A stretch of DNA of 59,853 nt, taken from Escherichia phage KS_A8. Below are positions 1 to 59,853 of the stretch, piece by piece. The position numbers and the translations under genes were made by a program. Positions within the stretch are counted from its first letter, which is position 1. Each line of letters starts with the position of its first letter. Under the pieces are notes generated by a model. That model was not told the origin of the DNA. It was given only the letters and a program-made list of their open reading frames with translations, and searched no databases. Location of the stretch: sequence record PP627279.1. One strand, written 5' to 3'.

Positions 1-558
1 ATGAACGGGGCAAGTCAAGAGCAATATGATCGTGACTGGACGAATTACATCCAGTATGCAAATAGCTTGTCCGCTGAAGAGATGGCAATACGTGACAAAG
101 TTGTTGCTGAGTACATGTTCGACTACAATTGGACTAACGCTTGCATGAGATGCGGGTTCAATGCTATGTTTGCACAGGAGCTTGGCCAACGCTTTGCCAC
201 GGACTGTTATGTTCGATGGAAGCTCAAGGAGATTGAAAGATCCCGTGTTCAACGTACTTCTGAGCAAGCTAACATTGAAGCAGACCTTGAGCGTCAGCAT
301 ATCATTGAAGCATTAAAACGTGAAGCTCATTATACAGGACCGGGATCTTCTCAAGCTGCTAGAGTCGCCGCATTGGGCAAGCTTGCACAAATTTATGATT
401 TGGATGCTCCCAAGAAGGCTAAGATTGATGTTACTAACAGAGGTGGCGTAATGATAGTCCCTGCTGTAGCAAATATTGACGAATGGGAAAAAACTGCATC
501 CGAGTCTCAACAACGACTAGTTAAAGAGACTGAAGATGGAGCTAAACCGACAACCTGA
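1..558 (+). CDS. terminase small subunit (putative)
   Basis: 185-aa ORF directly upstream of and overlapping the large terminase; ATG at position 1 is served by RBS AAGAAAGGGGG at the window end, implying circular wrap. Function by position only. Confidence 0.4.
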   Translation: MNGASQEQYDRDWTNYIQYANSLSAEEMAIRDKVVAEYMFDYNWTNACMRCGFNAMFAQELGQRFATDCYVRWKLKEIERSRVQRTSEQANIEADLERQHIIEALKREAHYTGPGSSQAARVAALGKLAQIYDLDAPKKAKIDVTNRGGVMIVPAVANIDEWEKTASESQQRLVKETEDGAKPTT

Positions 559-2095
559 TAACATGCCGCGAGTCGTCTGGAAACCACATCCAGGTTCACA
601 GACACTCGCTCTATCCTGCCCCGCTGATATTATCCTATACCACGGAACTCGCGGTCCTGGAAAAACGGACTGCCAGCTTATGCGTTTCCGTAAGAATGTT
701 GGTGTAGGGTACGGTAAATTTTGGAAGGGTATTATATTCGACCGTGAATATAAAAACCTTGATGACCTTGTAACTAAATCCCAGCGTTGGTTTCCTGAAT
801 TTAAAGACGGGGCTAAATTCCTTAGTTCTAAGTCTGATTATAAATGGGTTTGGCCTACTGGTGAAGAGCTACTGTTCCGCGTTGCTTGTAAAGAAAAGGA
901 TTACTGGTCTTATCACGGTCACGAATACCCATTTATCGGATGGAACGAATTGACAAAATATCCGGACGGGCGTTTGTTTGAAGCTATGATGTCCTGTAAC
1001 CGTTCATCTTTCCTACCAGAAGATAACCCAATTATCAATCCAGATGGTACGGTTACATATTTACCGGATATCCCTCTTGAAGTGTTTGCTACCAGTAACC
1101 CGTTCGGTGCGGGGCATAACTGGGTTAAGAAACGCTTCATTGACGCTGCACCGATGGGTAAAATACTCAGGAAGACTACGCGAGTGTTTAACCCGAGGAC
1201 GCAGAAAGACGAAGATGTGGTTACGACGCAATGCCATATCTTTGGTTCGTACCGTGAAAACAAAAACCTAAGTCCAAAATATATTGCAGAACTTATGTCT
1301 ATCACAGACCCGAACAAGCGTGCTGCATGGTTGGGCGGGAGCTGGGATATTACATCCGGTGGTATGTTCGATGATCTGTGGCGTAGCACTGTTCACAAAG
1401 TACGACCATTCCCGATTCCAGCGAGTTGGAAGATTACACGTTCTTTCGACTGGGGTTCTTCAAAACCGTTCTCTGTCGGTTGGTGGGCTATTAGTGATGG
1501 TTCGGATGTTGTGCGTGAAGATGGCACTACATTCTCCACGGTCCGCGGTGACCTGTTTAGGATTAACGAATGGTATGGGACCAACGGTAAAACAAACGAA
1601 GGTCTACATTTGCTGGACTCAGAAATTGCAAGCGGTATACTGGAGCGGGAATTGGCCTGGGGTATACACGATCGTGTAGTTCCTGGTCCTGCGGATAACT
1701 CCATTTGGGATCTGGAGAACAATAACTCCACCGCTGCAACAATGGCGAAGAAAATTCGTCTTAACGGGAAGTTATACAACGGTATACATTGGAAGCGCAG
1801 TGATAAGTCTGCTGGGTCACGTAAACGAGGCTGGCAGAAAATGCGTGAGTTCCTTAAAGCTGCACTGCGGGAAGATGCGAACGGTAAACCTTTGCCCGGT
1901 CCGCGCGAGAATCCGGCAATGTACATTTTTGATAACTGCAACTATTTCTTTGAGCTGGTTCCAAGTCTACCTCGCGATGAAGTAGATCAGGACGACGTTG
2001 ATACGGAATGTGAAGACCATATGGGTGATGAAGTTCGTTATATGGTTCTGGATCAAGCTGTTTATACAGGTGTTGGCAAAACTATCGGTATTTAA
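536..2095 (+). CDS. terL: terminase large subunit
   Basis: 519 aa; N-terminal P-loop-like HGTRGPGKTD; sits between small terminase and portal. Alternative start ATG at 563 just after the upstream stop. Confidence 0.8.
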   Translation: MELNRQPDNMPRVVWKPHPGSQTLALSCPADIILYHGTRGPGKTDCQLMRFRKNVGVGYGKFWKGIIFDREYKNLDDLVTKSQRWFPEFKDGAKFLSSKSDYKWVWPTGEELLFRVACKEKDYWSYHGHEYPFIGWNELTKYPDGRLFEAMMSCNRSSFLPEDNPIINPDGTVTYLPDIPLEVFATSNPFGAGHNWVKKRFIDAAPMGKILRKTTRVFNPRTQKDEDVVTTQCHIFGSYRENKNLSPKYIAELMSITDPNKRAAWLGGSWDITSGGMFDDLWRSTVHKVRPFPIPASWKITRSFDWGSSKPFSVGWWAISDGSDVVREDGTTFSTVRGDLFRINEWYGTNGKTNEGLHLLDSEIASGILERELAWGIHDRVVPGPADNSIWDLENNNSTAATMAKKIRLNGKLYNGIHWKRSDKSAGSRKRGWQKMREFLKAALREDANGKPLPGPRENPAMYIFDNCNYFFELVPSLPRDEVDQDDVDTECEDHMGDEVRYMVLDQAVYTGVGKTIGI

Positions 2096-2106
2096 CTGGA
2101 GGGTAT

Positions 2107-3603
2107 ATGGGTATTGATGCAACTCACCCGCTATACGACAAGTGGAAGAATGCATGGATTAAGTGCAACGACTGCTATGAGGGTGAAGATAAAATTAAGG
2201 AAGAAGGTGTTAAATATCTACCGCCTTTAGCTTCCATGATTATTGATGGGATGAATAATCCTAATGATTTGGGCTTTCAACGTTGGCTTGCCTATCGTCT
2301 GCGTGCTAACTTCCCTGACGATTATTCAAGTGCGGTTACAAACAATCTAGGTCTGCTGCACCAGAAGCCTCCTACAATCCAGCTCCCCCCTGAAATGGAA
2401 TACATGCGGGATCTGTGTACTGCGGACGGTGAAGACATTATTGCTCTGCTACGTCGCATCAACGAAATGCAGTTAAAAAATGGGCGTTTGGGCCTGCTAC
2501 TGGACTTGCCTAAAGGTGAGGATGTAAATAACAGACCTTATATTAGCGTTTATGACGCTTTATCCATTATCAACTGGGATGATGGTAAAGATGAATTGGG
2601 CAATATCAACTTGAACATGGTTGTTCTGGATGAAAGTGGTCCTGTACGTGTCAATCAGTTTGACTGGAAAGAAGAGAAGCGTTATCGCGTTCTACAATTA
2701 GGTCCAATGGACACAGATGAAGTTGCAGGTGGAGCTGTCTACTCCCAACATCTGTTTATTAACAATACCAATTATGATGAAGGGCAAATGATTGCTCCTT
2801 ATTATAAAGGTAATACGCTGGATGAAATTCCTTTCCAGTTTGTCAATACAACAGATATTACCCCAGCACCGGAAGCGCCGCCATTGTTGGGTCTTGCTAA
2901 CATTTGTCTAAGCATGTACCGAAGTGATGCGGATTACCGCCAAAGCTTGCATATGCAGGGTCAGGACACCTTAGTCGTTGTTGGTGGTACTGGGGAGAAT
3001 GGGGATAAAGCCCCTCAACGCATCGGTCCTGGCGCTGTCATTAACGTTGCTATTGGTGGTGACGCTAAATATGTAGGTGTTAGCGGTGACGGTTTGTCCG
3101 AGCAACGTCTCGCACTTGCAGCGGATAAGCAAGAAGCCCAAATTAAAGCCGGGCAAATGGTAAACAATACCAAGAGTACGCAGGAATCGGGTGAAGCCAT
3201 GAAAACGCGTATTGCTGCGCGTACAGCTAGTCTGATTCGAATTGCGTATACTGGTGCGGCTGGTCTGGAAAACTTGCTGAAGGTTTGCGCTAAGTGGATG
3301 GGCGCTGATCCCGAGAAAGTTGTGGTTAAGCCTAATCTTGAATTCACCAAGAGCATGTTTAACGGTCAAGACTTTGTTCAAATTATCACTGCACGCAACC
3401 TTAAAGCTCCGATTAGCTTGCAGTCTATTCATGGCTGGCTTGTTGATCAGGGATTAACCACACTAAGCTTTGAAGAAGAAATGGCAATTCTTGAAGAAGA
3501 GCTTAAGAAGTGGCCTCTGCCTGATGATGCTAAAGCTGATTTAAACGCAGAGCAGCAAGTAAGCAAAGATCCTAAGGAAGACAACGCTTCCGATAAAGAA
3601 TAG
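2107..3603 (+). CDS. portal protein
   Basis: 498 aa, immediately after terL, acidic C-terminus; call from synteny and size. Confidence 0.7.
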   Translation: MGIDATHPLYDKWKNAWIKCNDCYEGEDKIKEEGVKYLPPLASMIIDGMNNPNDLGFQRWLAYRLRANFPDDYSSAVTNNLGLLHQKPPTIQLPPEMEYMRDLCTADGEDIIALLRRINEMQLKNGRLGLLLDLPKGEDVNNRPYISVYDALSIINWDDGKDELGNINLNMVVLDESGPVRVNQFDWKEEKRYRVLQLGPMDTDEVAGGAVYSQHLFINNTNYDEGQMIAPYYKGNTLDEIPFQFVNTTDITPAPEAPPLLGLANICLSMYRSDADYRQSLHMQGQDTLVVVGGTGENGDKAPQRIGPGAVINVAIGGDAKYVGVSGDGLSEQRLALAADKQEAQIKAGQMVNNTKSTQESGEAMKTRIAARTASLIRIAYTGAAGLENLLKVCAKWMGADPEKVVVKPNLEFTKSMFNGQDFVQIITARNLKAPISLQSIHGWLVDQGLTTLSFEEEMAILEEELKKWPLPDDAKADLNAEQQVSKDPKEDNASDKE

Positions 3604-3698
3604 TTGCAACTTCCAAGTTGATCGGTTTATATTAACGAACACGGGGCTGGGACGGCTCAGCTCCAAAAACGTCACACGGGTGACAACGGAGATAAGAA

Positions 3699-4571
3699 AT
3701 GAAAAAGAGTTCTGTAGCTATTAGTGTTGGTATGGCTTTAATTAATCCACGCGCTCGCGGTGAAGGTGATGTGGAACTGGAATACGAATATGCATCTGCG
3801 GAAGAGATCCCGGCAGAGTTTGCAACTCTTTACGCAGAGCAGGGCGGTAAATACGTTCTTGCAAAAGTTAAAGGTGTAGCCCCTGCTGATAGCGTTCGTC
3901 GTCTGGAAAGTGCGTTAGCTAAAGAACGTAACGACCATCGTCAGGTGAAGCAACAGATTAGCGCACTTGGGCGTCCGGTTGAAGAAGTCCTTGCGGACCT
4001 TGATCGTATCCCTCAACTGGAAGCTGCCGCTAACGGTAAAGGTACTCCGGAAGACATCGAAAAGATGGTTAAAGCCCGTCTTGCTCCGCTTGAGCGTCAA
4101 TTGCAAACTGTAGCAGCCGAACGCGATTCCGTTAAGCAGGAAATTGAAGGCTACCGCACTCGCGAAACTAAAGCGAAGATTAAAGACGCAGTTATTGCTG
4201 CTGCATCCGGTGCTAAGCTGCGTCCTTCTGCTATCGAAGATGCGGTGACTTATGCACAGTTGCAAATGACCGTCGACGAGAACGGCAATGTGGTTACGAA
4301 AGATGGGGCTGGTGTAACTCCATACCTAACCCCGGCGGATTGGCTTAACGAGATCCTCCCGAAACGTCCTCACTGGGTTGAAGGTTCTGCTGGTGGCGGT
4401 GCATCTGGTCCGGGCGCTGGCGGCCATCACGGTGAAGACCCATACAGTCACGACGGTTGGAACATCTCTAAGCAGATGAATCTCTGGAAAACTAATCAAT
4501 CTTTAGCTAAACGCTTGGCTGAAAAGAATGGCGTAGACCCGCTGAAGCCTGTACGTCCTGCTAAGAAATAA
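3699..4571 (+). CDS. head scaffolding/morphogenesis protein (putative)
   Basis: 290 aa, helix-rich with charged heptad-like segments, between portal and major capsid; RBS GGAGATAAG before ATG. Confidence 0.35.
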   Translation: MKKSSVAISVGMALINPRARGEGDVELEYEYASAEEIPAEFATLYAEQGGKYVLAKVKGVAPADSVRRLESALAKERNDHRQVKQQISALGRPVEEVLADLDRIPQLEAAANGKGTPEDIEKMVKARLAPLERQLQTVAAERDSVKQEIEGYRTRETKAKIKDAVIAAASGAKLRPSAIEDAVTYAQLQMTVDENGNVVTKDGAGVTPYLTPADWLNEILPKRPHWVEGSAGGGASGPGAGGHHGEDPYSHDGWNISKQMNLWKTNQSLAKRLAEKNGVDPLKPVRPAKK

Positions 4572-4693
4572 GTTGACATCCCGACGTCCCTGATGTTAAG
4601 TTTCAACACATCAGGGACACGGGTTCCTAAACAGCCTTCCACGGGGAAAGGCTACCAACAGTAAACAAATCAATCCTTTTCCTGGAGACAAGT

Positions 4694-5755
4694 ATGTCTA
4701 AATCTAAAATTATTCTGCCATTTGGTCGTGGTGAAACTGACCTGACTCGTTTGAAGGATGTCATTGTCCCTGAGATCTTCACTGGTTATGTGCAGACGCA
4801 GACCGCTGAACTTTCTGCTCTGATTCAATCCGGTGCGGTTGTAATGGACGAGCGTTTATCCGCTAACCTTGCTGGTGCAGGTCTGACTTTTAACGAGCCG
4901 TTCTATAACGACCTGAAAGATGAAGACGAAGATATCGCGGTTGATAAAGGCGATCCGTCCAAACCGTCTAACATCACTACCGGATCTGAAGTTCAGGTTC
5001 GTATGAGTCGTTCAAAATCCTGGGGTTCTGCGGATCTGGTATCAGCTTTGATTGGTAACGACCCAATGACCGCTATCGGTAACCGCGTGTCTGCGTGGTG
5101 GGTCCGCCGTCTGCAAGCTGCATACATCGCAACCTGGAAAGGTGTATTTGCTAATGCGAAGAAATCTCATAACGACGATTTGACTTTCGACATCTCTGGT
5201 TCTTCTTTTGTAAATAACCAGACCAACTTTACCGCGTCTAACTTCATCAACGCAACTGCAACGATGGGTGATGCTGCCCGCGGTCTGACTATGATTATGG
5301 TACACTCTACCGTTCGTAACCGTATGCGTCAGTTGAACCTGATCGACTTCATTCCAGATGCTCGCGGTGAAACTCAGTTTGAGTATTATCAGGGTCTGCG
5401 TATTATTGAAGACGACTCCATGCCACACGATCCGTCTACTGGTGTGTTTGAAAGCTGGCTGTTCGGCCCGGGCGCAACTGCAATGGGTGCTGGATCACCG
5501 AAAGTTCCGACCGCTGTGGTGCGTGACGAAGCCGCTAACCAAGGCGCTGGTGAAGAAGTTCTTCACAACCGTGTTGAATGGATTCTGCATCCGGTTGGCC
5601 ATGCTTGGGCTGCTGCTCAAACTGCTAAAGGTGGTCCGTCTAACGCTGCTACCACTAACAACCTGGCCCATGAAGATTCCTGGCGTCGTGCGTTCCCTGA
5701 GCGCAAGCAGCTTAAAGTTGCACGCCTGATCACTCGTGAGTATCAGGGTTCCTAA
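4694..5755 (+). CDS. major capsid protein
   Basis: 353 aa; position after the scaffold-like gene; followed by a strong intrinsic terminator, as expected for a highly expressed capsid gene. Confidence 0.7.
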   Translation: MSKSKIILPFGRGETDLTRLKDVIVPEIFTGYVQTQTAELSALIQSGAVVMDERLSANLAGAGLTFNEPFYNDLKDEDEDIAVDKGDPSKPSNITTGSEVQVRMSRSKSWGSADLVSALIGNDPMTAIGNRVSAWWVRRLQAAYIATWKGVFANAKKSHNDDLTFDISGSSFVNNQTNFTASNFINATATMGDAARGLTMIMVHSTVRNRMRQLNLIDFIPDARGETQFEYYQGLRIIEDDSMPHDPSTGVFESWLFGPGATAMGAGSPKVPTAVVRDEAANQGAGEEVLHNRVEWILHPVGHAWAAAQTAKGGPSNAATTNNLAHEDSWRRAFPERKQLKVARLITREYQGS

Positions 5756-5786
5756 GGCTTCACTCAACGCCGCGCTGTAGTATTTT

Positions 5787-5813
5787 GGGGACATCTTATG
5801 TCCCCTCTTTTTT
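5787..5813 (+). terminator. rho-independent terminator after the capsid gene
   Basis: GGGGACAT-CTT-ATGTCCCC hairpin followed by TCTTTTTT. Confidence 0.6.
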
Positions 5814-5825
5814 AGGAGAACAACC

Positions 5826-6149
5826 ATGCGTTATCAACGTTATGAGCCACATGACTTGATGGAAAAATCGTTGCAGGTGGAGCCAATTTCGATTACTCTC
5901 GATCCTGCTAAGATTGACACCACAACTTCAGAAGTAAAAACGGTTACTGTTAAAATAAACTTTGTCCCAGGCGGAACTACAAACAAAGCGTATAGCGCGT
6001 CAGTTGACGGTTCCTCTGCTACAATTAAAGACAACGGGGACGGTACAATTACCGTGACCACAACCGAAAGCAGCGGTACTTCAAACTTGACAGTAACGTC
6101 CAAGGCAAAGGATAGTGTTACTGGTACATGTGTTATTAATGTGACCTAA
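5826..6149 (+). CDS. Ig-like (Big_2-type) domain protein, possible capsid decoration
   Basis: 107 aa, Thr/Ser/Val-rich beta-strand pattern (TVTVKINF...GDGTITVTTTESSGTSNLTVTS) typical of bacterial Ig-like domains; lies right after the capsid gene. Confidence 0.45.
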   Translation: MRYQRYEPHDLMEKSLQVEPISITLDPAKIDTTTSEVKTVTVKINFVPGGTTNKAYSASVDGSSATIKDNGDGTITVTTTESSGTSNLTVTSKAKDSVTGTCVINVT

Positions 6150-6165
6150 AAATAAGGATTAAACA

Positions 6166-6819
6166 ATGAAGACATTAATTGAAGCATTGTTAGAACTTGA
6201 TCCGGAAAACCCGAATCATTGGACCAGCGATGGCTTACCTAAAGTAGACGCTCTGCGTTTCGCTACCGCTAACCCGTCTTTAACCCGCGACGATATTACG
6301 ACTGCTGCCCCTCTATTCACCCGCGATAACCGCGTGCTGGAAGAGCCTGAGCCTGTGGAACCCGTTAAATCTGCTGATCCAGTTTTACATGAAGCAGTTA
6401 AACAGGAGAAAGCTCATGAAGAACAAAAGAAAGTCGCGGTTGCAACGATGCAAATCGAAGTTAAGATTAGCGAAGCACTGCGTGCTCTTCTGGAGCCGGA
6501 AAAAATCGGTGACGCTTCCAGCTTAACCGATGAAGAACTGAAAGCGAAGCGCGAAAAGCTTAGCAATGTGGTTAAAGAGATTGCCCACACTAAGCACGCG
6601 TTGGAGCTCGCTATCGCAGACGTTCAAGCGGATCTGGATAAGATTATCGTTGAGCAGGAGCGTCGTCGTCCTAAGTCCGGTCTTACTGCAACTCAGATGT
6701 ATCTTGAAGCGCAGAAAAAACGTAAACCGGAAGACATGCTTTCTGACCATCGCTTCCAGAACCCTATTGACGATCCGGTCGCCCGTATGGTTGCACGTAA
6801 TATGATGCGTCGAGGTTAA
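6166..6819 (+). CDS. hypothetical structural protein
   Basis: 217-aa ORF in the head module, charged and helical; no motif recognised. Confidence 0.3.
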   Translation: MKTLIEALLELDPENPNHWTSDGLPKVDALRFATANPSLTRDDITTAAPLFTRDNRVLEEPEPVEPVKSADPVLHEAVKQEKAHEEQKKVAVATMQIEVKISEALRALLEPEKIGDASSLTDEELKAKREKLSNVVKEIAHTKHALELAIADVQADLDKIIVEQERRRPKSGLTATQMYLEAQKKRKPEDMLSDHRFQNPIDDPVARMVARNMMRRG

Positions 6820-6957
6820 CCATGGAAATGAGCCATAGACAATATGTGTTGTGGCTCCTCCGACGTAATAGAAAACGGCGTCAAGAAGACGCCGTTTCTG
6901 TTCCTGAAGAAGAGCTCCCGCCACTTATCCCTACAACCATCGCAATGAGGAAGAAAG

Positions 6958-7464
6958 ATGGAGATTCCACTGATAGTTGAAGATGGTACTGGTGTATTGG
7001 ACGCCAACAGTTATGTGACCATTGAACAAGTCCGCATGTATGCCGCAATGCGAGGTATTGTACTTCCAAGTGAAGATGAAGATCTAAAGACAAAGATCTT
7101 CGACGCTATGGATTTTGTGGAAGGATACGGTCAACGGTTTAAGGGTTACAAAATGGACCCACAGCAACCGCTAAATTGGCCACGCTACGGTGTGTTTGTG
7201 GATGGGTTCGAGCTACCCCAAAGCCCTTTACCAAAGGCGCTTATAAACGCTGTTTGCCAGCTTACAGCGGACTCAGCTACTGGCGGTCCTCTTAATGGGA
7301 AAACTACTGCATATGCAGTCAAAAGAACTAAAGTAGAAGGTCTTGAAATTGAATATGCAACTGGTAGCACAGCACAGTCAGGTCCAGCAAAAACATATGA
7401 TAAAGCTATGACGTTTTTATCACCTTTGCTGGGTTATCAAATGGGTAATAGATTGATACGGTGA
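6958..7464 (+). CDS. head-tail connector/adaptor protein (putative)
   Basis: 168 aa; position between head and tail genes; N-terminus resembles gp6-like connector proteins (from memory). Confidence 0.4.
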   Translation: MEIPLIVEDGTGVLDANSYVTIEQVRMYAAMRGIVLPSEDEDLKTKIFDAMDFVEGYGQRFKGYKMDPQQPLNWPRYGVFVDGFELPQSPLPKALINAVCQLTADSATGGPLNGKTTAYAVKRTKVEGLEIEYATGSTAQSGPAKTYDKAMTFLSPLLGYQMGNRLIR

Positions 7465-7467
7465 TTT

Positions 7468-7848
7468 ATGAGCTTTTCTTACGAGCAGCTAGTTGAAGCT
7501 GCAAAGCAAATGATCAACGATGCTGGTGTTAACTGTACCCTTGTTGTTATGGAGCAAGGGGAAGGTCAAGATGAATGGGACGATCCGAGCGTTGAAAAAC
7601 GATACCCATTCATTGGAGCTTTCTTTTCACCGAAGGAAAAGATGATTGGCGGCAGTCTTGTTTCTGCTGGTGAGCTGAAAGTGTTGACTTACCCAATGAC
7701 ACCTCCATTGACTCGCGATAAAGCAATGACTGCACGCATTGAGCGTGTGTCACCGGATGGGGAACTGGAAGTGTGGACAATAAATGAGTTTGTTGATACA
7801 CGACCAGCTAACGTTTCTGTTCTTTACACTTTTAAGGTGACGCGATAA
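7468..7848 (+). CDS. head-tail joining protein (putative)
   Basis: 126 aa, tightly packed in the neck gene series. Confidence 0.3.
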   Translation: MSFSYEQLVEAAKQMINDAGVNCTLVVMEQGEGQDEWDDPSVEKRYPFIGAFFSPKEKMIGGSLVSAGELKVLTYPMTPPLTRDKAMTARIERVSPDGELEVWTINEFVDTRPANVSVLYTFKVTR

Positions 7849-8255
7849 TGGGATTCGGGGCGGATATTCGACGTGCAAGTCAGAAGGTACTTGTTCAGAC
7901 AAGCGAGCAAGCCAAAAAAGTCGTTGTCAAGTTCACAGAGAATGTGATACAGGATACTCCTGTTAAGACCGGACGCACAAAAGGTGGTTGGCGGTCATCC
8001 ATTGGTGCGCCGTATGCAACGGAAACTATCCGCCTCGATCCTACTGGAGAGATGGCTAAAGCTGAAGCCCGAGTTGTCGCACGCCAACTACCTAATGATA
8101 AAGACTGGACTTTCTATTTTAGCAACCTGACACCATATGCTGGCAAACTGGAGTTCTTAGGTTGGTCGCAGCAAGCCCCGAACGGTATGGTTCGTATTAA
8201 CGTAGCGAAGCTTCCAATGTTGATACGTCAAGCTATAGCAGAAGGAAAACTATAA
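7848..8255 (+). CDS. neck/tail completion protein (putative)
   Basis: 135 aa, ATGA-type coupling with upstream gene; synteny only. Confidence 0.3.
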   Translation: MGFGADIRRASQKVLVQTSEQAKKVVVKFTENVIQDTPVKTGRTKGGWRSSIGAPYATETIRLDPTGEMAKAEARVVARQLPNDKDWTFYFSNLTPYAGKLEFLGWSQQAPNGMVRINVAKLPMLIRQAIAEGKL

Positions 8256-8704
8256 TGCTTGGATACGATTTCATTAATGATGCATTTAATAAGATGCTAC
8301 GCGAAGCAGTTGGACCGGATATCGGTATAGCGTGGAAGAATAAGAAGTTTACACCTAAAGCCAACCAGATGTGGTTAAAGGCAATCAATGCTCCCGCTTC
8401 CACTTACGCTGCAACGCTAGGTGATAACGGTCTGAATGAAATTCCAGGCTTCTACCAAATCACAGTATATAGTCCTTTAAACACTGGAACGTCTAAGCAG
8501 AATCAAATCTTGGATTCTATTCGGAAAAAGTTTAAACTGGGCTTGCGTATCCCGTGCCCGGATGACCACACGTTACGGATTGTCAGTTTAGACTTTTCGC
8601 AAGGTGGACAAACTTCGCTGAACGATTTTACCAAAGGCGGGGTTGAAGATAACTGGGACGTTAACTTTATCACAATCTATTGGTCGGCTCGTGAGCCGAG
8701 GTAA
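8255..8704 (+). CDS. tail terminator/completion protein (putative)
   Basis: 149 aa, directly upstream of the major tail protein gene; synteny only. Confidence 0.3.
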   Translation: MLGYDFINDAFNKMLREAVGPDIGIAWKNKKFTPKANQMWLKAINAPASTYAATLGDNGLNEIPGFYQITVYSPLNTGTSKQNQILDSIRKKFKLGLRIPCPDDHTLRIVSLDFSQGGQTSLNDFTKGGVEDNWDVNFITIYWSAREPR

Positions 8705-8718
8705 GAGAGGATCTAAAT

Positions 8719-9642
8719 ATGGCTACAGGTTCACGTTATTCGTGTTACTACGTCAAAGAAGATGTAAGCAACACTACGCCAGCGAGTGCGAAGTTTACTC
8801 CGTTCCGTGTCACCAGCTCCGGTCTGGACATTAATATTGCAACGCTGGAATCCGAAGAACTGCGCGATGACGCTGAAACTGCGGACTTCCGCCTCGGTGC
8901 TCGCAGTGTTGAAGGTACAGTAACGGGCGAAATGTCCTTCGGCACCTTCGATGATCTTATTGCTGCTGCACTTCGTGGGGAGTGGCAAGACAACGTCCTT
9001 AAAGGCGGTATTATCCGTCAGTCATTTACTTTCGTAGACTATAACGCAGATCTACCGTCAGGTAAATATACGATTTATCGCGGTTGCGAAGTTAATAGCA
9101 TGACTTTCTCATTGTCTGCGGAAAACATGACCACAGTGGAATTCGGTATTGTTGGTCGCTCAATGGAAATTGCGGAATCGCTCCCATCTGGTGCAACTAT
9201 CAAAGAGCGTACGACTACTTCACCGATGGATGGTTTCTCCGGTCGCTTGCTGGAAAACGACGAAGAAATCAGCGTTATTACGGAAATCGGTCTTACCGTT
9301 GAAAACGATATTGCACCGCGCTTTGTTGTTGGTTCTAAGTTCTCCATTGAACCGTCCGCTGGCCGCCGTGCGGTAACTGGTACAGCTAACGTGTACTTCC
9401 TGGATAACAAGCTGCGTATGAAGTATCTGGATGAAGTGGAAACTTCAATCAAGTTTGATCTGATTGACCCAAGCAATCCGGAACAAAAATACACTGTGGA
9501 AATTCCTCGCGTGAAATTCACTGAAGCTCCGCGTCCTATTGACGGTGAAGGGGATATCATGCTTAATATGGGCTACCGCGGATTGCTGGACCCAACAACC
9601 GCAAGTTCCATCAAAATTACCCGCGTTTTAGCGGCAGCATAA
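8719..9642 (+). CDS. major tail protein
   Basis: 307 aa, RBS GAGAGGA, upstream of the chaperone/tape-measure pair. Confidence 0.55.
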   Translation: MATGSRYSCYYVKEDVSNTTPASAKFTPFRVTSSGLDINIATLESEELRDDAETADFRLGARSVEGTVTGEMSFGTFDDLIAAALRGEWQDNVLKGGIIRQSFTFVDYNADLPSGKYTIYRGCEVNSMTFSLSAENMTTVEFGIVGRSMEIAESLPSGATIKERTTTSPMDGFSGRLLENDEEISVITEIGLTVENDIAPRFVVGSKFSIEPSAGRRAVTGTANVYFLDNKLRMKYLDEVETSIKFDLIDPSNPEQKYTVEIPRVKFTEAPRPIDGEGDIMLNMGYRGLLDPTTASSIKITRVLAAA

Positions 9643-9651
9643 GGATAAGAA

Positions 9652-10059
9652 ATGACCGACACCAAAAAAGGCAAAGTTGCAGTAGCTAAAAGCTTCCGTG
9701 ATTTTAAAACTGTGAGCCGGGCAAACGACCCGGCAAACACTAAGCCTATGAATGTGGTTATTCCTGGTGTAGGCGACACTGGTGAAAAACTCTACATTCG
9801 TAGCCGCTACTGCACAGAGTATCGTGACGCAGAATTGAAAGCACAGCGTCAACTGTTGGCGCTTATGCAGGGTAAAGACGGTGAAGTAACGGATGCTATG
9901 AAGGAAGATATCCTTACCCGTTCACTGTGTAACCTTGTAGCAGGTTGGACTTTTGACGAGCCACCGACTGTTGATAACGTGTTTGAGTTCTTAACGGAGA
10001 ACCCAACTGTCCGAGAAGACCTTAACGTATTTGCCGCTAAAGATAGTAATTTTTTCTAA
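9652..10059 (+). CDS. tail assembly chaperone (gpG-like)
   Basis: 135 aa, directly upstream of the tape measure; ends at slippery heptamer T_TTT_TTC. Confidence 0.55.
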   Translation: MTDTKKGKVAVAKSFRDFKTVSRANDPANTKPMNVVIPGVGDTGEKLYIRSRYCTEYRDAELKAQRQLLALMQGKDGEVTDAMKEDILTRSLCNLVAGWTFDEPPTVDNVFEFLTENPTVREDLNVFAAKDSNFF

Positions 10060-10457
10060 AAGCGCGCAGACAGTTAATTGATAAGAAGATCCTCCAATGG
10101 GAACTAAATAGTAAAGTCCCCGGCGGGGGATCTTCTTTATTATCGCAACTGCAAAAGGTTGAGGAACAGTCTGGTAAGACGCCCCCTAAGCTTAAAGAAT
10201 ATCGGGAAAAGGAAATACCGCTTTGCTTCGAATATCTATCTACTTTATTTGATGATATCTACACTGGAGGAGATTTTAGTTATACAGAATTGCACAGCTA
10301 TCAAGTGACAATGGGCTTACATCTTCAACCGTACGAATGCGAAATACTGCGGCAGCTATGGCTTGAAAAGCGCGTGTCAGAAGCTGAACAAAATGCTAAA
10401 CTCATGGAAAGTCAAATGCAAAATCAAAATAAAGGTAGAAGAAAAAGGAGAAGATAA
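9652..10457 (+). CDS. tail assembly chaperone -1 frameshift product (gpGT-like)
   Basis: The -1 frame is open from the slippery site T TTT TTC (10050-10056) to TAA at 10455-10457, which overlaps the tape-measure ATG; inverted repeat AAGAAGATCC...GGATCTTCTT lies downstream of the slip site. Confidence 0.45.
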
Positions 10458-13400
10458 TGGCCGAAACCGCTTCGCTAGTAATCAGAGTTGACGCGAGAGG
10501 GATTAGTACCGCGGACTCTATGTTGCGGAACTTAGCGCGTACAGGTGACACAGCGGAGCGGTCTGCTCAACGTGTTACCTCCAGCTATAAAACATTGTCT
10601 AACACATCTAACGAACTTGCAACTGTCACAAGTCGTTTAGATGCTGCAATTGTAGGAATGATTAGCGTCGACACCATTAACCGTGTTATTTCGCTATCGG
10701 ACTCCTGGACTATCCTCACCAACAAACTTGAACTGGCTCGTACGGGTAATGAAACCGTTGCGGATGCGCAGCAACGCGTGTTTGATATTGCCCAGCGGTC
10801 ACGTACAAGCTTGGAAGCAACTGCAACTCTGTACTCCCGTCTCCAGCGTGCGATGAAGAATACTGGTATGACTGGTATGGAGCTTGGACGTATCACGGAA
10901 ACAATCAACAAAGCAATGATCGTTTCTGGTGCAACATCCCATGAAGCAAGTGCTGCCCTTATTCAGTTTTCGCAAGCAATGGCATCCGGTGTTCTGCGTG
11001 GGGATGAATTCCGCTCTGTTGCAGAACAAGCCCCGCGCTTAACTCAAATTATGTCCGATTCGTTAGGCGTTACCATTGGACAATTGCGTGAGCTGGCGTA
11101 CAGCGGAAAGTTAACTGCAGATGTGGTTATCAAATCGTTGTCTGGTGCTGCGGATACAATTGATAAAGAATTCAGCCGCACTATGCCAACGTTCAACCAG
11201 CAATGGACGGTTGCAACAAACAACTTGACTAAGTTTATGGGTGAATCCCAAAAGACTCAAGGTGCGGTCGCTGCATTGGGACAGACGTTTGTTGCATTAT
11301 CCGAAAACTTAGGAACGGTTGTAACGGTTGGTTCAGCTTTAGCCACAGTGATTACCGCCCGTATCATTACGGCAATGCTTGCTAAGACTAAAGCGTCTAT
11401 AGCTGCTGCAAAAGCATCGCAGATGGAAGCTGCACAAACTGCGGCAACTACGGCGGTGATGCAAAGCTCTATTGGCGTTACCGCACAGAAAGCGGCTGCG
11501 GATCGTGCTGCTTCGCTTGCTGCGTTACAGGTTGCTCGCGGGTCATTAGCGGTTGCTAAGGGTACGGCAGCGGAAGCGGGCGCACGTCTTGCCCTTATTA
11601 ACGCTACCCGTGCGCATTCTGCGGCAATTATGGCGGACGTACAAGCGCGGCAAGCGCTCAATGCTGCTCTTAATGCAACTGTACCAGCCGCAAGCCGGGC
11701 AGCTACAGCAATGAGCGTGCTGCGCGGTGCTATGGGGTTAATTGGTGGTCCTGTTGGTGTAGCAATGCTGGCAGCGGGTGCAATTTACTCCTATAAAGCG
11801 TCGCTGGAAGCAGGTCGTGCGGAAAACAATCAGTTTGCGGATAGTGTTGATTCTGTACGCGAGAAACTGATGCAAATGACGGAAGCTCAGCTGGCAGCTA
11901 ACGCGGTCAAAGCTAGAGCAATCCTTCCGGAACTTGAAGAGCAAATGAAGCGGGAGCAGACCGCTTTAAAATCTGCTACAGAAACACAGAAGTTCTATGA
12001 AGCACAATTAAAACGCCGTGCCGCGTCCGGTCGTGATACAGCTAGTGCCGAGAAGAACTTACAAATCGCAACGGATAACGTCAAGCTTGCTGCCGAGCGT
12101 GCTGAAGAAGCTCAACGCCGTTACAACAATGTCTTAGAAATGACAAGCCCTGCTATCGAGAAGATAATTCCGTTAGCTCGTCAGCTTGCTGCTGATATGA
12201 AGGCCGTTCTTAACATCAAATCCGGTCCACTTATTGACGAGAAAGTCCTTGACCGTTTTAAAGGTCAGCTAGGTGATGTCAACCGTGAGATTGATGTTAA
12301 CACGGTTAAGGGTGCTGGCAATGCTCGCCAAGCTGCAATCCTTAGTGGACTGTATCAGACGCTGGGCAAGGATGCTGATACATACGGAAGTCTTATTCGC
12401 AAAGTAGCTATGGGTCAGGACGTTAGCTCAGAGGCAACAAGCGAATCCGCTAAAGAGCTTGTTAAATATGCTCAAGATTTAGCCCAAGCTCTTGGCAAAA
12501 ACTACGATCTTGAAGAAGCAGAGAGAAACCGAACTAAAGCGACAAAAGACGGTATTAAAGCAGAACAACAGAACGCCAAAGTTATTGACGATTTACGCAA
12601 TAAGCTTAACGAAGTAACCACAGGGGTTAAGGAAAACGCCAAAGCGAAAGCGCAAGCGGTAGCACTTAATAAGCTCAATGCGTCTGCAACGGCTGCGGAA
12701 AAAGCAGAAGTCGTTAGTCTTGCTGCTGCAATCTACGATGCAGAAGAAGCTCAAAAGAAACTGGACGAGCGTAAGAAGAATCGTAAAGCTGCCGAAGACT
12801 TGTTAGGGGAAGGTAGAACAGACTACGCTAAAATTGAATACGAAATGCAAGAAAAGATCATGAAGCTTCATAGGGATCAAGAAGCAGATGACCTTGAGCA
12901 TTACAAACTGTATGAGGATGCTAAGACTCAAGTATTGGCGCAAGCTAACCTTCAAAGGGAAAACCTGAATAAAGTTCTTATGAACAGGATGATATCCTTT
13001 TCTCAGGACTCGTTAGGAATTATAATGGATGGTCTGTCACAGGCTGTAAGCCAGCAGAACTTCTTTTATAAAGCCATGTTTGCCGCGCAGAAAGCAATGC
13101 AAATTCCGTCAATCCTTGCTAACACGGAAACAGCCGCTTCAGCAGCCCTTGCATGGGGTACGCAGCAAGGTGGGGCTACAATGGGCGCGACAATGGCAGC
13201 GATAGTGAAGACTATGGGCTATGCGTCTGCCGCTACTGTGGGTGGCCTAGCAATCGCGGGTATGGCGCACGATGGCATTGATAACGTTCCGCGTGAAGGT
13301 ACATGGTTGCTGGATAAGGGTGAACGTGTACTTAATGCTCCGTCTAATGACAAGTTAAATCGCTTCCTGGATAGCCAAGCTTCACAACAAGGTGGCGTGA

Positions 13401-13573
13401 ATATGTCCGGTGGTGTTAGCATTGTTCAGTATATCACGGTGCAAGGAAATGGCGATGCAGCACTCACACAAGCCATGCAAAAAGCAGCCCGTGATGGCGC
13501 TGAGCAGGGATATAATAAAGTTCTTAATGACTTTGCATCCCGAGGAACAATTCGTAGAACTGCAATGGGGTAA
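10457..13573 (+). CDS. tail tape measure protein
   Basis: 1038 aa, Ala/Gln-rich helical protein with long low-complexity coiled-coil segments; position after the chaperone pair. Confidence 0.85.
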   Translation: MAETASLVIRVDARGISTADSMLRNLARTGDTAERSAQRVTSSYKTLSNTSNELATVTSRLDAAIVGMISVDTINRVISLSDSWTILTNKLELARTGNETVADAQQRVFDIAQRSRTSLEATATLYSRLQRAMKNTGMTGMELGRITETINKAMIVSGATSHEASAALIQFSQAMASGVLRGDEFRSVAEQAPRLTQIMSDSLGVTIGQLRELAYSGKLTADVVIKSLSGAADTIDKEFSRTMPTFNQQWTVATNNLTKFMGESQKTQGAVAALGQTFVALSENLGTVVTVGSALATVITARIITAMLAKTKASIAAAKASQMEAAQTAATTAVMQSSIGVTAQKAAADRAASLAALQVARGSLAVAKGTAAEAGARLALINATRAHSAAIMADVQARQALNAALNATVPAASRAATAMSVLRGAMGLIGGPVGVAMLAAGAIYSYKASLEAGRAENNQFADSVDSVREKLMQMTEAQLAANAVKARAILPELEEQMKREQTALKSATETQKFYEAQLKRRAASGRDTASAEKNLQIATDNVKLAAERAEEAQRRYNNVLEMTSPAIEKIIPLARQLAADMKAVLNIKSGPLIDEKVLDRFKGQLGDVNREIDVNTVKGAGNARQAAILSGLYQTLGKDADTYGSLIRKVAMGQDVSSEATSESAKELVKYAQDLAQALGKNYDLEEAERNRTKATKDGIKAEQQNAKVIDDLRNKLNEVTTGVKENAKAKAQAVALNKLNASATAAEKAEVVSLAAAIYDAEEAQKKLDERKKNRKAAEDLLGEGRTDYAKIEYEMQEKIMKLHRDQEADDLEHYKLYEDAKTQVLAQANLQRENLNKVLMNRMISFSQDSLGIIMDGLSQAVSQQNFFYKAMFAAQKAMQIPSILANTETAASAALAWGTQQGGATMGATMAAIVKTMGYASAATVGGLAIAGMAHDGIDNVPREGTWLLDKGERVLNAPSNDKLNRFLDSQASQQGGVNMSGGVSIVQYITVQGNGDAALTQAMQKAARDGAEQGYNKVLNDFASRGTIRRTAMG

Positions 13574-13576
13574 TAT

Positions 13577-14161
13577 ATGCTCACTTGGCCCGAAGAAATT
13601 AGACCTTCCGAGATGGAATGGTATCTTGTTTCAAACTCTGTTGAATTTACAAGCCCCTTTAATGGGGCTTCACAAACTGTGTCCTATCCTGGGTCACGAT
13701 GGGAAGCAACATTAACGTTCAGCAATTTAAATGACTGGCAATCCAGAAAGCTTGAATCAACGTTAGCTAAGCTTGACGGTAAAGCTGGTCGTATTATGCT
13801 TCAGGATTTTGGTCGCTGGGGTCGTGCACCGATTGGATCACCTGTGGTTAATGGCGCAAACAATACAGGGACAACTTTATCAACCAAAGGTTGGACTCCT
13901 AACAGAAAGGTTCTATGGGAAGGGGATTACATCGCAGTAAACAATGAATTAAAATTAATAACGGAAGATGCTTGGAGCGATTCTTCAGGTAACGTGATTT
14001 TAAACATTGCTCCGATGTTAAGGACTATCCCACCAAACGGGGCTAAAATCGAGACGCAGAAACCACAAGGAGCTTTTCGTTTATCTGACAACACTAACGG
14101 GGTTAAGCGTCAACCAGCTTTTAATAATTCATTCACTTTAAAATTCTCGGAGGCGTTCTAA
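13577..14161 (+). CDS. minor tail protein (gpM/distal tail-like)
   Basis: 194 aa, first gene after the tape measure. Confidence 0.4.
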   Translation: MLTWPEEIRPSEMEWYLVSNSVEFTSPFNGASQTVSYPGSRWEATLTFSNLNDWQSRKLESTLAKLDGKAGRIMLQDFGRWGRAPIGSPVVNGANNTGTTLSTKGWTPNRKVLWEGDYIAVNNELKLITEDAWSDSSGNVILNIAPMLRTIPPNGAKIETQKPQGAFRLSDNTNGVKRQPAFNNSFTLKFSEAF

Positions 14162-14745
14162 TGCTATTCAGTCCTTTCAGCGATACGCTTCTTAATGCAA
14201 TGGAGCAGCCAAACGTTAGTTTGGTCCTTGCTGCGGAAATCGACTTTCCTTCTGGTGTAACGCGTGTACATACTGGGACAGGTGTTGTTGTTATTAACGG
14301 TCAAACGTTCCTGGGCGTTGGTACGCTTGGTGACGTAGGATCTGTAACAGAAGAAAACAGCACAAGTTCCAGCACAATGTCCATGGCGCTAAGCGGTCTG
14401 GATATGAGTCTTGTTGGGGAGACGTTAAACGAAGAAGTTATCGGACGTAATGTTGTTTGCTATATTGCAGTGATGAACGATCAAGGTAACGTCATTGCTG
14501 CTAATATTTTGTTTGAAGGTTTCATTACAGACACCGCATTACAAGCAGGTCAACAGAATGCATTGAGTTATGTTATTTCCAACGTGTTTGAGCGTTGGTC
14601 ACAAGGTTTACCGGATCGCTATACGGATGAAAGTCAACAGCGTTTATATCCGGGCGACCGTTTCTTTAGATATATTGCACAAATGGCTGAACGTTCAATC
14701 TTCTGGGGGAGTAAAAAAGATGCGCCAGGGTTCTCCTATGAGTAA
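14161..14745 (+). CDS. minor tail protein (gpL-like)
   Basis: 194 aa, ATGA overlap with the upstream gene. Confidence 0.4.
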   Translation: MLFSPFSDTLLNAMEQPNVSLVLAAEIDFPSGVTRVHTGTGVVVINGQTFLGVGTLGDVGSVTEENSTSSSTMSMALSGLDMSLVGETLNEEVIGRNVVCYIAVMNDQGNVIAANILFEGFITDTALQAGQQNALSYVISNVFERWSQGLPDRYTDESQQRLYPGDRFFRYIAQMAERSIFWGSKKDAPGFSYE

Positions 14746-15154
14746 GTTGCCAGGCTGGCAGACACGTTTATTAACCACAGTAAAGGAGTTGTCATCGACT
14801 CCTTTTTCTTGGGGTGAAAATGATTGCTGCACCTTCGCGGCAAAATGTGTTGATGCGCAATACGGAACAAATATCTACGAACAAGTCGCTGGAAAATATA
14901 GTACAGAGCTTGGAAGTAAAAAGTTCACTATTGAAAGAGTTGGAACCGCTTACCTTCCATTGTTATTGGATACATATCTGAGCGAACGCGTTGACAAGAA
15001 CTATGCGCAAAGAGGCGATGTTGTTACATTTGAGGGAGCATTGGGCTTAACTGCTGGCATATTATGGACTGGATATGTATGGGCTATGGGTCCGAACGGT
15101 GTGGAAACATTCCCGCTTAATAAGATCAAAATTACGGATATTTGGAGGGTCTAA
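14720..15154 (+). CDS. tail assembly protein (gpK-like, putative)
   Basis: In-frame ATG at 14720 preceded by GGGGGAG; the track ORF from 14570 would overlap the upstream gene by 176 nt; contains NDCC cysteine motif. Confidence 0.35.
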   Translation: MRQGSPMSKLPGWQTRLLTTVKELSSTPFSWGENDCCTFAAKCVDAQYGTNIYEQVAGKYSTELGSKKFTIERVGTAYLPLLLDTYLSERVDKNYAQRGDVVTFEGALGLTAGILWTGYVWAMGPNGVETFPLNKIKITDIWRV

Positions 15155-18100
15155 TGCCACCAGCAATAATTGGAGCAGCGATAGCTTTAGGTGCGTCGGC
15201 TGCTGCTGCGGCTAGTATTATTTCGGCTACTACCGCTCTCGTTATCGGTATTGCTGCAACCGCGGCAGGTGCTCTTTTGACTAAGACACCAAATATGAAC
15301 TTTGATGCTTACAAGGGGCAGCAAGAGCGTAAACAGGTTCTGCGTGCGGCTACAGCGTCACGTTCTGTTGTATATGGCACGACCGTAGCGTCCGGACTAT
15401 TAGCATTTGCGGAGGAAGAAGCTGGAGATCAAGATGAAGGTGAATGGATGCATCTTGTTGTTGTTCTTGCTAGTCATAAATTGGAAGGTATTGAAACGAT
15501 TTGGTTGGGCGATGACGGAATTGATTGGTTTGGTGAAAACGCTACTTGGGAGTTTCATAACGACCGTCAGACTGTTGACCCATTCATGTTAAGACATTGT
15601 CCTTCCTGGAAGGAGGATATGATTGGCAAGGGTATTGCATGGCTACGTTTAAGCTTAAAGTTTGATGCTGAAAAATTCCCATCTGGTTTGCCAAACGTCA
15701 AGGTGTTGAAAAAGGGACGTAGAGTCTATGACCCACGTTCCGGTCAAACTGTCTTTAGCGATAACGCTGCTCTTGTTATTCTTGATTATTTCCGCACGTA
15801 TTTAAAGCGCAAGGACGAGAATATTAACTGGGACCAATTCAAGGAAGCTGCTAACATCTGCGATGAGTTTGTTACTAACGCAGATAACACTACGGAAAGA
15901 CGCTACCGCATTAACGGTGAGTTTGAAGTGGATGAAGCACCTGCCAAAATCCTTGATGCTATGCTTGAAGCTTGCGGTGGGGAACTAACCTATATTGGCG
16001 GCAAGCATGGTCTGTTAGTTGGCGCTTATTATGGTCCTGCTACCATGACTTTGGACGAAAGCTGCATTGCTGGGGATATTAAAATTATCCCTGAAACATC
16101 TTATAAAGAGCGCACCAATACCATTACAGGTACATTCGTTGACCCGAAGCAAACATACGCTGAAGCAGATTTTCCTCCAGTTGTGGTTAAGGAATGGGTG
16201 GAAAAAGATGGCGGCGAAATAACGCAGGACATGGATTTCCGCTTTGTTACAAGTGAATATCAAGCTCAACGTCTTGCTAATATTATTTTACGTCGTAAGC
16301 GTGTTGGTCGAACAATTGAAGTGCCGTGTAACATGAAGGGGTATAAATTCCGCCCGGGCATGTATGTCAACGTGACAATTTCAAATATTGGAATGAAAAA
16401 TGTTGAGATGCGCGTTACTAAATGGTCATTCGATCCTAAAGGTGGAATTAATCTTGTCCTTCGTCAAGACTTCCTGGAAATGTGGGACGATGCTATTGGT
16501 AAACCAATGGAGCGTCCGGATCTGGTAGACCTTCCGTCTGGTGCTATTGCTCAACCGCAAAACCTTCAGTATCAGGTATTGCAGATCAGCGATGTTGTGC
16601 AAGGTGTTTTAACATGGAGCAATATTGGACAGGTAGCGTATAACCGCGTAGCCGTGCGACAGGGAGGTACAACGGTTTGGACTGCACAAGTCCCTGGCCA
16701 AAACGTTCGCGTTACTGGGTTGCTGCGTGGCGCGTATACAGCGCATGTTCAAGCGGTAGCTTATAGCGGGGCAATATCACCGGAAGCGTATCTTGAATTT
16801 AATATTCAAGCGCCGCCTCCGCCAACGTCTATTGAAGTGCAACAGGGTTACTTTGCTATAAGTCTAATCCCTAAATCCGCAGATATTGCAAACGTTAGCA
16901 CGCAGTATGATTTTTGGACCTCTGGTGAAACAAGATTGTCTTCCGTGTCTACGGATATTGTGGAACGCGAAGCAACTCGTAAAGGTATGGGTACAACATG
17001 GACTTCAGAAGGTTTGAAGAATGACCACACTTATTACTGGTATGTTCGCACTATCAACGCTTTTGGATCGTCTGCATTTGTAGAGGTTGCTGCATTGTGC
17101 TTCACAACAGCTACAGACTTAATGCCACAGATTGATTCTGAGTTCAAGAAGACGGAGACTTATAAAGAGCTTACTGCTGAAATTACAGGTGTTAAAGACG
17201 GTGTTACCCAACTCAGCCAAACTGTAGTAGATACAGAAAAGCGTTTAAGCCAAAGTGTTAGCAACGTTCAGCAGAGCGTTATTACTTTGGACGGTGTTGT
17301 TCAGGATCAAGGCGTTACTATCAATGAACAAGGACAACTTATTGATGCACAGGGCCGATTGATTGATACGCAAGGTAAAACTATTCAGCAAGTTAGCGCA
17401 ACTGTACAGGAGACAAGTAAAGCAGTCGTAGATCTGGAAGGTAATGTTAACGCTCAATGGGGCGCTAAGGTACAGGTTGACAGTAAAGGACAAAAATACG
17501 TTGCTGGTATCCAGTTGGGTATGGAAGGGTCTGGTGGTGCTGTCCAATCTTACTTCATGGTAAGTGCCAACAACTTTGCCATCTATAACCCGACAAACAG
17601 CGTAGCAGAACTGGCATTTGCTGTTAAGAACGGTCAAGTGTTCATGAAGGCTGCGTTTATTGAAAATGGTACTATCGACAGCGCCAAAATTTCAAACCAG
17701 ATTCAGTCAACCAACTACGCTAACAATAGCGCGGGTTGGATGATTAACAAGAACGGTAGCGCTCAGTTTAACAACGTAACGATAAGGGGTACGGTATACG
17801 CTAACAACGGGTCTTTCACAGGTACAGTCAACGCCACAAGCGGTAAATTCAAGGGTACTGTGGAAGCTACCAGTTTTGTGGGTGATGTTGCGAATATGTG
17901 TGTCATTGCTGAGTCTGCAATACCAAACACACAAACTACAAGTTCAAGAACCTGGACAAAAACTTTCAAAGACTCATCCGGTTCAACATTATCTAAAGAC
18001 TTTGTGTTGTTATTAAGTTATAGTTTAACCGCATATACATCAAATCAGGCAAGTCGTATAATTGTGACTGCTAACATAGGTGGAACATCAATAACAAGGA

Positions 18101-18276
18101 GGATTGAGCGAGCTGCCAATGGGCCTGCCATGGATGTAACCATACCTTTAGCAGTGAAAGGAAAGACAGCGTCGAGTGTAACAATAAGCGTTAAGGAGGA
18201 ATATACGAACGTCTATGGGAGTTACTTGCGTCCGTCTGTAATATTAATGACTCGCGGAACTGGTAGTTGGTCGTAA
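15142..18276 (+). CDS. tail tip / host specificity protein (gpJ-like, with gpI-like hydrophobic N-terminus)
   Basis: 1044 aa, largest tail gene after the minor tail proteins; hydrophobic Ala/Ile-rich N-terminal segment then large beta-rich body. Confidence 0.65.
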   Translation: MEGLMPPAIIGAAIALGASAAAAASIISATTALVIGIAATAAGALLTKTPNMNFDAYKGQQERKQVLRAATASRSVVYGTTVASGLLAFAEEEAGDQDEGEWMHLVVVLASHKLEGIETIWLGDDGIDWFGENATWEFHNDRQTVDPFMLRHCPSWKEDMIGKGIAWLRLSLKFDAEKFPSGLPNVKVLKKGRRVYDPRSGQTVFSDNAALVILDYFRTYLKRKDENINWDQFKEAANICDEFVTNADNTTERRYRINGEFEVDEAPAKILDAMLEACGGELTYIGGKHGLLVGAYYGPATMTLDESCIAGDIKIIPETSYKERTNTITGTFVDPKQTYAEADFPPVVVKEWVEKDGGEITQDMDFRFVTSEYQAQRLANIILRRKRVGRTIEVPCNMKGYKFRPGMYVNVTISNIGMKNVEMRVTKWSFDPKGGINLVLRQDFLEMWDDAIGKPMERPDLVDLPSGAIAQPQNLQYQVLQISDVVQGVLTWSNIGQVAYNRVAVRQGGTTVWTAQVPGQNVRVTGLLRGAYTAHVQAVAYSGAISPEAYLEFNIQAPPPPTSIEVQQGYFAISLIPKSADIANVSTQYDFWTSGETRLSSVSTDIVEREATRKGMGTTWTSEGLKNDHTYYWYVRTINAFGSSAFVEVAALCFTTATDLMPQIDSEFKKTETYKELTAEITGVKDGVTQLSQTVVDTEKRLSQSVSNVQQSVITLDGVVQDQGVTINEQGQLIDAQGRLIDTQGKTIQQVSATVQETSKAVVDLEGNVNAQWGAKVQVDSKGQKYVAGIQLGMEGSGGAVQSYFMVSANNFAIYNPTNSVAELAFAVKNGQVFMKAAFIENGTIDSAKISNQIQSTNYANNSAGWMINKNGSAQFNNVTIRGTVYANNGSFTGTVNATSGKFKGTVEATSFVGDVANMCVIAESAIPNTQTTSSRTWTKTFKDSSGSTLSKDFVLLLSYSLTAYTSNQASRIIVTANIGGTSITRRIERAANGPAMDVTIPLAVKGKTASSVTISVKEEYTNVYGSYLRPSVILMTRGTGSWS

Positions 18277-18283
18277 TAAATAA

Positions 18284-18312
18284 TTAACCCCTCGTTTGAG
18301 GGGTTAATTTTC
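18284..18312. terminator. bidirectional intrinsic terminator between convergent genes
   Basis: TTAACCCCTC-GTTT-GAGGGGTTAA hairpin with flanking A/T runs. Confidence 0.5.
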
Positions 18313-18544
18313 AATAATCAATTACACAGTTTGAAGGTGAACCAATTCTTCGGTATTCATGATCAATCTCATGGCACCATTGTCCAGTCATTGGAAGCTT
18401 TTCGGTATCATAAATTAAAGAACCGTTACCATCACGGTCTAACGGTTTTGGAATAACGCCGGAATTAGGTTTACCCGTATTTAGACCGTTACCGCATGCA
18501 GTGAGGGATAAAGTTAATGCCAGCATAATTAAAGCGCGTTTCAT
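18311..18544 (-). CDS. outer-membrane lipoprotein, Llp/Cor-like superinfection exclusion candidate
   Basis: 77 aa; signal peptide MKRALIMLALTLSLTA followed by lipobox Cys17; two further Cys in the mature part; antisense between two tail fibre genes. Confidence 0.5.
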   Translation of the reverse strand: MKRALIMLALTLSLTACGNGLNTGKPNSGVIPKPLDRDGNGSLIYDTEKLPMTGQWCHEIDHEYRRIGSPSNCVIDY

Positions 18545-18614
18545 TGGGACTCCTTTGTGTTGTTGTCAAGGTTCAATTCTAATATACTTGTTGTGTTGAG
18601 TAAGTCAAATAAAT

Positions 18615-21600
18615 GTGGGAGATATTATGGCAACTCGTTTACGTGGTACTTTAGTTGATGGTTTAAATAAACCAATTGTCAACGCTACAGTTGCGCTTTT
18701 AGCAAAAGGGAATAGCTTATTGGTATTGTCCGGCAGTGAAGCTATCTTTAAAACAAGTGCAACCGGAACATATGATATTATAGTCCAAACGGGCTATTAC
18801 AAGGTTATTATCGGTCCGCAAGGCAGCGAGCCTTATAAAGCTGGTGAAATTGCCATTTACGCGGACAGTAAAGAAGGTACGCTGAATAACTATTTAACTT
18901 CCTGGGCACCGGAAGAGCTAACTCCGGAAGTCATTGCACAAGTTAAAGATTTAGTTTCACAAGCCGAGACAGCTAAGAACGCTTCAGCAGCATCCGCAAC
19001 TAAATCCGAACAGGAACGCGTTAAAGCAGAAGCTGCGGCACAGAATGCTGTAAACACTGCTAACGGTATGAAAGCTTCTATTGGTTTGACTACTGCACCA
19101 AGACATGTTGCAGATATTACAGTCAATCCGTCATCATTCTTGGGTTTTATACGGATTTTACGGTCTAGTACAGTAGGTTATCCGGATATTGCGTCCTCAG
19201 AAAACGTATTGGCCGGTTTTGTTTCCGCTATGGATGGAACCCCTGGATTTATAGGTGTTTTTGTTGGAGACATGACCGGGACTATATATAGCTATAGATG
19301 GATTAAGGACGTTGGCGTTACATGGTGGAAGCAGGTTAACTATTCTACTGTCAACAGATATACCCAGCTAAACGCAGAAACTAATTTTACAAACCAATTA
19401 GGCAATGCAAAACTCCTCATAGATAATAATAAAGTTTGGGGGGCATATGACAATGAAAATAAACGCTTCATACCTCTAGCAATAGCTCAAGGTGGTACAG
19501 GAGGAACTACTGACGCGGATGCTCGTACAAACTTAAGACTTGGTCCTAACGATACACCTCAATTCAGAAACCTTAATCTTGTTACAGTAGCAGACTCCGC
19601 ACAAGCGCCTTCCGGCATTGTGAGCGGTTATTTAAATAATAGCTCTGGAGTTCAAAGATGCCGCTACCGCATATATTCTGAAATAAGAGGTGACAATAAA
19701 GCGTGGTTAACCTTACACCTTCAATCAGACACAGCAACAAATAAATATGCTGGTCTAAGCGTTGATGGTAATTTTCAAATCAATGGAAATTTTATTGGTA
19801 ATGCTTTGCAGTTGTCAGACGCTCCAAATTCCAGGATTAATCTACAGTTAGATCGTTTTTATCAAAGTGCTAACGAAACGGTTATTTATACTCCGTCTCG
19901 TCAAGCATATATGACAATTTCTAATAACAAGACTTGGGGCGCTTATGACGCGGAAGCTCAAAACTTCATCCCTTTACCTATTAATAGGGGAGGGACTGGT
20001 GCTTTAACAATATCCGACGCTAAGACTAATCTTCAAATTCCGTCTGTAGGTGGGGGTGATTGGTTAACTTATAACGCTCCTCCTGGCGTGGAAGCTGGAA
20101 AGTATTATCCAGTTATCATCGATATGGCATACAGCTCTTTATATGCTTCTGGTGCTTTTATAGATATAAAGACACGTTCTGCCGCTGGTGACGATCCAAT
20201 GAACTGTTGCACTTTTAACGGATTTATTAGATGTGGTGGTTGGAGCGACCGAAAAGACGGCGGTTATGGTTACTTCAACAACTATGCAAGAAATGAAATT
20301 GCTATGAAATGTATTCTTTCTTCATCTAAAGATGCGGAAAGATACGTTGCAATATATGTTGAAGGTCGTGGTTTCCCTCTTCAATTGCGTGTCCCTGCAT
20401 TCTGTGAAGTAACAGTACCAACATCAAACTTTACTTATAAAAATACAACCTATGCGTGGGGTACAGCTAACCCTGCAACGGATTCTGTAGCTATAAACAC
20501 CTTATTTGATTTTTCATTAAACCGCGTTGGTTTTTACCAGGCCACAACAGAAGGTAATTATTATATCGGAAATGGGGAACGTATTGTTTTATCTAACGGA
20601 ATGTCTGTGGGTGAAGAGTTAAGTCTAGCCACACCTAAAGTGTCTTTCAGTGGAACCATTGCGGCTGGTAACGGTGTCATTGCAGATGGAACATCTGTAT
20701 CCAACGCTACTTTTTATAGCCGTTATCGTGTTGGTGACGTAATATATGGCAGCGAGTTTCGCGCAAGTGAAAATGCTGGTCAAATTATAGTCCGCGATCC
20801 AACGGGTGGGACTGCGCATCAATTCTTTAACTTCAATCTCAACGGGACATTCAGCGCCCCCGCTGGTTTGCTATCTTCTACTGGAGTAGATTGGAACGGT
20901 CAGATTAATACCGTCAATAAATTCTATGGGATTGCTGGACAAGTTAACACACCAGAAAACAATGTGGTTTATGGTGGTATACATGTTGGATTCAGCGGCA
21001 ACTATGCTTTCCAGATATGCGGAAGGAAAGGTAAATCCTTCTTCCGCACATTTGAAGCAGGAGTAGAAGGACAATGGCAACAATTAGTAACTAAAGGGAA
21101 CTACGGAGTTGGTCTAATTGGAACTTTTAAACCGGAAGATGGTTCAAGTGGTTTTTACACTGATTCCGATGGGGCAAATACTTGGTCGCCTGCTAACGGA
21201 GGGGGTTTTCAATCTTCGTATACTCAGCAGCGAATATTCCAATTTTGGATGACATCAAGCTCGCAGGGGTTTATTCGTTTTAATGATAGCGGTAACGCTC
21301 AAGCTTCTAAGACGGATAAACCTTGGACAACACTTCAAGCAGCTGGCACATCGGATATTAACTTCAAACGTGTGCACGGTGAAATGGACACAGATGTTGC
21401 GTTAGATAATATTAGCAAGCTTGAATTTGTTTATTTTAACTACTTGTCCGACGGTCCGGAGCGTGAAATCCGTAGGGGTATTATTGCTCAACAGGCCCAG
21501 GAAGTTGATCCTGAATATGTGCATAGCGCTGAAACATCCGGGAAAATGACTTTGGATTCTAACCCATTGTTATTGGATGCATTAGCTGCAATACAATCCC

Positions 21601-30050: not shown

Positions 30051-30659
30051 TTATTTACAAGCTTCAAGGAACTCCCGGCGCCATTCTTTACCAATATCGC
30101 TACCATGCTCCAGTTCTGTAGCTCCCCGGAACGCTTTGGTAATGGTAGAGCTTCCGCATACCTGCTTAACCCCGCGCGATTCCATGCACATATGCTTAGC
30201 ATCGATGTAAACGCACACAGCTTTCGGGTCTAAATGCTCCTGGATAGCATCTGCAATCTGGTTAGTAAGACGTTCCTGAACTTGCAGTCGACGACTAAAA
30301 GCATCCACAACGCGAGACAGTTTACTGAGCCCCACAATGCGACCGTTAGGAACATACCCCACAACAGCGCGACCGATAATAGGGGCTATATGGTGTTCAC
30401 AATGGCTATAAACTGGAATATCACGGACGATGACCATTTCATTTGAACCTTCCGCCCCGTCTTCAAAGGTTTTAAACAGACCAGCAATATCCACATTATA
30501 ACCGCCAAACCATGTAGCATAGGCTTTAGCGACACGATATGGAGTCTCTTCCAAACCTGGACGTAATTCAGTGCAATTTTCAATTCGAGTTAGTAAAGCT
30601 CGCACCGCGCGAGTAATTTCAAATTGAATACTTTCGTCATTAATAGTAAATTTTGGCAT
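30051..30659 (-). CDS. folE: GTP cyclohydrolase I
   Basis: CEHH active-site motif in ...VYSHCEHHIAPIIGRAVVGYVPNGRIVGLSKLSRVV...; start set at MPKF (RBS AAGGAA); an upstream in-frame ATG at 30692 is also possible. Confidence 0.85.
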   Translation of the reverse strand: MPKFTINDESIQFEITRAVRALLTRIENCTELRPGLEETPYRVAKAYATWFGGYNVDIAGLFKTFEDGAEGSNEMVIVRDIPVYSHCEHHIAPIIGRAVVGYVPNGRIVGLSKLSRVVDAFSRRLQVQERLTNQIADAIQEHLDPKAVCVYIDAKHMCMESRGVKQVCGSSTITKAFRGATELEHGSDIGKEWRREFLEACK

Positions 30660-30694
30660 GGTTTGCAGTTTCCTTGTTGTTAATGTGGTCATAC

Positions 30695-31216
30695 TTACAG
30701 GCTATAGTTTACGTGACATTTTGAAGTTTCTTCGATGGTGCATTCTACAAGTTGAACACCATGTTCGTCAAGCAGTTGCGGCCCAATTACTTCAACCATA
30801 TATGCAGCTAAGTTTTCCGCAGTTGGGTTAAACGGTAAAGATACCAGCGAACCGAAATATGCGTCCGTATGCTCGCAAGGGTCTTGTTCACCCGTTGCAA
30901 TTTCATGATGGATACACTCGCGGACTTTTGTAAATAGCGGGTCATTTTCCCAATGCAGGAATTTATGATCCCAGTTATCTTCCAGCCACTGGCAGAGCGT
31001 AGTTTTAACCACGCTAAAATCAATAACTCGCCCAACGCTGTCCAGACCGTCCTCAATCAGCTTTCCTCGTGTCACTACTTTTCCGCATCCATGTTTCGGC
31101 ACAACCTTAAAGTGAAACTTATAGTTGTGACCGTGGAGGTGGCGACATTTGCTTTCGTGACCTACAACACGATGTCCGGCGCAAATTTCATGTGAACGAA
31201 TTACTGTATAGCTCAT
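30695..31216 (-). CDS. queD: 6-carboxy-5,6,7,8-tetrahydropterin synthase
   Basis: 173 aa; CAGHRVVGHESKCRHLHGHNYKF matches the QueD/PTPS Cys/His zinc-binding signature. Confidence 0.8.
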   Translation of the reverse strand: MSYTVIRSHEICAGHRVVGHESKCRHLHGHNYKFHFKVVPKHGCGKVVTRGKLIEDGLDSVGRVIDFSVVKTTLCQWLEDNWDHKFLHWENDPLFTKVRECIHHEIATGEQDPCEHTDAYFGSLVSLPFNPTAENLAAYMVEVIGPQLLDEHGVQLVECTIEETSKCHVNYSL

Positions 31217-31716
31217 TTTAATGCCTCTTTAGACTGTTCAATTTCTAATGCACGCTGTGCGGATGCAATAATATCTTTCAAGTCTTCTACCAGACTTTTA
31301 TGACCGCGTTCGCCCGGCTGCAACGCCTTTTTAATTAAATGTTGTAAAGCTGGGTTAGTTGTTTTCCAAGCTTCCAAGACATCATACACGTCCACGATGC
31401 ATTTTACAACATTGCCGTTTTGATCTTTACCATAAATAATTTTCTGATATTTATTCATGGGAATTTTAGATGGTTCAATAGATTGTTTGACGTAATCATC
31501 CGCAACGATATATCGCCAGGCTATAATATCTTGAATTTTATAAGGGCTATTCTCATCCATAGCTGAACGCCCTTCTATAGCCCAATCCCATCCATGTAAT
31601 AGATTCTTAACGTGTGTGCCGTTGCGCAAACGAACTTCAAACTTCTCATTACGAAGAAAAATAGGCATTCCTTTACCGTCGTGTAGGTGCCAAATTTTAT
31701 TCAAATTATCTTTCAT
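31213..31716 (-). CDS. hypothetical protein in the deazaguanine cluster
   Basis: Start set at MKDNL just after the yhhQ-like stop; 167 aa; no motif recognised. Confidence 0.3.
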   Translation of the reverse strand: MKDNLNKIWHLHDGKGMPIFLRNEKFEVRLRNGTHVKNLLHGWDWAIEGRSAMDENSPYKIQDIIAWRYIVADDYVKQSIEPSKIPMNKYQKIIYGKDQNGNVVKCIVDVYDVLEAWKTTNPALQHLIKKALQPGERGHKSLVEDLKDIIASAQRALEIEQSKEALK

Positions 31717-31717
31717 T

Positions 31718-32197
31718 TTACGCTCTCGCTGTACGTGAATGAACTTCGTAAACAACCCAAAGGATAGCAGACGCTGTGAACTTACTTAAGCTCATTGCTA
31801 CCATCGATCCCGGATTAACAATACCTATAATACTTAAGAACACAATGGAGTCAATTGGTACAGCTACCAAAGAGCTAATAAATACTCGTTGATGGAAAGG
31901 CTTCTTGGTGACCGTGTATACTACATAGTCCGCGAACTCACTAAGCGCAAAAGACGCAACGGATGCAACTACAACCGCAGGATCACCGAACACCCAGCTA
32001 AGGATGCAACCAACAATCATTGCAGGGATGACGCCTTTGCCAGCGTTACGCTGTGCGTAATCACGCAGAACAAAGATAATACCTACAAAGAAAGCCATCA
32101 TTGGGACTACGCCAAGTGGCGTATTAAGCATCGGAAGGTAAGAAAAGCCCAGGTTTACGAATGTAATTGCAGCCAGATAAGCAACGATAAATTTCAT
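31718..32197 (-). CDS. queuosine-precursor transporter-like membrane protein (YhhQ/COG1738-like, putative)
   Basis: 159 aa, several hydrophobic helices, embedded between queD and queC; family assignment is from context and memory. Confidence 0.4.
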   Translation of the reverse strand: MKFIVAYLAAITFVNLGFSYLPMLNTPLGVVPMMAFFVGIIFVLRDYAQRNAGKGVIPAMIVGCILSWVFGDPAVVVASVASFALSEFADYVVYTVTKKPFHQRVFISSLVAVPIDSIVFLSIIGIVNPGSMVAMSLSKFTASAILWVVYEVHSRTARA

Positions 32198-32317
32198 ACT
32201 TTTGTTCTCCAGTTTTAACAGCGCTATTCGCTGGTTGTTGGGTTTAAAAGCTTTAGTAGTATAGTTGGGTTACCGCACCCTAAACAATGCGCTAGCGGTG
32301 CGGTTTTCGCGGTAAGA

Positions 32318-33025
32318 TCAAGCTTTGCTAATAAATTCGCTGTACCCTTTAGCACGCAGTTTGCACGCAGGACATTCACCGCAACCATATCCCCAGTCAT
32401 GCAGAGTGCGGCGGACGCCGTTATAGCAAGTATGGGACTGTTCAATTACTGTGGTTAAGAAGCCAACCTTATCCGCCAGTTCAAACGTTTCCGCTTTATT
32501 TAAACGCATAAGCGGGGTAACGAAATGAATATCTGTTTCATATCCAACGTTTAACGTAGCTTCAAGCAAGTCTACAAACTGCTGGCGGCAATCTGGATAA
32601 CCGCTATAGTCTGTTTCACAAACACCCGTAACCACATATCGGGCGCCAACTTTCTGCGCGTAGGCGTGCGCGGTAGTCAGGAAAAGTGCATTACGGTTTG
32701 GCACAAAGCTTGCCGGAAGGTTGTTGTGCTGTTCGTGATGTTCGTTAACATCACCTTCGTTCCCGATTAAAGCGCTATTGCCAATCTGTTTCAAAGCAGG
32801 TAATTCAAAGACAACAAATGGGACATCGTGCTCTTTACAAATTTGATCAGCACAAGCCAGCTCAATGTTATGACGTTGACCGTATGCAAAACCAATAGCG
32901 TAGACCTTATCATAGTTATTAAGTGCAAGACCTAAACAGGTCACGCTGTCCTGGCCGCCAGACAGGACCACAACGGCGGAGTTATGATTTTTTACAGGGA
33001 ATACCAGTTTATCTAATTTATTCAT
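32318..33025 (-). CDS. queC: 7-cyano-7-deazaguanine synthase
   Basis: 235 aa; PP-loop VVVLSGGQDS near N-terminus; C-terminal zinc-site cysteines CYNG...CGECPACKLR. Confidence 0.85.
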   Translation of the reverse strand: MNKLDKLVFPVKNHNSAVVVLSGGQDSVTCLGLALNNYDKVYAIGFAYGQRHNIELACADQICKEHDVPFVVFELPALKQIGNSALIGNEGDVNEHHEQHNNLPASFVPNRNALFLTTAHAYAQKVGARYVVTGVCETDYSGYPDCRQQFVDLLEATLNVGYETDIHFVTPLMRLNKAETFELADKVGFLTTVIEQSHTCYNGVRRTLHDWGYGCGECPACKLRAKGYSEFISKA

Positions 33026-33026
33026 C

Positions 33027-33215
33027 TTAGAAACCTTTAAGACTAATATTGAGGTTAATGACTACTTGTTCCACCACCGCTTCAGATGTTACCTGACGCT
33101 GGTGTATTTCAAGCTCCGAATGTATTTTCTTTGATGCAGCGCGGCAAATAGCGTCATTCAACTCGTCCTGTAAACGTTGAATTTTCTGCATAAGAATTAC
33201 AGTTTCTTCATTCAT
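33027..33215 (-). CDS. hypothetical protein
   Basis: 62-aa helical ORF between queE and queC. Confidence 0.25.
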   Translation of the reverse strand: MNEETVILMQKIQRLQDELNDAICRAASKKIHSELEIHQRQVTSEAVVEQVVINLNISLKGF

Positions 33216-33420
33216 CTTCTACACCTTTAATATCACAAGGGTTGATTGTTACATTTGACATCACAATTGGATGATTGCGTGCCCCGATTGTACTAACGTG
33301 ATTAATATCTAATTCAACATGCACTCCCTGCATAGTAGCGTGAGCAATTGCAGAATTAAGTTTTTCTACCAGCTCAGTGATCATTTCCTGATGCTGTTTC
33401 GCTTCTTCCAAAGTGATCAT
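33208..33420 (-). CDS. hypothetical protein
   Basis: 70-aa ORF between queE and queC. Confidence 0.25.
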   Translation of the reverse strand: MITLEEAKQHQEMITELVEKLNSAIAHATMQGVHVELDINHVSTIGARNHPIVMSNVTINPCDIKGVEDE

Positions 33421-33675
33421 TTAAACCTCCGTTAATGTTTGAGTCCAGTCTAAGCCTTCAAGGTCTACATCAGCTATTTCATCGTACTCGTAAGCTCCCG
33501 GATCTGCTGGCAGCCATCTATCAAATCGATGACTGAGTTCTGGAGGAATTGCTTCATACCCCCAAACCTTCCCATCCTTGTCGGCTGCCAGATAATCAAC
33601 TCGACTTGGAACGGTTAAAGTGACACCACAAAAATTAACATCTTTAGTATGCACAACCTGACTTAATACACGCAT
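33421..33675 (-). CDS. hypothetical protein (paralog of 54998-55300 product)
   Basis: 84 aa; shares AADKDGKVWGYEA and VDLEGLDWTQTLTE segments with the 54998-55300 protein. Confidence 0.3.
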   Translation of the reverse strand: MRVLSQVVHTKDVNFCGVTLTVPSRVDYLAADKDGKVWGYEAIPPELSHRFDRWLPADPGAYEYDEIADVDLEGLDWTQTLTEV

Positions 33676-34382
33676 TATTCCACCCCGATATATTTGTGAA
33701 CCTGAAGCTGCAACGTGTACCCGTGTTTCATACAGCTTTTGACAACCGCTTGGATGTTACTGTGGTTAAGATCTTCATCCTGCTCGTCCATTGGCTGCAA
33801 ATATATCTTACCTTTGAACCCCTTCGGAGGTCTAGCGATAAATGGCGTAGCTTGATGATCTAATGCTTGAAGCGGTAAACCGTCTTCCACGTTTACACAG
33901 CACGCTTTAAGCACATATTTAAATGCATTTGCACGGTACAGCACAGAAGGATGAATTTTTGAAGTCTTAGGACTGCATACAATTACAGGTAACTGGGAAA
34001 AGTTCTTAGGTAAAGGCATAGACCCGTTAGTTTCAATCTGTACAAGATACCCGCGCGATAACAGTTGTTCAATAAACGGGTTAATTTGCTGACGGAACGG
34101 TTCACCCCCAGTAATGACCACAAGTGAGGTGCTATTGCCTGATTCCAGCTTACGGCTTTCGATTAAACGCATGATATCAACAATGTGGTAAAGAGAACGA
34201 CCAACAGTATAATCCGTGTCGCAGCCCGGGCATTGCAGGTTACATCCAGCAAGGCGCACAAATACCGCAGGTTGACCGCAGAATGGACCTTCACCCTGAA
34301 TGGTAGAGAATACCGAATGCACGTCTAAATACATATCGTTTTCTTTAGAACGAGACTCGGGAGCTTGTTGATTAATATTCAT
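33675..34382 (-). CDS. queE: 7-carboxy-7-deazaguanine synthase (radical SAM)
   Basis: 235 aa; Cys cluster AGCNLQCPGCDTDY near N-terminus as in QueE radical-SAM enzymes. Confidence 0.8.
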   Translation of the reverse strand: MNINQQAPESRSKENDMYLDVHSVFSTIQGEGPFCGQPAVFVRLAGCNLQCPGCDTDYTVGRSLYHIVDIMRLIESRKLESGNSTSLVVITGGEPFRQQINPFIEQLLSRGYLVQIETNGSMPLPKNFSQLPVIVCSPKTSKIHPSVLYRANAFKYVLKACCVNVEDGLPLQALDHQATPFIARPPKGFKGKIYLQPMDEQDEDLNHSNIQAVVKSCMKHGYTLQLQVHKYIGVE

Positions 34383-34451
34383 CTTAAATCCTCTAGTGAA
34401 AAAGAAAGCGCCTCATTGGGCGCTTTCATTATAACGTGATATGTTTTGATA

Positions 34452-35261
34452 TTACAAGCCGTTCAGGGCTTCCGGTACTGGTACAGGTACGCGACCAGTC
34501 ACACCATTAAATTTCTTCCAGCGTGCATACTGGGTTTTAACGGTATCTTCGTTCAGACCATGGCGACCAGCCAGGTTCAGAACATAAGAGATCGGAGCAG
34601 GCTGACCCAGCGTAGCGCTAATCTGGTCCATCAGAGCCCAGGCACGACCGCAGGAAGTTTCCGGTTGCGGGCGACGAACACCGTTCTGTTCGGGCATACG
34701 ATTAGCTTCTTTTTCTTTCTCGCGGAGCTCTTTAGCGCGTGCTTTTTCCGCTTCTTTTTCTGCCTGTTTTGCAGCACGGATCTTGTCTTTGAAGCCTTTA
34801 ATAGTAGCTTCCAGACCATCCACCAGACCCTGGGCAGAAGTTACAGCACCGGACAGGTCTTCACCTTTAGACTTCTTAACGACAGCTTTCAGCTCTTTCA
34901 GAGCTTCTTTAATGGTCTTCAGGTTTGCAGATCCCTGAGTTTCTGCTTCCGTGATCTGTTCAACAGTGCTTTCGTCGGTGACGGTAGCCAAAGAGTTTTT
35001 CAGAATTTCAGCAGCGTTAGCAATCGCATTAAATTTGTTTTCCGCTTCAGCGCGGATTTCAGCTTGTTTCTTTTCAGCGGCAGCTTTTTTCTCTGCTTCT
35101 TTTTTCTCTTTTGCTACGCGTGCAGCTTCAGCAGCAGCGGCTTTCTTAGCTTCTGCGTCATTCGCAGTAGCTTCTTTCTTTGCAGGTTTAGCAGATTTTG
35201 CAGCGGCAGCGGCGGCTGCGGCAGCAGCTTTTTTGTCTTCAATGTTGCTCATTCTCTTCAC
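34452..35261 (-). CDS. Ala/Lys/Glu-rich low-complexity protein with conserved C-terminal domain (histone H1-like composition)
   Basis: 269 aa; poly-Ala/Lys N-terminal half; C-terminus ...TQYARWKKFNG similar to the C-terminus of the 51220-51834 product. Confidence 0.35.
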   Translation of the reverse strand: MKRMSNIEDKKAAAAAAAAAAKSAKPAKKEATANDAEAKKAAAAEAARVAKEKKEAEKKAAAEKKQAEIRAEAENKFNAIANAAEILKNSLATVTDESTVEQITEAETQGSANLKTIKEALKELKAVVKKSKGEDLSGAVTSAQGLVDGLEATIKGFKDKIRAAKQAEKEAEKARAKELREKEKEANRMPEQNGVRRPQPETSCGRAWALMDQISATLGQPAPISYVLNLAGRHGLNEDTVKTQYARWKKFNGVTGRVPVPVPEALNGL

Positions 35262-35379
35262 TCCGAATTGTTATGGGTTCGTTTGTTACCAACGGGGTTA
35301 AATGTACCAAAGGATTTTGTGACACGCAACCCCTTATCTGAACATTTTTAAAAATATTTTTGATCAAGCTTAGAACTTA

Positions 35380-35874
35380 CTAGCTCTTTGCCCCTCTGCC
35401 CGGCGTCCATGCAGCTTGCAATGCGGATTGCTCACAAACGACCCTGGCACCGGAAATAATACCACCCTCCCGTTCAGCATCGTATTTGACACGGGCAGGT
35501 TTCCAAAGTCCTTCATCCATTGACGGAACGTATTGCCCAATTTGAGGTGAGCAAAAGCCTTGGATATCGTATTCCACACAGAATTCGGCTTGTGCGCTGA
35601 TTTGGGCGTGATCCAGGATTGTTTCTGGAAGTTGCGTAAAGTAATCAAACAAAATGCGCTCAACGATTTCCCGTTCATAAGGTGCAGCTCCTAAGTTTTC
35701 TGTCAAGTTAATATAAAGCATTTGAAGATCAACATCTTCAAGATCATGTAAATCGTCTACTGGTGTCACCAGTGTTGACTCAGGGCAACAAATAATTCCA
35801 AGTTGGTGTAGTGTCAGCCAATTGGGATGCTTTGCCAAGAGTTCAAATTTATCTGTATCAATCAGGACGTACAT
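35380..35874 (-). CDS. hypothetical protein
   Basis: 164-aa acidic ORF downstream of the Ala/Lys-rich gene. Confidence 0.3.
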   Translation of the reverse strand: MYVLIDTDKFELLAKHPNWLTLHQLGIICCPESTLVTPVDDLHDLEDVDLQMLYINLTENLGAAPYEREIVERILFDYFTQLPETILDHAQISAQAEFCVEYDIQGFCSPQIGQYVPSMDEGLWKPARVKYDAEREGGIISGARVVCEQSALQAAWTPGRGAKS

Positions 35875-35933
35875 TGCAACCCCCTATAAATAAGTAATGC
35901 CCCAATAGTAGGGGCATTAAATGTTGAAGTCAA

Positions 35934-37916
35934 TTAGAACGGAACGTAATCCGGATCATCTACTTGCACAGGATTAACCACATTGTTCACCGTTATACCT
36001 TGCGTATTCTGCGAAACAATATCGTCCCAGCTCACATCATCATTATAGCTTGGACCTTCTGTTGTTCCATCCTGCCCGTATACTTTAACCTGAATAGCTT
36101 CGTCGTCCTGTGGTGCTTCAAACTTACCGAAACACGTACCATCATAATCATAGTTCAAAATCTCAGGCCATTTCTTATTGGTATGAACTTTGATGTATTT
36201 CGGCGTTTTGAGCATCGCAGCAACATCAAGGGCTTCTTCAATAGTTTGTGGTAAAGGAAGATGCGTCCTTTTCTTCCACCATGCAACCGCTTTACGACCA
36301 GCCCAGTCGCCATGCAGCAAAGCTACCCATTCGCTAAATATTTTACTACCGCAATAATAAGTCACCTTCATTGTTGGAGGTTTGGAGCTGTCATTGCGTT
36401 TAGTGTGCTTCGCATAAGTGACATGCGTGACTTTAAAGTCTTCAACTACCGGAATGTCCTGTTTGATCAATGCTTCGGTACTTGCTGCCTTTTTAAGTTT
36501 CGTCTGGAACTTAAACTCATGACCGCAAAATCCTTCTTTAACATAATCCGTTCCACGTAGTCTGAATCCCTTCAAATATAATTGTTGAACTTGTTCCTGT
36601 GTAACGCTGTCCATAGGAATTGGTGCAAAGCCACCGCAATAGCGAGCAGATGCATGATTATACGACCCGCACACATCGCATTCTTTAACCGGAGCAGTAC
36701 CAGCACCTTTTTCGCCCGGGCGCTTAGGTTTAACAGGGTCGTTAATAGGCCCCAAACGGCGCGTATTACCGCTGAAATCCAGTACAAGGCAGTTTTGCTT
36801 AGGGCTTGCTGCAATAGCTTGCAAGCGACCTTCCTGCGTGGAAAGATCAAAGCCCTCCGCATATACCGGACGCGTACCGCGACCCAACATCTGAACCCAT
36901 AGCACCGCCGACGCAGTGGGGCGGAGCATGATAATTAGATCGAGCATCGGATGGTCGAAACCTGTGGTTAAGACGTTGTTGTTTGTCAATGCTCGAAACT
37001 CTCCACGCTTGAACTTTTCAATAATTTCATCACGCTCTTTTGCATCAAGCTTTGAGTGAATACATCCGCAACTAATACCCATATCGTTCAGCATATCACA
37101 CGCATCTTTAGCGTGTTCAATACCAGAACAAAATATAAGCCAGCTTTGACGGTCTTCACCACATTCAATGGCTTCCTCAAGTGCGCGGAGTGTTGCGTCG
37201 TCGCGGTTTACCGCACTTTGCAGCTCGCTTTGAATAAACTCACCGCCGCGTTTCCCTACACCATTGAGGTCCAGTTCCATCTTTGTACGCTTTGGCACAA
37301 CCGGAAGCAAATAACCTTGCTCCAGGAACCAGTTAAAGGCTTCATGGGTAGTCGCATCAAACGTTACTTTATCAAATAAAGCATCATCGTCTTCGTTTTC
37401 CTTAACAATTGAGCCGTAACCCAGTCGATAAGGTGTAGCGGTAAGACCGATAATTTTTAAATACGGGTTAACTTCACGCAATGCTGCAAAGAACTTCTTA
37501 TACATTGTTGCATCACGCGGACTAATAAGGTGCGCTTCATCCACAAAAATTAGATCTACCTTGCCGAACTTTTTAGGATGCTTAGCAACAGATGCGATCC
37601 CCGCAAATGTGATAAGATTATAAACTTCTTTACGCTTCAAACCTGCGCTGTAAATACCTGCTGGCGCTTCAGGCCAGACTTTCATTAATTTATCATAGTT
37701 TTGTGCAATTAACTCTTTGACATGAGTTAACATCATTACGCGCTGGTTTGGATACCATTTATAAAGCAGATCGAGGAACCCCGCGATAACGAGCGATTTT
37801 CCTGTCCCTGTTGGTAACAGGATCAAAGGGTTCCCCGCGTTACCCTTTTCAGCATCAAAATAGCGGAATACGCTATAAACTGCTTCCTGTTGATAATCGC
37901 GGAGCTGCATAATCAA
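35934..37916 (-). CDS. SF2 DNA helicase (DEAH box) with C-terminal Cys cluster
   Basis: RDYQQEAV Q-motif, Walker A LLPTGTGKS, motif II VDEAHLIS, C-terminal CDVCGSYNHASARYCGG. Confidence 0.75.
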   Translation of the reverse strand: MIMQLRDYQQEAVYSVFRYFDAEKGNAGNPLILLPTGTGKSLVIAGFLDLLYKWYPNQRVMMLTHVKELIAQNYDKLMKVWPEAPAGIYSAGLKRKEVYNLITFAGIASVAKHPKKFGKVDLIFVDEAHLISPRDATMYKKFFAALREVNPYLKIIGLTATPYRLGYGSIVKENEDDDALFDKVTFDATTHEAFNWFLEQGYLLPVVPKRTKMELDLNGVGKRGGEFIQSELQSAVNRDDATLRALEEAIECGEDRQSWLIFCSGIEHAKDACDMLNDMGISCGCIHSKLDAKERDEIIEKFKRGEFRALTNNNVLTTGFDHPMLDLIIMLRPTASAVLWVQMLGRGTRPVYAEGFDLSTQEGRLQAIAASPKQNCLVLDFSGNTRRLGPINDPVKPKRPGEKGAGTAPVKECDVCGSYNHASARYCGGFAPIPMDSVTQEQVQQLYLKGFRLRGTDYVKEGFCGHEFKFQTKLKKAASTEALIKQDIPVVEDFKVTHVTYAKHTKRNDSSKPPTMKVTYYCGSKIFSEWVALLHGDWAGRKAVAWWKKRTHLPLPQTIEEALDVAAMLKTPKYIKVHTNKKWPEILNYDYDGTCFGKFEAPQDDEAIQVKVYGQDGTTEGPSYNDDVSWDDIVSQNTQGITVNNVVNPVQVDDPDYVPF

Positions 37917-38821
37917 TCTTTCCCGTAATAGTTAGCTACTTGATAGTTTTGACAACCAACTTTTTGGCCCTGAGTATCTACTGCAACGGAATGGAAATTG
38001 CAATACCATGTTCCATCATCTTTTGGCTCAAGAAATTGGCATGTGCGACAGTTTACTTCCGGCATAGTTTTACGCCAGCACAATGAGGAGTGGTCACACC
38101 ATTTGCATTCGAAGAAGGTAGAGTCTTTGAATGCACGGTCAGGAATATCCGTAGCAATAGCAATCTGCACACCACGATCAATATACATGTCCGCAGTGAC
38201 CGGATCAAATGGAATAATTTCTGCGTAAACTTCATCATCGTTCTTGTTTACAGCAAGATATAACGCTGCACCAAGTCCAAGCTTTCGCATGTACACGTTC
38301 ATCTGCACATAGTGCTCAGGTTTAGCTTCTTTGACACCTTTAGCTTTCAGCTTCTTGAAAGACTTATCGTTGTGGGTCTTCATTTCAGTAAGCACAGGCA
38401 TTCCAGGCTGAACGTCCGGACAACCTATAACCACACCATCACAGGAACCGCCAAAGTGTCCGCCAGCTTCGCTGATACGGAACTGGTGTCCGTTTTCGTC
38501 CTGCTGATAGACCTGCATACCTGCCGCAAGAAGCATAGCAATAAAGCGCGCTTCTTCCAGATGTCCGCGGTTAAACAGTCGAAGCTGGCGTCCATCGAAC
38601 TCTTTACGCGTAGCCCAGCGATATCCGTAGAACAGCTTGCGAGCACATTGTTGCCCAATAAGGGAAGCACCTAAGTGGCTGCGGTTGCCGCTTTCGGGGC
38701 GATATGCGTCTTCAATTGTGGGAATAACTACGCCGAGATATTTACGGTAAGTCCCACCCTGATCTTTTTGCACACCGTCATTGATTGCTTGAAGTGTTTT
38801 TTCTGCAATATAAATAGCCAT
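37913..38821 (-). CDS. PD-(D/E)XK exonuclease (YqaJ/lambda Exo-like) with C-terminal Cys cluster
   Basis: 302 aa; LTEMKT and QMNVYMRKLG fit the D...E.K...QxxxY nuclease signature; four C-terminal Cys. Confidence 0.5.
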   Translation of the reverse strand: MAIYIAEKTLQAINDGVQKDQGGTYRKYLGVVIPTIEDAYRPESGNRSHLGASLIGQQCARKLFYGYRWATRKEFDGRQLRLFNRGHLEEARFIAMLLAAGMQVYQQDENGHQFRISEAGGHFGGSCDGVVIGCPDVQPGMPVLTEMKTHNDKSFKKLKAKGVKEAKPEHYVQMNVYMRKLGLGAALYLAVNKNDDEVYAEIIPFDPVTADMYIDRGVQIAIATDIPDRAFKDSTFFECKWCDHSSLCWRKTMPEVNCRTCQFLEPKDDGTWYCNFHSVAVDTQGQKVGCQNYQVANYYGKD

Positions 38822-38832
38822 TGGAGTACCTT

Positions 38833-38860
38833 AGAAAAATAAGCCGTCTTTCGACGGCTT
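38833..38860 (-). terminator. intrinsic terminator/attenuator after the SSB-like gene
   Basis: AAGCCGTC-TTTC-GACGGCTT hairpin; on the minus strand it is followed by a T-run. Confidence 0.45.
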
Positions 38861-38886
38861 AGGGACACTACAGAGGGAGGATTAAC

Positions 38887-39759
38887 TTACTGCTGCCACG
38901 GCGGGACTGCTGCTTGTGCCGGATGCGGTTCAGCTTGCTGCTGTGGCTGCGCTTGCTGCTGCGGTGCCGCTGCCTGACCCGGCTGTGCTACCTGCTGCGC
39001 CCACGGCTGCTGAGATGCTTCCGGCGCTACTGGCTGTTGTACCGGAGCTTGCTGAACTGGCTGCTGTGGCGCTGCGTTTTGAGCAGGGTTATCCCACGGC
39101 TGCGGTGCGGCATTCTGCCACGGTTGAGCTGCTGCGCCCTGCTGCGGTGCTGGTTGCTGAACAGGCTGCTGTTGCTGTACCGGAGCTTGCTGCTGTACAG
39201 GTGCTTGCTGTTGCTGAGCAAACGGGTTAGCTGCTGGCTGCTGCGGTGCTGCGCCCGGGAATGCCGGCTGCTGTGCTGGCGCACCTGCACCGAACGGGTT
39301 AGCTACTGCTACTTGAGCACCCATTGATGGAGCCTCTGCTGCTTTTTCTGCATATTTAACCGGATCGTTAATGTTAGCATAACCGTTAGGCTCGTTGCTG
39401 TCTTCATAACCTTCCTGAGAACGAACTTTCAGACGCAGGTTCAGCGGAATGTTATGCAATTGAGCAGGAGTATCCCAGCGAATTACACCAACTGCATGAG
39501 ATAGAGCGCCCAGTTGCTCGTAAGCGATACGCACAGTATCTTCGTTGTCATTGATGACGTTATAACGAGCAAAGATTTTACGCCCTTTAGCAAAACCGTC
39601 AATGATGCTAAACGTTACCTGGATCGCCATACCGCCATTTTTGGTCGGTTTAAATTCAGATGCTTCAATTACTGCTTTATACCAACCTTTCGGCAATGCG
39701 CCGTAAGAAGGTGCTTGATAGCTGCTCGCGTCAAAGTGGAAATTAGTTGGCATAGTCAT
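38887..39759 (-). CDS. putative ssDNA-binding protein (DUF669-like) with Gln/Pro/Ala-rich tail
   Basis: 290 aa; globular ~140-aa N-terminal domain then low-complexity tail (QQPAFPGAAPQQPAANPFAQQQQAPVQQQAPVQQQQPVQQ...); next to Sak4-like ATPase and exonuclease. Confidence 0.35.
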   Translation of the reverse strand: MTMPTNFHFDASSYQAPSYGALPKGWYKAVIEASEFKPTKNGGMAIQVTFSIIDGFAKGRKIFARYNVINDNEDTVRIAYEQLGALSHAVGVIRWDTPAQLHNIPLNLRLKVRSQEGYEDSNEPNGYANINDPVKYAEKAAEAPSMGAQVAVANPFGAGAPAQQPAFPGAAPQQPAANPFAQQQQAPVQQQAPVQQQQPVQQPAPQQGAAAQPWQNAAPQPWDNPAQNAAPQQPVQQAPVQQPVAPEASQQPWAQQVAQPGQAAAPQQQAQPQQQAEPHPAQAAVPPWQQ

Positions 39760-40487
39760 TAGTTGATACCTTTCATTTTGTTGATAACAGAACCTAAGTG
39801 TGGGACTTCAACCGCATCTAAACGTCCCGAACGATCCTTAGCGATTGTATTAAAGTCCGGTTGAGTTTGCAAGTAACGATATGAGTTACCTTGCTGATCC
39901 TTATTTACATTCAGACGAAACACTTCGTCGAAGAAGTAAGGGAGCATTTGCCCCAATTTGGACCCAGGCATAGATGGAGCATACGCGGTAACACCGGAGA
40001 CTTCATCTTTGTCTTTGCCCATTTTAGCAGACATATAAACATGTTTGCCAGGAATATCGCGAAATTTACGGATCAGATCTTGCATCTTTTCAAGCAAAGT
40101 ACCATAAGCTTGACGAGGATCTTTTGTTCCTTTTTTCGCATTGTTTAAACATTGTTCAGCAATTTCGCTCAAGCTGTCAAGCGCAATAGAATCGAAATAC
40201 TGCTGGTTAGCTGGAGTTACACACCACTGATAAGCAGCTTCAACGTCCTCCAGACATTTAACTTCAATAACTGGGATATCATAAACGATCGGCAATCCCA
40301 TATTACCATAAACGCGATTAAGGTTTTCCGCTGCAATAGATAACAGACCGGACTCTGCGCTGATCAAAATTGGTTTAGGTAGTGTGGCTACAAGGCTGGT
40401 TTTACCCATACCCGCTTCACCGTAAACCAGAATTTTAACGCCTGTGTCTTGCACTACTTGTGAAGACATTTTAATTTCAATGGCCAT
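39759..40487 (-). CDS. Sak4-like RecA-fold ATPase (recombination)
   Basis: 242 aa; Walker A VYGEAGMGKTSL near N-terminus; typical size and neighbourhood for phage Sak4-like proteins. Confidence 0.5.
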   Translation of the reverse strand: MAIEIKMSSQVVQDTGVKILVYGEAGMGKTSLVATLPKPILISAESGLLSIAAENLNRVYGNMGLPIVYDIPVIEVKCLEDVEAAYQWCVTPANQQYFDSIALDSLSEIAEQCLNNAKKGTKDPRQAYGTLLEKMQDLIRKFRDIPGKHVYMSAKMGKDKDEVSGVTAYAPSMPGSKLGQMLPYFFDEVFRLNVNKDQQGNSYRYLQTQPDFNTIAKDRSGRLDAVEVPHLGSVINKMKGIN

Positions 40488-40552
40488 TTAACGCCTCTCT
40501 TTTAAGTTCGTGCTCATTGTAACGTAATATACTTTGAACCCTCAATTACTTT

Positions 40553-41467
40553 TTAATCTAATGCCTGATCACTTTCATCGCGGAAATGCATAAAGTTAGC
40601 AAAACGCGGTTTATCTTTAACACCATGAGGGAAGTGTTTATATGAAATAGTCCGACCTTTAATCTTGTCAGGGTTATTCCAATAATAAATCTTATCCTCT
40701 TGCGTTAATTTACCAGGACTAACGTTGATTGTATTGCCCGTCTTAACGTCTTTACAAACAAGCGTCCCGATCATACCGTTAGGAACTTTATTTTCCTGAT
40801 GTGAAGATCGTGTAGTCCTTCCCAGCTCGTTAACGGTAGCTTCATTAAGATTAGTTTCACCCTCAATAATATCGAGGACAATAGCGTCTTCCTGAATAAA
40901 GCGTTTAATACGAAGATATCCACCTTCTCGAACTGTACCGCGCCCATGCTTATAAGGCTTTTCAGGATCGCGGATAATAATACCTTCATAACCCATATCA
41001 AGCCAGATGTTTTCCCAGTAGAGCAGCTCTTGCAAAGTCTTAACCACATACATTGGCACAACTTGCAGATCGAGCAGTTCACCTTTCGCGTGCTGTGTGG
41101 TTATAAAATCTTTCATCATGTTGTAGCGTGCTTCATAGCCCATCTCTGCAACACTTTCAGCACACAGATCAAAGATGTGCCATTTCAGGAACGGTTCACC
41201 TTCAATTGTGTTTACTGCACTGGTTGTTTTACGACACAGGTCCGGATCTGTCTCCACCCCTGCCGCAAGTTCACCGTCATAGCCCATGTACTGGGGACCG
41301 CTGAAAATTGCGCTTGTATGGCGGTTTTTAAACAGCTTTAAGCTGCGCCCTACTATTTGCCCATCCGGATTTAAACCGCGTACACCGTCGATTTTAGGCA
41401 GTATGCAGCACGGAAACTTAATCTTTTCTTCAACAGCGTCAGTCGCTAAATGTGGTTTGAATGCCAT
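40553..41467 (-). CDS. ATP-dependent DNA ligase
   Basis: Adenylation motif I LPKIDGVRG; about 300 aa as in small phage ligases; start set at MAFKPH (RBS GAGG); alternative ATG at 41479. Confidence 0.8.
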   Translation of the reverse strand: MAFKPHLATDAVEEKIKFPCCILPKIDGVRGLNPDGQIVGRSLKLFKNRHTSAIFSGPQYMGYDGELAAGVETDPDLCRKTTSAVNTIEGEPFLKWHIFDLCAESVAEMGYEARYNMMKDFITTQHAKGELLDLQVVPMYVVKTLQELLYWENIWLDMGYEGIIIRDPEKPYKHGRGTVREGGYLRIKRFIQEDAIVLDIIEGETNLNEATVNELGRTTRSSHQENKVPNGMIGTLVCKDVKTGNTINVSPGKLTQEDKIYYWNNPDKIKGRTISYKHFPHGVKDKPRFANFMHFRDESDQALD

Positions 41468-41475
41468 TGTTAACC

Positions 41476-42099
41476 TCATTCATAATAATCATGTTGATGG
41501 GAACTGCTGCGTATACCGCAACGTTCTAAAAGTATTGCAGCTTTTTGAGCTTTCTCTTTCATACGGGTATTACGGCGTAAATGTCCGCTACCCTTTTTAG
41601 GTCTATTTTCCTTTTTCTTTGCTTCGGAAATAAGCTCTTTGCATTCTTGCAAACGGATCTTACTTCTTTCCAATCGCATAGCAGAACGCGCACGTTCATC
41701 ACAAAATCTTTGAGCTTTGCTACGCTGGTCCTGATTACTTGTATGACCTTTAACGTGGCGAAACTCAATAGTAAGGTTATATTTACGAAGTTGATCGTTC
41801 AACCATTTGAAAGCTGTACCTTCCTGTTCGCTTTTCCAGCTTGCCTCTTTATACACTTTAATAGCTGTTGAACAATCTGTTTGCACAATTAAATGATCAC
41901 CCGATTGAATTAAATTAGCCTTCATCCCCTCCCAAATAACATTACAGATTGCCATTGTTTCAGCTGCATTATTATCAGGAGCTCCACGTAACGGCCCACC
42001 GTTAGCGTTATTTCCACGGTTACAGACTACCCATCCACCATATCCCGCGGCTTTTGTATTTGGGCAAAAACTTGCATCAGAAATAATTGTTACTCTCAT
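41476..42099 (-). CDS. ribonuclease H (RNase HI-like) with basic C-terminal extension
   Basis: MRVTIISDASF, AAETMAI, LIVQTDCS and RHVKGH fit the RNase HI D-E-D-H pattern; RBS AAGGAAAAAC. Confidence 0.55.
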   Translation of the reverse strand: MRVTIISDASFCPNTKAAGYGGWVVCNRGNNANGGPLRGAPDNNAAETMAICNVIWEGMKANLIQSGDHLIVQTDCSTAIKVYKEASWKSEQEGTAFKWLNDQLRKYNLTIEFRHVKGHTSNQDQRSKAQRFCDERARSAMRLERSKIRLQECKELISEAKKKENRPKKGSGHLRRNTRMKEKAQKAAILLERCGIRSSSHQHDYYE

Positions 42100-42110
42100 T
42101 GTTTTTCCTT

Positions 42111-42136
42111 AATAAAAAGGGGGTCGAAAGACCCCC
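42111..42136 (-). terminator. intrinsic terminator upstream of the RNase H gene
   Basis: GGGGGTC-GAAA-GACCCCC hairpin; on the minus strand followed by TTTTTTATT. Confidence 0.5.
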
Positions 42137-42143
42137 TTGTAAG

Positions 42144-42374
42144 TTATGCAGGAATAGATTCTTCCGGTTCTTCAGGGATCACGATTTCAATCTCTTCTTC
42201 ATTTTGGAAGGTTAGACGGAAACCATCTCCTGGGCGCCCGAAAGCAAAGGTAAGGGCTATCGTATTATCCTGCTCGTAATGACAGATACTTTCTACTTTC
42301 ATTTCGTTACCGTAAAAGTCACGGTAAATCATTCCAGGAAGCGCATCGGTCGCTTTGATCTTTCTTACAGCCAT
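42144..42374 (-). CDS. hypothetical protein
   Basis: 76-aa ORF. Confidence 0.3.
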   Translation of the reverse strand: MAVRKIKATDALPGMIYRDFYGNEMKVESICHYEQDNTIALTFAFGRPGDGFRLTFQNEEEIEIVIPEEPEESIPA

Positions 42375-42385
42375 TATTCCCCCGT

Positions 42386-43177
42386 TTACAGTTTGTCTTT
42401 GAACTCTTCGATATATTGCTCGATCGGATACTGCTTGCGTTTGAAACGATCAAACAAGATTTTAGCAGATTCTACGTCTTCGTCGCTCTCTTTACTTGCG
42501 CCCGGTGCCATAAAATCACGCCATGTAAAACCGTTCAGATTATGCATCTTAGCGATGTGTTTATTGTAACGACTTTCCCAGTCCACACGCGGACCTTCCA
42601 TCTTGCGTAAACCGCGCCCAAGCACCTGTACATACAGATCTTTCTGACGTTGTACAGCTTCACCATTATAAGGTCCGGTTTTAAACTCAACAACACTACC
42701 GTTAAGATCTGCACCATCCGCAAAGTTGTGTAGCATAGTTTCAATAACGTCATTCAATGTTGGAACCGTCACTTTGCCCTGGGCAATGCCTGCCAAATAA
42801 CCGACGTTTTCTTCACCGTACAACTCGATCAGTTCTTTCTTGGTTGCTTCTGCTTCTTTGTTTGCGGACAAAGCCAACATCTGTTGTTCGAACATGTGTT
42901 CCTGTTCCAGGAAGTGAGCATAGCGCTCTTCATCCACTTTGCAGACAATCCATTTGTATTCAACATCCTTGCTGAAGTCCGGATACTGATCTACTTCTAC
43001 TACTTCCGTAGTAAAGAACTTGCCGTTATATTGAATAACAACTGTATCGCCCGGCTGCAATTCGTCACTTTCCAGAGCACGGTAGGTATAAAGGCGACCA
43101 CCCGCTTCAAACTTAACTTTGACAGTTACAACGCCTTTTAACAGAGCATGATAAGCTTTCTGAAATTCTTTACGCAT
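42386..43177 (-). CDS. hypothetical protein
   Basis: 263-aa ORF; no motif recognised. Confidence 0.3.
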   Translation of the reverse strand: MRKEFQKAYHALLKGVVTVKVKFEAGGRLYTYRALESDELQPGDTVVIQYNGKFFTTEVVEVDQYPDFSKDVEYKWIVCKVDEERYAHFLEQEHMFEQQMLALSANKEAEATKKELIELYGEENVGYLAGIAQGKVTVPTLNDVIETMLHNFADGADLNGSVVEFKTGPYNGEAVQRQKDLYVQVLGRGLRKMEGPRVDWESRYNKHIAKMHNLNGFTWRDFMAPGASKESDEDVESAKILFDRFKRKQYPIEQYIEEFKDKL

Positions 43178-43218
43178 TTTAGTTTCCTCTTGGGCAGATC
43201 GACCGCCCGTTAATGTGG

Positions 43219-43629
43219 TTAGGCTTTATTCGGCACAATTTCCAGAGACGCGGAACCAACTTTCGATTCAACGCACTGGTTAAAGACGGCGGCTTGCTCC
43301 GCTGTAAGTTTACGCCAAGCCGCAACTTTCAACACAGGTTTATTTTCCACAAGCTGATCAACGTTAACACCAACTTTAATCAGATCGCCCAGGATTCCGT
43401 TAAGGCTTGGAAGATCAATTTTGCGATCAATCTTGTGAGTCATTTTCATAACCCCGCCAGTAATTTCAACCTTATTAGTCCCTTCAGATGGAGCAGGGAA
43501 ATAGGACTTAATAATCTTTTCGCGTAGTGCTCGCTCGCGAGCTTGAAGCTTTTGTAATTCTGCTTTGGTTTTATACCACTCAATTACATCTGCTTCTGTT
43601 GCTTGTACTGCTTTATCTGCGTCGAACAT
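43219..43629 (-). CDS. hypothetical protein
   Basis: Start set at MFDADKAV (RBS GAGGA); 136 aa. Confidence 0.3.
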   Translation of the reverse strand: MFDADKAVQATEADVIEWYKTKAELQKLQARERALREKIIKSYFPAPSEGTNKVEITGGVMKMTHKIDRKIDLPSLNGILGDLIKVGVNVDQLVENKPVLKVAAWRKLTAEQAAVFNQCVESKVGSASLEIVPNKA

Positions 43630-43870
43630 TTTTCTATCCTCTGTTGTGTTTCGATGTATGTATAATAGCACATCCATGTGACAGGGCAAGACTCAATCTG
43701 TATCAATTAATCTTTTTAAACGGATTAGTAATCTAGCAACCTTCCTCCATTCGGCATCCTCCATTAATGGTGAAGGCTTATACGCTTCAGGTATCGGACA
43801 AGGTATATAGGGTTCCATGTCAGATATTACTTGCTTTGATAACTTTTTCTTCCGTTTACCCATAAATAGC

Positions 43871-44527
43871 CTATTTCAAATAGCGGGAAGTCATAATTGG
43901 ATGCAAAGACACTTCTTCCTCAGATGTAACCACATCAGTGGCAGGTACAAAGTTGTTGGACTGCTCGTCTCCACGTTTCCACCCTTTGCCGTTACCCTTT
44001 TTAAGTTCGCCCGTACCAGTGGACCCAAAGCCATTGGCACCGCGCTCAGTGCTCTTAAGCTCGTCCACTTCTACCAGTTGCACGCTGGGCAGCTTAATAA
44101 GCATAGCTTGCGCAATGCGATCACCATGATTGACAGTAAAACTACCATCGTTATCAATAGTAATCTTAACCTTAACTTCTCCAGTGTAGTCGCTATCAAT
44201 GACCCCCACGCAGTTTGCTAGACGCACGTCGTTTTTGAATCCGTGTCCACTCCGGGAATAGACCATAAGCGCGTGACCTTCAGGAATATCAAACGCCAAT
44301 CCTGTGCGGAATATGTGCTCGTAAGAGAAAATAATTTGCTCACATCCATCTTCACTCTTAAGATCCGCGTGCAGGTCAAAGCAAGCTGCCCCCGCACTGG
44401 CAAACGATGGAAGAATTGCGCTGTCTGTTAAGCGTTTCACCCCGAGAAGAGTTGGCGCAAAGGATGCAGCAGTTATGCTAGAATTAGTCACAGAAATAGT
44501 GTGCATGTTATTTAATATGTCAGTCAT
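43871..44527 (-). CDS. dut: dUTP diphosphatase (dUTPase) with N-terminal extension
   Basis: Motifs GVIDSDYTGEV and RGANGFGSTG; RBS AAGGTGA; about 65 extra N-terminal residues relative to a typical ~150-aa dUTPase. Confidence 0.85.
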   Translation of the reverse strand: MTDILNNMHTISVTNSSITAASFAPTLLGVKRLTDSAILPSFASAGAACFDLHADLKSEDGCEQIIFSYEHIFRTGLAFDIPEGHALMVYSRSGHGFKNDVRLANCVGVIDSDYTGEVKVKITIDNDGSFTVNHGDRIAQAMLIKLPSVQLVEVDELKSTERGANGFGSTGTGELKKGNGKGWKRGDEQSNNFVPATDVVTSEEEVSLHPIMTSRYLK

Positions 44528-44536
44528 AATTTCACC

Positions 44537-45004
44537 TTATTGGATTGAACCGCGATTAATTAGCCATTGTTTCGCGTGCGCTTTAAAAATAATGCGGTAG
44601 TCATCAAGACTAATTTCCGCGCGGATGGAATCTTTAACTTCATACCACTGCCATTCACCATTACTGAAGACAACCGGATTAAGTGGTAGAACAACCTTCC
44701 ATCCTTTACGTTCTATTTTATACATCAGAACTGGATATCTGCCAAGCTCTTTAGCAGATTGAACAGTCTGCTTCCACCATGTGTTTACTTGTGGTGTAGC
44801 ATGGTTTTTTACTTCAACTGCATGGTGACATGTATTGCTAATGTCGCAACCACCGACCGCACTTTGATTCTGGTTACGCTGAGCAATAGGTTTTTCCGGT
44901 AACTGCATCCCCAGCTCTGCGTAGATTTCGGCATAAATTGCATTAAAGAAATCACATACTTCCCGCTCACCGCGTTGACCTTTAGCGCGAATATTTACTG
45001 CCAT
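44537..45004 (-). CDS. PD-(D/E)XK nuclease, Holliday-junction resolvase-like (putative)
   Basis: Start set at MAVNI (RBS GGAGA); GQRGEREV...GGCDIS...VEVKN fits an E...D...ExK nuclease core. Confidence 0.35.
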   Translation of the reverse strand: MAVNIRAKGQRGEREVCDFFNAIYAEIYAELGMQLPEKPIAQRNQNQSAVGGCDISNTCHHAVEVKNHATPQVNTWWKQTVQSAKELGRYPVLMYKIERKGWKVVLPLNPVVFSNGEWQWYEVKDSIRAEISLDDYRIIFKAHAKQWLINRGSIQ

Positions 45005-45076
45005 GTTTGTCTCCATAACTTTAATGTAAAACACTTCATAAAGAATTTTATATTGAAGTTATGTTGATCGCAAGGA

Positions 45077-45108
45077 ACAAAAAAGCCCAGGCATAAGGAT
45101 TCCTGGGC
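45077..45108 (-). terminator. intrinsic terminator inside the early block
   Basis: GCCCAGG-N10-CCTGGGC hairpin; on the minus strand followed by TTTTTTGTT. Confidence 0.5.
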
Positions 45109-45109
45109 T

Positions 45110-45421
45110 CTCTTGATTGTCGGATAGCTTACTTTGACTGCCGTCTTCGTCTACCCTGGCCTACTTGTACAGCCTCGCCAAAGGCTGGTGACGGTTTGGT
45201 ACATCTGGCGCCGTCTCGTTAAACATCGTTTACATCGTTCAGTAAGTTGCGGGTTTACCCTGTCCGCTCCAGGAAGCCCAGCGAAAGTAGTTGCTGTAAG
45301 GAGGTACAGCTACCGCTTTCAAGGGCTTGAGTTAAGCATCGTTCACTAAGTTAATGTTGTTAAATTGTTAAACCTCGTTAACTGTGGTTATCTTAAAGGA
45401 TGCAGTCTTGAATGGCAAGCT
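45110..45421 (-). other. about 310-nt non-coding, repeat-bearing region ending in a terminator (candidate ncRNA or protein-binding array)
   Basis: No convincing ORF on the gene strand; three CATCGTT copies (45224, 45233, 45337) and two CTCGTTAA copies (45215, 45374). Confidence 0.3.
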
Positions 45422-45739
45422 TCAATTTTGCGCGGTTCCCTTTGCCGCTTTTGGCGCTAAAGTACCATCATTTAACATCAACTCAAAACCTGTTACTTGA
45501 TCGGTTGGAACAATAGGGTAATTCATGATAGCCATGTGGATACGACACCCTCCGTCGCATTCATCGATGTATTCATTACCCCAATAGTATAAATGACCAT
45601 CTCTTCGAATATCCATTGCCGTCGGGAAATCTACAAGAATTCTTTTAATTTCTTTTCGTCCTTCTTTATGCAGATTAGTTTCAATACGGATAAGCTCCGC
45701 ATAAATTGCTTCACAGATAGTATTTACAATTCCCATCAT
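45422..45739 (-). CDS. hypothetical protein
   Basis: 105-aa ORF with Cys pair CDGGC. Confidence 0.3.
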   Translation of the reverse strand: MMGIVNTICEAIYAELIRIETNLHKEGRKEIKRILVDFPTAMDIRRDGHLYYWGNEYIDECDGGCRIHMAIMNYPIVPTDQVTGFELMLNDGTLAPKAAKGTAQN

Positions 45740-45933
45740 TTACCCCTTAAGTTTTGAATCATTCTATCGCAGGCAGCTTTTACAGAGGAGTTCTGCCAGT
45801 CTTCTTCAATTTGTGAAGGTTCTTCAGGCGAATAAGCAGCACTAATTAGACACTGATTATAACCTTCAATATAAGCTTGCTTTGCGGTATCTATTATTGC
45901 TTGTAAAGCAATATTAAATAATTGTTGATCCAT
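45736..45933 (-). CDS. hypothetical protein
   Basis: Start set at MDQQLF (RBS GAGGTG); 65 aa; the upstream part of the track ORF lacks an RBS and is hydrophobic junk. Confidence 0.3.
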   Translation of the reverse strand: MDQQLFNIALQAIIDTAKQAYIEGYNQCLISAAYSPEEPSQIEEDWQNSSVKAACDRMIQNLRGK

Positions 45934-45941
45934 CTCACACC

Positions 45942-46016
45942 TCACAGAATATACATAAACCAGAAATAACCAGCTACGAAAATAGCACCCGCAAATAATT
46001 TTAAAAGCTCGAACAT
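45942..46016 (-). CDS. 24-aa hydrophobic micropeptide (putative)
   Basis: ATG preceded by GGAGGGAACA; encodes MFELLKLFAGAIFVAGYFWFMYIL; its stop overlaps the RBS of the next gene. Confidence 0.2.
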   Translation of the reverse strand: MFELLKLFAGAIFVAGYFWFMYIL

Positions 46017-46174
46017 TGTTCCCTCCGTTAACTTTATGCTGTAAGTATAGCAGGACTTGCGATGTATGCAACAACTTTAGACTTGAAATGCATCTATAAA
46101 ATAGCACGATTTGCCTTTACATCTGATCAGTCTAACTGTACTATTAACCCATAAACAGAGCGGAGGATTACAAA

Positions 46175-46399
46175 ATGGTCATGCTGAATAAAGTATATAG
46201 CACAATGGGCGCGGATTATAAAGTTGTACGTCACCCGCGTACTGGCAAATTTGAAGCATATCTCCGTCCAATGGGTGAAGGTTGGATGTATTACGGTACT
46301 TATGACGACGCTGAGCAAGCTTATAAAGAAGCGGAAAGTGCGGCGGAAGCATCCGAAATTATGGCAAGGTACGACGTCGATGATTACTATCTCAACTAA
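46175..46399 (+). CDS. hypothetical protein (plus-strand gene inside the minus-strand block)
   Basis: 74 aa, RBS GGAGGATTACAAA, followed directly by a hairpin terminator. Confidence 0.4.
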   Translation: MVMLNKVYSTMGADYKVVRHPRTGKFEAYLRPMGEGWMYYGTYDDAEQAYKEAESAAEASEIMARYDVDDYYLN

Positions 46400-46403
46400 C
46401 AAT

Positions 46404-46430
46404 AAAGGGCCGAAAGGCCCTTTATTTATT
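46404..46430. terminator. bidirectional intrinsic terminator
   Basis: AAAGGGCC-GAAA-GGCCCTTT hairpin followed by ATTTATT. Confidence 0.55.
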
Positions 46431-48768
46431 CCTCTTCACCTAAGTTTGCCATAATTCCTTCAACATCTTGCGTAATGCGCCAAGCTGCCCCAGTAAATCC
46501 CAGTTTAATAGTCTCCTCCCGTGTTACCGGAACAAGTGCACCCATAGCAACCATCTCCTTGATTGTAGACTCGATTGCAGCGGATAATCCGTGATGATAG
46601 TTTTTAAACGCGGACTTACTTGCAAGACGCGTAGTAATATCGCCCCGCGTGATAATACCTTCTTTGCGCAAATCTACACGTTTAACTTTCACCCAGTCTT
46701 TAGTTAGATAATTCACACAGACCTGACACATAGTACGGATACGAGCTTCATCATTAGTCCCAATGCCTCCGCTATGCCATTCCTTCATAATAATATCCTG
46801 CCCATGACGCACGAAGTCCAAAGCCCATTGCACATGATAGGTTTGTACCACCGGATTGATCCAGTTCTCACCCACAGCTAACAAGGCAGAAAGTCGCAAG
46901 ACCTTTAGGTGAGCACGGTTCCACGGCTGACGAATCGCTTCGTCTTTGGTTGCGTTAATATTGCGATCACATTCATCGTTAAACTGATCGCATAATGCTT
47001 CCGCATCCGGGCTAAACTGTACTTCAATACTCTGATGCTTTGCCATTGTCACTAACGTGTGGTTAACGAGATGGCACACCATGTCCTTCAAATGCTGATC
47101 CATTGTAGTCTGCTGATTTTTGTTTAAAGGTGGTCGATCACCTTCATAGCGTACAACATGGAAACGGGATAAGAATCCATCCTCCATCATTTCACGGGTT
47201 AATGCTTCAAAGAACGTATCCGGTGTCGTTTCGCCCATGATGCTATATGCCACACCTTGTTGAGCTTCAGTATTATTAGCCTTATCAGAATAAGACATAC
47301 CACCAACGATAGACATCTGACCGGACTTTTGATAAACATCGGTAAGGTCATTCTTGAAACTTTGCATCGGCGAGCCTGCTGGAGCCGTTGCCATTGCTTT
47401 GATAATTTTACCGAACTCACCATTCAGGTTGATAAAAGATTGTTTGTCTGCAAAAGATTTACGCAGTGCAGATCCAGAAGCGCATCTATCAAAAGATACA
47501 AAGCTATGAATCTGCGGAAACTGGTCCTGAATCTGGCTAACTATATTAGACAGCCCACTGTTCAACGTCTCTTTACCAACACCAGAACGAGCAATTAAGA
47601 CAAAATATCCATTAAGACCGGATTGCGGGATCTGCCATACTTTCCCGCATACCCCAGCCATAAATCCGAGTGATGTAACAATAGAGATTTCTTTCACTGG
47701 TCTGACGGATGCTTTGTATATATATTTAGCAATCTCCCCAGCAAGCCCCGGCGGCCAGTCAATAGCTGTTGCATCAACGGATGTGCTTTCTGCAACTACT
47801 GTCTGCCCCTGTGTTGTTTCAACAGTTACGGGCATTTCCGCTACCTGCTGCATTGCACTGTGTGCAGCTTGCATACGAGCAGCATAATCCCGCGCCAGCG
47901 CCGCTACGTTTTCCTGGGCAATGCGCTCACGCTCCATGCGACCGCGACACATACGCAAGCAACGGTCAATATGAACATTGTTCTTATTAGCCTTCTCACG
48001 TTTGCCCAGCGCACTATAACGGAACAGACGGCGACATTGCTCATTACTTTCCGTGTAAAATGCATACATAGAAATAAGGGCAAGGTCTGCTTCAGACTGG
48101 GAAGGGAATCCCATTTCAACCCATTCACCATTAAATAACCGCGCATACTTATCGCCGTTATCTGCTTCAAGCGCACGCTGATGAATAGTTGCATCATCTT
48201 CTACCGGATCTTTTTCTACCAGTTCAATTTCATATGTCTTGCGCTGAAGATCAATTTCATTCACAAGCATAGTAAGGTAATGATCACGTTCTGCGACTGG
48301 TTTGTTGTAGACGGGATTGCCCGTGCAGATAATAAAACGCTCCTGACTATAAACCTCGACACCATCACGTCGACGACCTTTACCGATGTTACCTCTTAAC
48401 CACAGGTGAACACCCAGGCCTGAGCGACTCACTTCGGTGTAAGTATCGAACGCAGTCATGATCTGTTCGAAGCGGCGCAACTGATCCGGCGTCGTGTGCT
48501 TCTTGGGATCAGGTTCATTGGTTGCATTCTTCACATCCAGGTCGATGCAGGTGAACGGGTCTTGTGCAGTAAGCACGAATCCAATATAAGGTTTATTGAA
48601 ATGAGCGGCGCAACCTTTGGCAGCTTCAAACGTCATAAGCATATCCGGATCGGTAACGTCCGCCGCCATCAAACGTCCAATATCGCTATCCCATACCAAC
48701 GGCTTTTTATCCGCATCGGCGACCGCCCATTGTGGGAAAGCTTTAATTTCAGCGGGAAACAGTTCCAT
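46426..48768 (-). CDS. DNA primase/helicase (prim-pol-like N-terminus plus P-loop NTPase)
   Basis: 780 aa; N-terminal FTCIDLDVKN and SRSGLGVHLWL resemble prim-pol motifs; central Walker A LIARSGVGKET. Confidence 0.55.
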   Translation of the reverse strand: MELFPAEIKAFPQWAVADADKKPLVWDSDIGRLMAADVTDPDMLMTFEAAKGCAAHFNKPYIGFVLTAQDPFTCIDLDVKNATNEPDPKKHTTPDQLRRFEQIMTAFDTYTEVSRSGLGVHLWLRGNIGKGRRRDGVEVYSQERFIICTGNPVYNKPVAERDHYLTMLVNEIDLQRKTYEIELVEKDPVEDDATIHQRALEADNGDKYARLFNGEWVEMGFPSQSEADLALISMYAFYTESNEQCRRLFRYSALGKREKANKNNVHIDRCLRMCRGRMERERIAQENVAALARDYAARMQAAHSAMQQVAEMPVTVETTQGQTVVAESTSVDATAIDWPPGLAGEIAKYIYKASVRPVKEISIVTSLGFMAGVCGKVWQIPQSGLNGYFVLIARSGVGKETLNSGLSNIVSQIQDQFPQIHSFVSFDRCASGSALRKSFADKQSFINLNGEFGKIIKAMATAPAGSPMQSFKNDLTDVYQKSGQMSIVGGMSYSDKANNTEAQQGVAYSIMGETTPDTFFEALTREMMEDGFLSRFHVVRYEGDRPPLNKNQQTTMDQHLKDMVCHLVNHTLVTMAKHQSIEVQFSPDAEALCDQFNDECDRNINATKDEAIRQPWNRAHLKVLRLSALLAVGENWINPVVQTYHVQWALDFVRHGQDIIMKEWHSGGIGTNDEARIRTMCQVCVNYLTKDWVKVKRVDLRKEGIITRGDITTRLASKSAFKNYHHGLSAAIESTIKEMVAMGALVPVTREETIKLGFTGAAWRITQDVEGIMANLGEEE

Positions 48769-48779
48769 GACTTATCCTT

Positions 48780-48995
48780 TTACAGAGAACCAACCATTGC
48801 ACGACCAACCGCAGCTAATAAACATTCCTTAGTCTTGTTAATGGCTTTCTCAGCATCTAGATAGCTCTCATAATGTCCAAGGTAAACGATAGCACCTGCA
48901 ACCATAATATAAGCTGTGCGGTAATGCATGTAATGCCCAATAAACCAACCCTGTTCCCGAAGCTTAGTTTGACCAAATTCATAAAGTACCATCAT
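48780..48995 (-). CDS. hypothetical protein
   Basis: 71-aa ORF with a hydrophobic central segment. Confidence 0.25.
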   Translation of the reverse strand: MMVLYEFGQTKLREQGWFIGHYMHYRTAYIMVAGAIVYLGHYESYLDAEKAINKTKECLLAAVGRAMVGSL

Positions 48996-49195
48996 GACCT
49001 CCGACGCTTATCGCCTTGCATCTTTTCCAGAGCGGGCACTGCTAAAGAGCGTTTGTAGATGTACTGGTTAGCAATTGTGATAGCGCCCGGGATGCTGTCA
49101 CGTATGCGCGACATCTTAAACTTAGATATGCCATAACGGTCTTCGATTTCCGCCGCCGTTATGTAGTTCAAATCAAACTCCGATTCGTGATCCAT
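48992..49195 (-). CDS. small hypothetical protein, possible DNA-binding
   Basis: Start set at MDHESEF (RBS GGAGGG); 67 aa. Confidence 0.3.
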   Translation of the reverse strand: MDHESEFDLNYITAAEIEDRYGISKFKMSRIRDSIPGAITIANQYIYKRSLAVPALEKMQGDKRRRS

Positions 49196-49260
49196 AATAC
49201 CCTCCGTTACAACCGTCCACACAATACACATTAACGCCTTACTTTGCAACTATTTTTGCA

Positions 49261-49989
49261 TTATTGCGGAGTTGTGATAATATGGTTACCAACTTCTAAC
49301 ATAACGTCCTGCGGCTCCCTTCCCTGTCTTAAGCTAATGAGCCAATTATCAATATTAGGAAGAATATTTTTAGCCTGTTCAGCATCCCTGTATATTGCAA
49401 GGTCTACCCAATGAGCGCCAAGCTTAACACGGATAGCGGTGGCGGTTTCGTAATGGTGCAGGGAACACGTAGGCCAGCGACCGCGATTATGCCAGTCCCG
49501 AACATCACCGCTCCGGCGCATCCTGTACCAGCGTTGTGTCAAAGAATTAGCCTCCTTATCTGTCAGAGGATCCCCTTTGAGCAAAGCTTGGCGCTCTATC
49601 CATGCTTTAAGCTCAACGTTTTCCTTGCGCCCTACTTTACCCTTATCTTCTTTCATCTTAAGTGCTTCTTCATATGGGTCGTTACCCTTGCCCATGTGGT
49701 AATTGAATTTACCCGTATAGCTGCGAAGCTCTTTGGCATCCAGTTCATGACCCAACTTATCGCTCACCCATGCAAGAAAAGCGGCCCGTTCTGCATCCAG
49801 CTTTCCCGCTTTTTGTCTTACAGCTTTTTTAACAGGCTGTTCCACATCTTCGTTGAAGTAATCCTCCACCATAGCAAGCGCCTGTGATTTGGTTGGCGCA
49901 CCGCGCAACTGCGAGCAAGCTTGAGCAACCCATGCAACATAGCACAAATCTTTAACCACAGTTTTAGACGTAATAGTTTCTTCGCTCAT
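49261..49989 (-). CDS. hypothetical protein
   Basis: 242 aa; RBS AGGAGG; first gene downstream of the large AT-rich intergenic region. Confidence 0.35.
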   Translation of the reverse strand: MSEETITSKTVVKDLCYVAWVAQACSQLRGAPTKSQALAMVEDYFNEDVEQPVKKAVRQKAGKLDAERAAFLAWVSDKLGHELDAKELRSYTGKFNYHMGKGNDPYEEALKMKEDKGKVGRKENVELKAWIERQALLKGDPLTDKEANSLTQRWYRMRRSGDVRDWHNRGRWPTCSLHHYETATAIRVKLGAHWVDLAIYRDAEQAKNILPNIDNWLISLRQGREPQDVMLEVGNHIITTPQ

Positions 49990-50657
49990 AAATCCTCCTA
50001 GTCAACTGGTGAAGCCACTATAAAACAGGCATTAGCTATTTGCAAGGATTGTTTTGATATAGTGCTTAGTGGCGTACATAGTGGAAAATTTGCGTATAGT
50101 ACGCGGTTACTAGCTTTGTAAAAGTTTGCCACTATAAACCACTATCTCACTATTCACTAATTTTTATTTTTACACAGAGCAAAGTTTATAAGTTTATGTT
50201 GCTCCCCTTAACCCCTTATGTAAATCTAAGAATTAGTAGTAGTAGTGAAAACGTGTAAATGCCACTATCACTACTATACTATTAATTCTCTAACATTTGG
50301 TGGGGTATACCCCCCTATAAACTTATAAACTTTCAGTCAACTAACTAAAATAAACCAAATTAAAATAATATTAATAATAAGTATAAATATATATAAAATA
50401 AGGATTTATTATTAATGTATATAGTACCTATTGGTATTATTTGACGAGTTTATGGTCATTATATAAACTCTATAAATTTTCATAAACCTGAACGGATGCA
50501 GATCAAAAATGAGAAGTCAAGTGCTTTTGAGGGAAATTTATTGAACTATTGTGATCGGAAGGTATATCAAGCTATAATGCGCTTAATCGCGGGATATTGG
50601 AGGAGGACTTTATTGCGCGGTTAACCGGACCAGTAGGAGGGCTGGCCCGGCAGAAGT
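49990..50657. promoter_or_regulatory. 668-bp AT-rich non-coding region with CCACTAT repeats, inverted repeats and an extreme AT tract (candidate origin/promoter array)
   Basis: No ORF with an RBS; at least six CCACTAT/ATAGTGG copies; 18-bp inverted repeat AAAGTTTATAAGTTTATG / CATAAACTTATAAACTTT about 125 bp apart; GGGGTATACCCCCC palindrome; roughly 80 bp of near-pure A/T (50340-50425). Confidence 0.4.
50017..50045 (-). promoter_or_regulatory. sigma70-like promoter for the leftward gene at 49989
   Basis: On the minus strand TTGCAA-N17-TATAGT, with the -10 formed by one of the CCACTATA repeats. Confidence 0.35.
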
Positions 50658-50984
50658 TTAGAGCTGTACAGGTATGAAGTGGGCTAGCGTATCGTCGGAC
50701 ATAATACCCGACAGTTTTTCGCTTACCCAATCGGACCAAATACTATCCGGTTCCTGGCGGTGTACAAACCAGATTTCGGATGTGCCTTCTTTGCGCATCG
50801 GTTGCACTTCTGCAAGGAACTTGTCCTGCATAAGGCGGGTGAAGCATACGCTGGTCATTGGAACCGGCTTTTCGTCTTTATTGTAATAAGGGACCAATAT
50901 TTTATTTCCGAAGTCGGCAACTTCATAAACCGTTCCTTTACGTAGACCTCTGATGTCAGTGTAAGAGCGGATGAACTTTTTCAT
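50658..50984 (-). CDS. hypothetical protein
   Basis: 108-aa ORF. Confidence 0.3.
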   Translation of the reverse strand: MKKFIRSYTDIRGLRKGTVYEVADFGNKILVPYYNKDEKPVPMTSVCFTRLMQDKFLAEVQPMRKEGTSEIWFVHRQEPDSIWSDWVSEKLSGIMSDDTLAHFIPVQL

Positions 50985-50986
50985 AT

Positions 50987-51163
50987 TTATTTCCTTACGA
51001 ACACAGAGCCGACGAATAATGTTGACTGAGTGGCAGCTTGCTCGATTAATTCGCCAACAAGCTGGGACTGCGTCAGAGGCTTGAGGCCTTCTTTGGCGCG
51101 AGCTTCATTTACACGACGTTGAAGGTCTTTTAAGTATTGAGTTGCGAAACTATCTAATTGCAT
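50987..51163 (-). CDS. small hypothetical protein (58 aa)
   Basis: Not in the ORF track (below 60 aa); ATG preceded by AGGAGTAACGAAA; stop lies 2 nt before the next start. Confidence 0.35.
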   Translation of the reverse strand: MQLDSFATQYLKDLQRRVNEARAKEGLKPLTQSQLVGELIEQAATQSTLFVGSVFVRK

Positions 51164-51219
51164 TTTCGTTACTCCTAGGGCTCCCGCAGAAGCCCGTCAG
51201 TGAACAGTGTGGTTATAGA

Positions 51220-51834
51220 TTATGCGTCCAGGCCGTTGTATTTGCGCCAGGCGTAGAACTGAATGGCTACCGTAGTCCCGTTGTAAGAAGGCATTGCAGC
51301 TTTCATCTCTTTCAGTTCCGGCGTGCGGCCCAGTTCAGCTAAAAGTTTGTCGCCCATTGCCCACACTTCGGCGGTTTTTCCTTTCAGAGGCTTGCGAGCG
51401 CCATTTTTGAAATCACAGCGAGCAGCTTTTACATCCTGTTTTGGCGCGGCAGCTTTTGGCTCTTCAATTTTGATTTCAGAAACCGGCTTGGCAGCTTTTG
51501 CGTGTTTCATATCTTTCTCTTCCTCCTGCTCCAAAGCTTCGAGGCAGCTTTTGACAATTTCCGGATTTACCATCGGACGCAGTACCGAGACGCTGGCTGC
51601 TGGCGCGGCGGTCGGTGCTGGGACTTTCTGCTCCGGCTGTTGCGCTTTTTCGTGATCGCGCAGCACCTGAAGGACTTCCTTTTCGACGATGTAAAAACCG
51701 ATATCGTCCTGATGGATTAACTGTTCGTGTGCATCGCGTGCAACCTGGCCCCAGCGAGTTTTTAGAGCGCGGCGTGCATTCGTTTTCATGGTGTAGCGCA
51801 TTTTATCCTGTTCGCGGTGAGTTACTTTAGACAT
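51220..51834 (-). CDS. Ala/Lys/Glu-rich protein, paralog of the 34452-35261 product
   Basis: Start set at MSKVTH (RBS AAGGAG); low-complexity centre and C-terminus ...FYAWRKYNGLDA matching ...QYARWKKFNG of the other gene. Confidence 0.35.
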   Translation of the reverse strand: MSKVTHREQDKMRYTMKTNARRALKTRWGQVARDAHEQLIHQDDIGFYIVEKEVLQVLRDHEKAQQPEQKVPAPTAAPAASVSVLRPMVNPEIVKSCLEALEQEEEKDMKHAKAAKPVSEIKIEEPKAAAPKQDVKAARCDFKNGARKPLKGKTAEVWAMGDKLLAELGRTPELKEMKAAMPSYNGTTVAIQFYAWRKYNGLDA

Positions 51835-51907
51835 GGTATAGCTCCTTTCGTTAAAGTTAGTTTGCTTATTACTGCCCACCGTAATGATGAGCAGTGTATA
51901 AGAAAAC

Positions 51908-52156
51908 TTACTGCACGATTGCTACGAAATCGGCGGTTGCGATATCCATGCTTGCGAAAGCAACGATGCCATAGTCGGTGTCGTTTTCGGCGTTAAAAGC
52001 TTTGAGGAACTGCTGTACCGCTGCTTTATGGTTAAGCGTTACGTCGATAGCATAGTCCCAGCTATAGACTTTGCGCTTGCCAAAACCTTTAACTGCAATG
52101 CGTGCGCCTTTGGTGTTAGTTGGTGCCAAAAATTTGGTGACGATAGAAGTAGCCAT
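51908..52156 (-). CDS. hypothetical protein
   Basis: 82-aa ORF. Confidence 0.3.
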   Translation of the reverse strand: MATSIVTKFLAPTNTKGARIAVKGFGKRKVYSWDYAIDVTLNHKAAVQQFLKAFNAENDTDYGIVAFASMDIATADFVAIVQ

Positions 52157-52225
52157 GATGTATATCCTCGTTTTGTTTAAGTTGACTTATTATTGCCCAG
52201 TCAGATCAACTAGGCAAGATATAAA

Positions 52226-52438
52226 TCACTTAATTTGTACCAAATCGTATTCTTTGTAAATTTCGCTAATGTACATATCGAACTGACCCATTAAGAAGAT
52301 TTCGGCCTCCTCCCAGCTTGGGGCAGATACATAACCGGCTATTTTACCGGACGCGAGTTCCACTAATTTGAATTCCATGATGCAACCCTTAATGTGGTTA
52401 AGCAGTATTGCTTTGTTGAAGTAATAATAGCCTTGCAT
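52226..52438 (-). CDS. hypothetical protein (first leftward early gene)
   Basis: 70-aa ORF next to the divergent promoter region. Confidence 0.3.
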   Translation of the reverse strand: MQGYYYFNKAILLNHIKGCIMEFKLVELASGKIAGYVSAPSWEEAEIFLMGQFDMYISEIYKEYDLVQIK

Positions 52439-52589
52439 CGTGATATTGAATAGGCCAAAAGTGCGATTTTGATATTGTTTTGCATCTAGTGAAAATTATG
52501 CTTGCCATGCATATTTAGCACTAATGGCCTAACTAACATCACATTATCTGGCGTATTCGCGCGGGCGCACACATGCTTATAAGGTGGTG

Positions 52590-52715
52590 CCGGATCGACC
52601 AGGTGGGAGCGGTGCACAGGATCGACCAGGGGCATCCGGTGCCCTGCGTGTGCGGAGCCTACCAGGTGGAAGCAGCTCCTGCGTGTGCCGGAAATACCAG
52701 GGGCGCGCGAGCCCA
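52590..52715. repeat. GC-rich degenerate direct repeats in the divergent control region
   Basis: GGATCGACCAGG at 52592 and 52619; ACCAGGTGG at 52598 and 52671; ACCAGGGG at 52625 and 52696; CTGCGTGTGC at 52644 and 52679. Confidence 0.4.
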
Positions 52716-52756
52716 TGCACTTTACAAAATATTTTTATAAAAAGTGCAAAAAGGTG

Positions 52757-52785
52757 TAGACACATGATCGGTCTAGCACTACTAT
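52757..52785 (+). promoter_or_regulatory. sigma70-like promoter for the rightward block
   Basis: TAGACA-N17-TACTAT about 50 bp upstream of the 52838 start. Confidence 0.3.
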
Positions 52786-52837
52786 ATACACATACCGCAA
52801 GGGTACTACAAATTAACTAATTCACGGGGGGTACAAA

Positions 52838-53101
52838 ATGGTCCGCATCCTGGAACGTTATAAAAACGAAGCTACTGGCGCTATTGCATTCAAACGCATG
52901 TTAGTAAAACAAATCGACGGTTTATTCCGTGTCGTTAAAGAAGTCGATTACGGCAACGGCGCAGGGGTGAGCACCACTATCGTCCCGGGCATTAAAGCGT
53001 ATAAAACTTTAAAAGGGGCCGAGAAAGCCTTAGCCGCCTGGAAACCTGCTCGTTATCAATTGACCCGTGTCGAAGGGCTTATGCAGGAAGGTAAAATCTA
53101 A
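52838..53101 (+). CDS. hypothetical protein
   Basis: 87 aa, RBS GGGGGG. Confidence 0.35.
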   Translation: MVRILERYKNEATGAIAFKRMLVKQIDGLFRVVKEVDYGNGAGVSTTIVPGIKAYKTLKGAEKALAAWKPARYQLTRVEGLMQEGKI

Positions 53102-53169
53102 GTTTGTTTATACAATGGGCATTAATACAGTGCCCATTAATAAGCTAACTAATCCTATCGAGGTATATT

Positions 53170-53454
53170 ATGTCCATCGTTACTATGTCGTTCTTCGACC
53201 ATTGCAATAACGAAAAACAAATTATCGTTAACCTGCAAAAAGGGTTGGTTGTTGCACGCAATGCTAACCGTCAATGCATCGCGCTAACCGATTTTGCTTT
53301 CCGCCTTAACGTGGACAACACCACCGCCAAAAATATCGTTCACGATACGGCGATGGAAGCTGCTCATGCTGCGAAGGATAAAGGTATCCGCGCAGCACGC
53401 GAAATCATGCACAAAGCGCTCGGCATCACGTTCTTCGTTGGCATTAAGGGGTAA
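53170..53454 (+). CDS. hypothetical protein
   Basis: 94 aa, RBS GAGG. Confidence 0.3.
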   Translation: MSIVTMSFFDHCNNEKQIIVNLQKGLVVARNANRQCIALTDFAFRLNVDNTTAKNIVHDTAMEAAHAAKDKGIRAAREIMHKALGITFFVGIKG

Positions 53455-53459
53455 CTACT

Positions 53460-53603
53460 ATGGCACGCAAATACTCGCTTACACGCGCGCAGCACGCGCT
53501 ATTATTGCAGGTTATGCGCATGGAGTACGAAGAGACTACATGGGCGCAGGCTATGCAAACTGGGCGCGAGTTCTACGCGCAATTAATAGCACAAAATGCC
53601 TAG
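53460..53603 (+). CDS. small hypothetical protein (47 aa)
   Basis: Not in the track; ATG 53460 after AAGGGG; the overlapping 53294-53656 track ORF is in another frame. Confidence 0.3.
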   Translation: MARKYSLTRAQHALLLQVMRMEYEETTWAQAMQTGREFYAQLIAQNA

Positions 53604-53661
53604 ACAACATGATCGGTCTGGTGGATACTACACACATCAACCAAACAACGGGGTAAACAAA

Positions 53662-53901
53662 ATGCGTAGTTTCAAATGTGTAAGCGTAAACGATAATGCT
53701 AAGGCTAGTGCTAAGGGTCTGTTCACAGTAGGTAAAGTGTATGACTTCAACATGGAAAGTTATATACACATAACCCTCACGGGCGTAATGTTCGGCGACG
53801 TTGGTGCTGTACGCTGCGATTTAAACAAGTACACGGAAAAGGAATATGCCCTTATCAGCCGCTACACGGGCGAGCCGTTAGCTGTGTTCCATGCAGCTTA
53901 A
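53662..53901 (+). CDS. hypothetical protein
   Basis: Start set at MRSFK (RBS GGGGTAA); 79 aa. Confidence 0.3.
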   Translation: MRSFKCVSVNDNAKASAKGLFTVGKVYDFNMESYIHITLTGVMFGDVGAVRCDLNKYTEKEYALISRYTGEPLAVFHAA

Positions 53902-53928
53902 GCTATAACGCACACAGCGCCACGCTAG

Positions 53929-53967
53929 CGAGCTAATGCACAAAGGCAATGGTAATGCATTAGCTCG
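53929..53967. repeat. 12-bp perfect inverted repeat (stem-loop/operator candidate)
   Basis: CGAGCTAATGCA (53929-53940) and TGCATTAGCTCG (53956-53967) separated by 15 nt. Confidence 0.4.
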
Positions 53968-53978
53968 GGCGAAACAGG

Positions 53979-54050
53979 CGCACAGCGTCGCGCACAGCTC
54001 GCACAGCGCACACCGACCCACGCAGGCCCAGCCGCGCGACCCGACCCATC
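53979..54050. repeat. GC-rich CGCACAGC and CGACCC direct repeats
   Basis: CGCACAGC at 53979, 53991 and 54000, followed by CGACCCA, CGACCCG, ACCCATCC. Confidence 0.35.
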
Positions 54051-54335
54051 CTTTTCCAGGTACTTGGATCGCTGGGGCGTGCCCTGTCCATCCTGATAGT
54101 AAGTGCTTGTCTAAATCTCACCCATCACTTTACTATCCACCTACATCCATGACCCCCCACCTACCTTCTTTTTGAATATATTGCGCTCATCCTTTCTAAA
54201 TATATGGATTTTGGTAGTAAATCCTGAGTCGTCAACGTATAATTCGTCTTGTAGCTGCTCCATAGCTACCATCTTTAAGCGGATGCAACCAATTTCTATC
54301 AATTCTTACCAGTTTTAGAGCATCAAGGAGGTATT

Positions 54336-54593
54336 ATGTGCGACTCCAGTGCAAGCGCTACACCCAGCACCTCCAGCAATGTGGTTACAGAGGTAAATGC
54401 AATGCGATTAGGTCCATATCGCGGCTATTATGGTCGTGCTGCATGGAATGACGCTACTCAACGTTTTGAAGGCTGGATTATCTGCCCGGAACGTGTTAAA
54501 TTTCACTCCGTAAAAGAGAAAAATATCGTTCTTAATTTTCAAAAATGTGTCACTAAATATGTAGAGGAGCAAGAAGAATGTCTTACCAATTAG
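54336..54593 (+). CDS. hypothetical protein
   Basis: 85 aa, RBS AAGGAGG. Confidence 0.35.
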   Translation: MCDSSASATPSTSSNVVTEVNAMRLGPYRGYYGRAAWNDATQRFEGWIICPERVKFHSVKEKNIVLNFQKCVTKYVEEQEECLTN

Positions 54594-54946
54594 CATTAGA
54601 AGCTGCTGGATGCGAAGTATTAGATTTTGTTGAGTTTGGTTGTTATCAGGGTGAATGGCTTGCCCTGATAAGAAAAGATGGTGTATTGGGAGTTTGCGAA
54701 GGGTCTTATGGATCATGCTCTGGTTGCGATTCATTTCAAGCTGAATTTGGCTGGGATGATGATGAGGAAAGTCCCGATTATCAGAAACGTCTTGCTGAAT
54801 TTGGTGAAAGTTACTTACCAGCTAACAGCTTTGAAGAAATGATCGCCAAACTTCAAAAGGATGTTGAGAATTATGATTGGGATGACGATTATAAATCTAT
54901 GCTAGAAACTGTTCGTGAATGGCAGAAAAATATAGGACAAGTATAA
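54578..54946 (+). CDS. hypothetical Cys-containing acidic protein
   Basis: 122 aa with CEGSYGSCSGCD cysteine cluster. Confidence 0.3.
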   Translation: MSYQLALEAAGCEVLDFVEFGCYQGEWLALIRKDGVLGVCEGSYGSCSGCDSFQAEFGWDDDEESPDYQKRLAEFGESYLPANSFEEMIAKLQKDVENYDWDDDYKSMLETVREWQKNIGQV

Positions 54947-54997
54947 TTATCAATCTATAATGGGCTCTACGGAGCCCTTAATTATCTGGAGGTTGTT

Positions 54998-55300
54998 ATG
55001 CTGTATTTAGGAATGGACGAAACTGGACACGCAATTCCTTCTGTTAACAAAGAGACGCAAGTATTTACAGACTATTACGGGTCTGCTATCCCTGTAGAGC
55101 CCTGGGCAAACTTTATTGCTGTAGACGCAGACGGTAAAGTTCATTGTTATGACGCCAAACCTTCTTGCTATGAATCTGGTAAGCAATGGATGCTTGGCGT
55201 ATACGGTTTGCATGTCCGCTACTGCGGTGAAGTTGACCTTGAAGGTATGGACTGGCGCGATACGCTAAGGGAAATCAAAGAATATAGGCTTAACCCATGA
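54998..55300 (+). CDS. hypothetical protein (paralog of 33421-33675 product)
   Basis: 100 aa; shares AVDADGKVHCYDA and VDLEGMDWRDTLRE segments with the minus-strand paralog. Confidence 0.35.
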   Translation: MLYLGMDETGHAIPSVNKETQVFTDYYGSAIPVEPWANFIAVDADGKVHCYDAKPSCYESGKQWMLGVYGLHVRYCGEVDLEGMDWRDTLREIKEYRLNP

Positions 55301-55521
55301 AAATATTCATGATACTAGGCGTTATACTTGCCGCTTTCGTTGTATTTGCAATTGTAGACTCTAAAGAAATGGAGCGGCAGAATTGTCAACGTACTGGTAA
55401 CAGCCGGGATGATATCATTTGGCAATATATTTACGATGCAAAGGGTAATGTTATGTCAATGTATCCTCAGGTTATTACTGAGTATGAATATAAATGTGAT
55501 GACCGTAACAGGTGGAGATAA
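55297..55521 (+). CDS. membrane-anchored hypothetical protein
   Basis: 74 aa with N-terminal transmembrane helix. Confidence 0.3.
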   Translation: MKIFMILGVILAAFVVFAIVDSKEMERQNCQRTGNSRDDIIWQYIYDAKGNVMSMYPQVITEYEYKCDDRNRWR

Positions 55522-55715
55522 TAATGGATAGACTATCCGATGAGCGCGTTGCTAAGCTTGCAGAATATGACTGTGCAAGCAATGAGGAGGTTATGTCTTT
55601 AGCACAAGAGGTGAAGGAACTTCGAGCTGTAGCAAAGGACTTCCTGCGTCGTAATAAATATGGTCCTTTGTTCTATCGTGATTTGTATAACCGTTTTAAG
55701 GAGATTGTGAAATGA
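55512..55715 (+). CDS. hypothetical protein
   Basis: 67-aa ORF. Confidence 0.3.
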   Translation: MEIIMDRLSDERVAKLAEYDCASNEEVMSLAQEVKELRAVAKDFLRRNKYGPLFYRDLYNRFKEIVK

Positions 55716-55981
55716 TTACCGCTCAAGAAGCTCGTGAATTAAGCGATAAGCTGGATATTAGCGAAGATATTGAATTTATCAGTAACAGCATTCGCGTAGC
55801 TGCTACAAAGGGATACAATAAAGTATCACTGGTAACAAAATACGGATCTGTTGGCAATCCCGACACTCAAGACCCAACCACTATGAAGATTGCTAAATGG
55901 TTAGCTGATTCTGGTTTTACGGTGTTATATTATCCTTCCATGGACCAACGTGATAACGAGCGTACTGAGGTAGCATGGTGA
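55712..55981 (+). CDS. hypothetical protein
   Basis: 89-aa ORF. Confidence 0.3.
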   Translation: MITAQEARELSDKLDISEDIEFISNSIRVAATKGYNKVSLVTKYGSVGNPDTQDPTTMKIAKWLADSGFTVLYYPSMDQRDNERTEVAW

Positions 55982-56048
55982 TTGAAGAAAATATCAAATA
56001 TTGGAAAGGCTTTATTGACGAAATGTTGAAACCATTGGAGAAGAAATA

Positions 56049-56441
56049 ATGCTATTAGTCGTCACCGGAGGTCGAGATTTTAAGCATGTGGAGTATATTT
56101 ATGCTCAATTGGATAAGCTGCATATGCAAAGAAGGATAACCACACTTCGCCACGGTGACGCTGACGGTGTTGACCGCATTTGCGCACAGTGGGCAGAGCG
56201 CAACGGTATTAAGACAGAAGCGTTCCCTGCCCCGTGGGACAATCTTTCCTTACCAAATACCAAGATACGGTATAACGCTAAGGGTGCTTATAATGCACAA
56301 GCTGGCGCTTACCGCAATCAATTAATGCTGGATACTGATCCTAAACCAGATCACGCTATTGTGTTTCCTGGCGGAGCTGGTACTATGGATATGTACAGAC
56401 GGATTAAAGCATCCGGTATCCCTTACACATTAGCGGAGTAA
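56049..56441 (+). CDS. SLOG/LOG-family Rossmann-fold protein (DprA/LOG-like, putative)
   Basis: 130 aa; N-terminal VVTGGRDF and C-terminal VFPGGAGTMDM resemble the LOG-family PGGxGT motif. Confidence 0.35.
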   Translation: MLLVVTGGRDFKHVEYIYAQLDKLHMQRRITTLRHGDADGVDRICAQWAERNGIKTEAFPAPWDNLSLPNTKIRYNAKGAYNAQAGAYRNQLMLDTDPKPDHAIVFPGGAGTMDMYRRIKASGIPYTLAE

Positions 56442-56444
56442 ATA

Positions 56445-56915
56445 ATGGCTGACGTTAAAACTATTGTTGATGCAATGGACGAATCCAAAGACTGCCAACT
56501 GAAGAAGTCGTTTGAAGTAAAACAGGTTACAGAGACTCAGTTAGTCTGTAATTTTGCGCGTTATTGTGGACTGGGGCGCGGGAAAGACTGGAACGGGCTT
56601 ATTGTTATGCCCACATCACAGATCCTCGTTTACGTCCGCAATATTGTAGAAGATCTTTTGCGTCTTCAAATAGATATCGGTGATGTAGAAATTAATATGA
56701 CCGCGAGCTCTACCATTGTGGTTAAATGGCAGTCGGGCGAGACACTGCGTTTGGAAGCGTGCCATTGTGCTAAGAGCTTGCACCACCTGCGAGGCTGTCA
56801 TTACCAGTTCGTTGGGTTTGTACATCCGCAAGGGTTAAGCGAGCGTACGGCGCTTGTAGCGCGTTTGCTGCTGCGTCCTTATAATAACGAGCCGGAAGTT
56901 ATATACGAGGCATAA
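56445..56915 (+). CDS. hypothetical protein
   Basis: 156 aa with several Cys/His. Confidence 0.3.
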   Translation: MADVKTIVDAMDESKDCQLKKSFEVKQVTETQLVCNFARYCGLGRGKDWNGLIVMPTSQILVYVRNIVEDLLRLQIDIGDVEINMTASSTIVVKWQSGETLRLEACHCAKSLHHLRGCHYQFVGFVHPQGLSERTALVARLLLRPYNNEPEVIYEA

Positions 56916-56916
56916 A

Positions 56917-57342
56917 ATGTCAGTAAATTTTGTCAAACAGCCAACTTTAAATACATGCGTTTCTGCGTGTTTGGCAATGATCCTTAATAAACCTGTTGAG
57001 AAGGTTATTGAGGAATTTCATAGTCGTTATTATAACAACTGGGAGATCACTATCAGCGAATATTTGACTAAAAACGGCGTCCAGCATCATTGTTCAGAAG
57101 GTGGTGGGCGTGAAACTTTGCATATGGGAGGTTTGTTCCTGTGCACGGTGCCAAGTCTTAATATTCCTGGCGCATTGCACCAGATTGTGATTGATATGAC
57201 GGATCACAAGTTTATTGTGCATGATCCAATTAAAGGATGGGAAGGTAAAAAGTTCTATGTTGGTCCGGATCAAGATCCTGAAGAGCCTGGAGCTTTTATC
57301 ATTCATACTTGGGTCAAAGACGTTGAAATCCTGCCTTATTAA
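56917..57342 (+). CDS. papain-like cysteine peptidase (C39-like, putative)
   Basis: 141 aa; QPTLNTCVSACLAMIL fits the C39 Q...C..A.LAMI pattern; downstream HKFIVHDP histidine motif. Confidence 0.45.
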   Translation: MSVNFVKQPTLNTCVSACLAMILNKPVEKVIEEFHSRYYNNWEITISEYLTKNGVQHHCSEGGGRETLHMGGLFLCTVPSLNIPGALHQIVIDMTDHKFIVHDPIKGWEGKKFYVGPDQDPEEPGAFIIHTWVKDVEILPY

Positions 57343-57404
57343 TTTTCTTGCTATCACATAACCCTTCATTGTATTGTGTACCCATCGAATAAGAGGGGTA
57401 CACA

Positions 57405-57590
57405 ATGACCAAACTATACGCCGGATTGTTTTTATTTGCGACGTTGATGTTCGCTGGGCTTTATACCTATACAGTAGTCGAACAACCTTCCACGGTTATC
57501 CGAATCTTTGCAAGTACAGGGCTTTGCATCTGTCTTATTCTATTTGTTTTATGCATTGTTATTATCCAAGACCAAAGGAAAGTTAAATGA
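57405..57590 (+). CDS. small two-helix membrane protein
   Basis: 61 aa, two hydrophobic helices. Confidence 0.3.
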   Translation: MTKLYAGLFLFATLMFAGLYTYTVVEQPSTVIRIFASTGLCICLILFVLCIVIIQDQRKVK

Positions 57591-58051
57591 CCACAATTGC
57601 GTTTGATGGAAAAGTATTAGCTGCGGACCGTGGCGTTATGCGCGGGGAAGCTGTGACTGCTTATAAGAAAGTTCATAGCGTGAATGGACATCGTGGACGG
57701 TTTTTACTGGGCTTGTGCGGTTTGACAGCATTTACCGATCAGGTGTTGCGTTATTTTAATAGCGCGGAACCTGTTAAGTTCCCTGATATTAAACTTTACA
57801 GCAAAGATGATGATTACGGGCAAACTTGCGGTCTTGCTATCACTCCGGAAGGTACTTGCCATTTTATTTATAATGATGGTACTTTGAGCGAGCCCATGCT
57901 GGATGGATGGGGATCTGAGGGTAGCGGTTGTGTGTTTGCCGCTGGTGCATTAGCCGCTGGTGCAAGCGCAAGCGAAGCCATTGAGCTGGCAATTAAACAC
58001 ACCACATGCGCATTCCTGGGAGTTGATACAATATCATTTGAGGGTTTTTAA
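57587..58051 (+). CDS. Ntn-hydrolase fold protein, HslV/proteasome beta-like (putative)
   Basis: 154 aa; begins MTTIAFDGK (Thr at position 2 as potential N-terminal nucleophile); Gly-rich GSEGSGCVFAAGALAAGAS resembles the HslV GSGG segment (from memory). Confidence 0.3.
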   Translation: MTTIAFDGKVLAADRGVMRGEAVTAYKKVHSVNGHRGRFLLGLCGLTAFTDQVLRYFNSAEPVKFPDIKLYSKDDDYGQTCGLAITPEGTCHFIYNDGTLSEPMLDGWGSEGSGCVFAAGALAAGASASEAIELAIKHTTCAFLGVDTISFEGF

Positions 58052-58312
58052 ATGACTACATTCAGTCACCTGATCCCACCTGCTTATCATAGTAAGGTAG
58101 TTGACCACGGGACGCATGTTGTAATTGGTGGCGAAATCTTTATCACAGATAACGAGGAAATCGCCATTGCAATTATTGACAGCACTCAGCATGACTTTAT
58201 GGTTATCCTGCAACACGAACCAGATAACTTCACTTTTTACTCCAGCTACGGGGTCGATAAAGGTGGAAAAAGCCTTGTTAGCTGGTACATTAGCGAGTGG
58301 TTTGACGGGTAA
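58052..58312 (+). CDS. hypothetical protein
   Basis: 86-aa ORF. Confidence 0.3.
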   Translation: MTTFSHLIPPAYHSKVVDHGTHVVIGGEIFITDNEEIAIAIIDSTQHDFMVILQHEPDNFTFYSSYGVDKGGKSLVSWYISEWFDG

Positions 58313-58394
58313 TCTCCTTAGATCAATTCTCCTTGCGCCGTATCAAGTTTCTCTGTTACCCTTGAGTGGTTCATGTCAAGCGGAGGAACTCGAT

Positions 58395-58832
58395 ATGGCA
58401 CTTCAACCTCGTGGTATTCGTAATAACAATCCAGGCAATATTCGCTGGGGTGATAATTGGCAGGGCTTAGTTCCTGCTGATAAGCGAACCGATAAATCTT
58501 TTGCTCAATTCACGCAACCGATTTACGGCATTCGTGCGCTAGCGAAAATCCTGACAAACTACACCAAACGTGAAGGCTTGCCCAATGTGGGTAAGAAAAA
58601 CATCGACACTGTACGTGAAATTATCGCTCGCTGGGCACCGCCTAACGAAAACGATACGGAAGCGTATATTCGCTCTGTTGCCAAAGCAATTGGTGTTCAA
58701 CCTAACGATCCAATTAATGTCTTCGACAAGGCAATTATGTCAGGATTGGTGAAAGCAATCATTCGTCATGAAAATGGCATGATGCCCTATACCGATGACG
58801 TAATTAACCGCGCTATTGCAATGGTACTTTAA
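58395..58832 (+). CDS. conserved hypothetical protein, candidate endolysin by position
   Basis: Start set at ATG 58395 (RBS GGAGGAA); 145 aa with RGIRNNNPGNIRWG motif; directly upstream of holin and spanins. No catalytic motif recognised. Confidence 0.3.
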   Translation: MALQPRGIRNNNPGNIRWGDNWQGLVPADKRTDKSFAQFTQPIYGIRALAKILTNYTKREGLPNVGKKNIDTVREIIARWAPPNENDTEAYIRSVAKAIGVQPNDPINVFDKAIMSGLVKAIIRHENGMMPYTDDVINRAIAMVL

Positions 58833-58868
58833 CTGACGGGGCGTTAGCCCCTTTTATTTGGAGGGAAC

Positions 58869-59213
58869 ATGTTCAATTCACCCAACGAACATTGGGCAGT
58901 TCTAGCGGGGTTTGCGTTTATCTCCCTCATTGGGGGAGCTCTCGGTTATGTCATGCGTACAATAGACGCTGGTAAGAAAGTACGGGCAAGTATTGCGTTT
59001 CTTGAAGGCTTATCCGCCGCTTTCTTTGGCGTTATAATGTATGCGATCTACAGGGAGTTTAACATCAGCCTTTGGTTCGCTTTTGGCCTTGCTGGCCTAT
59101 TTGCTTGGGCAGGTTCACGTGCTACGCTAAAAGCCCTAACGTCGCTTATAGCTTCACGGACAGGGATCAAACTCGATTCAGGGGACTGCAAACATGAAAA
59201 CGATTCTAAATAA
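58869..59213 (+). CDS. holin (putative)
   Basis: 114 aa with three hydrophobic helices and charged C-terminus; immediately upstream of Rz/Rz1. Confidence 0.5.
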   Translation: MFNSPNEHWAVLAGFAFISLIGGALGYVMRTIDAGKKVRASIAFLEGLSAAFFGVIMYAIYREFNISLWFAFGLAGLFAWAGSRATLKALTSLIASRTGIKLDSGDCKHENDSK

Positions 59214-59670
59214 CTTCTTCGGTTTTATAAAAACTAAACCGCGTCTGTTTATCGAGTATTTGATGATCGGCGCGGTTGTGTTTTTATGCGGGGTGGCTGC
59301 ATACTTGTGGTCACAGAACGAGCTCAGCAAAACTAATTTAAATCATGCTGAGCAAAGACTAACCGTTGTAGAACGGGACAATGCAAAGCTGGGCGAAGCT
59401 GTTGTATTTCTTGCATCCCAACGGGAGAAGGATACTGAATCCTATCGAAAATTGGCTTCAGCAATTGAAAGTGAGCAACATAACCACAGGTTGCTTCAGG
59501 ACAAATTAAAAGCACTGGAGAAAAGCAATGCCGACGTCAAAGCTTATCTTAATGAGCGTGTTCCTGATGATTTGCGCAGGCTGCTCGACGGAGATACAAC
59601 CTCCACCACCGCCGCAGATAGTGAAGATAAAACTTCCGGCCCATCTGTTGGTAGAATGTCGGGAAGTTGA
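59194..59670 (+). CDS. Rz: i-spanin (Rz-like)
   Basis: 158 aa; N-terminal transmembrane helix, coiled-coil periplasmic domain; contains the Rz1 start in another frame. Confidence 0.6.
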   Translation: MKTILNNFFGFIKTKPRLFIEYLMIGAVVFLCGVAAYLWSQNELSKTNLNHAEQRLTVVERDNAKLGEAVVFLASQREKDTESYRKLASAIESEQHNHRLLQDKLKALEKSNADVKAYLNERVPDDLRRLLDGDTTSTTAADSEDKTSGPSVGRMSGS

Positions 59671-59833
59671 TAAATATCCTTTGGTTTATACAAGGGACAT
59701 TATCCAACGTTTGCAGGATACAGAAACAGCTCTGACTGAATGTAAACTGAGGGTTAAGGAAATCATACGCTATGAAGCTGAAAATGTTTCGCTTGATTTT
59801 GTAGGATCAAGCAATTATATTCAGCCTAAATAG
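59528..59833 (+). CDS. Rz1: o-spanin (Rz1-like lipoprotein)
   Basis: Signal peptide ending in lipobox-like ICAGC followed by proline-rich STEIQPPPPPQ; overlaps the Rz 3' end. Confidence 0.55.
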   Translation: MPTSKLILMSVFLMICAGCSTEIQPPPPPQIVKIKLPAHLLVECREVDKYPLVYTRDIIQRLQDTETALTECKLRVKEIIRYEAENVSLDFVGSSNYIQPK

Positions 59834-59853
59834 CAATAAGAAAGGGGGCTTCC

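Follow-up and report, generated by a model that had tools for sequence, protein, structure and literature searches.

The 59,853 nt stretch of DNA from Escherichia phage KS_A8 that was analysed (PP627279.1; hereafter the window) includes a minus-strand gene for an SSB-like protein (Table 1). KS_A8 is a Seuratvirus (Queuovirinae), shares 98.3% identity with phage KS_W4 over this region and has 34 relatives in GenBank. A sequence-only reading had singled out 38887–39330 as encoding a Gln/Pro/Ala-rich low-complexity tail, and this range comprises codons 144–290 and the stop codon, the 3′ half of the gene. The ATPase encoded directly upstream matches Pfam AAA_24 (1.2e-27) and the Sak4-like PHROG 124 (1.7e-59). 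Its stop codon and the ATG of the SSB gene share 1 nt (39757–39761, minus strand), which suggests that the two are translationally coupled. In KS_W4 (PP627281.1), the orthologous CDS (188–1051 of the examined stretch) was deposited with a start two codons downstream of the conserved MTMPTNF with which other records begin, leaving a 5 nt gap to the Sak4 gene in place of the 1 nt overlap, and this is probably a start-codon miscall. Beyond the SSB gene, some 20 nt ahead of the gene for a Cas4-like exonuclease (37913–38821), is a hairpin for which the annotation of phage SA126VB gives a rho-independent terminator; it may raise the expression ratio of the SSB to the downstream gene.

Table 1. Features of the SSB gene of KS_A8 and its surroundings (positions in the window)
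Feature	Position	Strand	Evidence
Sak4-like AAA_24 ATPase gene, encoding the likeliest candidate partner of the tip	39759..40487	-	Pfam, PHROG, gene order
DUF669-type SSB gene, 290 aa: OB domain, hinge, disordered tail, tip	38887..39759	-	ORF, Pfam, PHROG
OB-fold DNA-binding domain (predicted), aa 1–135	39355..39759	-	AF2, Foldseek, pN/pS 0.04
Fast-evolving hinge, aa 136–152 (YAEKAAEAPSMGAQVAV)	39304..39354	-	pN/pS 0.66, drop in pLDDT
Q/P/A-rich disordered linker, aa 153–248	39016..39303	-	Composition, pLDDT, pN/pS 0.06–0.07
Indel hotspot, aa 185–200 (QAPVQQQAPVQQQQPV)	39160..39207	-	Codon alignment of 21 genes; TRF array
Conserved C-terminal module, aa 249–290 (SQQPWAQQVAQPGQ...EPHPAQAAVPPWQQ)	38890..39015	-	Identity to relatives, pN/pS
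PPW tip, P286 P287 W288, then QQ and stop codon	38896..38904	-	Conservation in homologues
Intrinsic-terminator-like hairpin, 26 nt past the SSB stop codon	38840..38861	-	9 bp stem, GAAA loop, T5
Spurious antisense ORF, 137 aa (a second: 38916–39230, 104 aa)	38914..39327	+	By-product of Q/P/A codons

The same gene order was found further afield. An AAA_24 gene is directly upstream of the DUF669 gene in 9/9 distant loci, where the usual block consists of genes for a ligase, Sak4, the DUF669 protein, a protein of roughly 300 aa and an SF2 helicase; in the KS_A8 window the roughly 300 aa protein is the Cas4-domain exonuclease, and the helicase is encoded at 35934–37916. The replication region of phage Seurat encodes a polymerase, clamp, primase, helicase, ligase, RNase H, Sak4-like ATPase, Cas4-like exonuclease and RusA, and no second SSB is annotated there. 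At 9198–15680 of Seurat, which is homologous to part of KS_A8, genes of the replication module are intermingled with those of a queuosine/7-deazaguanine pathway (encoding a queuine tRNA-ribosyltransferase-like protein, GTP cyclohydrolase I, QueD, QueC and QueE). Several other phages whose DUF669 proteins carry a PPW tip are also Queuovirinae (Nonagvirus members 9g, JenP1 and SE1), a subfamily name that refers to queuosine.

Residues 8–131 of the KS_A8 protein match positions 2–126 of the 138 in the Pfam DUF669 profile (PF05037) with 52.6 bits (E = 6.6e-14), where the curated gathering threshold is 21 bits, and no other family was returned in the Pfam scan (E ≤ 0.01). The full length of the protein matches PHROG 13350, and there are further matches to the SSB PHROGs 6015, 378 and 7778. 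When a 69-sequence alignment was used as input for AlphaFold2 (AF2), the model of the N-terminal domain had pLDDT >90 for residues 20–135 and the order strand-strand-strand-helix-strand-strand (strands 25–38, 44–52 and 61–69; helix 73–90; strands 106–113 and 121–129). The closest match when this model was used to query the PDB with Foldseek was the OB-fold protein PrgE of plasmid pCF10 (8s4s; E = 4.5e-6, target TM 0.63), followed by Bacillus subtilis SsbA with DNA and other bacterial SSBs (E about 1e-2). The five-stranded barrel, the helix between strands 3 and 4 and the likeness to solved SSBs that characterise OB-fold SSBs are thus all seen in the model, which is a predicted structure only. 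Although PrgE (PDB 8S4S/8S4T; PMC11137577) comes nearest to the predicted OB domain among solved structures, the sequences are only 12% identical, and the PrgE chains in these structures, at about 130 aa, lack both a Q/P/A tail and a PPW tip. At the sequence level, the full protein matched nothing in the PDB but lysostaphin, by chance and through low complexity (E = 9.3).

In phages without any other SSB, DUF669 proteins have been predicted to act as the replicative SSB (Kazlauskas et al. 2016, PMC4889955), and the KS_A8 protein belongs to this family, with no other SSB annotated in the replication region of Seurat. The DUF669 match, the SSB PHROGs, the OB model, the Foldseek matches, the lack of another annotated SSB and the published prediction together justify the description SSB-like, which the sequence-only reading had reached from the letters, and we infer that the protein binds ssDNA. 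Genes of this kind are already in GenBank as hypothetical proteins.

Of the 145 residues of the tail (146–290), 77% are Q (46), A (36) or P (29); only three are acidic (D+E), and none is K or R. At the 11% frequency of K+R in the window, a tail free of both has a probability of about 5e-8. Its four Trp and three Phe (F156, F167, F180, W214, W222, W253 and W288) are Pro-flanked, and the first five fall within the linker. AF2 found no secondary structure in residues 141–290, with pLDDT of 42–57 and values below 50 from residue 143, inside the hinge; the disorder prediction that had been put forward as a check on the tail therefore came out in favour of disorder.

At 63.7%, the GC content of 38887–39330 exceeds that of the window (44.7%). 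On the plus strand, CTGCTG is present in 14 copies in 444 nt (31.5/kb), about 50-fold more than elsewhere (0.62/kb), and GCTGCTG in 10 copies, compared with 0.24/kb elsewhere. The peptide QQAPVQQ occurs twice in the tail and PQQPAA once. The coordinates, the GC richness, the CTGCTG excess and the peptides given in the sequence-only reading thus hold, but the label of trinucleotide repeats goes too far. The longest perfect triplet run in the tail DNA is 9 nt (3 units), and TRF found only weak 9 and 18 nt arrays (66–75% matches, scores 33–59); the periodicity is an imperfect 9/12/18 nt. Shuffling synonymous codons gave CTGCTG counts as high as the real one (p = 0.25), while shuffling the order of codons gave fewer (p = 0.03). 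We conclude that the repetitiveness of the DNA is dictated by the protein sequence.

The composition of the tail probably also accounts for several misannotations of the SSB gene in GenBank. Odd names on the gene or its neighbour, which include ‘cell division protein FtsK’, ‘methyl-accepting chemotaxis protein’, ‘dihydrolipoamide acyltransferase component’ and ‘multimodular transpeptidase-transglycosylase’, were found in PQ202980.1 (CSP1C), KX534337.1 (Greed), MN504636.1 (Quinobequin-P09) and MN592896.1 (Alteromonas XX1924), and are probably false annotations arising from low-complexity A/P/Q matches. A second low-complexity protein is encoded in the window at 34452–35261 (minus strand; 269 aa) and is the counterpart of a Seurat hypothetical protein. 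It has an N-terminal Ala run and 190 A/K/E-rich, highly charged and probably helical residues (AAAAAAAAAKSAKPAKKEA...), whereas its C-terminal 70 residues are more ordinary.

Orthologues from 20 relatives were codon-aligned with the KS_A8 gene. Across the 21 proteins there are 11 different lengths between 277 and 302 aa, so that length is not invariant, and a protein of 262 aa was found in an additional metagenomic cluster. There are no indels in the OB domain among the 21 aligned genes. All of the approximately nine independent indels are in the tail, all are multiples of three, and they take the form of gain or loss of a repeat unit or deletion between direct repeats. Those at genus level cluster in the hotspot, inside an 18 nt TRF array (39148–39217). 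A 12 nt unit, CAGCAGCCNGTN (QQPV), is present there once in KS_A8 and twice in most relatives, an 18 nt QQAPVQ unit has been lost from GottfriedDienst and SA126VB, and relatives differ by the gain or loss of single CAG codons. At other places in the tail, a 54 nt deletion in phage Greed is flanked by the direct repeat CAGCAGCC, UViG_3300029643 has a tandem duplication of 18 nt (APQQPA) and P0004 lacks 28 residues. Such indels are what slipped-strand mispairing leaves behind when the reading frame is kept by selection. The length variation by replication slippage that had been foreseen from the sequence is therefore real, but the tail is not a uniformly slippery tract, as one 16-residue hotspot dominates. 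A microsatellite or trinucleotide contingency tract was also considered and rejected, as the longest perfect run is 3 units and every indel observed keeps the frame.

Among 20 close genes compared pairwise, pN/pS was 0.04 in the OB domain, 0.06 in the tail and 0.03 in residues 261–290, but 0.66 in the hinge. The linker, at 0.06–0.07, is as constrained as the tail overall, and the hinge is the only relaxed segment. The tail is therefore not neutral filler but a region under purifying selection about as strong as that on the folded domain. When the protein was compared with relatives in which the OB domain is 80–87% identical, the last 42 residues were 86–90% identical and the hinge and mid-linker 50–75%; composition inflates identities in low-complexity sequence, though not to the level seen in the last 42 residues.

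Long ORFs opposite the tail exist because Q/P/A codons cannot make opposite-strand stop codons in register 0. They had been called spurious from the sequence, and this was borne out: an overlapping antisense gene is excluded, because pS is not depressed (0.19 in the tail, 0.18 in the OB domain), variable sites favour the third position of the sense codons in the tail (8/7/45 for positions one to three) as in the OB domain (11/7/59), and the antisense frames are broken in three relatives. The slippage-type indels and the long antisense ORFs might be taken to mean that the tail is a functionless low-complexity expansion kept by slippage alone, or that the region is constrained by an antisense gene. 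As well as the evidence on the antisense frames, a pN/pS of 0.06, roughly nine independent indels that are all in-frame and a tip that is conserved across representatives sampled from 5142 clusters (see below) argue against both versions. The comparative data already contradict this explanation, and we consider it scarcely credible.

The tail ends in a conserved tip. In the alignment of 69 homologues, with identities down to about 40%, W288 is invariant and P286 and P287 are at least 90% conserved, a level matched by a handful of invariant OB core residues. The tails of 105 parsed homologues are 107–214 aa, with medians of 75% Q/P/A and 0 K/R, and contain 2–7 Trp, 80% of them preceded by Pro; PPW is inside the last 20 residues in 100/105. 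Among the ORFs of the window, only the SSB gene encodes a protein with PPW or PPF at its C-terminus, and the motif is thus confined to this one protein of the phage. The last 42 residues alone were also compared with 5.8 billion proteins to find the tip on other scaffolds; no candidate had three 5-residue words in common with them, and the lack of matches is uninformative. When only the OB domain was used as the query, an exhaustive HMMER search returned 5142 clusters at 50% identity, 1435 of them at E ≤ 1e-10. Among the best 150 of the 5142 cluster representatives, where tails range from 18 to 208 aa, a Trp is inside the last 16 residues in 144. The residue two before this Trp is Pro in 90% and the one directly before it in 88%, and 2–7 residues usually follow. 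The net charge of the last 15 residues is 0 or +1 in 109/150 of the same set, and acidic PPF or LPF tips were found in only 2/150 (DDVPPFE and DDDSDLPF). The spacing of the last two Trp was examined as a sign of a folded bipartite module; it is not fixed, and the distribution is broad and bimodal (10–20 and 30–50 aa).

Since the tip is kept while tail length spans 18–208 aa, the linker behaves as a tether of variable length. Members with tails of just 18–30 aa retain the PPW tip with a single W, and thus the tip rather than multivalency is the conserved feature. The invariant PPW, which the sequence-only reading had passed over, is on this comparative evidence the element most likely to be functional.

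As in proteins of the SSB-Ct type, a disordered low-complexity linker separates the OB domain of the KS_A8 protein from its tip. In the classical SSB-Ct mode, a partner is bound through acidic residues and the carboxylate of the terminal Phe. The KS_A8 tip is not an acidic tip of the D-D-D-I-P-F type with a free carboxylate: its last 15 residues (AEPHPAQAAVPPWQQ) include one acidic residue, and the Trp is followed by QQ. As the tip is uncharged and its aromatic residue is not C-terminal, the classical mode cannot apply and the chemistry must differ. With only three acidic residues in 145, the tail also does not bear out the likeness to the acidic tails of canonical SSBs that had been suggested for it. 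DUF669 proteins have been generalised as having acidic C-terminal tails (PMC4889955). Given a near-terminal Trp in 144/150 and an acidic PPF or LPF in 2/150 of the best 150 of 5142 representatives, that generalisation does not describe the clade with PPW. These comparisons set apart a very large group of phage SSBs in which a Q/P/A linker under strong purifying selection carries a PPW that is non-acidic and close to the C-terminus. We did not find a description of a PPW-type SSB tip in the searchable literature.

Escherichia coli SSB, as outlined in PMC7584906, consists of an OB domain, a disordered linker and a conserved C-terminal tip. The KS_A8 protein shares this three-part layout, a disordered, low-complexity linker rich in Q and P, and a conserved tip motif of Pro plus an aromatic residue. 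However, its OB domain belongs to DUF669, its linker is about 2.5 times longer (about 100–145 aa), Ala-rich instead of Gly-rich and without K or R, and its tip is uncharged. In place of the DDDIPF ending, a Trp is followed family-wide by 2–7 residues, leaving no free aromatic carboxylate.

A closer parallel is the SSB of phage HK620 (HkaK), the gene for which is also directly downstream of one for a Sak4-like ATPase; adjacency to an AAA_24 gene is the mark of a Sak4-cognate SSB of this type. The last six residues of HkaK, NDYPPF, are needed for Sak4 to bind SSB-coated ssDNA and for the stimulation of annealing, and their deletion abolishes that binding and lowers recombineering about 10-fold (Hutinet et al. 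2018, PMC5928155). Both proteins have a Pro-Pro-aromatic end (YPPF in HK620, VPPW in KS_A8), but the tail of HkaK, of about 45 aa, carries charges, contains Asp and has Phe as its last residue. Similarity between the two proteins was not detected by BLASTP (E = 4.8) or hhalign (probability 3.9% over 34 columns), and the HK620 SSB has no Pfam DUF669 match. HK620 is thus an analogous precedent, and not a demonstrably homologous one.

The SSB of phage N4, gp45 (6322–7119), is likewise encoded after a Sak4-like protein, gp44 (5521–6276). Its C-terminus, ...AAKSLFGKK, is basic rather than acidic, with the aromatic residue fourth from the end, and represents a third tip flavour among Sak4-linked SSBs. 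Unlike the KS_A8 tail, it is basic, is not Q/P/A-rich and has no PPW. N4 SSB reportedly activates the host RNA polymerase at late promoters. A tail that similarly contacts RNA polymerase would be in keeping with the shared position after a Sak4-like gene, the non-acidic C-terminus and a link between DUF669 and N4 SSB found by HHsearch (PMC4889955). However, the tails share no sequence similarity, hhalign of the KS_A8 protein to the single N4 SSB sequence gave a weak match (probability 11%) that leaves homology unconfirmed, and the conserved neighbours of the DUF669 gene are recombination and replication genes. We therefore consider a role of the tail in transcription highly improbable. As direct homology to either SSB is not confirmed by sequence, the link to HK620 and N4 rests on the literature.

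Our preferred reading, to which we assign a probability of roughly 0.6, is that 38887–39330 encodes the disordered tail of a DUF669 SSB, made up of a Q/P/A linker and a conserved docking tip. The OB domain would coat ssDNA, and the long uncharged linker would project a short conserved peptide, with its length tolerated within wide limits and shifting via slipped-strand gain or loss of 3, 12 and 18 nt units and deletion between short direct repeats. The C-terminal module, ending in PPW plus 2–7 residues, would dock partner proteins onto the SSB-coated ssDNA. Because PPW resembles the PPF of HK620 and because of the gene order, the likeliest partner would be the Sak4-like annealing ATPase encoded immediately upstream; other members of the ligase-Sak4-SSB-exonuclease-helicase block, or a host protein, are also candidates. 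The sequence-only reading had proposed that the tail mediates protein–protein interaction, and the conserved tip and the analogy with HK620 point the same way, so that we infer the docking function from them and, with the gene order, the identity of the partner.

Docking is not the only use to which a tip of this kind could be put. For T4 gp32, T7 gp2.5 and E. coli SSB, the acidic tail has been proposed to compete with DNA for the binding groove. The Trp motifs of the KS_A8 tail could in the same way fold onto the ssDNA groove of the OB domain, where aromatic residues might mimic base stacking, and the tip of the HK620 SSB has been suggested to be hidden until ssDNA is bound (PMC5928155). However, the tail has almost no negative charge with which to mimic DNA, and in the AF2 model it does not dock on the domain and has pLDDT of only 42–57, so an autoregulatory tail appears improbable.

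A point against the docking-linker model is that purifying selection acts across the whole linker within the genus and exceeds what a passive spacer needs. Together with the regularly spaced Pro-flanked aromatic residues, this suggests that the linker does more than tether. The internal Pro-flanked Trp and Phe are probably either weaker copies of the tip contact or points of self-association, and the linker may thus provide extra weak contacts or, by analogy with what is reported for the E. coli linker, SSB–SSB association. In its strongest form, self-association would have the seven Pro-flanked aromatics act as stickers in an uncharged spacer and drive SSB–SSB cooperativity or condensates on ssDNA, as in a phage replication compartment. 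The regular aromatic motifs (2–7 W per tail, 80% after P, in 105 homologues), the absence of charge and the selection on the whole linker are consistent with this, and the E. coli SSB linker is described, in outline, as mediating cooperativity and phase separation (PMC7584906; bioRxiv 10.1101/2022.01.17.476650). On the other hand, the members with tails of 18–30 aa keep PPW but have only one W. Self-association, which is compatible with docking, is in our view possible but rather unlikely.

Returning to the docking tip, we tentatively suggest, with more doubt than conviction, that PPW plus a few residues is an undescribed and widespread SSB docking motif that is non-acidic and carboxylate-independent. 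The large DUF669 clade, by which we mean most of the best 150 of 5142 clusters, would use it to recruit Sak4-like recombinases or parts of the replisome, and internal QPW and NPF copies would give a multivalency that could organise a replication or recombination compartment.

The C-terminal tips of SSBs are the hubs by which replication, repair and recombination enzymes find ssDNA, and by the textbook rule, stated for DUF669 proteins as well, these tips are acidic. The very large clade of phage SSBs described here keeps the OB-linker-tip design, but with an uncharged Pro-Pro-Trp set back from the extreme C-terminus. Within Seuratvirus, the slippage hotspot is a useful strain-level length marker. 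If the tip does recruit the adjacent Sak4-like annealase, it would provide a simple peptide handle with which to study, and possibly improve, Sak4-based recombineering, and the docking of partners to SSBs would have at least two chemically different solutions.

Follow-up and report, generated by a model that had tools for sequence, protein, structure and literature searches.

A predicted structured non-coding RNA between two early genes of Escherichia phage KS_A8 and its Seuratvirus relatives

Lytic coliphages are annotated nearly wholly as protein genes, and the question raised by Escherichia phage KS_A8 is what is encoded in a gap between two of its early genes. The window, by which we mean the whole stretch of DNA that was analysed (59,853 nt), comes from a Seuratvirus (Queuovirinae) coliphage and is 97–98% identical to Escherichia phages Seurat and CAjan and to the BASEL phages. 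A preliminary description made from the sequence had presented the gap as a non-coding repeat region ending in an intrinsic terminator, either a stable 3′ UTR-derived RNA or a protein-binding array. Our analysis indicates that the gap most likely encodes a structured non-coding RNA of ~305 nt, read on the same strand as the early and replication genes around it (Table 1). The start of the RNA was set 5–8 nt past the −10 hexamer, which is an estimate, and its end was placed inside the T-run.

Table 1 Predicted features of the RNA locus in the window.
Feature	Position	Strand	Remarks
Predicted ncRNA, ~305 nt	45079..45385	−	Fold z, covariation, no conserved ORF
σ70-like promoter, TTGCCA-17-TAAGAT	45390..45418	−	Consensus score 9/12; −35 TTGCCA at 45418-45413, 17-nt spacer, −10 TAAGAT at 45395-45390
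5′ AU-rich tract	45328..45385	−	31% G+C; six U(U/A/G)AAC motifs 8–10 nt apart
16-nt element GTNAACGANGNTTAAC, copies 1, 2 and 3	45382-45367, 45346-45331, 45233-45218		Copies exact
CTCGTTAA, two copies	45215-45222, 45374-45381
CATCGTT (AACGATG on the minus strand), three copies	45224-45230, 45233-45239, 45337-45343	+
13-mer UAACUUAGUGAAC	45341..45353	−	Identical in PSTCR7 at the corresponding place
Hairpin H1	45275..45327	−	20 bp, small bulges, apical loop CCUCCU
ACCUCCUUA, tip of H1	45297..45305	−	Invariant in 21/21 distinct homologues, including STP-SP5
Hairpin H2	45249..45267	−	Stem GCGG/CCGC, 11-nt loop ACAGGGUAAAC
Start of unit B, AACUUACUGAACGAUGUAAACGAUGUUUAAC	45218..45248	−	Includes GTNAACGANGNTTAAC copy 3
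Hairpin HY	45215-45190	−	GACGG/CCGUC, invariant 16-nt loop
Hairpin HZ	45187-45170	−	CAGCCUU/GAGGCUG
3′ domain	45109..45165	−
GGCCAGGGUAGAC	45161-45149	−	Unit-B copy of the H2 loop motif
Small hairpin GAC-GGCA-GUC	45145-45136	−	A-U to U-A flip in PLYYY01
3′-domain strand	45133-45123	−	Predicted pairing with 45340-45330
Intrinsic terminator	45079..45108	−	GCCCAGG (45108-45102), 10-nt loop, CCUGGGC (45091-45085), U6 (45084-45079)
Promoter-like site of the next gene, TTGCGA-17-TAAAAT	45045..45073	−	Outside the RNA

Coding content and boundaries of the gap

The earlier view that the gap holds no credible ORF on the gene strand was upheld: the longest and sole minus-strand ORF within 45077–45421 has 27 aa, none reaches 30 aa, and no conserved ORF was found on either strand. 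Two small candidates, a 71-aa plus-strand ORF annotated by several records and a 21-aa minus-strand peptide from the third AACGAUG, were rejected because neither frame survives in STP-SP5, a divergent Salmonella phage; its indels relative to the window (2, 1 and 3 nt) throw off every candidate frame. In the records inspected, the stretch is left unannotated or bears small wrong-strand ORFs that are spurious. An ARAGORN search of the window for tRNA and tmRNA was negative. Rfam 15 at the gathering threshold gave no family for the whole window or for loci L001, L002, L008, L009 and L010, and permissive E-values returned matches at chance level only (E > 5 for the window region and E > 0.3 for the region of Providencia phage PSTCR7). 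Literature searches on Seuratvirus and Queuovirinae transcriptomes and ncRNA and on phage anti-Shine-Dalgarno (anti-SD) sRNAs turned up no account of the RNA. The G+C content is 50–54% within the structured part, compared with 35–45% in the flanks.

The limits of the structured stretch coincide exactly with a promoter-like site on one side and a terminator on the other. The predicted σ70-like promoter, a consensus match, shares bases with the upstream gene's stop codon and is kept in 21 of the 21 distinct homologues; it reads TTGACA-17-TAATAT in STP-SP5, which is nearer to the consensus, and the promoter-like site in PSTCR7 is TTGCGT-17-TATATT. Promoter matches scoring 9/12 are common in the stretch (4 found against 1.7 expected). 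This site had been missed in the preliminary description, which had correctly recognized both the terminator and the promoter-like site of the next gene. The terminator is a Rho-independent one with a 7-bp G+C-rich stem and a U-tail, and it was passed over by the automatic scan because its 10-nt loop exceeds the limit of 8 nt. In STP-SP5 the stem is the same and the loop differs, while a terminator of another sequence stands at the same place in a class of homologues with a replaced 3′ part.

No terminator was found between the upstream gene and the RNA element, so that read-through transcripts would carry the element. To this extent the proposed derivation from a 3′ UTR holds; what speaks against it is the conserved promoter-like site directly before the element, because of which an independent transcript is at least as likely.

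Secondary structure and its occurrence in related phages

The minus strand folds with z = −3.46 relative to shuffled sequences and the plus strand with z = −1.03, and the corresponding values in relatives are −2.4 for STP-SP5 and −2.8 for the 3′-replacement class. The preliminary description had suggested a covariation analysis against related phages, and this was conducted on an alignment of 17 distinct full-length sequences. The RNAalifold consensus contains eight pairs with compensatory changes on both sides, compared with 0.8 in shuffled alignments (0/500), and a control with slid partners gave 0–2 such pairs. H1 and H2 alone account for seven double-changed pairs (0.9 in controls). Most of the signal is due to the divergent STP-SP5 sequence, with a few population variants contributing, and five helices are invariant and hence uninformative for covariation. 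In H1 and HZ, 55 cells of the alignment are G·U and 3 are A·C, and these G·U pairs are possible on the gene-sense strand only. The data directly support a strand-specific secondary structure that is maintained by compensatory changes in H1, H2 and the small 3′ hairpin.

H1 is the best-supported hairpin. Six of its pairs are changed on both sides, three are changed on one side and still paired, and two are fixed G·U pairs. In STP-SP5, 16 stem positions are altered with just one pair broken, and an independent C-G to U-A change occurred in L006, L194 and L214; the base of H1 is broken by several single mutations in individual phages. The apical sequence ACCUCCUUA is constant while the stem beneath it covaries. 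It is identical to the 3′ end (anti-SD) of 16S rRNA, and it occurs twice in the window (0.32 copies expected). The hairpin with this invariant tip had escaped the preliminary description.

The H2 stem shows a single compensatory change, C-G to U-A, in STP-SP5, and the H2 loop contains one polymorphic (G/A) position. HZ has three one-sided changes, all of which yield G·U on the minus strand, and HY is invariant and thus uninformative on pairing. The 3′ domain and the terminator are swapped for unrelated sequence in six homologues (VogelGryff, Dru_SM1, SA126VB, SA80RD, OddieOddie and L190), so the predicted long-range helices are not essential. Where it is present, the 3′ domain is strongly conserved.

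GenBank phages were searched with the window, STP-SP5 and PSTCR7 in near, distant and protein modes, and only 34 Seuratvirus records and two Providencia phages (PSTCR7 and PSTCR4, 4 records) were returned. A pattern search of IMG/VR gave 3 near-identical contigs and otherwise noise; JGI metagenomes gave 7 near-identical contigs and 2 chance matches, GTDB genomes one chance match in a Planctomycetes MAG, and E. coli genomes and plasmids no match. Logan contigs found via divergent homologues of the upstream protein carry an almost identical RNA, and no covariation was gained from them. As judged from these sequence searches, homologues occur only in Seuratvirus.

The Providencia phages, which belong to Craquatrovirus, have a probable relative at the same genomic position. 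This candidate is a structured RNA of ~350 nt (z = −6.1) with the identical 13-mer followed, 38 nt on (37 nt in the window), by CUCCUU in the tip of a long hairpin, with collinear GGGUAAGAC and GGUAGAC loop motifs, and with a compensatory U-A to C-G change of its own. A covariance model of H1 and H2 placed its best PSTCR match at the syntenic element in the expected register, at 14.4/12.6 bits (E = 0.1–0.3), scores similar to those of unrelated loci, and an nhmmer profile found nothing on the PSTCR element. The probable kinship has no statistical support from either method and is based instead on the 13-mer, the CUCCUU spacing, the collinear loop motifs and synteny.

Within Seuratvirus, the stretch is neither poorly conserved nor coding in relatives. 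The RNA is ~99% identical across phages in which the upstream protein is only 54–63% identical; the upstream gene is the least conserved of the neighbourhood (42–63% amino-acid identity). A dedicated partnership of the RNA with this 105-aa protein is unlikely because the protein is hypervariable beside an invariant RNA. The same comparison bears on a cis-acting explanation, in which the element is a structured 3′ UTR of the upstream mRNA that provides RNase III/RNase E processing sites and stability hairpins and has no function in trans. Co-transcription of the element in the absence of an upstream terminator would fit, as would the high-identity block, which already starts 40–80 nt before the upstream gene ends. 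Phage T7 has intergenic RNase III sites, and the length and interrupted-duplex shape of H1, a 20-bp imperfect duplex, are like those of such phage sites. However, a stability element needs ~60 nt, not 305 nt with invariant 9–16-nt loops, tandem units and repeated motifs; the element is ~99% identical while the gene it would serve diverges; and the PSTCR7 element comes after a gene on the opposite strand, so in that phage it cannot be a 3′ UTR. We regard this explanation as quite improbable.

The reading of the preliminary description as a non-coding RNA is supported by the strand-specific structure, the compensatory changes, the G·U pairs confined to the gene sense, the lack of a conserved ORF and the closing terminator. 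The region is probably a functional RNA gene.

Repeats, tandem units and a possible DNA-level site

The repeats that had drawn attention to the gap, three copies of CATCGTT and two of CTCGTTAA, were confirmed; they exceed chance and form parts of larger units. In the ~305-nt stretch AACGAKG occurs 4 times (0.05 expected) and U[AUG]AAC 10 times (1.1 expected), each unmatched in 2000 shuffles (0/2000). The 16-nt element GTNAACGANGNTTAAC is present in three exact copies here and nowhere else in the 59.8-kb window. Two diverged tandem units of ~105 nt align with z = 5.9 (0/2000 shuffles) and share only about 50% identity. The 5′ AU-rich tract contains GTNAACGANGNTTAAC copies 1 and 2, and a near-copy of the 13-mer, AACUUACUGAAC, opens unit B at 45248. 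The number of 9-nt units at the start of unit B differs among phages, Dru_SM1 having one additional UGAACGAUG, and individual AACGAUG copies carry point mutations in single phages. The 5′ tract is probably single-stranded because its predicted hairpin is not kept in STP-SP5, which has an 8-nt deletion. The TTAAC-type motifs recurring every 8–10 nt in the first ~58 nt of the RNA would suit a DNA-binding protein too.

The main rival to an RNA gene is a replication origin or operator-like binding-site array that acts at the level of DNA. A phage protein, for which the 780-aa PrimPol-helicase and a small AP2-like protein of 74 aa are candidates, would bind phased TTAAC/GTGAAC/CGTTNAC repeats, and any transcript would only activate or prime the origin. 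The direct repeats are clustered as in iterons (three exact 16-bp elements and ten T-D-AAC motifs), and six of the T-D-AAC motifs lie 8–10 bp, about one helical turn, apart. Whole units of 8–9 bp differ between phages: STP-SP5 has lost 8 nt and Dru_SM1 has gained 9 nt. The iterons of phage P4 ori/crr lie within direct repeats of ~120 bp, an arrangement that the two ~105-bp units resemble. The site also lies in the replication module: a primase-helicase with an NrS-1-type HBD domain is encoded 1 kb upstream, just before it. For the related NrS-1 enzyme, 5′-GTGA-3′ is one of the short template motifs recognised (PMC8718748), and GTGAAC recurs in the window region and in PSTCR7.

Against a DNA-level site, compensatory changes and strand-specific G·U pairs are unexpected in double-stranded DNA, and the element is bracketed by a promoter and an intrinsic terminator. 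The repeats also vary, with point mutations in AACGATG and a degenerate copy 3 in STP-SP5, and the structured part is G+C-rich rather than an AT-rich unwinding element. The cumulative GC skew has no inflection near 45 kb, which is a weak test for a phage; its turning points at ~24 and 51 kb fall at changes of transcription direction. We consider a DNA-level site rather unlikely. If the repeats did mark an origin, they would locate that of a PrimPol-helicase replicon. The pairing data would also fit a DNA structure formed by the minus strand when single-stranded.

With its two ~105-nt units ahead of one terminator, the region looks like a tandem-aptamer riboswitch, and CUGGGCUU is found in the terminator's 3′ arm as well as at the 3′ base of H1, which would permit alternative pairings. 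A leader of this kind would govern terminator read-through into the nuclease, dUTPase and nucleotide-metabolism genes. It is very unlikely: a promoter-like site of its own precedes the downstream gene, the six homologues carry unrelated sequence in place of the terminator and 3′ domain, the alternative pairing is absent in STP-SP5, other genes (an extra gene or a homing-endonuclease gene) can intervene before the nuclease gene, and Rfam gave no riboswitch match. A type III antitoxin (ToxI-like), for which near-identical repeats of 34–45 nt, a terminator and a ToxN/AbiQ-type toxin gene would form one operon, was rejected as well, since the ~105-nt units are ~50% identical and since the downstream gene encodes a PDDEXK_15 nuclease, has a separate promoter-like site and can be parted from the RNA by other genes.

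Possible function and relation to known RNAs

The explanation that we favour, a functional RNA gene that acts in trans, is somewhat likely when taken as a whole. The RNA would be transcribed from the host-type σ70-like promoter at the end of the upstream gene, and probably by read-through from that gene too, and transcription would stop at the intrinsic terminator. The product may be a riboregulator or a decoy. In the likeliest version, the exposed C/U-rich anti-SD loop would base-pair with particular phage or host mRNAs at their GGAGG-type ribosome-binding sites; additionally or instead, the repeated single-stranded AACUUAsUGAACGAUG segments could take up a target RNA or protein by pairing or sequestration. 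As a replaceable module, the 3′ third would supply little beyond the terminator.

That the anti-SD loop is the working end is possible but on balance doubtful. The H1 loop is complementary to any GGAGG site, and the ribosome-binding site of the plus-strand gene at 23867–24070 is a perfect 9-nt match (TAAGGAGGT) to it. A scan of the phage genome gave no extended specific duplex between the RNA and targets and no convincing target; the top non-self match (41833-41804) lies within the RNase H-like gene. A look-alike of the repeat at 40139–40158 was rejected as a target, being located in coding sequence. Alternatively, an internal pseudoknot could form between the loop and the invariant GGAG beside it (45270-45267). 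If the loop is the working end, a virulent phage would interfere with translation initiation by means of an RNA and not a protein.

A bolder proposal is that Seuratvirus, and probably Craquatrovirus, phages make an abundant two-unit RNA of ~300 nt that mimics the 3′ end of 16S rRNA. As a decoy or competitor, the mimic would engage Shine-Dalgarno sequences, or else a host factor or a defence nuclease by which the 16S rRNA 3′ end is recognised, and translation would be reprogrammed during lytic infection. We know of no such class of riboregulator in enterobacterial phages, and we hold the proposal to be unlikely.

Titration of CsrA by GGA motifs in the loops, as in CsrB/RsmZ, was also considered. 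The repeats of CsrB read CAGGAUG, in which GGA is essential for CsrA binding, and similar motifs occur in most homologues, CAGGAUA both in the H2 loop and in unit B, and CAGGAAU in the loop of the terminator. However, GGA is not enriched (3 in the window RNA against 5.1 expected; 5–6 in relatives), and both CAGGAUA motifs are CAGGGUA in the window, at a position polymorphic among near-identical phages. A CsrA sponge is highly improbable.

We rate the RNA as a new family of a known kind. It resembles phage and bacterial sRNAs such as DicF, StxS and AgvB/AsxR in that it is non-coding, lies in a phage early region, has a promoter-like site and a U-tailed terminator, and carries a conserved single-stranded 5′ segment that is a possible seed. 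Unlike these and other Hfq-dependent sRNAs, it has six or more helices and, at ~305 nt, is three times as large as usual; unlike prophage sRNAs, it occurs in a strictly lytic phage, and it has no sequence or Rfam relationship to them. The features of the Hfq type that are visible in it, a U-tail and an AU-rich 5′ tract, are only indirect. The GGAGG-complementary, C/U-rich apical loop, invariant over a changing stem, is like those of Staphylococcus aureus RNAIII and RsaE and the phage-borne SprX/SprD, but here the loop is single rather than one of several and the host is enterobacterial; this is a resemblance and not homology.

As with DapZ and MicL, the very end of the upstream coding sequence contains the predicted promoter, and the upstream mRNA would have the same terminator; unlike them, the RNA is much longer, and its PSTCR7 copy is not downstream of a co-directional gene. 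Helically spaced repeats, ~105-bp units, a nearby primase-helicase and an inward promoter are shared with iteron origins, P4 ori/crr, ColE1 RNA II and T4 oriF/oriG, whereas pairing on one strand with G·U, a strong terminator and the lack of a skew inflection set the element apart from iteron, R-loop and RNA-primed origins. Like T4 RNAs C and D, GOLLD and ROOL, it is a conserved and highly structured non-coding phage RNA, but it is much smaller than GOLLD and ROOL, has no sequence or structure similarity to any of the four (no Rfam match) and lies outside a tRNA cluster, in a window without tRNA.

An RNA supported by covariation would add a regulatory layer to the biology of the Queuovirinae. 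It is directly testable, given that E. coli K-12 supports the growth of five members, Bas21–25 in the BASEL collection.

Genomic setting and transcription signals

The region between the 105-aa gene and the nuclease gene of KS_A8 is a non-coding element that is bracketed by transcription signals and has a strand-specific secondary structure under selection. The phage is a Seuratvirus (Queuovirinae) coliphage, and the 900 bases around the element have 97-98% identity to Escherichia phages Seurat, CAjan, and Skure and to the BASEL phages GottfriedDienst, SeppeHuegi, WildeMaa, KurtStettler, and VogelGryff. On the minus strand, early and replication genes form a long block that includes the element; the features are listed in the table.

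Features of the element, its neighbourhood, and its counterparts
Feature	Position	Strand	Remark
PrimPol-type primase-helicase, 780 aa	46426-48768	minus	NrS-1 HBD domain and PDB primase hits
A few small genes	between primase-helicase and 105-aa gene	minus	
105-aa gene	45739-45422	minus	directly before non-coding stretch
Sigma70-like site TTGCCA-17-TAAGAT	45418..45390	minus	overlaps upstream gene's stop codon
5' AU-rich tract	5'-most part of RNA	minus	consensus fold
Hairpin H1, 20 bp	45327-45275	minus	consensus fold
Hairpin H2, 4 bp, 11-nt loop	45267-45249	minus	consensus fold
Hairpins HY and HZ	45215-45170	minus	consensus fold
Small hairpin	45145-45136	minus	consensus fold
Terminator	RNA 3' end	minus	consensus fold
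Three long-range helices (possible)			consensus fold
3' replacement in six homologues	window 45079-45165; L002:1767-1893, L003, L204, L190	minus (window)	
PDDEXK_15 nuclease gene	45004-44537	minus	after non-coding stretch; usual annotation 'RusA-like'
dUTPase gene	next after nuclease gene	minus	
Unannotated stretch, ~350 nt	L008:7690-8045 (PSTCR7); L206:372-745 (PSTCR4)		between primase cluster and nuclease gene

The sigma70-like site is kept in all homologues, including the divergent Salmonella phage STP-SP5 (TTGACA-17-TAATAT). As judged from sequence, it is likely an independent promoter of the RNA, with a predicted start near 45385-45382 and an end at the terminator (45084-45079), giving a predicted length of about 305 nt. 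There is no terminator between the upstream gene and the element, and therefore read-through transcripts would also contain it; a role in cis-acting mRNA processing is less likely than one in trans.

The preliminary description (45077-45421) named coding in relatives as an objection to a non-coding role. Comparison of the window with STP-SP5 revealed no conserved ORF in the element, and indels of 2, 1, and 3 nt shift every frame. In a 71-aa plus-strand ORF that some records annotate, only nine residues match the STP-SP5 counterpart before the two reading frames separate. Several GenBank entries also place 53-71-aa "hypothetical proteins" antisense to the RNA (L004:1582-1797, L002:1582-1743, L200:482-697, and L202:482-643, all minus in these loci), and in other records the start of the nuclease gene is extended upstream into the terminator. 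Both kinds of call are probably spurious, as STP-SP5 does not conserve the frame.

The nuclease gene product matched Pfam PF24608 (phage putative PDDEXK endonuclease, E = 1.5e-13) and no RusA family in a Pfam scan (E <= 0.01), so the label "RusA-like Holliday junction resolvase" common in many records is probably wrong. In STP-SP5, Greed, and some other phages, an extra small gene (82-100 aa; L001:1914-2216, L198:826-1128, and L214:3285-3533) separates the RNA terminator from the nuclease gene; the window lacks it. Just past the primase gene, a 74-aa gene on the opposite strand (46175-46399, plus) has a weak AP2 DNA-binding domain match (E = 0.004, below the Pfam cut-off). A function in regulation or origin binding is conceivable for its product, and phages PSTCR7 and JenP1 have a small opposite-strand gene at the matching position.

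Secondary structure and tandem repeats

The minus-strand RNA was predicted to fold with -107.9 kcal/mol (z = -3.46), compared with z = -1.03 for the plus strand. The homologue set, drawn from GenBank, IMG/VR, metagenome, and Logan contigs, comprised 21 different sequences, of which 17 were full length. The proposed check of structure and covariation against related phages bore out a structured RNA: eight pairs carry changes on both sides versus 0.8 in column shuffles (0/500) and 0-2 in a slid-partner control, and H1 and H2 alone account for seven (0.9 expected). Sixteen H1 stem positions of STP-SP5 differ from the window; six pairs are changed on both sides, three on one side while still paired, and one is broken. 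The consensus fold also fits independent changes seen in close relatives: C-G became U-A at the H1 base (loci L006, L194, and L214), A-U was flipped to U-A in the small hairpin (PLYYY01), and A-U became G·U in HZ (KS_A3 and Greed). The H1 and HZ alignment cells contain 55 G·U versus 3 A·C, so that only the minus (gene-sense) strand can form these pairs. The G+C content of the structured part is 50-54%, that of the neighbourhood 35-45%.

All features listed in the preliminary description are present. The 16-nt element GTNAACGANGNTTAAC has three exact minus-strand copies (45382-45367, 45346-45331, and 45233-45218) and is absent elsewhere in the window; AACGAKG occurs four times (0.05 expected) and U[AUG]AAC ten times (1.1 expected). 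Since three repeat families are spaced 104-105 nt apart, these short repeats are parts of larger units, which are two diverged tandem copies of ~105 nt (45353-45249 and 45248-45145; 55/107 columns identical, alignment z = 5.9, equalled in 0/2000 shuffles). Each unit has one copy of GGNCAGGRUARAC (0.02 expected), and the 105-nt period is also kept in STP-SP5. Genome-wide, CATYGTTNA has 17 copies (5.9 expected, 0/100 shuffles), three in the RNA region and at least some of the others in coding sequence, such as the tandem pair 40139-40158; codon usage may be behind this excess.

The exact 16-bp elements, the motif spacing of 8-10 bp, and the units gained or lost as a whole would suit the main rival reading, in which the repeats act at the DNA level as an origin or operator. 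So would the nearby gene for a PrimPol-helicase, whose relative NrS-1 recognises GTGA among other short motifs (PMC8718748). That reading leaves the compensatory changes, the G·U asymmetry, and the terminator unexplained, and the GC skew has no inflection. A combination of an origin and a structured transcript is possible.

Conservation, modularity, and distant counterparts

Poor conservation, the other suggested objection, was not found: 33 of 34 GenBank phage records carrying the element exceed 95% identity, and STP-SP5 has 80% at the nucleotide level. This last value lies between those of the upstream protein (42% aa) and the downstream nuclease (95%), and plain conservation is therefore unexceptional at the STP-SP5 distance; it is the pattern of substitutions that counts as evidence. 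In L212, L213, and slur01, the upstream 105-aa protein is 54-63% identical and the RNA ~99%, and the near-identity extends 40-80 nt into the 3' end of the upstream gene. That gene (45422-45739, minus) is hypervariable (42-98% aa identity, with 80-100% for the RNA of those phages), and its 3' end holds a hairpin, GCGGCAAAGGGAACCGC (45432-45448), resembling H2.

The H1 tip ACCUCCUUA (45305-45297) is invariant in every homologue above a covarying stem. Other stretches invariant between the E. coli phages and STP-SP5 are the 16-nt HY loop, most of the 3' domain, and the CCUGGAG linker. In VogelGryff, SA80RD, OddieOddie, SA126VB, Dru_SM1, and contig L190, homology ends at 45166, and the 3' ~87 nt from 45165 on (the RNA 3' third with the terminator) are exchanged for unrelated sequence with its own different terminator and promoter, followed by an HNH homing-endonuclease gene before the nuclease gene. 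Thus, the 5' ~220 nt are the conserved core, and the predicted long-range helices are not essential. A riboswitch is a less likely reading, and riboswitch-like coupling to the particular terminator of the window is unlikely.

The primase and nuclease of the Providencia phages PSTCR7 and PSTCR4 (Craquatrovirus) are each 52% identical to those of the window. Their unannotated stretch has a promoter-like TTGCGT-17-TATATT, a terminator, and a very strong fold (z = -6.1), and PSTCR7 and PSTCR4 differ in it by one compensatory U-A to C-G change and one from G·U to A-U. It has the exact 13-mer UAACUUAGUGAAC in common with the window RNA, followed after 38 nt (37 nt in the window) by CUCCUU at the tip of a long hairpin, and its hairpin loops GGGUAAGAC and then GGUAGAC match in order GGGUAAAC and then GGGUAGAC of the window. 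It was the best match of R1, the covariance model of H1 and H2, in the right register (12.6-14.4 bits, E = 0.1-0.3), at scores similar to those of unrelated loci, and nhmmer gave no match between it and the window RNA family. We consider it a probable homologue. The Nonagvirus JenP1 (Enterobacteria phage) has a ~180-nt structured non-coding stretch (L010:9650-9830, z = -3.4) that ends in a terminator shortly before the homologous nuclease gene; it does not recognisably resemble the Seuratvirus RNA but may be an analogous element. Searches of E. coli genomes, plasmids, and GTDB genomes gave no related sequence, and Rfam contains no matching family.

Possible function

Between the two readings first offered, ncRNA or binding-site array, the strand-specific fold, compensatory changes, G·U asymmetry, and lack of a conserved ORF favour the ncRNA, and we consider a functional RNA gene quite probable. 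The RNA would act in trans, and we favour a riboregulator or decoy; a CsrA sponge is less likely. The bases under the strongest constraint are those of loops and single strands, the core can be combined with different 3' modules, and the same 16-nt single-stranded motif opens each tandem unit, which would provide two or three equivalent binding sites. In addition, the best-supported hairpin displays a perfect anti-Shine-Dalgarno sequence, as the H1 tip is identical to that element at the 3' end of 16S rRNA. A mechanism based on this identity is a tentative and rather doubtful proposal, and the adjacent GGAG might be the pairing partner of the H1 loop instead.

The search of the phage genome for targets gave no specific hit. 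A perfect 9-nt complement of the H1 loop is present just once in the genome, as the ribosome-binding site TAAGGAGGT (23853-23861) of the gene 23867-24070 (plus). The match has little specificity, since every strong ribosome-binding site would be able to pair in this way. The gene, which encodes 67 aa starting with MCGNTNRCC, is the final small gene in the late block of the plus strand.

No description of the element was found in the literature searched. It represents a new RNA family of an already known kind, the phage-encoded structured regulatory RNA, and is experimentally tractable with the BASEL phages on E. coli K-12.

Follow-up and report, generated by a model that had tools for sequence, protein, structure and literature searches.

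What is the function of the longest stretch without genes in Escherichia phage KS_A8, which lies directly upstream of the operon holding the primase-helicase? The window (the whole stretch of DNA analysed, 59,853 nucleotides of PP627279.1) is a complete genome of a Seuratvirus. It belongs to the Queuovirinae, coliphages that are common, carry 7-deazaguanine-modified DNA and have members in the BASEL collection. An earlier note on this DNA had picked out positions 49990-50657 as its longest non-coding stretch, which is confirmed for the genome (an apparent 997-bp gap at 34383 is a gene-caller artefact; Seurat has an annotated 804-bp gene there), and had read it as an origin combined with promoters. 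We found no paper on Seuratvirus replication or transcription, and none mapping an origin or initiator in Seuratvirus or the wider Queuovirinae. Our computational analysis leads us to favour, with moderate confidence, a phage replication origin of the SaPI/P4-like self-loading-helicase type, joined to the region that controls the replication operon.

The gap is flanked by two minus-strand genes (49261-49989 and 50658-50984) and its start is separated from the primase start codon (48768) downstream by 1.2 kb, which hold three small genes. Its main landmarks are as follows.

49990..50657, no strand: non-coding gap, 668 bp, 33% GC against 44.7% for the genome
50340..50425, no strand: AT-rich core, candidate DNA unwinding element, 86 bp, 10.5% GC
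50383..50444, no strand: near-invariant block ATAAATATATATAAAATAAGGATTTATTATTAATGTATATAGTACCTATTGGTATTATTTGA, columns 394-455 of the gap alignment
50535..50657, no strand: right module, 97-99% identity in all 33 matching database relatives

Comparison with about 35 relatives, whose backbone is approximately 98% identical, revealed an equivalently placed gap in all Seuratvirus loci examined, with a left part that varies in sequence; in Seurat, CAjan, Greed, SA80RD, SA126VB, GottfriedDienst, Skure and yong3 it measures 630-1035 bp, and SeppeHuegi is 90% identical to KS_A8 over the gap. The more distant Vid5 and PSTCR4, which have a homologous primase, show no comparable gap adjoining the primase gene, a search of IMG/VR returned just three related loci, and no match to the KS_A8 gap was found among 5,426 E. 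coli genomes or 72,556 plasmids, where copies serving as satellite or plasmid origins were sought. Two small open reading frames within the gap were rejected as genes: 50496-50624 (plus strand) is interrupted in SeppeHuegi, where 1 nt is deleted, and in L013, where a stop codon falls within it, and 49998-50132 (minus strand) overlies the repeat array where relatives diverge.

The AT-rich core sets this locus apart from the rest of the genome. The roughly 80 bp of almost pure A/T described earlier at 50340-50425 are borne out, and this is the lowest-GC 86-bp window of the genome, the next lowest having 25.6% GC. Specifically, positions 50342-50441 form the least stable 100-bp duplex of the genome (dG of -95.9 versus a mean of -135.9, sd 7.5), so that the minimum at the core lies 5.3 sd below the genome mean. 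The cumulative GC skew has its global minimum at 50356, inside the core, and its maximum at 24211. Minus-strand genes have a GC skew of +0.03 to the right of the gap (50658-52716) versus -0.13 to -0.25 to the left, which places the skew switch at the gap and not at the divergence of transcription near 52.8 kb. As a general observation, GC skew in phages largely tracks transcription and gene class, and the deviant stretch here is only 2 kb long. Type 1 phages share block ATAAATATATATAAAATAAGGATTTATTATTAATGTATATAGTACCTATTGGTATTATTTGA whether their primase is of allele A or B; the block is largely kept in types 2 and 3, and also present in Seurat and GottfriedDienst. No consensus site for IHF was found at the gap, and the single DnaA-like box, at 50168, is not conserved.

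Two families of short repeats, R1 (CCACTAT) and R2 (AGTTTAT), are concentrated around this core, together with a few other motifs.

50015, 50129, 50139 and 50262, plus strand, and 50078, minus strand: exact CCACTAT copies, 5 of the 7 in the genome
50015..50153, no strand: R1 left block, with CCACTAT at 50015, 50129 and 50139 (plus strand), ATAGTGG at 50078 and one-mismatch copies at 50059, 50066 and 50147
50262..50277, plus strand: R1 right block, CCACTAT at 50262 and CTACTAT at 50271
50183, 50191 and 50447, plus strand, and 50317, 50325 and 50463, minus strand: exact AGTTTAT copies
50181..50197, plus strand: R2 left arm, tandem pair AAAGTTTAT-AAGTTTAT, in the closest relatives only and absent from Seurat
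50317..50333, minus strand: R2 pair directly left of the AT core, reading ATAAACTT-ATAAACTTT on the plus strand, in all allele-A phages
50446..50470, no strand: palindromic R2 pair right of the AT core, GAGTTTAT, 9 nt, ATAAACTC
50204..50218, plus strand: tandem CCCCTTA, two copies; a C-rich motif stands here in all origin types
50234..50245, plus strand: (TAG)4 run, invariant in type 1 phages
50302..50313, no strand: palindrome GGGGTATACCCC, followed by CC to 50315

The earlier count of at least six CCACTAT/ATAGTGG repeats is reached if variants are included, exact copies in the gap numbering only five. The genome-wide scan for enrichment that had been proposed as a check supports the clustering, both for these exact copies (binomial P of about 4e-9) and with one-mismatch variants included (11 in the gap versus 1.4 expected, P = 2e-7). 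The R1 cores are invariant alignment columns in type 1a, 1b and 1c phages amid spacers that diverge to approximately 60-70% identity, which amounts to a phylogenetic footprint at the repeats. For R2, 6 of the 15 genomic copies of AGTTTAT lie in the gap (P = 9e-9), an enrichment that is in part compositional because a short AT-rich heptamer is being counted within AT-rich DNA; copies outside the gap are scattered, their sole and marginal cluster being three at 37234, 37620 and 37875. The R2 copies bracket the AT core in opposite orientations. The inverted repeat reported earlier as an 18-bp pair about 125 bp apart is present and perfect, with the correction that its arms (50181-50197 and 50317-50333) are 17 bp long and 119 bp apart; each arm is a tandem AAGTTTAT pair. 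Judged by sequence, it is these AAGTTTAT units, rather than the CCACTAT family, that behave like the iterons of an initiator. The palindrome GGGGTATACCCC noted previously is real at its position, but it is absent in SeppeHuegi and hence not conserved.

Could the repeats and the low GC content simply be debris of module exchange and homing-endonuclease traffic, the gap being a functionless recombination hotspot or mosaic junction? The left part has indeed been replaced wholesale between close relatives, and five phages (CAjan, KS_A3, SA80RD, L013 and yong3) carry HNH endonuclease genes as insertions at differing places near the gap. Debris would nevertheless not be expected to keep its repeat cores invariant between degraded spacers, and each replacement variant carries a repeated motif of its own that is confined to the gap (CCACTAT, ACCCTAT, ACCCCTA and TGGAATAA in the case of R1), the overall architecture is identical across variants, and the AT core and right module are 97-99% conserved. 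We regard a functionless junction as very improbable.

Further evidence for an origin comes from the protein encoded 1.2 kb away.

46426..48768, minus strand: primase-helicase gene, 780 aa, with an AEP prim-pol domain (residues 1-260), DUF3987 (about 490-655) and a winged helix (about 661-780)
46429..46788, minus strand: winged-helix coding region, proposed origin-binding domain, showing more variation than the rest of the protein

The primase domain is homologous to that of SaPI PriRep5 (PDB 7OLA; residues 61-264 at E = 1.2e-10 by phmmer against PDB, residues 8-257 at E = 9.4e-31 by profile search), the profile search also matching the NrS-1 prim-pol (1e-18), and Pfam assigns NrS1-1_pol-like_HBD. 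The central region matches Pfam DUF3987 (E = 6e-13, above the curated cut-off) and, weakly, a PHROG helicase; in the profile search against PDB only the primase part was matched, with no sequence match of the helicase part to SaPI Rep. The C-terminus is predicted to fold as a winged helix, and a homologue search with this domain alone returned a single protein.

Alleles of the winged helix follow the R2 motif. Allele A occurs in 12 database phages and KS_A8, which are exactly those with a KS_A8-like central gap and AGTTTAT. Allele B, found in 18 phages and with 42% winged-helix identity, is accompanied by AGTTTTG in each of the seven allele-B gaps read, with CCAAAAACCTAAAACTTT standing at the position of the R2 pair 50317..50333; 8 of these 18 phages match the KS_A8 central gap at only about 78% and the other 10 not at all. 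Allele C (L014 and L024) pairs with AATTTTA, and alleles B and C differ in motif and in the winged helix (37% identity) while their helicase parts are 80% identical. The motif of another allele does not occur in these gaps, save for two AGTTTAT copies in the extended 1340-bp region of Dru_SM1, and the rule from allele to motif was correct in all three IMG/VR loci. The 12/18 split does not represent 30 independent observations, as the genomes are related and the alleles number about four independent ones. The association nonetheless extends beyond clade structure or physical linkage, because alleles A and B share 99-100% identity in the N-terminal half of the primase, whose coding sequence separates that of the winged helix from the gap, because the R1 repeats situated between the two partners assort independently of the primase allele (type 1 accompanies all three alleles, type 3 alleles B and C), and because within the replication block the primase alone shows a clean A/B pattern. 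In yong3 the gap also has GTTTAT, although the winged helix shares only 47% identity with allele A. The co-variation could equally arise if the R2 repeats were operators bound by the primase-helicase to repress its own operon.

The R1 family appears to answer to a different protein, and the two genes directly downstream of the gap are the candidates.

49261..49989, minus strand: 242-aa orphan gene (phrog_27223), first gene downstream of the gap
48992..49249, minus strand: small HTH-like gene (phrog_11967), Cox/excisionase-like, with its real start probably at 49195

R1 is exchanged as a block together with the neighbouring orphan gene, and its partner is probably encoded by one of these two genes. 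The orphan is 41% identical to its Seurat counterpart on a backbone that is about 98% identical, is absent in GottfriedDienst, and when used in a profile search of 1.8 billion proteins recovered no more than its own two clusters at 50% identity; it has no Pfam or NCBIfam match and nothing at E < 0.1 in Foldseek against PDB. Its N-terminal portion of approximately 110 residues follows the R1 type. The small HTH-like protein is found in every type and diverges with type, its yong3 homologue being annotated as 'regulatory protein cox'. Other assignments were set aside: the primase as partner of CCACTAT, since the KS_A8 and Seurat primases are 98.5% identical with different R1 types and type 1 R1 accompanies all three alleles; the C-terminal beta-beta-beta-alpha domain of the 242-aa protein, which differs strongly among phages sharing CCACTAT; and, as a doubtful sole determinant, the small HTH protein, which is 100% identical in Seurat and L013 with repeats ACCCTAT versus ACCCCTA. 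For R1 type 3, no protein partner common to GottfriedDienst and L024 was found.

Transcription signals are interleaved with these repeats.

50017..50045, minus strand: leftward sigma70-like promoter, -35 TTGCAA at 50045-50040, 17-nt spacer, -10 TATAGT at 50022-50017, 9/12 match
50549..50578, plus strand: rightward sigma70-like promoter TTGTGA-18-TATAAT, 10/12, the best sigma70 match of the region
50624..50651, minus strand: 10-bp GC-rich hairpin soon after the stop codon of the 108-aa gene, z = -2.6 over a 131-nt stretch

The leftward promoter proposed earlier, with one repeat forming its -10, is present; the -10 overlaps the CCACTAT copy at 50015, and the site precedes the start codon (ATG) of the 242-aa gene by about 28 nt. 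TTGCAA stands at the equivalent place in Seurat and L013, and a promoter is annotated there in SA80RD and SA126VB. The broader suggestion of an early-promoter array is unsupported, because the 9 promoter-like sites, against an expectation of 5.1 +/- 2.1 for 3 kb, are no more than AT-rich DNA would yield; comparative support extends to two sites only, namely the leftward TTGCAA and the rightward TTGTGA-18-TATAAT, whose hexamers are kept with a variable spacer in L013, L014, L024 and yong3. The hairpin carries a terminator annotation in SA80RD and SA126VB; its U-tail is weak, but it may terminate the upstream leftward transcript or stabilise its 3' end.

These signals suggest an alternative in which the gap is a transcriptional control region only, combining a terminator for the early leftward operon upstream with the replication operon's promoter and operators, R1 providing operators for the neighbouring small proteins and R2 mediating autorepression by the winged helix of the primase-helicase, with replication starting elsewhere or by recombination. 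Such a region would account for a leftward promoter correctly placed for the 242-aa gene with its -10 under an R1 copy, for a hairpin, annotated in relatives as a terminator, that follows the upstream gene's stop codon, and for the swapping of R1 with the genes directly downstream; moreover, initiator proteins commonly autoregulate. It leaves unexplained, however, the 86 bp of 10.5% GC, which lie well beyond the genome range and are conserved between types, as well as the skew minimum at 50356, and the R2 copies bracket the AT core 300-450 bp upstream of the promoter instead of covering it. Regulation is also compatible with an origin and does not exclude one. We consider control of transcription as the only function unlikely.

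The rightward promoter raises the different prospect of a non-coding RNA, which could be a long structured leader or a transcript running antisense to the 108-aa gene at its 3' end. Its 10/12 match with hexamers conserved in distant variants and the 97-99% identity of the right module in all relatives would fit such an RNA, but between 49000 and 52000 nothing in Rfam matched even at E up to 1, the predicted transcript shows no unusual folding (z = -1.5) and the plus strand has no terminator downstream of the promoter. An RNA would, moreover, explain only the right-hand 120 bp and neither the repeats nor the AT core, and we give this reading little credence. No tRNA or tmRNA was found in the KS_A8 window.

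Clustered repeats are also what small terminases often recognise, and pac-headful packaging is predicted for Seurat (PMC4342423), so that a packaging (pac) site was considered as well. TerS is, however, 98.9-100% identical across phages with all R1 types and with R2 types A and B, and so cannot be the specificity partner of either family, and the gap lies approximately 10 kb from terS. The packaging mode predicted for Seurat also makes it unlikely that the gap is a genome end. A pac site is accordingly extremely improbable.

The favoured reading, an origin served by the primase-helicase, finds its closest parallel in the SaPI satellites. SaPI Rep proteins use a winged helix at their C-terminus to recognise iterons of five or six nucleotides, 6-12 in number, which lie on both sides of an AT-rich region in opposite directions (PMC9371898). 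KS_A8 likewise combines a primase domain homologous to that of PriRep5, a putative helicase-like ATPase and a predicted C-terminal winged helix, and its six AGTTTAT copies around the core fit the SaPI pattern of 6-12 iterons with at least two per side in opposite directions. Shared, too, are the short iterons of 5-7 nt in about 6-9 copies flanking an AT-rich centre and the joint divergence of iteron and winged-helix sequences between otherwise related elements. There are also differences: the ATPase region of KS_A8 is DUF3987, without a sequence match to the SaPI Rep helicase; the SaPI origin lies directly downstream of rep, whereas the KS_A8 gap is 1.2 kb upstream of the primase gene; KS_A8 is an autonomous lytic siphophage and SaPI a satellite; and KS_A8 has a second, independently swapped repeat family (R1) and a promoter interleaved with the candidate origin.

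The alpha protein of P4, another element with an E. coli host, unites primase, helicase and a C-terminal winged-helix origin-binding domain that recognises short origin repeats; the KS_A8 primase-helicase is also a single polypeptide of about 780 aa, although no sequence match to P4 alpha was detectable in KS_A8. P4 needs a second cis site, crr, several kb from ori, and its repeats are octamers TGTTCACC. By contrast, KS_A8 has no convincing second R2 cluster, with only the three AGTTTAT copies at 37234-37875. Lambda ori with O and the plasmid iteron origins resemble the KS_A8 locus in having clustered repeats beside an AT-rich unwinding region and a specificity swapped as a module (the lambdoid O/ori types). 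Their iterons, however, are direct repeats of 17-22 bp in helical phase, as opposed to repeats of 7-9 bp in mixed orientation in KS_A8, which also lacks conserved DnaA or IHF sites; further unlike lambda, the candidate origin is intergenic and not inside the initiator gene, and the initiator appears to be the helicase itself. The primary origin of T7 shares promoter-like elements and an AT-rich non-coding stretch upstream of replication genes. It differs in that no phage RNA polymerase is evident among the KS_A8 genes examined or in the annotations of relatives, in that the KS_A8 repeats are confined to the gap and thus are not genome-wide promoters, and in that the best-conserved KS_A8 promoter points away from the AT core.

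Within the earlier notion of an origin combined with promoters, the origin is favoured by the AT core, the skew minimum and the flanking repeats that co-vary with the winged helix; the promoter array is unsupported, and CCACTAT belongs to a separate module. We infer a mechanism in which the C-terminal winged helix of the primase-helicase would bind the R2 heptamers AGTTTAT on both sides of the AT core. The key sites would be the two ATAAACTT units at 50317-50333 and the GAGTTTAT/ATAAACTC pair at 50446-50470, with the pair at 50181-50197 as an extra in the closest relatives. Assembly from two sides would melt the 10.5% GC core at 50340-50425, upon which the helicase would load itself and its own AEP primase domain would prime bidirectional synthesis. 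The R1 repeats (50015-50277), over and upstream of the leftward promoter, may tune transcription of the replication operon or help to activate the origin.

A bolder extension, which we regard as doubtful, is an origin with two keys, in which the pairs formed by R2 and the winged helix and by R1 and the product of the orphan or HTH gene would be swapped independently among lytic phages that are about 98% identical, generating replicon specificity groups, with the 242-aa orphan as a new origin-specificity factor. Were this the case, it would imply selection on origin identity itself in a strictly lytic phage, with possible drivers in rivalry among co-infecting relatives and in the evasion of satellites hijacking the origin or its initiator, or of a host defence that senses them. 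The simpler origin model, if true, would narrow the origin to approximately 150 bp (50317-50470), identify the initiator as the phage's own primase-helicase with a named specificity domain, and turn the natural allele and iteron pairs A, B and C into ready-made material for swaps, with practical uses in phage engineering and in origin-decoy plasmids protecting fermentation strains. It would also mean that the self-loading primase-helicase logic of satellites such as SaPI and P4 works in an autonomous lytic phage.

The KS_A8 record has the layout of a complete genome that opens with the small terminase gene. The region around its 668-bp non-coding gap (49990-50657) has matches in about 33 phage records, almost all from Escherichia phages in the genus Seuratvirus (Queuovirinae), with SeppeHuegi as the top match (about 91%). 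The gap had been singled out as the longest non-coding stretch, and this is borne out across the window. All Seuratvirus genomes examined have a gap of 630-1035 bp at the same position, in which BLAST distinguishes a right zone (123 bp, 50535-50657) with 97-99% identity in 33 of 33 relatives, a central zone (50274-50534) that exceeds 90% identity in one phage set and in the others drops to about 79% or cannot be aligned, and a left zone of 280 bp that is replaced wholesale between relatives. The gap is conserved in position and modular in sequence. No counterpart was found in E. coli genomes or plasmids. The record of phage ECP2304 (OR880647.1, 63,590 bp) contains two matches to a 1.7-kb query from around the gap, one near the record start, probably reflecting terminal redundancy left in the assembly.

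Genomic setting and repeat features of the gap.
Up to about 23.6 kb, plus strand: structural genes
24-52.7 kb, minus strand: long block with DNA polymerase, deazaguanine pathway, helicase, ligase and primase
From 52.8 kb, plus strand: small-gene block
49261-49989, inside the minus-strand block: 242-aa gene, neighbour of the gap
50658-50984, inside the minus-strand block: 108-aa gene, neighbour of the gap
50181-50197 and 50317-50333: inverted-repeat arms, each a tandem AAGTTTAT pair
50183/50191, plus strand: tandem pair of AGTTTAT (R2)
50317/50325, minus strand: inverted tandem R2 pair, adjoining the AT core on the left
50446-50470: palindromic R2 pair GAGTTTAT-N9-ATAAACTC, immediately right of the near-invariant block that closes the AT-rich region
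50204-50218: tandem CCCCTTA (two copies), between the R2 arms, position conserved
50234-50245: (TAG)4 run, between the R2 arms, position conserved

The almost pure A/T described in the earlier note at 50340-50425 has a GC content of 10.5% (versus 25.6% in the next lowest 86-bp window), and the least stable 100-bp duplex lies at 50342-50441 (-95.9 versus a genome mean of -135.9, sd 7.5). The palindrome GGGGTATACCCC was recovered at 50302-50313, and the inverted repeat is present and perfect, its arms measuring 17 bp rather than 18 and lying 119 bp rather than about 125 bp apart. Six of the 15 genome copies of AGTTTAT fall in the gap (P = 9e-9). The only cluster elsewhere, of marginal significance, comprises three minus-strand copies (37234, 37620 and 37875) that fall inside the SF2 helicase gene within a 640-bp span, and might be a second site resembling crr of P4. 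At the places equivalent to R2, Greed, SA80RD, SA126VB, WildeMaa, GottfriedDienst and Skure carry AGTTTTG, and loci L014 (P0016) and L024 (P0015) carry (G)AATTTTA. A C-rich motif, ACCCTAATACCCTAA in GottfriedDienst, occupies the CCCCTTA position in all origin types and could be a priming or start site.

When all window proteins were compared with those of Seurat, GottfriedDienst and WildeMaa, backbone proteins proved 95-100% identical, with a few sharp exceptions. Among these is the primase-helicase, 98% identical in Seurat and 77-78% in GottfriedDienst and WildeMaa; residues 1-280, coded nearer the gap, are 99-100% identical, and the divergence is limited to residues 281-780, of which the final 120 differ most (42% identity). 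Across the phage database, its C-terminal half falls into allele A (98-99.8% identical, n = 12) and allele B (61-62%, n = 18), and a window-like central gap occurs in exactly the 12 allele-A phages. In motif counts, AGTTTAT occurs only with allele A and AGTTTTG only with allele B, and AATTTTA accompanies a third allele, C, of L014 and L024, whose last 120 residues are 45% identical to A and 37% to B and whose helicase part is 80% identical to B. The allele predicted the correct R2 motif in three of three IMG/VR loci; the soft spot of the rule is Hafnia phage yong3, with a C-terminus 47% identical to A and a gap that is also GTTTAT-rich. Genes at window positions 30051-31755 (three, at the positions of Seurat FolE, QueD and their neighbour) and 43871-44527 (at the position of an annotated dUTPase) also diverge unusually (71-90% identity) among near-identical phages, as additional mosaic loci that bear no relation to the A/B split of the primase.

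The N-terminal domain of the primase matches the SaPI5 primase-helicase PriRep5 (7OLA) and the NrS-1 prim-pol (E = 1e-10 with a single sequence, 9e-31 with a profile), its centre is Pfam DUF3987, and its C-terminus is the family's most variable part. According to the study that reported 7OLA (PMC9371898), SaPI Reps are self-loading helicases that use a C-terminal winged helix to recognise iterons of five or six nucleotides, 6-12 in number, at origins with an AT-rich centre and at least two iterons per side in opposite directions. The R2 arrangement around 50340-50445 has this same layout. We consider it probable, though well short of assured, that the gap is a replication origin recognised by the primase-helicase, which would bind R2 on either side of the AT core through its predicted C-terminal winged helix, melt the core, load itself and prime synthesis with its own AEP domain.

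Cumulative GC skew reaches its global minimum at 50356, within the AT core, and peaks at 24211. Right of the gap, minus-strand genes have a skew of about +0.03, and left of it one of -0.13 to -0.25; the switch therefore lies at the gap and not at the coding-strand change near 52.8 kb. A bidirectional origin should give such a pattern, but since transcription confounds phage skew, it is counted here as no more than supporting evidence. A purely transcriptional control region would account for the promoter, for a hairpin that follows the upstream gene and for the linkage of the left-zone repeats to neighbouring proteins, but would leave the extreme AT core, its bracketing by R2 and the skew minimum unexplained.

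The left-zone repeats (R1) form a second system. The earlier count of at least six CCACTAT/ATAGTGG copies holds once one-mismatch variants are included (11 in the gap versus 1.4 expected, P = 2e-7); exact copies number five (50015-50268), out of seven found by the proposed genome-wide scan. Every left-zone replacement carries its own repeated motif.

R1 motifs and the phages that carry them.
(G)CCACTAT(A): window group, Greed, SA80RD, SA126VB, L014
ACCCTATA, 7 copies: Seurat, CAjan
TACCCCTA, 7 copies: locus L013
TGGAATAA, 5-8 copies: GottfriedDienst, Skure, L024

The motifs of Seurat and GottfriedDienst are strongly concentrated in the gap, as is CCACTAT in the window, and are therefore local cis elements rather than genome-wide promoters. 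Within the CCACTAT group, spacers diverge and repeat cores are invariant, which reads in the alignments as a clear phylogenetic footprint; together with the conserved architecture, this contradicts a functionless mosaic junction. An RNA gene is unsupported, with no tRNA and no Rfam match found in the gap. A pac site is excluded: phages of every repeat type share a TerS with 98.9-100% identity, and Seurat is a predicted headful packager. The two small ORFs of the gap are not conserved; that at 50496-50624 is frameshifted in SeppeHuegi and interrupted by a stop in L013. Small hypothetical proteins annotated within the gap in SeppeHuegi (L001, 2014-2148) and KS_A3 (L003, 1995-2129 and 2494-2622) are probably spurious, because their ORFs either lie across the repeat array or are disrupted in relatives.

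R1 type varies independently of the primase allele: type 1 (CCACTAT) is combined with A, B or C, and type 3 with B or C. Within the 242-aa protein, the N-terminal ~110 residues follow R1 type; this protein, for which no recognisable fold or homologues were found, is 41% identical in Seurat and 61% in WildeMaa and is absent from GottfriedDienst and yong3. The adjoining small HTH-like protein (50-70% identity in the same three-phage comparison) is present in all phages examined and diverges by type, although it is identical in Seurat and L013, whose R1 repeats differ by one base. In GottfriedDienst (L012, 39177-39925) and Skure (L010), 93-aa and 89-aa proteins replace the 242-aa orphan, the former containing an AP2-like domain (Pfam AP2 E = 2e-4, which falls short of the curated cut-off); the gap of these phages is longer, at 829 bp, with TGGAATAA repeats flanking the AT core on both sides.

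The R1 array lies over the leftward promoter and extends upstream of it. This promoter, which belongs to the operon for the primase-helicase, the 242-aa orphan and the small HTH protein, was found as described (TTGCAA-17-TATAGT, 9/12 consensus match). R1 would probably be bound by a small protein coded directly downstream, regulating the promoter or assisting origin activation. The region's best sigma70 match is a rightward promoter, TTGTGA-18-TATAAT (50549-50578, plus strand, 10/12), which is oriented away from the core and into the 3' end of the 108-aa gene, convergent with it, and which keeps its hexamers, with a variable spacer, in L013, L014, L024 and yong3. It may serve to make an antisense RNA, to activate the origin or to express a homing gene. 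In L013 it is followed on its own strand by an HNH endonuclease gene.

HNH homing-endonuclease genes occur at differing points around the gap and primase gene of relatives (locus coordinates: CAjan, L005, 2255-2737; KS_A3, L003, 3033-3515; SA80RD, L002, 296-820; L013, 1724-2188 and 4064-4597; yong3, L017, 2389-3012), and this scatter makes the region a hotspot for mobile-gene traffic as well as for the exchange of modules.

No paper dealing with the replication origin of Seuratvirus phages, or with their transcription, turned up in our literature searches. The candidate origin follows the same logic as SaPI and P4 origins and would therefore belong to an already known kind of system, differing in that it lies in an autonomous lytic phage and that the helicase part of its primase belongs to another family (DUF3987). 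What is notable is that two putative recognition modules are swapped independently among near-identical phages.

Follow-up and report, generated by a model that had tools for sequence, protein, structure and literature searches.

Comparison of the early control region of Escherichia phage KS_A8 with those of about 40 relatives indicates that the GC-rich island lying between the two divergent early units is a dispensable, fast-rearranging array of a conserved motif of about 20 bases and not a master switch of early expression, because the repeats are missing from many sister phages whose early promoters are the same. The window analyzed here is the whole 59,853-nucleotide stretch of record PP627279.1. 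It comes from a Seuratvirus (Queuovirinae) and every close match was found in this genus; over 0.9 kb at the locus, identity is 97.6% with Cronobacter phage CSP1 and about 94% with Escherichia phage CAjan. To the left of the island, small early genes lead to the replication genes (a primase-helicase at 46426-48768, a helicase and others), and to its right small early genes are followed by lysis genes, an order taken from the SA126VB record. A term search of the full texts of the Seuratvirus comparative-genomics paper and of the BASEL collection paper returned no description of these repeats.

Anatomy of the island and of its flanks

The earlier note had listed several families of GC-rich repeats, and all of its strings are found where it placed them: GGATCGACCAGG at 52592 and 52619, ACCAGGTGG at 52598 and 52661, ACCAGGGG at 52625 and 52696, and CTGCGTGTGC at 52644 and 52679. 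They belong to a single family of four direct units of about 25 nt starting at 52587, 52614, 52650 and 52685 (Table 1). The units are spaced by 27, 36 and 35 bp, which does not keep them in helical phase, and they are unequal in length and mutually 62-79% identical (68-76% for units 2-4 compared with unit 1). The AT bias of the surrounding spacer is also borne out, with 67% GC in 52560-52715 against 36% in 52439-52559 and 35% in 52716-52837; most 1-kb windows of the genome have 40-50% GC. The arrangement is far from chance. The 59.8 kb contain four copies of the pattern [GT]ACCAGG[GT]G, all of them on the + strand and within 108 bp, for an expectation of about 1.3 genome-wide on both strands. 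Similarly, when up to 3 mismatches were allowed, a 20-nt pattern of the unit gave three matches, all in the island, where 0.34 were expected, and none of 100 shuffles reached three. The motif ACCAGGKGG proposed for scanning fits two units only, because the other two read ACCAGGGGC; the shorter ACCAGGKG fits all four.

Table 1 Features of the divergent early control region, with positions in the window.
Feature	Positions	Strand	Description
First leftward gene	52226..52378	-	50 aa, MEFKLVEL...; start moved from 52438
25-bp inverted repeat	52440..52542		arms 52440-52464 and 52518-52542, 76% complementary; common core TAGGCCAWWAGTGC
Candidate leftward promoter TTCACT-N16-CAAAAT	52493 to 52466	-	between the inverted-repeat arms
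GC-rich island, ~140 bp	52576..52715		GC 0.67 vs 0.36 in the flanks
Unit 1 GTGCCGGATCGACCAGGTGGGAGCG	52587..52611	+	ACCAGG core 52598-52603
Unit 2 GCACAGGATCGACCAGGGGCATCCG	52614..52638	+	core 52625-52630; followed by hairpin GGGCA-TCCGG-TGCCC, loop inverted in CAjan
Unit 3 GTGCGGAGCCTACCAGGTGGAAGCA	52650..52674	+	core 52661-52666; preceded by CTGCGTGTGC (52644-52653)
Unit 4 GTGCCGGAAATACCAGGGGCGCGCG	52685..52709	+	core 52696-52701; preceded by CTGCGTGTGC (52679-52688)
A/T-rich block with palindromes (TGCACTTT...AAAGTGCA; TTTTTATAAAAA)	52716..52756		kept with or without the island
Rightward early promoter candidate TAGACA-N17-TACTAT	52757..52785	+	in every relative whose promoter region was read
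First rightward gene	52838..53101	+	87 aa, phrog_27467

The promoter-like TAGACA-N17-TACTAT noticed earlier was located to the right of the island. It is kept even in Seurat and WildeMaa, although their upstream regions are otherwise unrelated, and the A/T-rich block occupies about -76 to -36 of this promoter, which we take to be UP-element-like. On the left side the first gene had been given a start at 52438, which lacks a Shine-Dalgarno sequence; position 52378, with AAGGG 8 nt upstream, is most likely the real start, and the true spacer is therefore 52379-52837. The 50-aa product is annotated or called likewise in CSP1, WildeMaa and metagenomic contigs. The arms of the 25-bp inverted repeat are at about +3..+19 and -67..-83 of the candidate leftward start, a geometry that looks like a pair of looping operators. 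This inverted repeat is present in every relative read that retains this left block, and a related pair is found in another spacer type (L264, L273 and STP-SP5). Because it is conserved and brackets the candidate leftward promoter, it would be a better operator candidate than the island. A sigma-70 matrix scan was too unspecific for placing promoters, as it gave 217 matches at a score of at least 8 genome-wide.

Three other features were recorded. A second promoter-like site, TTTACA-N17-TACTAT, is found at 46116-46144 (+); its spacer TCTGATCAGTCTAAC resembles that of the rightward early promoter, CATGATCGGTCTAGC, with GATC in both, and the two sites may represent a small family of promoters that share a conserved spacer. 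In WildeMaa (L015 1300-1576), and also in L270, a purine-rich untranslated leader of about 270 nt runs from TAGACA-N17-TACTAT to the first gene; the WildeMaa leader matched no Rfam family and resembled the island in 8-9-mers at most. Finally, positions 52832-52896, the 5' end of the 87-aa gene, are 89% identical in nucleotides to a gene within a Wifcevirus myovirus operon, which looks like a recent exchange between unrelated coliphage groups. Comparable repeats are absent from the Wifcevirus operon with this homologue.

Exact direct terminal duplications are deposited in two relatives, 3,695 bp in ECP2304 (L017 1-3695) and 3,424 bp in yong3 (L277 1-3424), and each includes the whole divergent early control region. 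Projected onto the window, the terminal repeat extends from about 50265 to about 54086, with the island lying inside this 3.4-3.7-kb repeat, about 2.3 kb from its left boundary and about 1.4 kb from its right one. As the window has one copy, the second was probably left out of the deposited record. We infer that terminally repeated phages carry the early control region twice per virion genome, 2.1-2.5 kb from the left end, together with the island where there is one, as in ECP2304; in yong3 the island is apparently absent. Direct terminal repeats are described in the Queuovirinae phage iggy (1,091 bp; PMC10484667), and those of Wifcevirus are about 3.7 kb (PMC6563267). The CAjan DpdA modifies G within GA, GGC and GGT (PMC10484667), so that GGA, AGGT and GGGGC of the motif would bear dPreQ0 in virion DNA. 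Beside the inferred left boundary of the terminal repeat there is a long A/T-rich non-coding region (49990-50657). All three genomic copies of GCCACTAT (50014, 50128 and 50261) and 7 of the 24 CACTAT/ATAGTG copies are found within 255 bp there, and this region is a candidate for terminus recognition or for an origin.

Variation of the array among relatives

The homologous spacer was read in 15 phage records and in 16 metagenomic or Logan contigs, and ten further phage records were classed from span lengths alone. The spacer consists of a conserved left block (52439-52575), a variable insert and a conserved right block (52716-52837). The island is an indel polymorphism at a single fixed site, between ...CATATAAGG and CAAAATATTTTTATAAAAAG..., all forms of the insert being bounded by ...CATATAAGG and CAAAATATT..., and the number of units among relatives is 0, 1, 2, 3 or 4. 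The island-less allele, CATATAAAGCTGCCAAAATA, was read in Skure, slur01 and contigs L019, L020, L023 and L265-L268; span length only places OddieOddie, RCIP0359, phiG7, SD04, PLYYY01, KurtStettler, KS_A3, KS_S4, SA80RD and yong3 in the same class. In all, about 20 relatives are without any unit (nine read, the others inferred) and retain the flanking blocks and TAGACA-N17-TACTAT, with aligned flanks about 92-98% identical. Blast matches to the island were obtained in nine phage records, at the same locus each time, and no copy was found in 5,426 complete E. coli genomes.

The inserts fall into four types, which differ greatly in sequence and are all GC-rich. Type A has four units in the window, CSP1, Dru_SM1, CAjan and L271, three in Greed and two in L021; CSP1C was assigned to it by a blast match only. 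Type B is represented by GottfriedDienst with four units, SLUR25 with three and an extra hairpin module, L022 with two and one inverted core, and, by a blast match only, SLUR63. Type C inserts measure about 80 bp and contain a single core (ECP2304, KS_W4 and SeppeHuegi), and L269 carries a type C insert plus one type A unit. Types A-C retain at least one intact core, while type D, known from the single example of SA126VB, has a degenerate core copy, CTACAGGAG, and half-sites only.

Shorter arrays are unit-precise chimeras: in Greed the left half of unit 1 continues into the right half of unit 2, and in L021 unit 2 is joined to unit 4. Two hairpin loops, each enclosed by short inverted repeats, have flipped exactly: GGGGCA[TCCGG]TGCCC in the window versus GGGGCA[CCGGA]TGCCCC in CAjan, and CCGGATC[TACCAGGGG]GATCCGG in SLUR25 versus CCGGATC[CCCTGGTA]GATCCGG in L022. 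The last bases of type B-D islands, GCTG(GT)CC, remain in the island-less alleles, and these look like deletions between short TAAG repeats. Presence and absence, chimeras and loop flips together indicate that the island is dispensable and that slippage or unequal recombination, together with template switching, accounts for its changes.

One part of the unit stays constant throughout this rearrangement. The consensus of 33 core-aligned units from 13 genomes is an asymmetric motif of about 20 nt, G-T-G-C-C-G-G-A-W-N-K-ACCAGG-K-G-S, in which ACCAGG and the G at -6 are invariant, the G at -11 and the A at -4 are nearly so, and columns beyond +8 vary freely. Among orthologous columns, 1 of 48 is variable in the core and 49 of 333 in the rest of the island (Fisher one-sided p=0.007); the sole variable core column is the L022 inversion. 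The core thus appears to resist substitution more than the remainder of the island, and we regard this test as moderate evidence and not as proof because the sequences are related, hence non-independent, and the p-value is modest. The core is also identical across units with differing flanks, which is not what homogenization of whole units is expected to produce. Inversions affect the motif itself: the half-site GACCAG/CTGGTC also forms an inverted pair in type C (CTGGTCCACGGACCAG) and the whole core is flipped in contig L022. Such flips fit a site in duplex DNA better than a strand-specific RNA motif, which would not tolerate them.

Candidate roles of the array

The best-supported account, which we hold tentatively, is that the island is an accessory array of duplex-DNA recognition sites upstream of both early promoters, modulating or titrating something nearby, kept in some lineages and freely lost in others. 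It would be an accessory cis-element made of tandem 27-36-bp GC-rich units, each with one asymmetric motif of about 20 bp (GYGCCGGAWNK-ACCAGG-KG), placed in a promoter-free spacer upstream of the two divergent early promoters, and it would evolve through unequal recombination or slippage that respects unit boundaries, with template switching at its short palindromes. Protein binding, the kind of protein and the resulting effect are the parts that we infer: the working form would most likely be double-stranded DNA, the motif would be the recognition site of a sequence-specific protein of the host or of the phage core, and the array would recruit or titrate several copies of this protein beside the early promoters, so that early expression would be modulated and not switched. 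This account is favored by four same-strand units whose core is found nowhere else in the genome, by the invariant core, by GC-richness across types, by the tolerated inversions and by the lack of a folding signal or an Rfam match. Against it are the irregular helical phasing and the absence of a linked regulator within +/-1.5 kb, and any function of the island must be non-essential since about 20 relatives do without it. Moreover, unit loss, fusion and inversion are also expected of a neutral minisatellite.

A functionless hypermutable minisatellite is accordingly a close rival and nearly as likely. GC-rich quasi-palindromic units would then grow, shrink in number and flip through slippage and template switching in a spacer that tolerates insertions, and the shared core would reflect recent common descent and homogenization and not selection. 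The presence or absence of the island and its 0-4 copies among close relatives are consistent with this, as are the chimeras with exact unit boundaries (Greed units 1 and 2, L021 units 2 and 4, L269 with its type C insert and type A unit), the two hairpin-loop inversions, island-less alleles resembling TAAG-repeat deletions that leave GCTG(GT)CC, and the lack of a partner gene (within +/-1.5 kb) and of a host copy. It accounts less well for a core significantly more conserved than the remainder of the island and shared by units whose flanks differ, for 67% GC held across diverged types within a spacer of 36% GC, and for the retention of the island in all eight genomes with the second left-flank haplotype.

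The earlier note had taken the repeats for operators through which one regulator would control both divergent early units. The part of this claim that stands is a conserved, asymmetric, repeated motif, of the sort expected for a recognition site, located between two early units. The array is however dispensable, unfixed in copy number (0-4) and away from the promoters: relative to the predicted rightward start it occupies -77 to -216, and relative to the leftward candidate -117 to -256, with no overlap of any predicted promoter element. Nor are the repeats conserved wherever the promoters are, for about 20 repeat-less relatives (nine read, the rest inferred) share the same promoters and leaders and others have 1-4 units, and the rightward promoter persists in Seurat and WildeMaa despite a wholly different spacer. 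With the conserved 25-bp inverted repeat around the candidate leftward promoter as a better fit, we consider operator function of the array quite unlikely. When all ORFs up to 1.5 kb on either side of 29 loci were screened, no co-occurring regulator gene was found; linked to the island were only spurious ORFs overlapping it and whichever gene comes first after the rightward promoter, of 87 aa or 67 aa, the 67-aa gene being present in one island-less contig too. Further into the early genes, 50987-51163 (-) encodes a 58-aa protein whose sequence pattern, read as a short N-terminal strand and two helices (...LTQSQLVGELIEQA), by eye resembles that of ribbon-helix-helix DNA-binding proteins. Phages that have an island and phages that lack one both carry it.

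It is also unlikely that the island acts as RNA, that is as a + strand transcript from the left block whose leader or small RNA would show the motif or GGA to an RNA-binding factor. RNAalifold analysis of the three type C variants gave, on the + strand, six one-sided changes that keep pairs via G-U and two that break them, and, on the minus strand, five broken pairs and a positive covariation term. This pattern may lean weakly to the + strand, where no compensatory pair changes were found in type C. GGA is about two-fold enriched on the + strand, and a promoter-like TTGATA-N16-GAAAAT lies upstream at 52469-52496. Its weak hexamers are however variable, reading TTAGAA in CAjan and GAAAAA in Greed, a genome-wide scan with the promoter matrix finds 217 sites that score as well or better, no terminator was found after the island, one L022 core is inverted, and GGA occurs mostly within CCGGA. 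Compared with dinucleotide shuffles, island folding gave z values of -1.9 to +1.1 in 12 of the 13 variants on both strands, no better than the shuffles; in the exception, L022, complementarity is created by the inversion itself. For a 205-nt stretch, the mildly negative z (about -2) is due to flanking CGCGCG and A/T hairpins. Rfam searches with the whole window (gathering threshold) and with the locus and eight related loci (E<=1-10) gave only a chance snoRNA-like match far below threshold. Shuffle-level folding, the lack of compensatory pairs on the type C + strand and the lack of an Rfam family do not support a structured non-coding RNA. Our literature search returned no transcriptome study of Queuovirinae.

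Still less probable is an auxiliary replication origin, in which the four units would be iterons of the primase-helicase and the A/T-rich palindromic block an unwinding element. Direct repeats do adjoin an A/T-rich block, and the phage encodes a 780-aa AEP primase fused to a helicase-like C-terminal part; primase-helicase fusions include self-loading initiators in other elements. Many relatives, however, lack the island, the spacing is irregular (27/36/35 bp), and the non-coding region at 49990-50657 is another repeat-rich, A/T-rich region, upstream of the replication genes. In addition, the genus has two primase-helicase alleles, which share 98-99% and 76-78% identity with that of the window, and each occurs with type A islands, with type C islands and with no island. 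The initiator and its putative iterons therefore do not co-vary, and the independence of these alleles from the type of early region indicates frequent recombination between modules. We give similarly little credence to the array being an accessory decoy, with high-affinity sites in DNA or in an early transcript that titrate a host DNA-binding factor within the first minutes after infection. The terminal repeat would supply two copies per genome, and the target would be a host regulator or a defence protein; if so, gain, loss and copy number of the island would track the hosts met by the phage.

Several other identities were tried and rejected. A CsrB-like sponge for CsrA would agree with the GGA enrichment, but the context is wrong and there is no folding signal: four of the six GGA triplets have no preceding purine and three come after C, and CCGGA is a poor context for CsrA. 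Coding was rejected because ORFs spanning the island cross the promoter and lack conservation, the ATG at 52573 having no counterpart in CAjan. A dispersed element of the REP/BIME type does not agree with a single locus in the window and in phage records and with the lack of an E. coli match, and tandem RNA repeats like those of type III antitoxins do not agree with units of unequal length that are 62-79% identical and not near-identical. As every core contains CCAGG, a link to Dcm/EcoRII was considered; CCWGG shows no depletion and no other clustering genome-wide, with 40 and 44 sites where 48 and 57 would be expected. A scan for three ACCAGGKG cores 25-39 bp apart gave more than 120 matches each in viral and bacterial collections, in taxa unrelated to enterobacteria, and was uninformative.

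Relation to known repeat systems

The island adds one more example to a familiar kind of feature. Like lambda OR/OL, it places several sites of about 17-20 bp between divergent early phage units. The lambda sites are dyad-symmetric, overlap promoters, are fixed in number and have a linked repressor gene, whereas the direct repeats of the island are asymmetric and come no closer than 77 bp to either start site, in 0-4 copies and with no linked regulator within +/-1.5 kb. Iterons (lambda ori, P4 ori/crr, SaPI ori and RSF1010 oriV) share with it same-strand repeats of about 20 bp by an A/T-rich segment and an encoded primase-helicase. They are usually regularly phased, essential in cis and co-evolving with their initiator, in contrast to the 27/36/35-bp spacing of the island, its dispensability and its lack of co-variation with the primase-helicase allele. 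REP/BIME elements are likewise short, GC-rich, imperfect non-coding palindromes of variable copy number with hairpin-driven rearrangement, but they are dispersed in the genome, alternate in orientation and depend on a RAYT transposase, while the island has one locus and direct orientation. ToxI and phage pseudo-ToxI are also intergenic in phages, with tandem units of about 36 nt whose copy number varies among isolates; their repeats are near-identical, A/U-rich, transcribed and pseudoknotted, unlike the 62-79% alike, GC-rich units without folding signal found here. Short-repeat arrays associated with phage terminal repeats are exemplified by T7 SRL/SRR and by the repeat region of the T5 terminal repeat. 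The island is also within a terminal repeat, to judge from two relatives, yet it is interior and not at the end, with no link to packaging or DNA entry. Elsewhere in the window, dense degenerate GCTGC-rich direct repeats at 38898-39253 lie inside the gene 38887-39759 (DUF669 protein) and are probably a low-complexity coding repeat.

These results indicate that conspicuous repeats between divergent early promoters need not be operators, and in this case natural deletion variants show that they are dispensable. The two loop inversions and the unit-precise chimeras are clean phage examples of template-switch and slippage mutagenesis. The natural alleles with 0, 1, 2, 3 or 4 units in otherwise near-identical control regions constitute a ready allelic series for whatever function the conserved non-coding motif may have, if any, in a group of virulent coliphages used in phage-host screens (BASEL collection). 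Without a real binding partner the element would be an ordinary one; such a partner, if real, would represent a new early-infection interaction.

Follow-up and report, generated by a model that had tools for sequence, protein, structure and literature searches.

The 434-bp gap at positions 53902-54335 of the 59,853-bp stretch of DNA analysed here (the window) is read by us, with about even confidence and on the strength of sequence comparisons, as the non-coding right-hand edge of a direct terminal repeat (DTR) of roughly 3.8 kb, where the virion DNA would end between positions 54085 and 54086 and where an RNA 3'-end hairpin, a Rho-type stop and a promoter restart would lie side by side. The window is a complete Seuratvirus (Queuovirinae) genome that was opened at the start codon (ATG) of terS, the small terminase gene, and has no long internal repeats; it is most closely related to Cronobacter phage CSP1 and Escherichia phage CSP1C (97% identity). 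The gap separates two small genes on the + strand, for both of which a PHROGs search returned nothing beyond 'unknown function', and a divergent promoter region is found 1.1 kb to its left. The protein encoded downstream (54336-54593) resembles by eye the N-terminal fold of HicB-like antitoxins (motif GPYRGYYGRAAWND...FEGWI...FHS); its homologue is named 'Hfq' in the CSP1C record, and Pfam gave no significant match for the window protein.

A genome end at this position is suggested by two relatives whose records carry the same sequence at both ends. In ECP2304 (OR880647.1; 63,590 bp) positions 1-3695 recur at 59896-63590, and in Hafnia phage yong3 (OM868075.1; 62,823 bp) positions 1-3424 recur at 59400-62823, in both cases with 100% identity, giving repeats of 3,695 bp and 3,424 bp. 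The right boundaries of the two repeats map to the same window nucleotide, between 54085 and 54086, immediately preceding (G/A)TCCATCCTGATAGTA: the window and yong3 read GCCCT and GGGAT, respectively, up to the boundary and GTCCATCCTGATAGTA beyond it, and ECP2304 reads GCCCTT followed by ATCCATCCTGATAGTA. The left boundaries lie 20-21 nt after a common TGGGTAG motif, agree within 1 nt, and map to an AT-rich non-coding region near window positions 50244-50275, where a mosaic breakpoint of several relatives (window 50274) is also found. The ends of these two diverged relatives are thus reproducible and sequence-specific, as DTR boundaries are, with identical nucleotides on the right and a difference of at most 1 nt on the left. 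Transferred by homology from these two database records, the repeat in the window would be a single collapsed copy at 50245-54085 (left boundary approximate, within 50244-50275), and the predicted physical right end of the virion DNA, at 54085-54086, coincides with a breakpoint between two sequence types (A and B, see below) and with a switch in composition, the GC content falling from 69% over the terminal 118 bp of the repeat to 40% over the first 125 bp beyond it.

Long terminal repeats are also present elsewhere in the subfamily. The Nonagvirus HdK1 (MK373794.1), from a third laboratory, has an exact terminal repeat of 3,367 bp, and it is in relatives, ECP2304, yong3 and HdK1, that repeats at both ends are seen, the window itself being a collapsed genome. 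The right boundary of HdK1, GGGGCGGCTC followed by TTAGATCTCTGCC, has no similarity to the Seuratvirus boundary. The HdK1 repeat excludes the rightward genes, and Seuratvirus and Nonagvirus therefore place the end of the repeat differently. A DTR of 1,091 bp was reported for the Queuovirinae phage iggy, its termini located by mapping Nanopore reads (PMC10484667). Terminal repeats are absent from 33 of the approximately 35 Seuratvirus records, which would be expected of assemblies that collapse the repeat but does not prove such a collapse, and the yong3 record is labelled 'circular'. Metagenome and Logan contigs that contain the downstream gene break in a polymorphic spacer near 54132 and not at the terminus, and are uninformative about the ends.

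The region is held by about 35 Seuratvirus records at 88-97% identity, whichever gene lies upstream, and with more divergence by Salmonella phage STP-SP5, by yong3 and by a metagenome contig, L035. Outside the genus no similar sequence was found: no match to the region occurs in 5,426 E. coli genomes that were searched for a host origin, and pattern scans of IMG/VR and metagenomes returned Seuratvirus-like contigs only, the other 14 matches to a 17-mer being due to chance. Conservation begins sharply at or next to the upstream stop codon with the block TATAACGCACACAGCG (53904-53919, + strand). The blocks shared across lineages are the GCACAGC triplets, ACCCGACCCA, the invariant GGTACTT (54059-54065, 21-27 bp inside the repeat end), the invariant GTCCATCCTGATAGTA (54086-54101, the first bases outside the repeat) and AAAATCT, and a further set composed of CCCCACCTACCT, GAATAT, AAATTCTGA and CATCTTTAAGCGGATG (54270-54285), the last of which is invariant in all lineages but yong3, where it has diverged. 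A few of these blocks have single substitutions in STP-SP5 or yong3, and CCCCACCTACCTT (54155-54167) is also conserved.

Two types of sequence are found to the left of the end. In the type B phages (SA126VB, SLUR25, Skure, Dru_SM1 and ECP2304) the right arm of the hairpin described below and the CGCACAGC repeats, up to about 54081 (window ~53960-54081), are replaced by about 250 nt containing another strong hairpin, CAGGCTGTACG...CGTACGGCCTG, and a TATAAT, which are annotated in the SA126VB record as a terminator and a promoter. Similarity to the window resumes at 54081, so that the breakpoint between type A, to which the window belongs, and type B falls at 54081-54086. Around the cut all of these phages have in common GGTACT(T), (G/A)TCCATCCTGATAGTA, AAATCT and CCCCACCTACCTT, and (G/A)TCCATCCTGATAGTA is invariant in both types, whose TerS proteins are 98.9-100% identical; a conserved sequence in cis thus accompanies the same terminase at the cut. 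The best candidate for an end-formation signal would be GGTACTT-N20 followed directly beyond the cut by GTCCATCCTGATAGTA. A search for a cut-site motif common to the left and right boundaries gave only weak likeness, with GGTA ~26 nt upstream and TGATAG-like strings downstream.

Two further arrangements involve the sequence to the right of the end. Five relatives (SA80RD, Dru_SM1, Skure, WildeMaa and phiG7) contain an HNH homing-endonuclease cassette that starts after ...CCTACC, between 54165 and 54166 and about 80 bp outside the repeat end, has its own extended -10 promoter (TGCTAAAAT), and takes the place of the promoter region and of the 5' part of the gene 54336 homologue, which has a GTG start in SA80RD and Skure. 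On the minus strand at 21838-21880, CCATATATGGATTTGTTAAGCGGATGTAACCAA repeats the motifs at 54200-54211 and 54275-54292 (17 of 18 positions) in inverse orientation and without the 61 nt that part them here. Immediately downstream is the ribosome-binding site that precedes a + strand ORF (annotated start 21762; listed ATG near 21891), and CCATATATGGATTTGTTAAGCGGATGTAACCAA may be a DNA-level binding site.

Inside the predicted repeat end, 118-157 bp from it, is a perfect 12-bp inverted repeat, CGAGCTAATGCA-N15-TGCATTAGCTCG (53929-53940 and 53956-53967, + strand). An earlier note on this DNA had drawn attention to it, to three CGCACAGC copies at 53979, 53991 and 54000 and to CGACCC repeats in the GC-rich stretch that follows, all of which were found as described, the GC content of 100-nt windows over 53950-54099 being 67-68% compared to 44.7% genome-wide. 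Two perfect inverted repeats of 12 bp with a loop of 3-20 nt are present in the 59,853 bp, against 0.07 expected from dinucleotide shuffles, the second being a canonical terminator (18282). The RNA hairpin of 39 nt has a folding energy of -17.1 kcal/mol, and together with its flanks (80 nt) one of -32.6 kcal/mol (z = -4.5), an interrupted stem (GCGCC...GGCGC, CGCT...GGCG) extending over 53917-53981 in folds of the + strand; for the region as a whole z is -2.2 on the + strand, mostly due to this hairpin, and -0.7 on the - strand. The hairpin adjoins the upstream stop codon whichever gene precedes, and some hairpin is present there in every lineage, although it is weak in L035 and yong3 and shifted in the type B phages.

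The pattern of substitutions bears on whether this structure acts as RNA or as DNA. In STP-SP5 compensatory changes in the inner stem keep a 10-bp stem (GAGCTAGCCC / GGGCTAGCTC), and three independent single-sided stem changes in close relatives are all C to T (53929 in Greed and SA80RD, 53939 in many relatives, and 53966 in Seurat), each leaving a G·U pair on the + strand and an A·C mismatch on the other. Such a pattern favours a single-stranded (RNA) hairpin over a duplex palindrome, the argument comprising three substitutions and having a p of about 0.125 under neutrality. L034-type sequences have one true mismatch in the stem, the loop motif AAGGYAATGGTAAT is better conserved than the inner stem, and in L035 the loop is possibly inverted, as read from the alignment. 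Given its position after the last early gene and this substitution pattern, the hairpin is best read as an RNA 3'-end structure of the early operon. The earlier note's 'strong hairpin or operator' is accordingly retained in part: a strong and non-random hairpin is present, and the operator is not borne out, because the stem variants keep G·U pairing, and on the + strand only. A lambda-type nut site was rejected; the 12-bp stem and 15-nt loop are not the 5-bp stem and pentaloop of boxB, and the only boxA-like string in the region, CGCTCATCC at 54184-54192 (boxA being CGCTCTTA-like), is not kept in the diverged lineages.

The three CGCACAGC copies (53979-54007, + strand; spacing 12 and 9 nt; counts and TRF) lie 79-100 bp inside the repeat end and form a real cluster, since the genome has six copies on both strands, with 2.1 expected, and three of these are within 29 bp. 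STP-SP5, L035 and yong3 have equivalent GCACAGC(G) triplets, which are thus kept in four type A lineages. The CGACCC repeats, which include the conserved ACCCGACCCA, are at 54014, 54037 and 54042 (54014-54048, + strand; counts and alignment). Relative to the predicted end, both sets are conserved sub-terminal repeats. An iteron origin has three or more direct repeats of 17-22 bp beside an AT-rich region that unwinds; the CGCACAGC copies are 8-mers spaced by 12 and 9 nt, and a stretch of 72% AT lies nearby at 54166-54215. A far better origin candidate is at 50.1-50.45 kb, with 15% GC and CACTAT repeats. This belongs to a second large non-coding region, 49990-50657, which starts out rich in C on the - (sense) strand, directly following gene 50658-50984, has a core of 15-21% GC at 50300-50450 and many CACTAT/ATAGTG repeats, and contains the predicted left boundary of the repeat (about 50244-50275); it is also the leading candidate for a replication origin.

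Another GC island, at 52540-52732, was compared with that of the gap in both orientations, and the similarity did not exceed that of shuffled controls. Within the divergent promoter region a GC-rich non-coding island (52587-52709, 66-69% GC) contains four copies of a unit of ~25 nt, GTGCCGGATCGACCAGGTGG, with start-to-start spacings of 27-36 nt; a CDS is annotated at the equivalent position in the CAjan record, and homologous repeats (GTGCCGGAAATACCAGGTAGC) are found ~250-300 bp inside the right DTR end of HdK1. Two promoter-like sites, 52757-52785 and 53601-53629, both have TAGACA followed by ATGATCGGTCT in the spacer, and are probably early rightward promoters of the phage.

The DNA immediately to the right of the predicted end has an extreme composition. 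On the + strand the tract 54086-54210 is C-rich, G-poor and unstructured; its core, 54117-54196, has 32 C and 4 G and is the top C>G stretch of the genome (about 5 SD), and among 3,096 sense-strand windows the RNA of 54101-54210 has the least structure, folding with -3 to -3.7 kcal/mol per 100 nt compared to -22.3 ± 5.5 on average. In other lineages the variable spacers keep this composition, with C:G ratios from 8:0 to 16:1. Rho-dependent terminators have at least about 80 nt of untranslated, C-rich, G-poor and unstructured RNA, and this tract provides such RNA with no conserved ORF; by composition and folding it looks like a Rho-loading (rut) site. Its block-level conservation is greater than Rho loading needs, which points to further roles.

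Promoter-like sites in both directions follow the tract. Reading rightwards is TAGTAA-N17-TATAAT (54215-54243, + strand; TATACT in diverged lineages), which was read by eye and from the alignment and is absent from the promoter-scan list; its -35 box matches the consensus at 3 of 6 positions and is like the TAGACA boxes at 52757 and 53601. A hairpin, GTAGCT...AGCTAC (54251-54269, + strand), begins at the predicted +1 and would form the 5' end of the transcript, followed by the CATCTTTAAGCGGATG block and a ribosome-binding site. This hairpin covaries across three lineages, with GTACC/GGTAC in STP-SP5 and GCGCTA/TAGCG in L035, and has G·U-type variants in SeppeHuegi and slur01. Facing the repeat end on the - strand is TTGACG-N16-CAAAAT (54208-54235), with the same geometry in four lineages. 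It is conceivable, although we think it improbable, that transcription leftwards from this site (54235-54208) makes a G-rich RNA over the extremely C-rich template just beyond the repeat and thereby a stable R-loop that would mark the terminase cut or prime a leftward synthesis duplicating the repeat; transcription and packaging would then be coupled much as they are at the T7 concatemer junction, but through the host polymerase.

How these elements may act together at a repeat edge can be outlined as follows. The terminal repeats of the relatives and their homologous boundaries are observed directly, and by homology the packaged DNA of this phage would end between 54085 and 54086, 118 bp past the hairpin. 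The unique part would begin with GTCCATCCTGATAGTA, and this sequence and GGTACTT are jointly the leading candidate for a signal of end formation. The non-coding status, the extremes of composition and structure and the substitution patterns are likewise direct observations, and from them we infer the events at the level of transcription. The hairpin, which directly follows the final rightward early gene of the repeat and its stop codon, would be a stabiliser of the transcript 3' end or part of a factor-dependent stop. In the right-hand copy of the repeat, transcripts would run off the DNA end; in the left-hand copy they would enter the C-rich, G-poor and least structured stretch, where Rho may load. 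The putative sigma-70-type promoter and the 5' stem-loop (54215-54269) would then restart transcription for gene 54336 onward. The earlier note had seen a 'transcriptional boundary' between gene groups, and the boundary holds, given the onset of conservation at the stop codon and the promoter-like site and covarying hairpin downstream; what it overlooked is the junction of terminal repeat and unique DNA, placed here by homology with two relatives.

Other explanations of the same features have to be weighed against a repeat edge. The inverted repeat and the CGCACAGC copies could be DNA packaging signals, either as TerS-binding repeats or as a fold-back hairpin that duplicates the terminal repeat, a role proposed at the T7 concatemer junction, which we regard as unlikely but worth considering: they are 79-157 bp from the predicted genome end, four type A lineages have kept the GCACAGC triplets, a hairpin intermediate was reported for T7 concatemer processing (as summarised in PMC4281155), and if DNA of the top strand folded back, G·T would likewise be the mildest of mismatches. 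However, both phages with documented repeats lack a strong inverted repeat, ECP2304 being of type B and yong3 having a weak hairpin, and because neither the CGCACAGC triplet nor the 12-bp stem is present in type B phages, whose TerS is nonetheless nearly identical, the TerS site must lie in sequence common to both types; the hairpin and the CGCACAGC copies are thus unlikely to be the recognition site. A somewhat smaller probability is given to there being no fixed end at all, with the database repeats as assembly products and the region as a long regulatory intergenic one that combines an operon-end hairpin, a Rho-dependent terminator and a promoter. The absence of repeats from most records and the circular flag of yong3 fit this, and the regulatory features do not depend on the ends. 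But arbitrary assembly overlaps cannot explain repeats that end at the same homologous nucleotide in two phages only ~70% identical there, a position that is also marked by the mosaic breakpoint and the composition switch, and long DTRs are present in the third record, HdK1, and in the published iggy genome at 1,091 bp (PMC10484667). That the hairpin is a Rho-independent terminator, as annotated in OL960575 (SA80RD), is improbable. WebGeSTer and TransTermHP both predicted the homologous 49 nt of that record and the stem is stable, with 12 bp including 6 GC pairs, but the loop of 15 nt compares with a required 3-8 nt, on its 3' side the stem has GGGCGAAACAGG in place of a U tract, and our terminator scan did not call it although canonical terminators elsewhere in the genome were called (e.g. 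42138 and 58838). The large loop and the missing U tract exclude the hairpin from the intrinsic terminators.

A palindromic DNA operator for a dimeric regulator, or a structured non-coding RNA, is a poor prospect. The palindrome is perfect and the loop motif is more conserved than the inner stem, as either might require, but the half-sites are 27 bp apart centre to centre, and asymmetric variants of the G·U type would break a duplex palindrome. As to a structured RNA, no consensus structure is shared by five lineages on either strand (structure conservation index 0.06-0.41; consensus fold -4.9 kcal/mol over 186 columns), Rfam had no match at gathering thresholds and none in the gap 53902-54335 at E <= 10, and an ARAGORN scan for tRNA and tmRNA found nothing. 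It is least probable of all, and very much so, that the region is protein-coding, through ORF 53936-54175 (+) or an ORF on the minus strand. Nearly all six frames are open, as a consequence of the high GC content, and several records annotate CDSs: Seurat gp70 (the 126-aa CPT_Seurat70), a 92-aa CAjan CDS, bas23_0080, bas24_0078, CSP1C_074 and Greed ANY29776 are located at 53936-54175 (+) or 54141-54302 (-). No reading frame is conserved across the relatives on either strand, however. The frame open at the invariant blocks is one in the window and STP-SP5 and another in L035 and yong3, a 1-nt indel in STP-SP5 shifts the frame between neighbouring blocks, a C homopolymer varies in length (4, 6 and 13 copies), and CDSs annotated from the same ATG are 126, 92, 79, 71 and 58 aa long in different records as a result of frameshifting indels. 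A Pfam search of the ORFs in the region found nothing, and the + strand ORFs would span the predicted genome end. The earlier note had dismissed ORF 53936-54175 as not credible, and the annotated CDSs on both strands are probably spurious.

If the region is the edge of a terminal repeat, Seuratviruses, and apparently also their sister genus Nonagvirus, would be long-DTR phages, and their terminal repeat would contain the first early genes along with the divergent early promoters. Some 33 of the 35 public Seuratvirus genomes would then have been deposited in collapsed form and opened at terS, with spurious genes such as CPT_Seurat70 and the 92-aa CAjan CDS annotated across the physical end. The true ends are of consequence to anyone who engineers or reboots these genomes, models their injection and early expression, or assigns their packaging type. 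A DTR boundary is a known kind of feature; searches of open-access full text found no papers describing the termini or transcript maps of Seuratviruses.

Several known systems offer comparisons. The T7/T3 concatemer junction has a DTR of 160 bp flanked by short repeat arrays, with a pause or termination signal for RNA polymerase. The region described here is similar in its DTR and sequence-specific ends (by homology), in the short and inverted repeats within ~160 bp of the end, and in the predicted transcription signals at the junction; it differs in the length of the repeat, ~3.8 kb, and in the genes that this carries, the sequences are not similar, the phage does not encode an RNA polymerase, and the inverted repeat is dispensable in relatives with documented repeats. 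In lambda tR1, a Rho-dependent terminator, C-rich rut sites surround a hairpin after the cro gene. The order of stop codon, hairpin and a long untranslated, C-rich, G-poor and unstructured RNA before the next block of genes is alike in both, whereas boxA and the boxB-like 5-bp stem with pentaloop are missing here and the conserved blocks in the tract suggest added roles. With intrinsic terminators the region shares a stable stem-loop after a gene, but the lack of a U tract and the 15-nt loop place it outside that family. In T5-like phages the long repeats contain pre-early genes, and T5 also has nicks and a two-step injection. As in T5, a long DTR here would contain the earliest promoters and small early genes, so that either entering end delivers them, although the phages belong to different virus families and the repeat of ~3.8 kb is smaller than that of T5, about 10 kb (PMC6563267). 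The closest parallel by taxonomy is the DTR of iggy, a member of the same subfamily, Queuovirinae, which would have the same kind of ends, but whose repeat is shorter (1,091 bp) and whose genome has <10% nucleotide similarity to other phages (PMC10484667).
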